Source of the DNA: a virus
Reading direction: 5' to 3' (one strand)
Length of the DNA: 8,000 nucleotides
Virus record (IMG/VR): IMGVR_UViG_3300008807_000528
Span: 1-8,000 of that record
Shown here: positions 1 to 8,000 of the stretch, piece by piece
Numbering within the stretch: the stretch's first letter is position 1
Layout: the number at the start of each line of letters is the position of its first letter
Position numbers and translations under genes: made by a program
Notes under the pieces: model-generated
The model's database searches: none
What the model was told of the DNA's origin: nothing
Seen by the model: the letters and a program-made list of their open reading frames with translations, nothing else

Positions 1-99
1 GTAACTGGGATCGATGGCCGCGAACATCTGGACCTGCAGGGGCAAGTTCGTGATGACCTTGCGGCCTTTTTTGAGCGCATCGAGCACGTGATACACGAC
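1..99. repeat. Terminal redundancy, copy 1 (identical to 7902-8000)
   Basis: Direct base-by-base comparison shows 99/99 identity at an offset of 7,901 nt. Confidence 0.97.
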
Positions 100-150
100 C
101 GCTTCATAACTCTTGCCAGAGCCGGGGATTCCTTCCAGTCCGTTGATCAT
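1..150 (-). CDS. Zot/pI-like assembly ATPase, N-terminal 50 codons (partial; this is the wrap-around continuation of 6675-8000)
   Basis: ATG at 150-148 overlaps the upstream TGA (149-147) as ATGA. The translation is MINGLEGIPGSGKSYEAVVYHVLDALKKGRKVITN..., with Walker A GIPGSGKS. It is in frame with the ORF that runs off the window at 8000. Confidence 0.85.
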   Translation of the reverse strand, partial: MINGLEGIPGSGKSYEAVVYHVLDALKKGRKVITNLPLQVQMFAAIDPSY

Positions 151-485
151 GATCCCAACCTTGTGAAGGGGATGAGCTGAAGCACAAGCCGGATACCGAT
201 GGCGGTCACGATGATCACAGACGCTTCACCGACGCCGAGCAGGCCAAGCACGTTGATCAACTCTGCAGGCAAGGTGCCCCAGGTGTTGGCGTAGGCGTTG
301 ATGCCGCTCAGATCGATGGCAGAGATTGCAGCAACGGCAATGTCCATGACCTGTTCGAAGGGCCAGCAGAAGGCATCGCGGATGAAGTCCCATGCGGCTT
401 GGAAAACGGCCACCATGAGTTGGCCGAACCACTGGGCCAGGGCGACGAACTTGCCGAGGATGGCGCTGATGAAATCACCGAGCAT
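147..485 (-). CDS. pVI-like hydrophobic minor virion/membrane protein (112 aa)
   Basis: The ORF sits between the pIII-like and pI-like genes, as gene VI does in Ff phages. It is very hydrophobic, with several putative TM segments. One nt separates it from the upstream stop, and its stop overlaps the Zot start as ATGA. Confidence 0.6.
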   Translation of the reverse strand: MLGDFISAILGKFVALAQWFGQLMVAVFQAAWDFIRDAFCWPFEQVMDIAVAAISAIDLSGINAYANTWGTLPAELINVLGLLGVGEASVIIVTAIGIRLVLQLIPFTRLGS

Positions 486-486
486 G

Positions 487-1929
487 TCAGCCCCCGAAAA
501 TCATGCGGCGCGCGGCCATGAGCGCGGTAATGATCAGGATGGCCTTTGCAACGTCCCACACCCAGCATGGCGGGGCGATTTCGTGCGTGCCAAGGTCTGC
601 CCAGGCGGGGCCTAGCGACAGGTCAAGCGTCCACGATGGACAAGTGCCGGAGGTCAGGTGCGTTGGCATCATCTGGCCGAGCGACGTCACCATGCTTGTC
701 TGCGCAATAGCGGCGGTTTTGGTCTGCCAAATGCCTACAAGCCCATCCGGATACTTGCGCGTATATAGCTCCGGAATGGGGGGCATGCTGGGGTCGGTGA
801 TGGTGCCCACGGGCTGGCACATGGCAGCATTTGGGTTATGGGCGCACACATCGGGCGTGGAAGGGGTTGCAGTGCCAGGAATGGGCGTGCTGGGGTTCGT
901 TGGCGTGGCCGGGTTGCCGGTGGTCACGGATGTACTGGTGATCGTGACGCCGTAGGGGTTGGCGGCATCATTTGTGGGGGTGATGGTCCACGTAGGTTGT
1001 GTGTACTGCTGGGGCGACGTGTTGGGGACTGGCACCGCCTCGCCAGTCACGGTAAGCGGACGGCTTGGCAGCGTTGGCGCGGGGTTGCTCACACCGATTG
1101 GCAAGTCCTGGGAGCCGGTCTGATCTGGCGGATTGATCGCCGGCACTGGATCAACAGGTATGGGCTTGCCCATCTGCTCAAGCAGCTTTGGATTGACCGG
1201 GATGGAAGCGAGTTGCTGAGCGAGTTGCTCCCACTGGTCAGCAGTGGGCTTGCTAGGTGGCGTACCAGCAAGCGGAATGGCACCATTAGCATCGAGGCAC
1301 CAGCCGGTGACCAAGCTGCCAATTGAGTTGTGCAAGGAGTAGTAGGTGCGGTTGTTATTGCAGCTACTGGCATTTGGAGTGGCGCGGGCGGTGCACCCGT
1401 TGGTACCGCAGGCACCAGGGAGCCAGTCGTTGTACATGGCCTTTGCCTGCGCAACCGTTTCGCCTGTGGAGAGCTTTGTAGCGTTCTCGTCAAAGCCATT
1501 TCCAGCGATGGCCTTGCGCTCAATGGTGTCCGTTGCAGGGTTGTATTCAAAGTCGGTGGCTTTGCCCTGCGCGTGGGCAGCATCGAGCCACTCTTTTGCA
1601 TAGTAGCCAGCGGTACCGAGAGCGAGGCCGCCGAGCACCAACGGCGCAATCGTGGCAGTGGCAGTGGCAGCGACTGCAGCGCCTGCAGCAACGCGCCATC
1701 CAACATTGATAGCGACAGCGCCGCCAAACTCGGCAATGTACACAGACGCAGTGCCGAGAACGTAGCCAGCGCGGGCTATGCCGGCAGCCACGCGAACACC
1801 ATTGACTGTCTGCACGGCCTGACCTGCAGCAGGGGTGAGAACAGCAGCGGTGGCGTACGCATAGTTGATGGACAGCAGGCCCAGTCCAAGGGCTGCAAGC
1901 GCGTTGCGCGCGATGGGTGCGACTCGCAT
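487..1929 (-). CDS. pIII-like adsorption / minor coat protein (480 aa from ATG 1929)
   Basis: It is the largest structural ORF and follows the coat gene. It has a signal-peptide-like N-terminus (MRVAPIARNALAALGLGLLSINYAYA), a long Pro/Thr-rich linker, Cys pairs, and a C-terminal membrane anchor (WDVAKAILIITALMAARRMIFGG). I prefer ATG 1929 because it overlaps the upstream small-ORF stop as TAATG. The 503-aa ORF-track start at 1998 lies inside that small ORF. Confidence 0.7.
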   Translation of the reverse strand: MRVAPIARNALAALGLGLLSINYAYATAAVLTPAAGQAVQTVNGVRVAAGIARAGYVLGTASVYIAEFGGAVAINVGWRVAAGAAVAATATATIAPLVLGGLALGTAGYYAKEWLDAAHAQGKATDFEYNPATDTIERKAIAGNGFDENATKLSTGETVAQAKAMYNDWLPGACGTNGCTARATPNASSCNNNRTYYSLHNSIGSLVTGWCLDANGAIPLAGTPPSKPTADQWEQLAQQLASIPVNPKLLEQMGKPIPVDPVPAINPPDQTGSQDLPIGVSNPAPTLPSRPLTVTGEAVPVPNTSPQQYTQPTWTITPTNDAANPYGVTITSTSVTTGNPATPTNPSTPIPGTATPSTPDVCAHNPNAAMCQPVGTITDPSMPPIPELYTRKYPDGLVGIWQTKTAAIAQTSMVTSLGQMMPTHLTSGTCPSWTLDLSLGPAWADLGTHEIAPPCWVWDVAKAILIITALMAARRMIFGG

Positions 1930-2027
1930 TAAATCCCCCTGAGTCCGAACAGAAATGAGACGGCGCCCAGGCCGCCAAGGAGGGCAACAATTGCCCAAAC
2001 GAGAGCGAGCTGAGCGCCGATGGCCAT
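1929..2027 (-). CDS. 32-aa hydrophobic peptide, possible pVII/pIX-like minor coat protein
   Basis: Hand translation gives MAIGAQLALVWAIVALLGGLGAVSFLFGLRGI. It starts 9 nt after the coat gene stop, and its TAA overlaps the pIII-like ATG. It consists of a single TM-like segment. It is too short for the ORF track. Confidence 0.45.
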   Translation of the reverse strand: MAIGAQLALVWAIVALLGGLGAVSFLFGLRGI

Positions 2028-2036
2028 GGCTGCGCC

Positions 2037-2270
2037 TTAGATCTTGCGGATCACGCGCTTGCCCAGGTCAGGACCCTTGAACACCAGGGCAATGCCGACG
2101 ATTGCCAGGGCGATGACGCCCAGGGCTGCAGAGATGCCGGTGATGTCGATGCTGTCCAGAACGTCCAGCAGGGGGTTGTCGCCGGCTGCAGCGTGGGCCG
2201 ATGCGGCCAGCATGCCGGTAGCGGCCACCAGGGCCAGATTGCGGGTCTTGTTGAATGCGGTCTTGAACAT
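2037..2270 (-). CDS. Major coat protein (pVIII-like, 77-aa precursor)
   Basis: A signal peptide ends in AHA (MFKTAFNKTRNLALVAATGMLAASAHA). The mature N-terminus is acidic (AAGDNPLLDVLDSID), followed by a hydrophobic helix and a basic C-terminus (KGPDLGKRVIRKI). A good RBS, AAGGAAAGAACC, precedes the ATG. Confidence 0.8.
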   Translation of the reverse strand: MFKTAFNKTRNLALVAATGMLAASAHAAAGDNPLLDVLDSIDITGISAALGVIALAIVGIALVFKGPDLGKRVIRKI

Positions 2271-2348
2271 GGTTCTTTCCTTTGAAGTTAAGGTTTCGGT
2301 GGCGAGGAATCGACACCGCGAAGCCCTTGCAGGCTTGACGCTGGCGAC

Positions 2349-2672
2349 TCAGATTTTTTTAACGATGCCCTTTGCGATGCCCGCAGCCCAACCGGCGAAG
2401 TACGCGCCGAAGACGAGCGCGGCGCCCATGCTTCCAACGAGAACGATGCTTTCGGGGGTGATGCCGAGTTGCTCAAGATCGAGCGTGAACTCAGGGGGCG
2501 TGTTGACCTCCTCGACGGTCATGAGGAGGTGCGTGCCAACGGGACAGGCGTACTGGTCGCCGGTCTTCATGGCTTCGCCAGTAACCCAAGGAAGCATGTA
2601 AGCCCCAGTAGGGTGGACAGCCAGCCCCGGGCCGCCAGGGGTTGAGAACGAAAGGACAATGCAGGTAGCCAT
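2349..2672 (-). CDS. 107-aa hypothetical protein with a C-terminal TM helix and a coat-like basic tail
   Basis: The ORF starts 3 nt after the upstream stop. Its C-terminus, IVLVGSMGAALVFGAYFAGWAAGIAKGIVKKI, resembles the coat protein's TM segment plus basic tail. Function is unknown. Confidence 0.6.
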   Translation of the reverse strand: MATCIVLSFSTPGGPGLAVHPTGAYMLPWVTGEAMKTGDQYACPVGTHLLMTVEEVNTPPEFTLDLEQLGITPESIVLVGSMGAALVFGAYFAGWAAGIAKGIVKKI

Positions 2673-2675
2673 TAC

Positions 2676-2807
2676 TCAGCCCTGCCAATCGTCAACGGGT
2701 GAGCGTTCGCCGCACTCTGGACACTCGGGGTGTGAGCTATCGTCCAGCTCATCGCAAGGCACAGAAGCGCCACAAACAGGGCAAGTGTTTTCGGGTTCAT
2801 CGCTCAT
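2676..2807 (-). CDS. 43-aa zinc-ribbon-like protein (CPxC...CPxC)
   Basis: Hand translation gives MSDEPENTCPVCGASVPCDELDDSSHPECPECGERSPVDDWQG. It exactly fills the gap between flanking genes: the ATG is 3 nt after the upstream TGA and the stop is 3 nt before the next ATG. It is not in the ORF track because of its length. Confidence 0.5.
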   Translation of the reverse strand: MSDEPENTCPVCGASVPCDELDDSSHPECPECGERSPVDDWQG

Positions 2808-2810
2808 GGC

Positions 2811-3005
2811 TCAGTGCAGTTCATCGAGGTTGACCACCAGAGGCCGGTGGAATGGTTCGGTGTGATCTTCGATCAGCTGGGCGCAGCTTTCGAGGTCTTC
2901 GACCACACCGGCTTCGCGTAGCAACATGACCCACTCCGGTTGCCCATCCTCAAAGGACGGGGCCAGGAACTGGCCTGTTGTGCCGGACTGGATCACGAAG
3001 CGCAT
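2811..3005 (-). CDS. 64-aa hypothetical acidic protein
   Basis: ATG at 3005-3003 overlaps the upstream TGA by 1 nt (TGATG). There are no hydrophobic segments and no family that I recognise. Confidence 0.55.
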   Translation of the reverse strand: MRFVIQSGTTGQFLAPSFEDGQPEWVMLLREAGVVEDLESCAQLIEDHTEPFHRPLVVNLDELH

Positions 3006-3328
3006 CACGCGGCCTTACGTTCGGGGGCAGCGGGCTTGATCGCCAGCAGGGTCACCTTGCTGGTGTTGTCGGCACCGGCCACGATGTCGAATTCGCAATC
3101 GCAGACGACGCCCGTGACGGGCCAAGACGCCTTGAGGTGCGCCCACTTGTCGAACTCGGCAGAGGTGCCGCACTTGAAGGGGCGGGTGACGACGCCGATG
3201 CTCTGGCCGTTGCTGGACTCGCCCAGGTCCACCGACAGGTGGAACGTGGTGGAGTCGTAGCCACGGCCTTCCATTTCGCCTTTGCTGGACTTGATACCGT
3301 GCAGCACGGCCTTGTTTTGAAATCGCAT
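3005..3328 (-). CDS. Putative ssDNA-binding protein (gene V / RstB position), 107 aa
   Basis: It lies immediately downstream of rep, has a typical size, is soluble, and is preceded by the RBS AAGGAAACACACC. The call rests on position and size only. Confidence 0.55.
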   Translation of the reverse strand: MRFQNKAVLHGIKSSKGEMEGRGYDSTTFHLSVDLGESSNGQSIGVVTRPFKCGTSAEFDKWAHLKASWPVTGVVCDCEFDIVAGADNTSKVTLLAIKPAAPERKAA

Positions 3329-3349
3329 GGTGTGTTTCCTTTTGCGGCC

Positions 3350-4570
3350 TTAGATGGGCTGGAGTCCGACACGGCCATAGCCGGAGCCCGTTGAACGTTT
3401 GAAGGCGCCTTGGTACGCGCGCTGGATTTCGTTGGTGGTGAACTTCTGCAAGCGGCCCGGGGCCTTCTGGTTGCTCACCAGTTCGATGAACTCATCGGCA
3501 CCGAGGAACTGGAAGGCGAGGGCGAGAGAAGGGGCGGCGGTATCGCGAAGCCACTGCACGTTTCGCTTGACTTCGGCGAGGATGGTTTCGACGGAGAGGC
3601 GTGGCTTTGTGGGCACAGGTTCGGGCACAAAAGAGCCTTCCGCCTCGCGAAGGATGGAGGCATGCCAGTCGCTGGCACCGGCAAAGAAATCGGCAGGGCG
3701 GCGGAGCATGTCGGCACCGAGGACGCGCAGCTTGTTGCCGTAACGAAGCTCAGCGCGGAGCCATTGGCTTTCATCCTTCGGGCCGAACAGCTGGATGCCT
3801 TTTTCGTACACGTTGGTTTGCTTGCCGGCTTCCTTCGATCCGAAGTAGAAGGACCGGCCCTTGCCGCCCCGAGCGTTGCACCAGTCACCGACCTGATTAC
3901 AGCTTGGGCGGTTGCTGTGGTGGTCCATCAGCCCGGCCTTGTAGTCCTCGACAACGCGCTCCATTCCGCCTCGCATGCCGTCGAAGAAATCGAGCGCCAG
4001 ATCCACGCGGGTAAGCTTGGCATCGGTGCGCTCGACGATGGCGGCAAGGCGGTCGTTAAAGCCGTGGTGTGCGAAGGTGCACGCGGTGCCGTAGAGGTTG
4101 CAGTGAATGGTGTTGGCCTGCGCCTGTTGGCGTGGGCTTTCACCGCTGGAAAGGAAGCCCACCCAACCGCATTCCACATCGTTGCGCACGATGGACCAGC
4201 GGAAGCGATAGAAGTCATGGCCCTTGCGCAGTTCGGGATAGACGCTGAAATCGGGGCCGAGAGCTGCGCATGCCTGTTCGGCGAGGGTCTTGGCTTGGGC
4301 CGAGGCTGAGAACTCGCCATCGGGCATGTCCCGGAGCAGCTTGGCGAGACGGGCATAGCGGTCCAGGTGCATGGCTTCATCGGACCACCGGGCACCATCG
4401 TGCAAGGGGAACAGATCATCGACCGTTGGCACTGGCGCGTTGCGCAGTGCGACGGAGAAGCGAACCCAGTCGATATGCACCAGGGTGTTGGACTTAAGGC
4501 GTTCGGCCTTGAGGCGCAATTTCACCTCGCTGCCATCGAGCACCAAGTCCGATTGCTTTGCACGGGTCAT
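3350..4570 (-). CDS. Rolling-circle replication initiator, Rep_trans-type (RstA / pT181 RepC-like), 406 aa
   Basis: Motifs read by eye are LTRVDLALDFFDG, SFYFGSKEAGKQTNVYEKG and WLRAELRYGNK. They match the R.D.a.D / Y.Gs....r.YeK / R.E.r pattern I associate with replication initiation factor (Rep_trans) proteins of filamentous phages and RCR plasmids. The start overlaps the upstream stop as ATGA. Confidence 0.85.
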   Translation of the reverse strand: MTRAKQSDLVLDGSEVKLRLKAERLKSNTLVHIDWVRFSVALRNAPVPTVDDLFPLHDGARWSDEAMHLDRYARLAKLLRDMPDGEFSASAQAKTLAEQACAALGPDFSVYPELRKGHDFYRFRWSIVRNDVECGWVGFLSSGESPRQQAQANTIHCNLYGTACTFAHHGFNDRLAAIVERTDAKLTRVDLALDFFDGMRGGMERVVEDYKAGLMDHHSNRPSCNQVGDWCNARGGKGRSFYFGSKEAGKQTNVYEKGIQLFGPKDESQWLRAELRYGNKLRVLGADMLRRPADFFAGASDWHASILREAEGSFVPEPVPTKPRLSVETILAEVKRNVQWLRDTAAPSLALAFQFLGADEFIELVSNQKAPGRLQKFTTNEIQRAYQGAFKRSTGSGYGRVGLQPI

Positions 4571-5400
4571 GCTTGCTCCAAGGACAGGGTCTCCCCGTGA
4601 TTACCATCGGGGAGCATCGACAGCCGCGCTTCGCGCCCGGCCACTTCCCCGCGAGGCGGGGCCCCTTCTGCCGGGCGCTGCGCTTCCAGTGCCCATTGCT
4701 TGAACGCTGCACGCTTTGAGGCCGCGCGTTTGGGCGCAGCCAGGTCGGTGTAACTGCGGTCCTGGCCAGCTGTAACAGCGAGCCGGCGCACTTGGCACTT
4801 GGCGGCCAGGGCAACGAGGAAGCGAGCGAAGGCCGGCGGCGTGGCCTCGCGTTCGGCAGGGGACAGCTTCATGGTGCGGCCCGCAGCTCGGTGTAACTGG
4901 ACTGGCAGTTCGCCGAGGTCTTCGCGGCTGCAGCCGACGATGTAGAGGTATGTAGGCTTGGGTGCAGGATGGCCCCACCAGCCCTGATCGACCAGCAGGG
5001 TCCAGCCGCCGAAGGCATCGACCTTGCCGGGGTGTGGCAGGTCGGCGGCATGCCACAGGGTGCTGCCCCATGGGTGTTCCAGCACACCGCCAACGCGGCG
5101 GATCTGTTCGACAGCGAACAGGGCCAGGGCCTTTTCGTCGGGGCGTGGTTTTGCGAAGTGGCGCAGGCGGCCCCAGCCACGGCAGGGCGGATGGCACACG
5201 ACTGGATTGCTGCCGGTGTAGCCGCGTGCATCGCGCTTGGCGTCCCACACGTCATCCACCAGGTCGAAGTAACAGGAATCGGAGCGGGCGAAGAGGACGG
5301 ACACCGCAGTTCGCTGTAACAGCGGACCAGGGCGCTGAGGCCATGTGAGCCATGCGCCGGACTGGCCTTCGATTGCTGGGGGTGTGACGCTGGAGAGCAT
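4567..5400 (-). CDS. 277-aa protein of unknown function; first gene of the replication operon, with a PPC-containing motif series
   Basis: It is a long ORF in the operon orientation, and its stop is coupled to the rep ATG as ATGA. Motifs are VLFARSDS, VVCHPPCRGWGRL, VLEHPWGS and DQGWWGHPAPKPTYLYIVG. No strong RBS precedes ATG 5400, so the exact start is uncertain. Confidence 0.7.
   Translation of the reverse strand: MLSSVTPPAIEGQSGAWLTWPQRPGPLLQRTAVSVLFARSDSCYFDLVDDVWDAKRDARGYTGSNPVVCHPPCRGWGRLRHFAKPRPDEKALALFAVEQIRRVGGVLEHPWGSTLWHAADLPHPGKVDAFGGWTLLVDQGWWGHPAPKPTYLYIVGCSREDLGELPVQLHRAAGRTMKLSPAEREATPPAFARFLVALAAKCQVRRLAVTAGQDRSYTDLAAPKRAASKRAAFKQWALEAQRPAEGAPPRGEVAGREARLSMLPDGNHGETLSLEQA
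4748..4778 (+). repeat. Bipartite site GTGTAACTG-N13-CTGTAACAG (copy A, inside the 277-aa CDS)
   Basis: GTGTAACTG is at 4748-4756 and CTGTAACAG at 4770-4778. The same two 9-mers with the same 13-nt spacing recur at 6537-6567. Confidence 0.85.
4891..4899 (+). repeat. GTGTAACTG motif copy
   Basis: Exact 9-mer in the same orientation as the other copies. Confidence 0.8.
5314..5322 (+). repeat. CTGTAACAG motif copy (within GCTGTAACAGC); a partial copy AGTAACAG lies at 5268-5275
   Basis: Exact 9-mer. The 11-nt odd palindrome GCTGT-A-ACAGC also occurs at 4769-4779 and 6558-6568. Confidence 0.8.
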
Positions 5401-5517
5401 GCGGTGTACAGTCCGGTTACGTAGCCAAAACTTGTACGTAGTGACTTCTTACTACGTTGGGCCGCATAGTAGTGGAAATTCACTACGTCCTGAAACCGCT
5501 CGAAACAGGAGCTTTCG
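5401..5517. promoter_or_regulatory. Divergent control region with repeated ACGTAGTG / CACTACGT operator-like half-sites
   Basis: This is a 117-nt gap between the divergently transcribed 277-aa gene and the repressor-like gene. One inverted repeat is ACGTAGT-N8-ACTACGT (5436-5457) and another is GTAGTG-N6-CACTAC (5469-5486). An extra TACGTAG sits at 5418-5424. The RBS AGGAG (5507-5511) precedes ATG 5518. A possible plus-strand promoter is GTGACT (5441-5446) with CATAGT (5465-5470) at 18-nt spacing. Confidence 0.6.
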
Positions 5518-5952
5518 ATGAACCACCTTGAAGAACTGAACGCCCTTATTGACAAGGCCGCAGAAAAGGCAGGCAGCGATTACAAGCTCGCTGCAATGCT
5601 TGGAATGCAGCGTCAAAAGATCAGCAACATGCGGCACGGTCGCATGACGGCAACGCCAGAGGATCAGGCGCTATTCGCCTCTGTTGCTGGATTGAATGCT
5701 ATTGAAGTGCTAGCACGCGCAATGGTGCAGAAGCACGAAGGAACCCCAAAAGGCGACAGGTTGATGCGTGCCCTGGGAAAGGGTTTGCTAGCGACTGGCG
5801 CGGCAGTCGCTACCGCTGGAGCAAACGCAGCGGCGATCTTTTCATCGATCCACCCGGCTAAAACCGTTGTTGACTTGATACGATGTATAAAATTGTTAAA
5901 TCCGTTTGGACTTGTCAATAGTGAAATAATATCGAAAAAGGCCCCTGTCTAG
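5518..5952 (+). CDS. HTH (Cro/CI-type) repressor-like regulator, 144 aa
   Basis: It is the only plus-strand gene and is divergent from the replication operon, as rstR is in CTX-type phages. An HTH-like segment reads DYKLAAMLGMQRQKISNMRHGR. It has a good RBS. The C-terminal part contains an Ala/Gly-rich hydrophobic stretch, and the last ~25 codons fall in an AT-rich island. Confidence 0.75.
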   Translation: MNHLEELNALIDKAAEKAGSDYKLAAMLGMQRQKISNMRHGRMTATPEDQALFASVAGLNAIEVLARAMVQKHEGTPKGDRLMRALGKGLLATGAAVATAGANAAAIFSSIHPAKTVVDLIRCIKLLNPFGLVNSEIISKKAPV

Positions 5953-5963
5953 GGGCCTTTTTT
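5935..5963. terminator. Bidirectional rho-independent terminator T1 (AGGCCCCT-GTCT-AGGGGCCT flanked by A5 and T6)
   Basis: An 8-bp GC-rich stem (5939-5946 with 5951-5958) and a 4-nt loop are followed by a T-run on the plus strand and preceded by an A-run. It lies between the convergent repressor gene (its stop, 5950-5952, is inside the hairpin) and the 80-aa ORF. Confidence 0.75.
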
Positions 5964-5977
5964 CATACAGAGCCGTT

Positions 5978-6220
5978 CTACCTAGCGCGATTGCTTCTGT
6001 CCTGTTGCGGCTGAACAGATAGAGATGGCGGTGAGGAAGGGCGCTGCTGTTGAATCGCCTGAGCTGCAGCGTTGCTACTGGCAACCTCTAGACGGTGCGA
6101 AATGAGGGCCTCGTAACCAAAAAACAGCATGGTGCCGCCGAGGAAAATACCCAACGCCAGCTTCACCACATCAACGAGAAAAAACCAGGTGCTATCGGGC
6201 CGGTAGATGATTCGGTGCAT
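5978..6220 (-). CDS. 80-aa single-pass membrane protein, candidate accessory (moron) gene
   Basis: ATG at 6220 is preceded by a strong RBS, AGGAGGAAGGGGC. The sequence MHRIIYRPDSTWFFLVDVVKLALGIFLGGTMLFFGYEALI... has one TM segment and a Gln/Ser/Pro-rich tail. The 117-aa ORF-track version would start inside or upstream of terminator T2, so I reject it. Confidence 0.55.
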   Translation of the reverse strand: MHRIIYRPDSTWFFLVDVVKLALGIFLGGTMLFFGYEALISHRLEVASSNAAAQAIQQQRPSSPPSLSVQPQQDRSNRAR

Positions 6221-6260
6221 GCCCCTTCCTCCTTTTGGCAAGCACGATAGCAGCAAAAAC

Positions 6261-6285
6261 AAAGGCCCCGAGCAGGGGCCTTTTT
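6261..6285 (-). terminator. Rho-independent terminator T2 ending the long minus-strand operon (also has a T-run on the plus strand)
   Basis: AAAGGCCCC (6261-6269) pairs with GGGGCCTTT (6275-6283) around the loop GAGCA. On the minus strand the hairpin is followed by TTTGTTTTTG. The stem sequence is nearly identical to that of T1. Confidence 0.65.
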
Positions 6286-6339
6286 CATTGGGGTGAGCAT
6301 CGAGGGCATAACACCGGCCCGGATAGAACAACAGTTGAC

Positions 6340-6356
6340 ATGGGGCGTCGCCCCAT
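6340..6356. other. 17-nt odd palindrome ATGGGGCG-T-CGCCCCAT, a potential ssDNA hairpin in the noncoding region
   Basis: The palindrome is perfect around the central T. It sits in the 125-nt noncoding stretch 6286-6410, next to a C4/C4/C4 tract (6351-6366). Confidence 0.5.
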
Positions 6357-6410
6357 ACCCCACCCCACCACTACGACACAAGGTCTCCGTTCCAGGGGAC
6401 CCCTTGCCGA

Positions 6411-6509
6411 TCAGTCAAAAGGGTTGCGGACCTTGCGCCAAAGGTAGCCGCCGAACGCACCAAGAACCACCGCGACAGCGCAGCTTGCCAACATTTCAAA
6501 CAGGTCCAT
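6411..6509 (-). CDS. 32-aa hydrophobic peptide (hypothetical)
   Basis: Hand translation gives MDLFEMLASCAVAVVLGAFGGYLWRKVRNPFD. The RBS GGAG lies 5 nt upstream of the ATG. It has one TM-like segment and is the last ORF before terminator T2. Confidence 0.4.
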   Translation of the reverse strand: MDLFEMLASCAVAVVLGAFGGYLWRKVRNPFD

Positions 6510-6536
6510 GAGCGCTCCAGTGCAACAGCCAGATGA

Positions 6537-6594
6537 GTGTAACTGAGCACCGCGGCCGCTGTAACAGCAGACGTGGCGCAGCTGGGTGTAACTG
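6537..6594 (+). repeat. Intergenic triple-motif cluster: GTGTAACTG-N13-CTGTAACAG-N18-GTGTAACTG
   Basis: The motifs lie at 6537-6545, 6559-6567 and 6586-6594, inside the 88-nt gap between two micro-ORFs. This is copy B of the bipartite site seen at 4748-4778. Confidence 0.85.
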
Positions 6595-6597
6595 AAC

Positions 6598-6678
6598 TCA
6601 CAGACCGATGAACCGAAGAACCTTGCGCACGATGGAGCGCACCACGGTGTTGACGATGGTGCGCCAAAGGTACTTCAT
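6598..6678 (-). CDS. 26-aa basic amphipathic peptide (hypothetical), translationally coupled to zot
   Basis: ATG 6678-6676 overlaps the Zot TGA (6677-6675) as ATGA. The peptide is MKYLWRTIVNTVVRSIVRKVLRFIGL. Evidence beyond the coupling is weak. Confidence 0.3.
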   Translation of the reverse strand: MKYLWRTIVNTVVRSIVRKVLRFIGL

Positions 6679-8000
6679 TGCAGGTTGCCCCGGCCACCGG
6701 CATAGGAGGGGTTTTTGAGGCGCAGCGCAGCAGTGAGGTCTGCAGGCGATATCTGGCCCTCTTGCGGCCGCTGAAACTCGGGCATGGGAACGGTGCGCGC
6801 TGGTGCTGCAGCGGCGCCATGGCCCTGGCGATCGCGGCCCACTTCGACCACGATAGGCTTGTCTGCGGACCACTGGGCCATGGCAGGGGCATCACAGGTG
6901 ATGGCGCGCGGCTTGCCTTCCCATCGGAGGGTGCCGGCGCAGTCGGTGAGGGGTTGCCACACGTAGCCCATCTTTTGGAGGTCGCGGCTGTCCATCGTGC
7001 TCACGCGCTGGTTACTGTTGCTGATGGTGAACGTGTACACGTCCTGGCCCCGAAAGGTAATGCGGCCAGTCAGGTGCATGGTCTTGCCGGCGTAGGGCTC
7101 AGGCGTAGCGTTTGGATCGGGCTCAGAGGGCCTTTGCACAGGTGAGGGTGCCGTGCCATTGGCCAACTGGTTTGCAGGGATTGGAGAGGCGACAGGCGGG
7201 GTTGCTGGGGCCGTTGCCTTGCTCACCTTTGCCGATGGTGCAGGCTTGGGCTTTTTAGCCTTGTCGGAGGGCCAGAGGTACCAGACGGCTGCAGCGGCAG
7301 TGAGGCCCCACCAGATCCAGGTGAAACGCCGAAATTTGACGATAAAGGGGGTAACGTCCGATGCGGCCGATTCGGCCACGCTGTTGCCTTGCGTGTGGCT
7401 TTTGTAGAGCTGGAAATACTGGGGTTTGTAGGGGCGCTCCTCTTCGCTGATGACGGCCCCTCGGTAGCCCGCATGGACCTTGCGGATGTAGCAGCCCTTT
7501 TTGCCGAGGATGTCCGCTTTTCGGCAGCGGATCAGCATGGCGATGAGGCGGGCGATGGGCTGGTTCATGTCCCGGAAACTCTGGGTCATGAGCAGCACAT
7601 CGGCGTTGAAGTGGCGGTGCAGCTTGAACCACTCCACCACCTGTTTATCGGTGCCCTGCTGAGGGATGGGCACGTGGCATTCGTCGATGACGAAGAGAGG
7701 TCCCTGACCGGTGTAAGGGTGCTTCCAGTCGCTGAGGTAGTCCCACACATGGCCGAACACCGATACGCCTTCGCCGGGCTGTTCTTTGCGGCCATCTTCA
7801 AACAGGGTGACAGCTTGACCGTTGCCCTTGTCGTCGACGGCTGCGGCGTTCCAGACGCCAAGCACTGGGCGAGGCTTCACCAGCACTTCAACCAGGTCGG
7901 TGTAACTGGGATCGATGGCCGCGAACATCTGGACCTGCAGGGGCAAGTTCGTGATGACCTTGCGGCCTTTTTTGAGCGCATCGAGCACGTGATACACGAC
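6675..8000 (-). CDS. Zot/pI-like assembly ATPase (5' end runs off the window; the full gene is 458 aa once 1-150 is joined)
   Basis: It has Walker B-like LFVIDECH and a central TM segment, FTWIWWGLTAAAAVWYLW, followed by a Pro/Ala-rich periplasmic domain. The Walker A motif lies in the wrap-around part (1-150). The ORF-track start at 7997 is an internal GTG (Val19). Confidence 0.9.
   Translation of the reverse strand, partial: VVYHVLDALKKGRKVITNLPLQVQMFAAIDPSYTDLVEVLVKPRPVLGVWNAAAVDDKGNGQAVTLFEDGRKEQPGEGVSVFGHVWDYLSDWKHPYTGQGPLFVIDECHVPIPQQGTDKQVVEWFKLHRHFNADVLLMTQSFRDMNQPIARLIAMLIRCRKADILGKKGCYIRKVHAGYRGAVISEEERPYKPQYFQLYKSHTQGNSVAESAASDVTPFIVKFRRFTWIWWGLTAAAAVWYLWPSDKAKKPKPAPSAKVSKATAPATPPVASPIPANQLANGTAPSPVQRPSEPDPNATPEPYAGKTMHLTGRITFRGQDVYTFTISNSNQRVSTMDSRDLQKMGYVWQPLTDCAGTLRWEGKPRAITCDAPAMAQWSADKPIVVEVGRDRQGHGAAAAPARTVPMPEFQRPQEGQISPADLTAALRLKNPSYAGGRGNLQ
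7900..7908 (+). repeat. GTGTAACTG motif copy (within the 17-mer CCAGGTCGGTGTAACTG, 7892-7908); its last 7 nt recur at 1-7
   Basis: Exact 9-mer. The 17-mer is identical to 4740-4756. Confidence 0.8.
7902..8000. repeat. Terminal redundancy, copy 2 (identical to 1-99)
   Basis: Direct base-by-base comparison shows 99/99 identity at an offset of 7,901 nt. Confidence 0.97.

Follow-up and report, generated by a model that had tools for sequence, protein, structure and literature searches.

A repeated DNA site of fixed orientation that co-occurs with an accessory gene cassette in filamentous phages

Comparison among related filamentous phages identifies TGTAAC, a word repeated in the window analysed here (the whole 8,000-nt stretch of IMGVR_UViG_3300008807_000528), as the core of a 17-19-nt DNA site of fixed orientation (sense C-W-GTWACA-S-CGR-S-CTGG). 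Across the loci compared, this site appears and disappears together with a gene for a 277-aa protein that bears a C-terminal tail. We tentatively favour the reading, to which we give somewhat less than an even chance, that the copies are cis-acting docking sites, linked to replication, for the cassette's own protein, the binder being one that we infer.

Copies of the site in the window

The window holds a circular inovirus genome of 7901 bp with a 99-nt terminal overlap. Its genes lie on the minus strand, so that the sense-strand site reads C[AT]GTTACA[CG]. Exact GTGTAACTG was found at 4748, 4891, 6537, 6586 and 7900, on the plus strand each time, and exact CTGTAACAG at 4770, 5314 and 6559, every one within GCTGTAACAGC, as the original prediction had stated; the copy at 7900 continues into position 1 because the genome is circular with a terminal overlap. 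The excess over chance also held up, with eight TGTAAC words, all on the plus strand, against a dinucleotide-shuffle mean of 1.36 and a count of eight reached in 0 of 200 shuffles. Both GTGTAACTG-N13-CTGTAACAG pairs were confirmed (4748/4770 and 6537/6559, 22 nt apart). Their spacers, which had been called unrelated, do differ within the window but are partly conserved across relatives, and alignment makes each pair a paralogous piece of a single 22-27-22 array. The site exceeds 9 nt, with conservation reaching about +14 (...ACA-S-C-G-R-S-C-t-G-g, 89 distinct instances), and in matrix scans all high-scoring copies lie on the sense strand of the local gene. Spacing within arrays is 22 or 27 nt, so that the copies do not all fall on one helix face. 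The 22-nt spacing is kept in at least 12 lineages, and an array of sites for a DNA-binding protein, as first proposed, is a reasonable reading.

The gene of the 277-aa protein (4567..5400, minus strand, as are all features given below) encodes a core at aa 31-205 (4786-5310) and a basic helix, KRAASKRAAFKQWA, at aa ~223-240 (4681-4734), and its stop overlaps the start of the Rep_trans initiator gene directly downstream (3350..4570). The cassette, present or absent as a unit, spans 4684..5338 and is replaced by 38 bp in L002. The array in the linker (tail) region ends in a terminal copy at 4739..4757 (sense GCAGTTACACCGACCTGGC, read SYTDLA, containing GTGTAACTG at 4748; 25.9 bits), and this copy, GTWACASCGACCTGGCTGC, forms the array end in 9 IMG/VR contigs, all of the same phage group. 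The copy 22 nt upstream of it, at 4761..4779 (sense GCTGTTACAGCTGGCCAGG, read AVTA, containing CTGTAACAG at 4770; 20.2 bits), is homologous to the penultimate copy of L002, L087, L088 and L085. Site 2, at 4882..4900 within the conserved core (PVQLHRA), contains GTGTAACTG at 4891, uses the rare codons TTA and CGA and scores 23.4 bits; it occupies the same codon in 13 of 15 other mapped tail-bearing loci (the exceptions are L332 and L333) and is missing from the tail-less L094. Site 1, at 5305..5323, about 25 nt upstream of the start of the conserved core (sense GCTGTTACAGCGAACTGCG, read LLQ with a TTA codon, containing CTGTAACAG at 5314; 24.0 bits), lies at or just 5' of the start codon in L088, L093, L087 and L090, and its distance to site 2 is 423 nt in seven lineages. 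The partial copy earlier recorded as AGTAACAG at 5268 is genuine (CCTGTTACTTCGACCTGGT, 5258..5276, 14.8 bits against the site matrix); it spans the invariant DSCYFDLV codons of the protein core, and protein constraint alone could explain it because the Cys-Tyr codon pair is invariant in the family. Elsewhere, a three-copy intergenic array at 6528..6595, between two small ORFs after zot (copies at 6586, 6559 and 6537, spaced 27 and 22 nt; 20.1, 20.8 and 15.5 bits), is homologous both to the L002 array at 7049-7120 (four copies, 22-27-22) and to those in the tails of L004 and L082. A lone copy at 7891..7909 lies in the zot N-terminus (PSYTDLV; sense CCAGTTACACCGACCTGGT, containing GTGTAACTG at 7900; 24.7 bits), and may be partly protein-driven because the cassette-less L046 and L051 have a near-copy at that position.

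The reading frames listed earlier for the motif (SYT, QLH, AVT, LLQ) are correct, and the claim that it is conserved as DNA rather than as protein is borne out by one 16-nt word read in two or three frames. The site imposes a rare Leu codon, such that two of only three TTA codons in the genome (203 Leu codons in total) fall in motif copies. Motif positions persist among relatives along with the 22-nt spacing, as had been asked of them, and aligned arrays show the spacers drifting around motif columns that, in the last two copies, are conserved to at least 80%. The distant L081 keeps the 9-mer CAGTTACAC in 5 of 6 copies despite different spacers and spacing (38, 25, 42). Together these observations show selection on the site as DNA. 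This has to be weighed against the view that the site is functionless, left as a residue when a 22-49-nt unit was duplicated in tandem and gene-converted, and hitch-hiking with the tail. The arrays are indeed homologous DNA with partly conserved spacers, and tandem units whose length three does not divide will necessarily fall in several reading frames. But the retention of the 9-mer in L081, the solitary copies at fixed codons with use of rare codons, and the excess of sense over antisense copies arising independently outside the cassette (13 vs 2, see below) make such a residue very unlikely.

Co-occurrence with the tail-bearing gene

The association of site and cassette was followed in about 25 related phages and prophages, among which the site accompanies this one cassette alone. 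Among 83 loci with core homologues, the 18 with a C-terminal tail of at least 31 aa (14 distinct contigs or loci) have sense-strand arrays with 1-5 GTWACA copies, whereas such arrays occur in 0 of 65 short-tail or tail-less loci, including L094, whose core is 72% identical; part of this co-occurrence is trivial because most copies lie inside the gene and the tail is the array. L128 is an outlier with an unrelated 32-aa extension and zero copies. The same tail and array pattern was found in seven more prophages. L004 has 6 copies (5 GTTACA and 1 GTAACA), all within its 704-bp cassette; L003, with flanks 95-96% identical, has 38 bp in place of that cassette and zero copies, and the L049/L051 pair parallels this one. 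When a matrix trained on in-cassette copies only was applied outside the cassette with a cut-off of at least 16 bits, cassette-bearing genomes gave 13 sense and 2 antisense matches in 121 kb, and cassette-less relatives 3 sense and 0 antisense matches in 574 kb. No more than about 5-6 independent lineages account for the outside copies. Genomes with a short tail array have intergenic copies (tail plus intergenic: window 2+3, L091/L092 1-2+2, L002 0+4), and those with the full four-copy tail array usually have zero, so that intergenic copies apparently compensate for a short tail array. The comparisons as a whole show that the site comes and goes with the tail-bearing gene, whatever the Rep family (Rep_trans or G2P), the resolvase, the repressor family or the host.

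The present/absent pattern could also mean that the copies serve recombination or mobility, carrying the cassette from one phage genome to another. Three near-isogenic pairs differ in having or lacking the cassette, which occurs beside different Rep families and in both orientations and has motif copies near both of its ends. However, its junctions do not coincide with motif copies, the empty sites hold 38-148 bp of unrelated DNA with no motif copy and no target duplication, and, except for L002, the 26 resolvase-positive cassette-less loci are unenriched, so no tie to the serine recombinase is seen. A mobility role is thus improbable.

The identified hosts of cassette phages are Comamonadaceae, and a shared host factor is possible since they are all related. 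Operators of another regulator, whether a host protein or a phage repressor, acting as orientation-dependent roadblocks, would match the stoperators of mycobacteriophage L5 in being asymmetric, dispersed in many copies over a small genome and in one orientation relative to transcription. L5 stoperators, however, are intergenic and bind the immunity repressor gp71, whereas here most copies lie in coding DNA, largely of one gene, and the carriers have two unrelated repressor families. The site is lacking in cassette-less phages of the same host group and in host flanks, and operator-like inverted repeats distinct from the site lie elsewhere in the window, at 5415-5488. We consider the operator reading quite unlikely. 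The repressor families and the separate repeats also argue against the 144-aa repressor as binder, one of the candidates put forward before, and the presence of the Zn-ribbon protein, another, does not track the motif. A genome-wide polar oligomer of the host (of the Chi, KOPS or uptake-sequence type) would share with the site its strand polarity only. The host-frequency check came out in favour of the original prediction: the host flanks sampled (Acidovorax, Variovorax, Ramlibacter and MAGs; 86 kb in all) have 7 GTWACA when both strands are counted, or 0.08 per kb, and not one site that reaches 14 bits. Among 32 metagenome records with the terminal 19-mer, 5 have it in or beside cassette arrays and 1 as an intergenic pair, the rest being singletons estimated to be near chance. 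At this sampling a host oligomer is refuted, with a negligible residual probability.

Replication, RNA and single-stranded DNA as alternative roles

The leading idea of the original prediction, that the sites are Rep iterons or part of a pT181-like Rep_trans plus-strand origin, fared poorly. In its favour, the copies are direct repeats about two helical turns apart and immediately 5' of rep, the main intergenic region holds another cluster, and the 277-aa family is syntenic with rep genes. Yet the rep ORF is without any copy; L001, with a Rep 89% identical, has no cassette and a single GTTACA; L003 and L005, with Rep at 74%, have zero GTTACA; and the site also stands alongside Rep_trans of just 54-56% identity and alongside G2P-type Reps (L081, L290, L291, L331 and L333). 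An AT-rich unwinding element was not found beside the arrays (GC 0.58-0.72), and several identical nick sites would truncate rolling-circle products. The comparison therefore largely refutes a Rep origin, which we regard as highly improbable. The arrays resemble the iterons of R6K, pSC101 and P1 incC/incA in being clustered one-orientation direct repeats, here with units in the 17-22 bp range of iterons and with extra clusters elsewhere, and extra iteron clusters can titrate the binder; but iterons co-vary with Rep, whereas this site occurs across Rep families and is missing from close Rep relatives.

Since the copies are always on the sense strand, they would also be transcript elements, and the site might act in RNA, with the methyltransferase-like protein (cf. 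DNMT2-type) or another factor controlling translation or stability of its own and the rep message. In several phages site 1 and the translation start region overlap, the 277-aa gene is often translationally coupled to rep, and in L293, where that gene is convergent with zot, the single outside copy is on the sense strand of the structural genes, though this argument concerns one copy. No secondary structure is conserved across the arrays, Rfam gave no match, and the central T-to-A flips and near-palindromic CTGTWACAG core resemble duplex recognition by a symmetric reader. A role in RNA is unlikely, if worth keeping in mind.

The strict strand polarity would equally suit a single-stranded DNA signal on the packaged strand (a complementary-strand origin or packaging signal), modular and only incidentally linked to the cassette. 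One array follows zot, in the intergenic region that houses the packaging signal and origins of Ff phages, and adjacent copies can pair, forming a 12-bp hairpin in L082 (z = -3.5). Shuffled sequences, however, fold about as well as the window arrays (z +0.2 and 0.0) and the L002 array (z = -0.7), and no ssDNA fold is conserved across the arrays. Close cassette-less relatives have neither such an element nor a substitute array, the L293 array is on the strand opposite the structural genes, and L004, L049 and L082 have copies in the coding region only. We therefore see this, too, as an unlikely but not negligible explanation.

The cassette protein and its candidate role

The 277-aa protein (phrog_12600) has no match in Pfam, NCBIfam or PADLOC. 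Its core is modelled with high confidence (AF2 pLDDT 91), and in Foldseek against the PDB, 50 of 50 among the matches listed are DNA C5-methyltransferases, with probabilities up to 0.99 but E-values of 4e-3 or worse and TM scores of 0.3-0.5. SAM-binding motif I is missing and hhalign against E. coli Dcm gave no match; the PC and E-H-P motifs are invariant in the family. These features weakly suggest a reduced C5-cytosine-methyltransferase-like protein that lacks a target-recognition domain. A homologue in the microvirus Ebor is a putative DNA methylase by HHpred (PMC11980548). The structure prediction gives a linker of low pLDDT and a modelled tail helix: a site array of 2-5 copies encodes this flexible, disordered C-terminal linker, and the conserved basic helix KRAAFKxWA lies at its end. 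The tail as a whole is specific to this subfamily. The family stands directly upstream of rolling-circle initiators (Rep_trans, REP_ORF2-G2P, Phage_CRI, Phage_GPA and annotated microvirus replication initiators).

Among the four candidate roles of the original prediction, targets of the 277-aa protein fit the comparative data best. Among the observations that count against docking, L002 keeps its four-copy intergenic array without the 277-aa gene, for which a recent loss would be needed, and a duplex binder needs no strict sense orientation, which an ssDNA or RNA role fits at least equally. The small number of lineages with outside copies, the weak methyltransferase link and the spread of copies over more than one helix face weigh against it as well.

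Known systems offer partial parallels to docking on the cassette's own protein. The ori of phage lambda has four iterons inside the O gene, followed by an AT-rich unwinding element, and O itself is an established initiator whose DNA-binding domain is N-terminal. As in lambda, there are about four direct sites of ~19 bp, about two helical turns apart, inside the gene of the presumed binder, in the stretch coding for a flexible linker that joins two functional parts of the protein, and gene and site form a self-contained module. Unlike in lambda, the protein here is methyltransferase-like, its phage already has a rolling-circle Rep, there is no adjacent AT-rich element, the sites are asymmetric and the binder is a putative one. 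Repeated short cis-acting words are likewise embedded in the recognition protein's gene at the pac sites in small-terminase genes (P1 pacA with seven TGATCA/G hexamers, P22 gene 3), and P1 pac use is governed by DNA methylation; those, however, are terminase-cut packaging sites of dsDNA phages, whereas inoviruses package ssDNA without terminase. M.SsoII and M.EcoRII combine a C5-methyltransferase fold with an appended segment that reads a separate regulatory site near the own gene, an arrangement that is predicted here. They differ in having an N-terminal HTH, a single palindromic promoter site, full SAM motifs and a target-recognition domain, whereas the present protein is extended by a C-terminal helix, has its array in 3' coding DNA, and lacks motif I and a target-recognition domain.

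On the docking reading, the cassette is a self-contained accessory module of filamentous phages that carries a gene together with its own sites. The tail helix KRAAFKxWA would be the reader of the site, and the tail would bring the methyltransferase-like core to phage DNA adjacent to the rolling-circle initiator gene, where the recruited protein might control replication or gene expression, or modify nearby DNA.

Genome context and extent of the repeated site

Because the first 99 bases of the window recur at its end (direct repeat, 1-99 and 7902-8000), it is a circular genome of 7901 bp. This genome is that of an inovirus: the genes for Zot (7997-6675), a Rep_trans initiator (4570-3350), a Phage_DNA_bind-like protein, coat proteins and a pIII-like protein lie on the minus strand, and a divergent gene on the plus strand codes for a 144-aa HTH protein. 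Homologues of the window proteins on record come from Acidovorax, Variovorax, Xenophilus and Ramlibacter; identified hosts include Acidovorax delafieldii and Variovorax sp. PBL-E5. No integrase was found in the window. The sole AT-rich stretch is 5841-5911, and at 5868-5900 (GC 0.28) a dif-like TGTATAA-AATTGTTAAAT falls within the 3'-terminal part of the 144-aa ORF. Its XerD-arm-like half matches at 8 of 11 positions, and the sequence may be an XerCD-type attP. Relatives carry a small serine recombinase, and one related locus, L082, is integrated at a tRNA-Ser gene.

The five copies of GTGTAACTG and three of CTGTAACAG reported in the original prediction are all exact and in place, and GTGTAACTG is the commonest repeated 9-mer of the genome. 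The predicted excess and strand polarity of TGTAAC were borne out, with 8 copies on the plus strand and 0 on the minus strand (shuffle mean 1.36; 0 of 200 shuffles reach 8). The two pairs with 13-nt spacers, the partial copy and the reading frames are likewise as described. Since the motif lies on the window plus strand, the sense (viral) strand reads C[AT]GTTACA[CG]. The site itself exceeds the predicted 9-mer. A logo of 89 distinct instances, drawn from 14 related genomes, shows a site of 17-19 nt, c-g-C-[A/T]-G-T-[T>A]-A-C-A-[G/C]-C-G-[A/G]-[C/G]-C-t-G-g. About 16 nt of it are translated in two frames, one giving LQRPG or QLHRA and the other SYTDLA or CYSDLA; variants include CAGTTACACSSG in locus L081 and GTAACAGC in locus L293. 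The dominant spacings are 22 nt (22 instances) and 27 nt (12 instances). In number, length and regular spacing these direct repeats are like iterons, which measure about 17-22 bp. All window copies lie on the sense strand and thus share a single orientation relative to transcription, as stoperators do. Extended 15-mers of the site were not found in the literature, and the loose pattern GTTACA-N13-16-GTTACA-N16-21-GTWACA gave, among the IMG/VR matches listed, chance matches in AT-rich contigs.

The site is under selection at the DNA level. TTA accounts for 3 of the 203 Leu codons of the genome, and two of these three fall within motif copies, at 5319 and 4896. In the core of the gene for the 277-aa protein (4567..5400, minus strand), the Q-L-H copy has TTA at the same codon in 13 of 15 further tail-bearing loci that were mapped; third-position identity averaged over the whole gene is 0.54.

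Association of the site with the 277-aa cassette

Among 80 IMG/VR loci retrieved by a Rep-based search, the sense-strand word was most strongly enriched (5 or more copies) in L004, L049 and L002; L004 and L049 also have a gene homologous to that for the 277-aa protein. Locus L001, with a Rep 89% identical, is without the 277-aa gene and has one copy of the word. A search via the 277-aa protein itself returned 83 loci that encode homologues of its core. Of these, 18 (14 distinct contigs or loci) have a C-terminal tail at least 31 aa long; each has 1-5 sense-strand GTWACA copies in the tail, and the tails terminate in KRAAF[KR]xWA. A GTWACA tail array is found in none of the 65 short-tail or tail-less loci, which include L094 with a core 72% identical and mostly belong to dsDNA phage contigs of 30-60 kb. 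A further outlier, L128, carries a 32-aa extension that is unrelated and has zero copies. The same pattern was found in seven further prophages from genomes and MAGs.

Core and tail together form an indel cassette, as seen in three near-isogenic pairs of loci: L004/L003 (704 bp versus 38 bp, with flanks 95-96% identical), window/L002 (655 versus 38 bp; window 4684..5338, minus strand) and L049/L051. The arrays are absent from L003 and L051, and no substitute iteron-like arrays were found in cassette-less relatives. Directly left of the cassette junction, the peptide KGQSGAGML (DNA AAGGGCCAATCCGGCGCNGG) is retained in three lineages within a leader ORF that precedes rep (window 5339-5370; L003 455-486; L002 1000-1028; L051 540-580), and the L003 segment holds a CCGGCGCCGG palindrome. 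This segment is a candidate for a plus-strand origin or nick region.

Within the gene, a first copy lies about 25 nt before the conserved core; in some phages it overlaps the region of the start. Another is found 423 nt downstream, within the core, and the array begins 114-121 nt further on. The commonest array has four copies spaced 22-27-22 nt. The window tail has two copies (array at 4739-4779), and three more form an intergenic cluster after zot (6528-6595; spacing 27, 22). Homologues of this cluster are the array of four copies between genes in L002 and the arrays in the tails of L004 and L082. Intergenic copies tend to occur with short tail arrays and to be absent with full ones. In the window, the intergenic array is flanked by two short ORFs on the minus strand (6413-6511 and 6598-6678; 32 and 26 aa, hydrophobic or basic), with terminator-like hairpins after them (6359-6337, 6283-6261 and 5962-5935). 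The last array copy has its central T flipped to A (GTAACA) in several lineages, which makes this copy a perfect inverted repeat of the previous one and yields a 12-bp ssDNA hairpin (z = -3.5; L082 10729-10768).

Within IMG/VR, the terminal array copy GTWACASCGACCTGGCTGC is confined to nine contigs, every one of this phage group. In the metagenome collection it gave 32 matches, 5 of them in or beside cassette arrays and 1 an intergenic pair, the rest being singletons in a number that we estimate to be near chance level. Scanning outside the cassettes with a matrix trained only on within-cassette copies (16 bits or more) gave 13 sense and 2 antisense sites in 121 kb of carrier genomes, and 3 sense and 0 antisense sites in 574 kb of cassette-less relatives. 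In the lineage of L293 (10001-10735) and L294, the 277-aa gene and zot converge, the former lying on the other strand from the structural genes; there the array comes after the 277-aa gene, and the one copy outside (12335) is on the sense strand of the structural genes.

The 277-aa protein and its family

The 277-aa protein matches phrog_12600, a family of unknown function whose more than 2000 homologues all carry hypothetical annotations. Sequence searches against Pfam, NCBIfam, PADLOC and PDB, and a PDB profile search, gave no other match. Pfam, PF00145 included, matched none of 61 family members, hhalign of the family against E. coli Dcm returned nothing, and a protein search with the tail alone gave zero candidates. 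For the AF2 model of the core (pLDDT 91, pTM 0.88), every one of the 50 PDB matches listed by Foldseek is a DNA C5-methyltransferase; probabilities reach 0.99, but E-values are 4e-3 or worse and TM is 0.3-0.5. HPPCR, LEHP and QGWWGH..KPTY are invariant and resemble motifs IV, VI and VIII (HPPCR and LEHP in sets of 39 and 61 homologues). The catalytic Pro-Cys of motif IV (Cys73) and the Glu of motif VI are present, as assigned by eye and by fold match. The SAM-binding motif I (FxGxG) is absent, its position reading LFARSDSCY, and so is a target-recognition domain, with only about 25 residues between the motif VIII-like and motif IX-like segments. Residues ~205-222 have pLDDT below 70, between the core (aa 31-205, above 90) and the terminal helix; on this basis the array (4739-4779) is predicted to lie in the coding DNA of a flexible linker. 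Among the fetched loci there is one C5-methyltransferase gene only. A homologue in the Ebor microvirus has been described as a putative methylase by HHpred, without assigned activity (PMC11980548).

Members of phrog_12600 lie immediately upstream of rolling-circle initiator genes of the Rep_trans, REP_ORF2-G2P, Phage_CRI and Phage_GPA families and of annotated microvirus replication initiators. This synteny was seen in inoviruses, microviruses and one P2-like contig (window 4567-5400; L094, L095, L106, L110, L123, L136, L144, L149, L290, L291, L331, L333, L083 and L297). In Pseudomonas phage Meltemi, a family member is just upstream of terL.

Possible roles of the site

The original prediction offered iterons or an origin for the Rep_trans initiator as one role. 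The repeat does not co-vary with Rep and is not confined to replicons of one Rep: Rep relatives without the array include L001 (89% identical) and L003 and L005 (74%), and the Reps of carriers are either Rep_trans at 54-100% identity (including 54-56%) or REP_ORF2-G2P. This reading is the least compatible with the comparisons. A pT181-type origin inside rep fares no better, with zero copies in 3350-4570 and arrays without a conserved hairpin. The proposed check of host frequency came out in favor of the original prediction, since 86 kb of host flanks held no site of at least 14 bits and 0.08 GTWACA per kb. A host-wide polar oligomer such as Chi, KOPS or an uptake sequence was rejected on the same count.

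Several other candidates were set aside. Stoperator-type repressor sites were rejected because carriers of the one site have repressors from two unrelated families. The stretch at 5415-5488, which separates the 277-aa gene from the divergent 144-aa HTH gene, contains operator-like inverted repeats, ACGTAGTGACTTCTTACTACGT with GTAGTGGAAATTCACTACGT, and two copies of TACGTAG; these are probably the repressor's own sites. Sites for a serine recombinase or resolvase do not fit, as 26 resolvase-positive, cassette-less loci are without enrichment except L002, nor do recombination crossover sites, the cassette junctions being off the motif copies. For a promoter, GTTACA as a -35 is without a matching -10, and a promoter scan of 4500-7000 found none. 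The CTGT/ACAG half-sites of a LexA box are present, but at a spacing of 1 nt versus the 8 nt of LexA boxes. In an unrelated phage (L230, IMGVR_UViG_3300044961_000248), a dense both-strand cluster of GGTGTAACC/GGTTACACC words at 2500-2880 resembles a field of iterons or operators belonging to another system.

The constant sense orientation of the copies would also suit a function at the RNA level, which we consider improbable, or at the ssDNA level, to which we give the same low credence. An Rfam search found nothing relevant. A conserved fold, as expected of an ssDNA origin or packaging hairpin, was not seen: the window arrays fold no better than shuffles (z = +0.2 and 0.0), L002 gives -0.7, and only L082 folds well.

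Our tentative reading, which we put forward as a possibility somewhat short of even, is that the sites act in cis as docking points for the protein that the cassette encodes, where we infer both the binding and its effect. The sites would be read via the subfamily-specific tail of the 277-aa protein, and docking of the tail would place the methyltransferase-like core on phage DNA beside rep. By analogy, the architecture of the window may be likened to that of lambda ori, which is located inside gene O, and of pac, which is inside pacA. The window shares with the lambda O/ori module an array in linker-coding DNA, but unlike that module it has no AT-rich unwinding element by the array, GC being 0.58-0.72 around both arrays. 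A broader proposal, which we regard as rather doubtful, is that the cassette is an undescribed replication-linked control module, in which a short C-terminal helix brings a methyltransferase-derived protein lacking a target-recognition domain to an array of sites within that protein's own linker-coding DNA, and that phrog_12600 is a general, unrecognised partner of rolling-circle initiators in Inoviridae, Microviridae and P2-like phages.

If true, this would give a testable handle on a large, uncharacterised phage protein family beside rolling-circle initiators in unrelated ssDNA and dsDNA phages, with the tail-bearing subfamily supplying a defined DNA site for binding, methylome and genetic work. 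It would also add a clear example of a cis-acting array within the coding sequence of its own probable reader, and would show how small ssDNA phages fit regulatory DNA into protein-coding DNA.

Follow-up and report, generated by a model that had tools for sequence, protein, structure and literature searches.

The cluster of three short repeats in the 88-nt gap downstream of zot (positions 6510 to 6597 of the window, the whole 8,000-nt stretch of DNA analyzed here) reads as a displaced paralogue of a repeat array located in the linker of an accessory gene, ORF277, upstream of rep. The replication origin of this phage most likely lies outside the cluster. We find it plausible, if somewhat short of probable, that the cluster is an auxiliary array of binding sites for a factor that recognizes the ORF277-linked repeats. 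The main rival to a binding-site array is a relic of recombination.

Positions 1 to 99 of the window are identical to positions 7902 to 8000, and the window thus represents a circular inovirus genome of 7,901 nt. The phage genes lie on the minus strand, the exception being a divergent repressor gene on the plus strand (5518-5952), which is found upstream of rep together with ORF277 (4567-5400). The other minus-strand genes encode a Zot/pI-like assembly ATPase (6675-8000, continuing across the window end in the circular genome), a Rep_trans (PF02486) rolling-circle initiator (rep, 3350-4570; PF02486 match with an E value of 1.9e-23), a single-stranded DNA (ssDNA)-binding-like protein (3005-3328), a coat protein (2037-2270), a pIII-like protein (487-1998), and a pVI-like protein (147-485). 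Two minus-strand micro-ORFs flank the gap. Micro-ORF 1, upstream of the gap (6598-6678; 26 amino acids, MKYLWRTIVNTVVRSIVRKVLRFIGL), has a start that overlaps the zot stop codon and is conserved in L002 (6969-7049) and L020. Micro-ORF 2, downstream of the gap (6411-6509), encodes a hydrophobic peptide of 32 amino acids with a GGAG 6 nt upstream of its ATG, and it is missing from L002. That genome is the closest relative of the window, with 76 to 79% identity across the genome, and IMG/VR yielded 80 loci with a related Rep. The hosts of the ORF277-bearing relatives are Comamonadaceae. Megablast and blastn searches of deposited phages with the window, the cluster region, and the origin region gave no close relative, Rfam gave no match near threshold, and a sigma-70 promoter scan gave no match within 5300-6800.

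The triple-motif cluster that had been described from the bare sequence is real. It consists of GTGTAACTG (6537-6545), CTGTAACAG (6559-6567), and again GTGTAACTG (6586-6594), with N13 and N18 between the copies. The motif family as a whole behaves as a genuine DNA-level element. STGTAACWG occurs eight times in the window, always on the plus strand, compared with 0.10 ± 0.33 copies in shuffled sequences, and none of 200 shuffles reached eight. The 10-nt pattern CWGTTACASC, with one mismatch at most, gave 11 matches against 1.25 expected. As was also claimed, the gap is the only noncoding site of the motif, the others lying inside ORF277 (4748, 4770, 4891, and 5314) and zot (7900), and the second bipartite copy at 4748-4778 is real as well and has the same N13 spacing. 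It and the intergenic cluster are two arrays of one element, with 43 nt that are 77% identical (4737-4779 versus 6526-6568). The exact bipartite pattern had no match in the viral contigs searched. A looser pattern, GTTACAGC-N14-GTTACA, gave mostly chance matches in unrelated phages and recovered additional ORF277 loci (L127/L136, L138, and L166).

Read on the packaged coding strand, the motif is CAGTTACAC or CTGTTACAG, and it forms the core of a direct-repeat unit of 19 to 27 nt with the packaged-strand consensus cGCW-GTTACA-SCsrsCnGG. There are two types of unit. The A unit has 22 nt (CTGTTACAGC...) and a core that is an 11-bp near-palindrome, GCTGTTACAGC; the B unit has about 27 nt, CAGTTACACCgAGCTGCGCCACGTCyG. 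A metagenome scan with the B unit gave one real match, in the ORF277 linker of L215, and one chance match. Among 59 distinct units from 16 loci, a C was found at position -2 in 92%, at +7 in 83%, and at +11 in 98%; GTWACA was invariant in all 59, but the units had been selected on GTWACA. The array in the gap is arranged B-A-B on the minus strand (6594 to 6521). Unit 1 is of the B type (27 nt, 6568-6594, CAGTTACACCCAGCTGCGCCACGTCTG), unit 2 is of the A type (22 nt, 6546-6567, CTGTTACAGCGGCCGCGGTGCT), and unit 3 is of the B type with a degenerated flank (6521-6545, CAGTTACACTCATCTGGCTGTTGCA); they align to positions 7071-7097, 7098-7119, and 7120-7144 of L002, respectively. An iteron array, in the sense of at least three repeats of about 17 to 27 bp in the same orientation with a conserved core, is therefore present at 6521-6594. 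Its gene-internal paralogue in the variable 3' linker of ORF277 (minus strand) is arranged A-B (4778 to 4732). Units are spaced by 22 and 27 nt here and by 19, 22, 27, 31, and 36 nt elsewhere, an irregularity that gives little sign of strict helical phasing and counts against a binding array.

Single copies on the minus strand are found within coding sequence. One in the ORF277 core (4890-4899, iteron-like) encodes the conserved PVQLHRAAG with its leucine codon TTA kept, one at the 5' edge of the core (5313-5322) encodes LLQR and marks the point where DNA similarity to L004 begins, and an iteron-like CTGTTACTT(CGACCTGG) at 5266-5274 encodes the invariant DSCYFDL of ORF277. The copy inside zot (7899-7908) encodes PSYTDL and is probably a lineage-specific coding coincidence. 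Among 34 Zot homologues, only three others, L002, L046, and L051, have the CAGTTACAC core at this position, and the last two have no arrays. A functional site within zot is unlikely, as L046 and L051, which lack ORF277, use nearly the same codons.

The distribution of the units over the loci compared shows inheritance with ORF277 and not with Rep. Within the close subfamily, nearly every ORF277 locus has an array at its 3' end, and what follows downstream may be a Rep_trans gene, a REP_ORF2-G2P gene, a resolvase gene, or a terminator. The arrays thus accompany their candidate cognate gene across Rep types and contexts. About 75 of the 80 Rep_trans relatives lack ORF277 and also lack arrays, with the single exception of L002. 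In L002, the ORF277 core has been deleted, and the N-terminal extension (GQSGAWLTWP), an AKRAA remnant, and the leader form one ORF of 125 amino acids. L002 is a deletion derivative and as such does not truly break the link with ORF277.

That the gene-internal arrays are inherited along with ORF277 is trivial, since they physically belong to the gene. More can be learned from the arrays at a second site, and these occur in only two lineages. Several ORF277-bearing phages (L004, L049, L207, L208, and L212) have no second-site array, and L039 has a distant ORF277 homologue without iterons; both observations count against a binding array.

Several other classes of site were considered and rejected. 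A host-wide motif (uptake, Chi-like, or KOPS-like) was discarded because GTTACA in the 20-kb Rhodoferax locus L202 occurs outside ORF277 at about the level estimated from base composition. A repressor operator does not fit, as the divergent promoter region contains separate inverted repeats and repressor homologues are widespread without GTTACA arrays. Those inverted repeats (ACGTAGTGA.../...TCACTACGT, 5436-5488, between the repressor gene and ORF277) are likely the repressor operators and are unrelated to GTTACA. A serine-recombinase site was rejected since the window has no recombinase. As for a XerCD dif-like site, inspection showed direct 9- to 11-nt cores without dif-like arms, and the loops of the nearby hairpins vary.

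The sequence-only reading had put forward the cluster as an origin or regulatory node and, if it was a Rep origin, 4748-4778 as a second initiation/termination site, such that subgenomic circles of about 1.8 and 6.1 kb would be produced. Direct repeats beside an origin are a classical arrangement, the gene-internal array is only about 120 to 190 nt upstream of a conserved rep-proximal hairpin, and the cluster is found downstream of the morphogenesis genes, as is the intergenic region of Ff phages. We nevertheless regard an origin for the Rep_trans protein, or an enhancer bound by it, as very improbable at this site. About 75 of the 80 Rep_trans relatives do not have the repeats, L001 with its Rep of 89% identity among them, and repeats of the identical type precede an unrelated Rep family, REP_ORF2-G2P, in L207 and L211. 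Moreover, the cluster contains no hairpin or other structure in excess of that in shuffled sequence (z = +0.21 on the packaged strand, against 200 shuffles, and +0.18 on the other). Co-conservation with Rep and a hairpin presenting a nick sequence, two features of a double-strand origin, were thus both absent from the cluster. The two circles are left without support by the same evidence. The distribution relative to Rep and the lack of structure speak against the origin half of the earlier proposal; its other half, a regulatory node, may hold.

The element that does track Rep_trans is a different one, CCCCGWTGGTAATCACGGGG, and it is located directly upstream of rep and not downstream of zot. 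It contains a minus-strand hairpin, CTCCCCG-ATGGTAATCA-CGGGGAG (4591-4614). Of 81 Rep_trans loci, 71 have the form CCCCG(A/T)TGGTAATCACGGGGA(G/T)AAC no more than about 130 nt upstream of rep; the others are contigs cut at rep plus one sequence variant. The form is absent from the G2P-type phages. Given this conservation and position, 4591-4614 is the strongest candidate for a plus-strand origin of Rep_trans, as a putative nick or recognition site. Two accessory hairpins of the origin region, a GCGAAGC minihairpin (4626-4636) and CCCCGC-GAG-GCGGGG (4647-4661), both on the minus strand, recur upstream of rep in many Rep_trans loci. The comparison with known Rep_trans double-strand origins (the pT181 RepC type and CTXphi RstA) is favorable in that the window also encodes a Rep_trans protein and in that, as expected, rep is immediately preceded by a conserved hairpin whose loop is invariant. 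The GTTACA cluster differs from this origin-like element in sequence, structure, and phylogenetic distribution.

A further cis-acting signal is found near the cluster. The region 6286-6410, which had been named as an alternative location for the origin, holds a widely conserved minus-strand hairpin, ATGGGGC-GAC-GCCCCAT (stem at 6340-6356), within GGGGTATGGGGC-GAC-GCCCCATGTCAAC, about 180 nt beyond the cluster along the packaged strand. Versions of this hairpin were found downstream of zot in about half of the loci examined, in 36 distinct forms, and the changes in the stem look compensatory by eye (ATGGGGT/ACCCCAT, ATGGGGG/CCCCCAT, and ATCGGGGGC/GCCCCTGAT). It occurs with both Rep families, and this speaks against a Rep-specific site. 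These features fit a predicted packaging signal or another signal linked to the assembly module. Integrative filamentous phages of Xanthomonas are reported to have short, G+C-rich packaging hairpins that are interchangeable across different Rep proteins (bioRxiv 10.1101/2023.12.30.573655). The hairpin at 6340-6356 is likewise short, G+C rich, dyad symmetric, and conserved across Rep types; it differs from the Xanthomonas consensus GGX(A/-)CCG(C/T)G (bioRxiv 10.1101/2023.12.30.573655), and the comparison concerns the hairpin with its predicted role, not the cluster. A packaging signal would be expected to form a stable hairpin on the packaged strand and to be shared by phages with common assembly genes. 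The cluster itself forms no stable hairpin and is not conserved among relatives; the hairpin at 6340-6356 shows both properties. A literature search on the hairpin sequences found no relevant report. None of the three elements, that is, the iterons, the rep-proximal hairpin, and the intergenic hairpin, was found in Ralstonia phage RSS1.

The composition of ORF277 indicates the level at which the repeats are maintained. Protein alignment resolves a core (amino acids 33 to 200), a hypervariable linker built of iterons, and a conserved KRAAFxxWA helix, and the gene also carries a fused leader that overlaps the origin region. The linker contains one to five GTTACA units of 19 to 27 nt, with frames that read LQ, VT, or SY/CY/CN. 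All three frames occur within single homologues, and the reading frame of the KRAAFxxWA helix further downstream is preserved, the variation there being synonymous. The leucine codon TTA, taken to be rare at about 60% G+C, is retained throughout ORF277 genes. Since one motif is kept in three frames and TTA is retained, the evidence points to selection of the iteron units at the level of DNA. A repeat maintained for the protein was rejected, as the motif is read in three frames. Homologues of the ORF277 core in a Xanthomonas inovirus, a microvirus, and Mu-like Pseudomonas casadabanviruses all lack the linker and the iterons. This indicates that the arrays are an add-on of the Comamonadaceae ORF277 subfamily and that the enzyme core needs no iterons. 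The core homologues are found directly in front of rep in the inoviruses and the microvirus, or in front of the large terminase gene in the Mu-like phages.

The origin of the intergenic copy can be traced in L002, which has an A-B-A-B array at the same place, starting at the stop codon of micro-ORF 1. When that stop is read through, the L002 array yields LQLARTAVTPSCATSAVTAAGDGSYTDLAAP, which is typical of an ORF277 linker. The 25 nt at its end, which form the final unit, are identical to the gene-internal B unit and flank of the window (4756-4732). It is this match that identifies the intergenic array as a displaced copy of the linker array. The match also favors the main rival, namely, that a fragment of the ORF277 3' linker was copied by illegitimate recombination or module shuffling in the common ancestor of the window and L002 and is now functionless and decaying. 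We take this possibility seriously without thinking it likely. The flank of the third unit has diverged in the window, many ORF277-bearing phages have no intergenic array, and the L002 array persists despite deletion of the ORF277 core. Furthermore, the array has no fixed position relative to neighboring elements. The second array is 180 or 60 nt 5' of the intergenic hairpin or 25 nt 3' of it in different phages, and this variation counts against the binding-array proposal as well.

Decay sits less well with how the repeats have been kept. The window and L002 are about 76% identical locally, and all 12 differences among the 66 aligned bases fall in the spacers, leaving the three aligned GTTACA cores intact. 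The cores and key flanking positions (-2 C and +11 C) have thus survived about 18 to 24% divergence, for which we estimate a chance of about 1 to 3% under neutrality from the window/L002 alignment. In addition, second arrays near the intergenic hairpin are found in two lineages, the window/L002 pair and L206/L210/L211, and the latter, which is independent, carries a pair of consensus B units in the corresponding intergenic region, 25 nt beyond that hairpin. At least two B units within 300 nt of the hairpin were found in 4 of 9 ORF277-bearing loci and in 1 of 28 loci without ORF277, although the four cases are not all independent. Finally, noncoding DNA in an 8-kb ssDNA phage is usually strongly pressed toward loss.

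The repeats could instead be sites of crossover. The arrays at 6521-6594 and 4732-4778, plus the copy at 5313-5322, bracket a 1.8-kb lysogeny/accessory module consisting of micro-ORF 2, the hairpin, orf80, the repressor gene, and ORF277, and this module might be exchanged or excised by homologous recombination or by a dedicated enzyme. Each of the two lineages that carry two arrays has the regulatory module and ORF277 enclosed between them. The window and L004 start to show DNA homology at the 5' iteron (5322-5324), the place at which the ORF277 core is inserted relative to the leader ORF differs from phage to phage, and unit number varies, as unequal crossover would give. We consider this explanation unlikely on balance. 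The window encodes no recombinase, and the methyltransferase fold, which ORF277 resembles, is not known to carry out DNA recombination. Likewise, the end points of the deletion of the ORF277 core in L002 are not at iterons, and the collections searched yielded neither an excised form nor one without the module.

The uniform orientation of the copies and their independence of Rep would also be accounted for by a single-strand (minus-strand) origin or by some other signal that is read from the packaged strand only. All copies share one orientation on the packaged strand, the units do not depend on the Rep family, and the arrays are located near other cis-acting elements. However, in rolling-circle plasmids and Ff phages, single-strand origins require extensive secondary structure, and the folding of the cluster, at z = +0.21 over 200 shuffles, does not provide it. 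The palindromic A-type units are a better fit to double-stranded binding, and most arrays are located inside a coding linker, with a variable number of units. We accordingly give a signal of this type hardly any weight.

Returning to the proposed binding-site array, the units would be double-stranded sites of binding or modification for one sequence-specific factor. That factor would most likely be the ORF277 protein, since no other phage gene co-occurs with the units. The gene-internal array would place the factor about 120 to 190 nt upstream of the candidate plus-strand origin hairpin at 4591-4614, and the intergenic array would place it about 180 nt from the packaging-signal-like hairpin at 6340-6356. 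The cluster would then assist replication or packaging as a regulatory or marking site and would not be a nicking site. Known arrays of this general type include the repeats bound by gpII at the f1 origin and, at the P1 pac site, arrays of hexanucleotides whose use depends on Dam methylation. The repeats described here are likewise direct repeats near a replication or packaging signal, with at least three copies of about 20 bp and an invariant core, and they too are linked to one phage gene, with a DNA-modifying fold. They differ in following an accessory gene and not the initiator as putative binding or methylation sites, and in that most arrays are inside a translated hypervariable linker, in three frames and with irregular spacing.

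The ORF277 protein matched only phrog_12600, a family of unknown function, and none of its more than 2,000 homologues is annotated. Sequence searches of Pfam, NCBIfam, and PDB, the last with a profile as well, gave no named family. An AlphaFold2 model (pLDDT of 79) was compared with known structures using Foldseek, and among the 50 PDB matches listed, 48 were C5-cytosine DNA methyltransferases and 2 were other DNA methyltransferases. The scores were weak, with a best E value of 2e-3 and a TM score of about 0.3, at a probability of 0.95 to 0.98. On this model, ORF277 resembles a methyltransferase fold, the nearest being that of C5-cytosine methyltransferases such as M.HaeIII, M.HhaI, and DNMT3, which included the top structural match. 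By inspection, an invariant H70-P-P-C73 (HPPCRGW) resembles motif IV and E108-H-P (GGVLEHP) resembles motif VI, these Pro-Cys- and Glu-containing stretches being in the correct order, and a C-terminal TPPxFAxFL helix resembles motif X. In contrast to these enzymes, ORF277 has only about 170 to 200 residues and no recognizable target-recognition domain, and it has no PF00145 or PDB sequence match. The FxGxG of motif I is absent, the corresponding sequence being LFARSDS, which lacks the glycines.

A more specific version of the proposal is that ORF277 is a miniature C5-methyltransferase-like protein that recognizes the pseudo-palindrome GCWGTWACWGC. By binding or modifying the two arrays, it might couple the plus-strand origin to the packaging region or pair the arrays for loss or exchange of the 1.8-kb lysogeny module. 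We offer this as a speculation, and a doubtful one.

For the annotation of Comamonadaceae inoviruses, three easily confused cis elements can now be told apart. The first is the Rep_trans-linked, origin-like hairpin upstream of rep, and the second is the Rep-independent, packaging-like hairpin downstream of zot. The third is the GTTACA iteron family, which belongs to neither Rep nor the packaging hairpin. The type of cluster is a known one, a predicted direct-repeat array of binding sites; what appears unusual is its placement inside a coding linker and its tie to a methyltransferase-like cassette. If ORF277 does not bind or modify the arrays, then the cluster is only a scar of recombination. 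If it does, ORF277 would be a compact and tractable phage accessory enzyme with a built-in target array, and this combination of an enzyme plus its embedded target array would constitute a self-contained cassette passing between inoviruses whose Rep proteins are unrelated.

The two ends of the window, when compared, are identical over 99 nucleotides (positions 1 to 99 and 7902 to 8000), from which it follows that the assembly is circular, with a genome length of 7,901 nucleotides and a junction spanned by zot, the gene for the pI-like assembly ATPase. Several related prophages are adjoined by a tRNA gene (containing GGTTCGAATCCCTCC; L026 59, L038 46, L048 232, and L200 1845). A small serine recombinase is apparently encoded by several relatives (L002, L203, L206, and L211, the last being the only one confirmed by Pfam), whereas the window phage encodes none.

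Within zot, the codons for PSYTDLV at 7899 to 7915 read CCCAGTTACACCGACCTGG and match the consensus of the B unit of the GTTACA repeats over 17 nucleotides. The CAGTTACAC core at this position of zot was found elsewhere only in L002, the closest relative of the window phage, and in L046 and L051, and these last two have the core in zot yet lack arrays. The remaining Zot proteins have DPAYRDLI-type sequences in place of PSYTDLV. Tight tandem TGTTACA-type arrays with a period of about 10 to 11 nucleotides also occur in unrelated viral contigs (L083, L088, L101, L103, L130, and others); these were recovered solely because of the search pattern, and they gave no sign of homology to the repeat system of the window.

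Two minus-strand micro-ORFs, at 6598 to 6678 and 6411 to 6509, share a YLWR(K/T) motif and, at the DNA level, 79% identity over 24 nucleotides (6423 to 6446 versus 6649 to 6672). Conserved copies of the former occur in L002 and L020, whereas L002 lacks the latter, which encodes a 32-amino-acid hydrophobic peptide. Their size is reminiscent of pVII and pIX of the Ff phages.

Farther along, an intergenic minus-strand hairpin at 6340 to 6356, GGGGTATGGGGC-loop-GCCCCATGTCAAC, resembles a packaging signal. It is conserved in, for example, L001 (7213), L207 (7160), and L211 (9536), its stem changes look compensatory as judged by eye, and it is found in phages of both Rep families. Two similar G+C-rich hairpins (AAAAAGGCCCC...GGGGCCTTTTT) flanked by A and T runs, at 5934 to 5963 and 6257 to 6286, look like bidirectional terminators and bracket a gene for a small membrane protein (about 6221 to 5978, starting MHRIIYRPDS). 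Between the repressor gene and ORF277, the inverted repeats ACGTAGTGACTTCTTACTAC and GTAGTGGAAATTCACTACGT (5436 to 5488) are probably operators of divergent promoters.

ORF277 itself (4567 to 5400) has the appearance of a small leader ORF into which a methyltransferase-like core has been inserted. In L002 (805 to 1182), the ORF277-type N-terminal (GQSGAWLTWP) and C-terminal (containing LSMLPDGNHGETL) parts are directly joined, and in L204 and L215 the core is instead positioned upstream of the leader ORF. Core homologues lie immediately upstream of Rep in the inovirus Xanthomonas phage fSU1 (L216, 1242 to 1946) and in Tortoise microvirus 37 (L217, 2903 to 3400). In Mu-like Pseudomonas phages, such as Meltemi (L218, 2492 to 3088), the large terminase is immediately downstream of the homologues. 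A single homologue, that of Rhodobacter phage Ebor, carries the annotation "putative DNA methylase."

Immediately upstream of rep, the minus strand at 4591 to 4661 carries CTCCCCG-ATGGTAATCA-CGGGGAG, a GCGAAGC minihairpin, and CCCCGC-GAG-GCGGGG. The first of these, located within the translated 3' end of ORF277, is absent from phages with the unrelated G2P-type Rep and near-invariant in 71 of the 81 Rep_trans loci, and it is likely the plus-strand origin.
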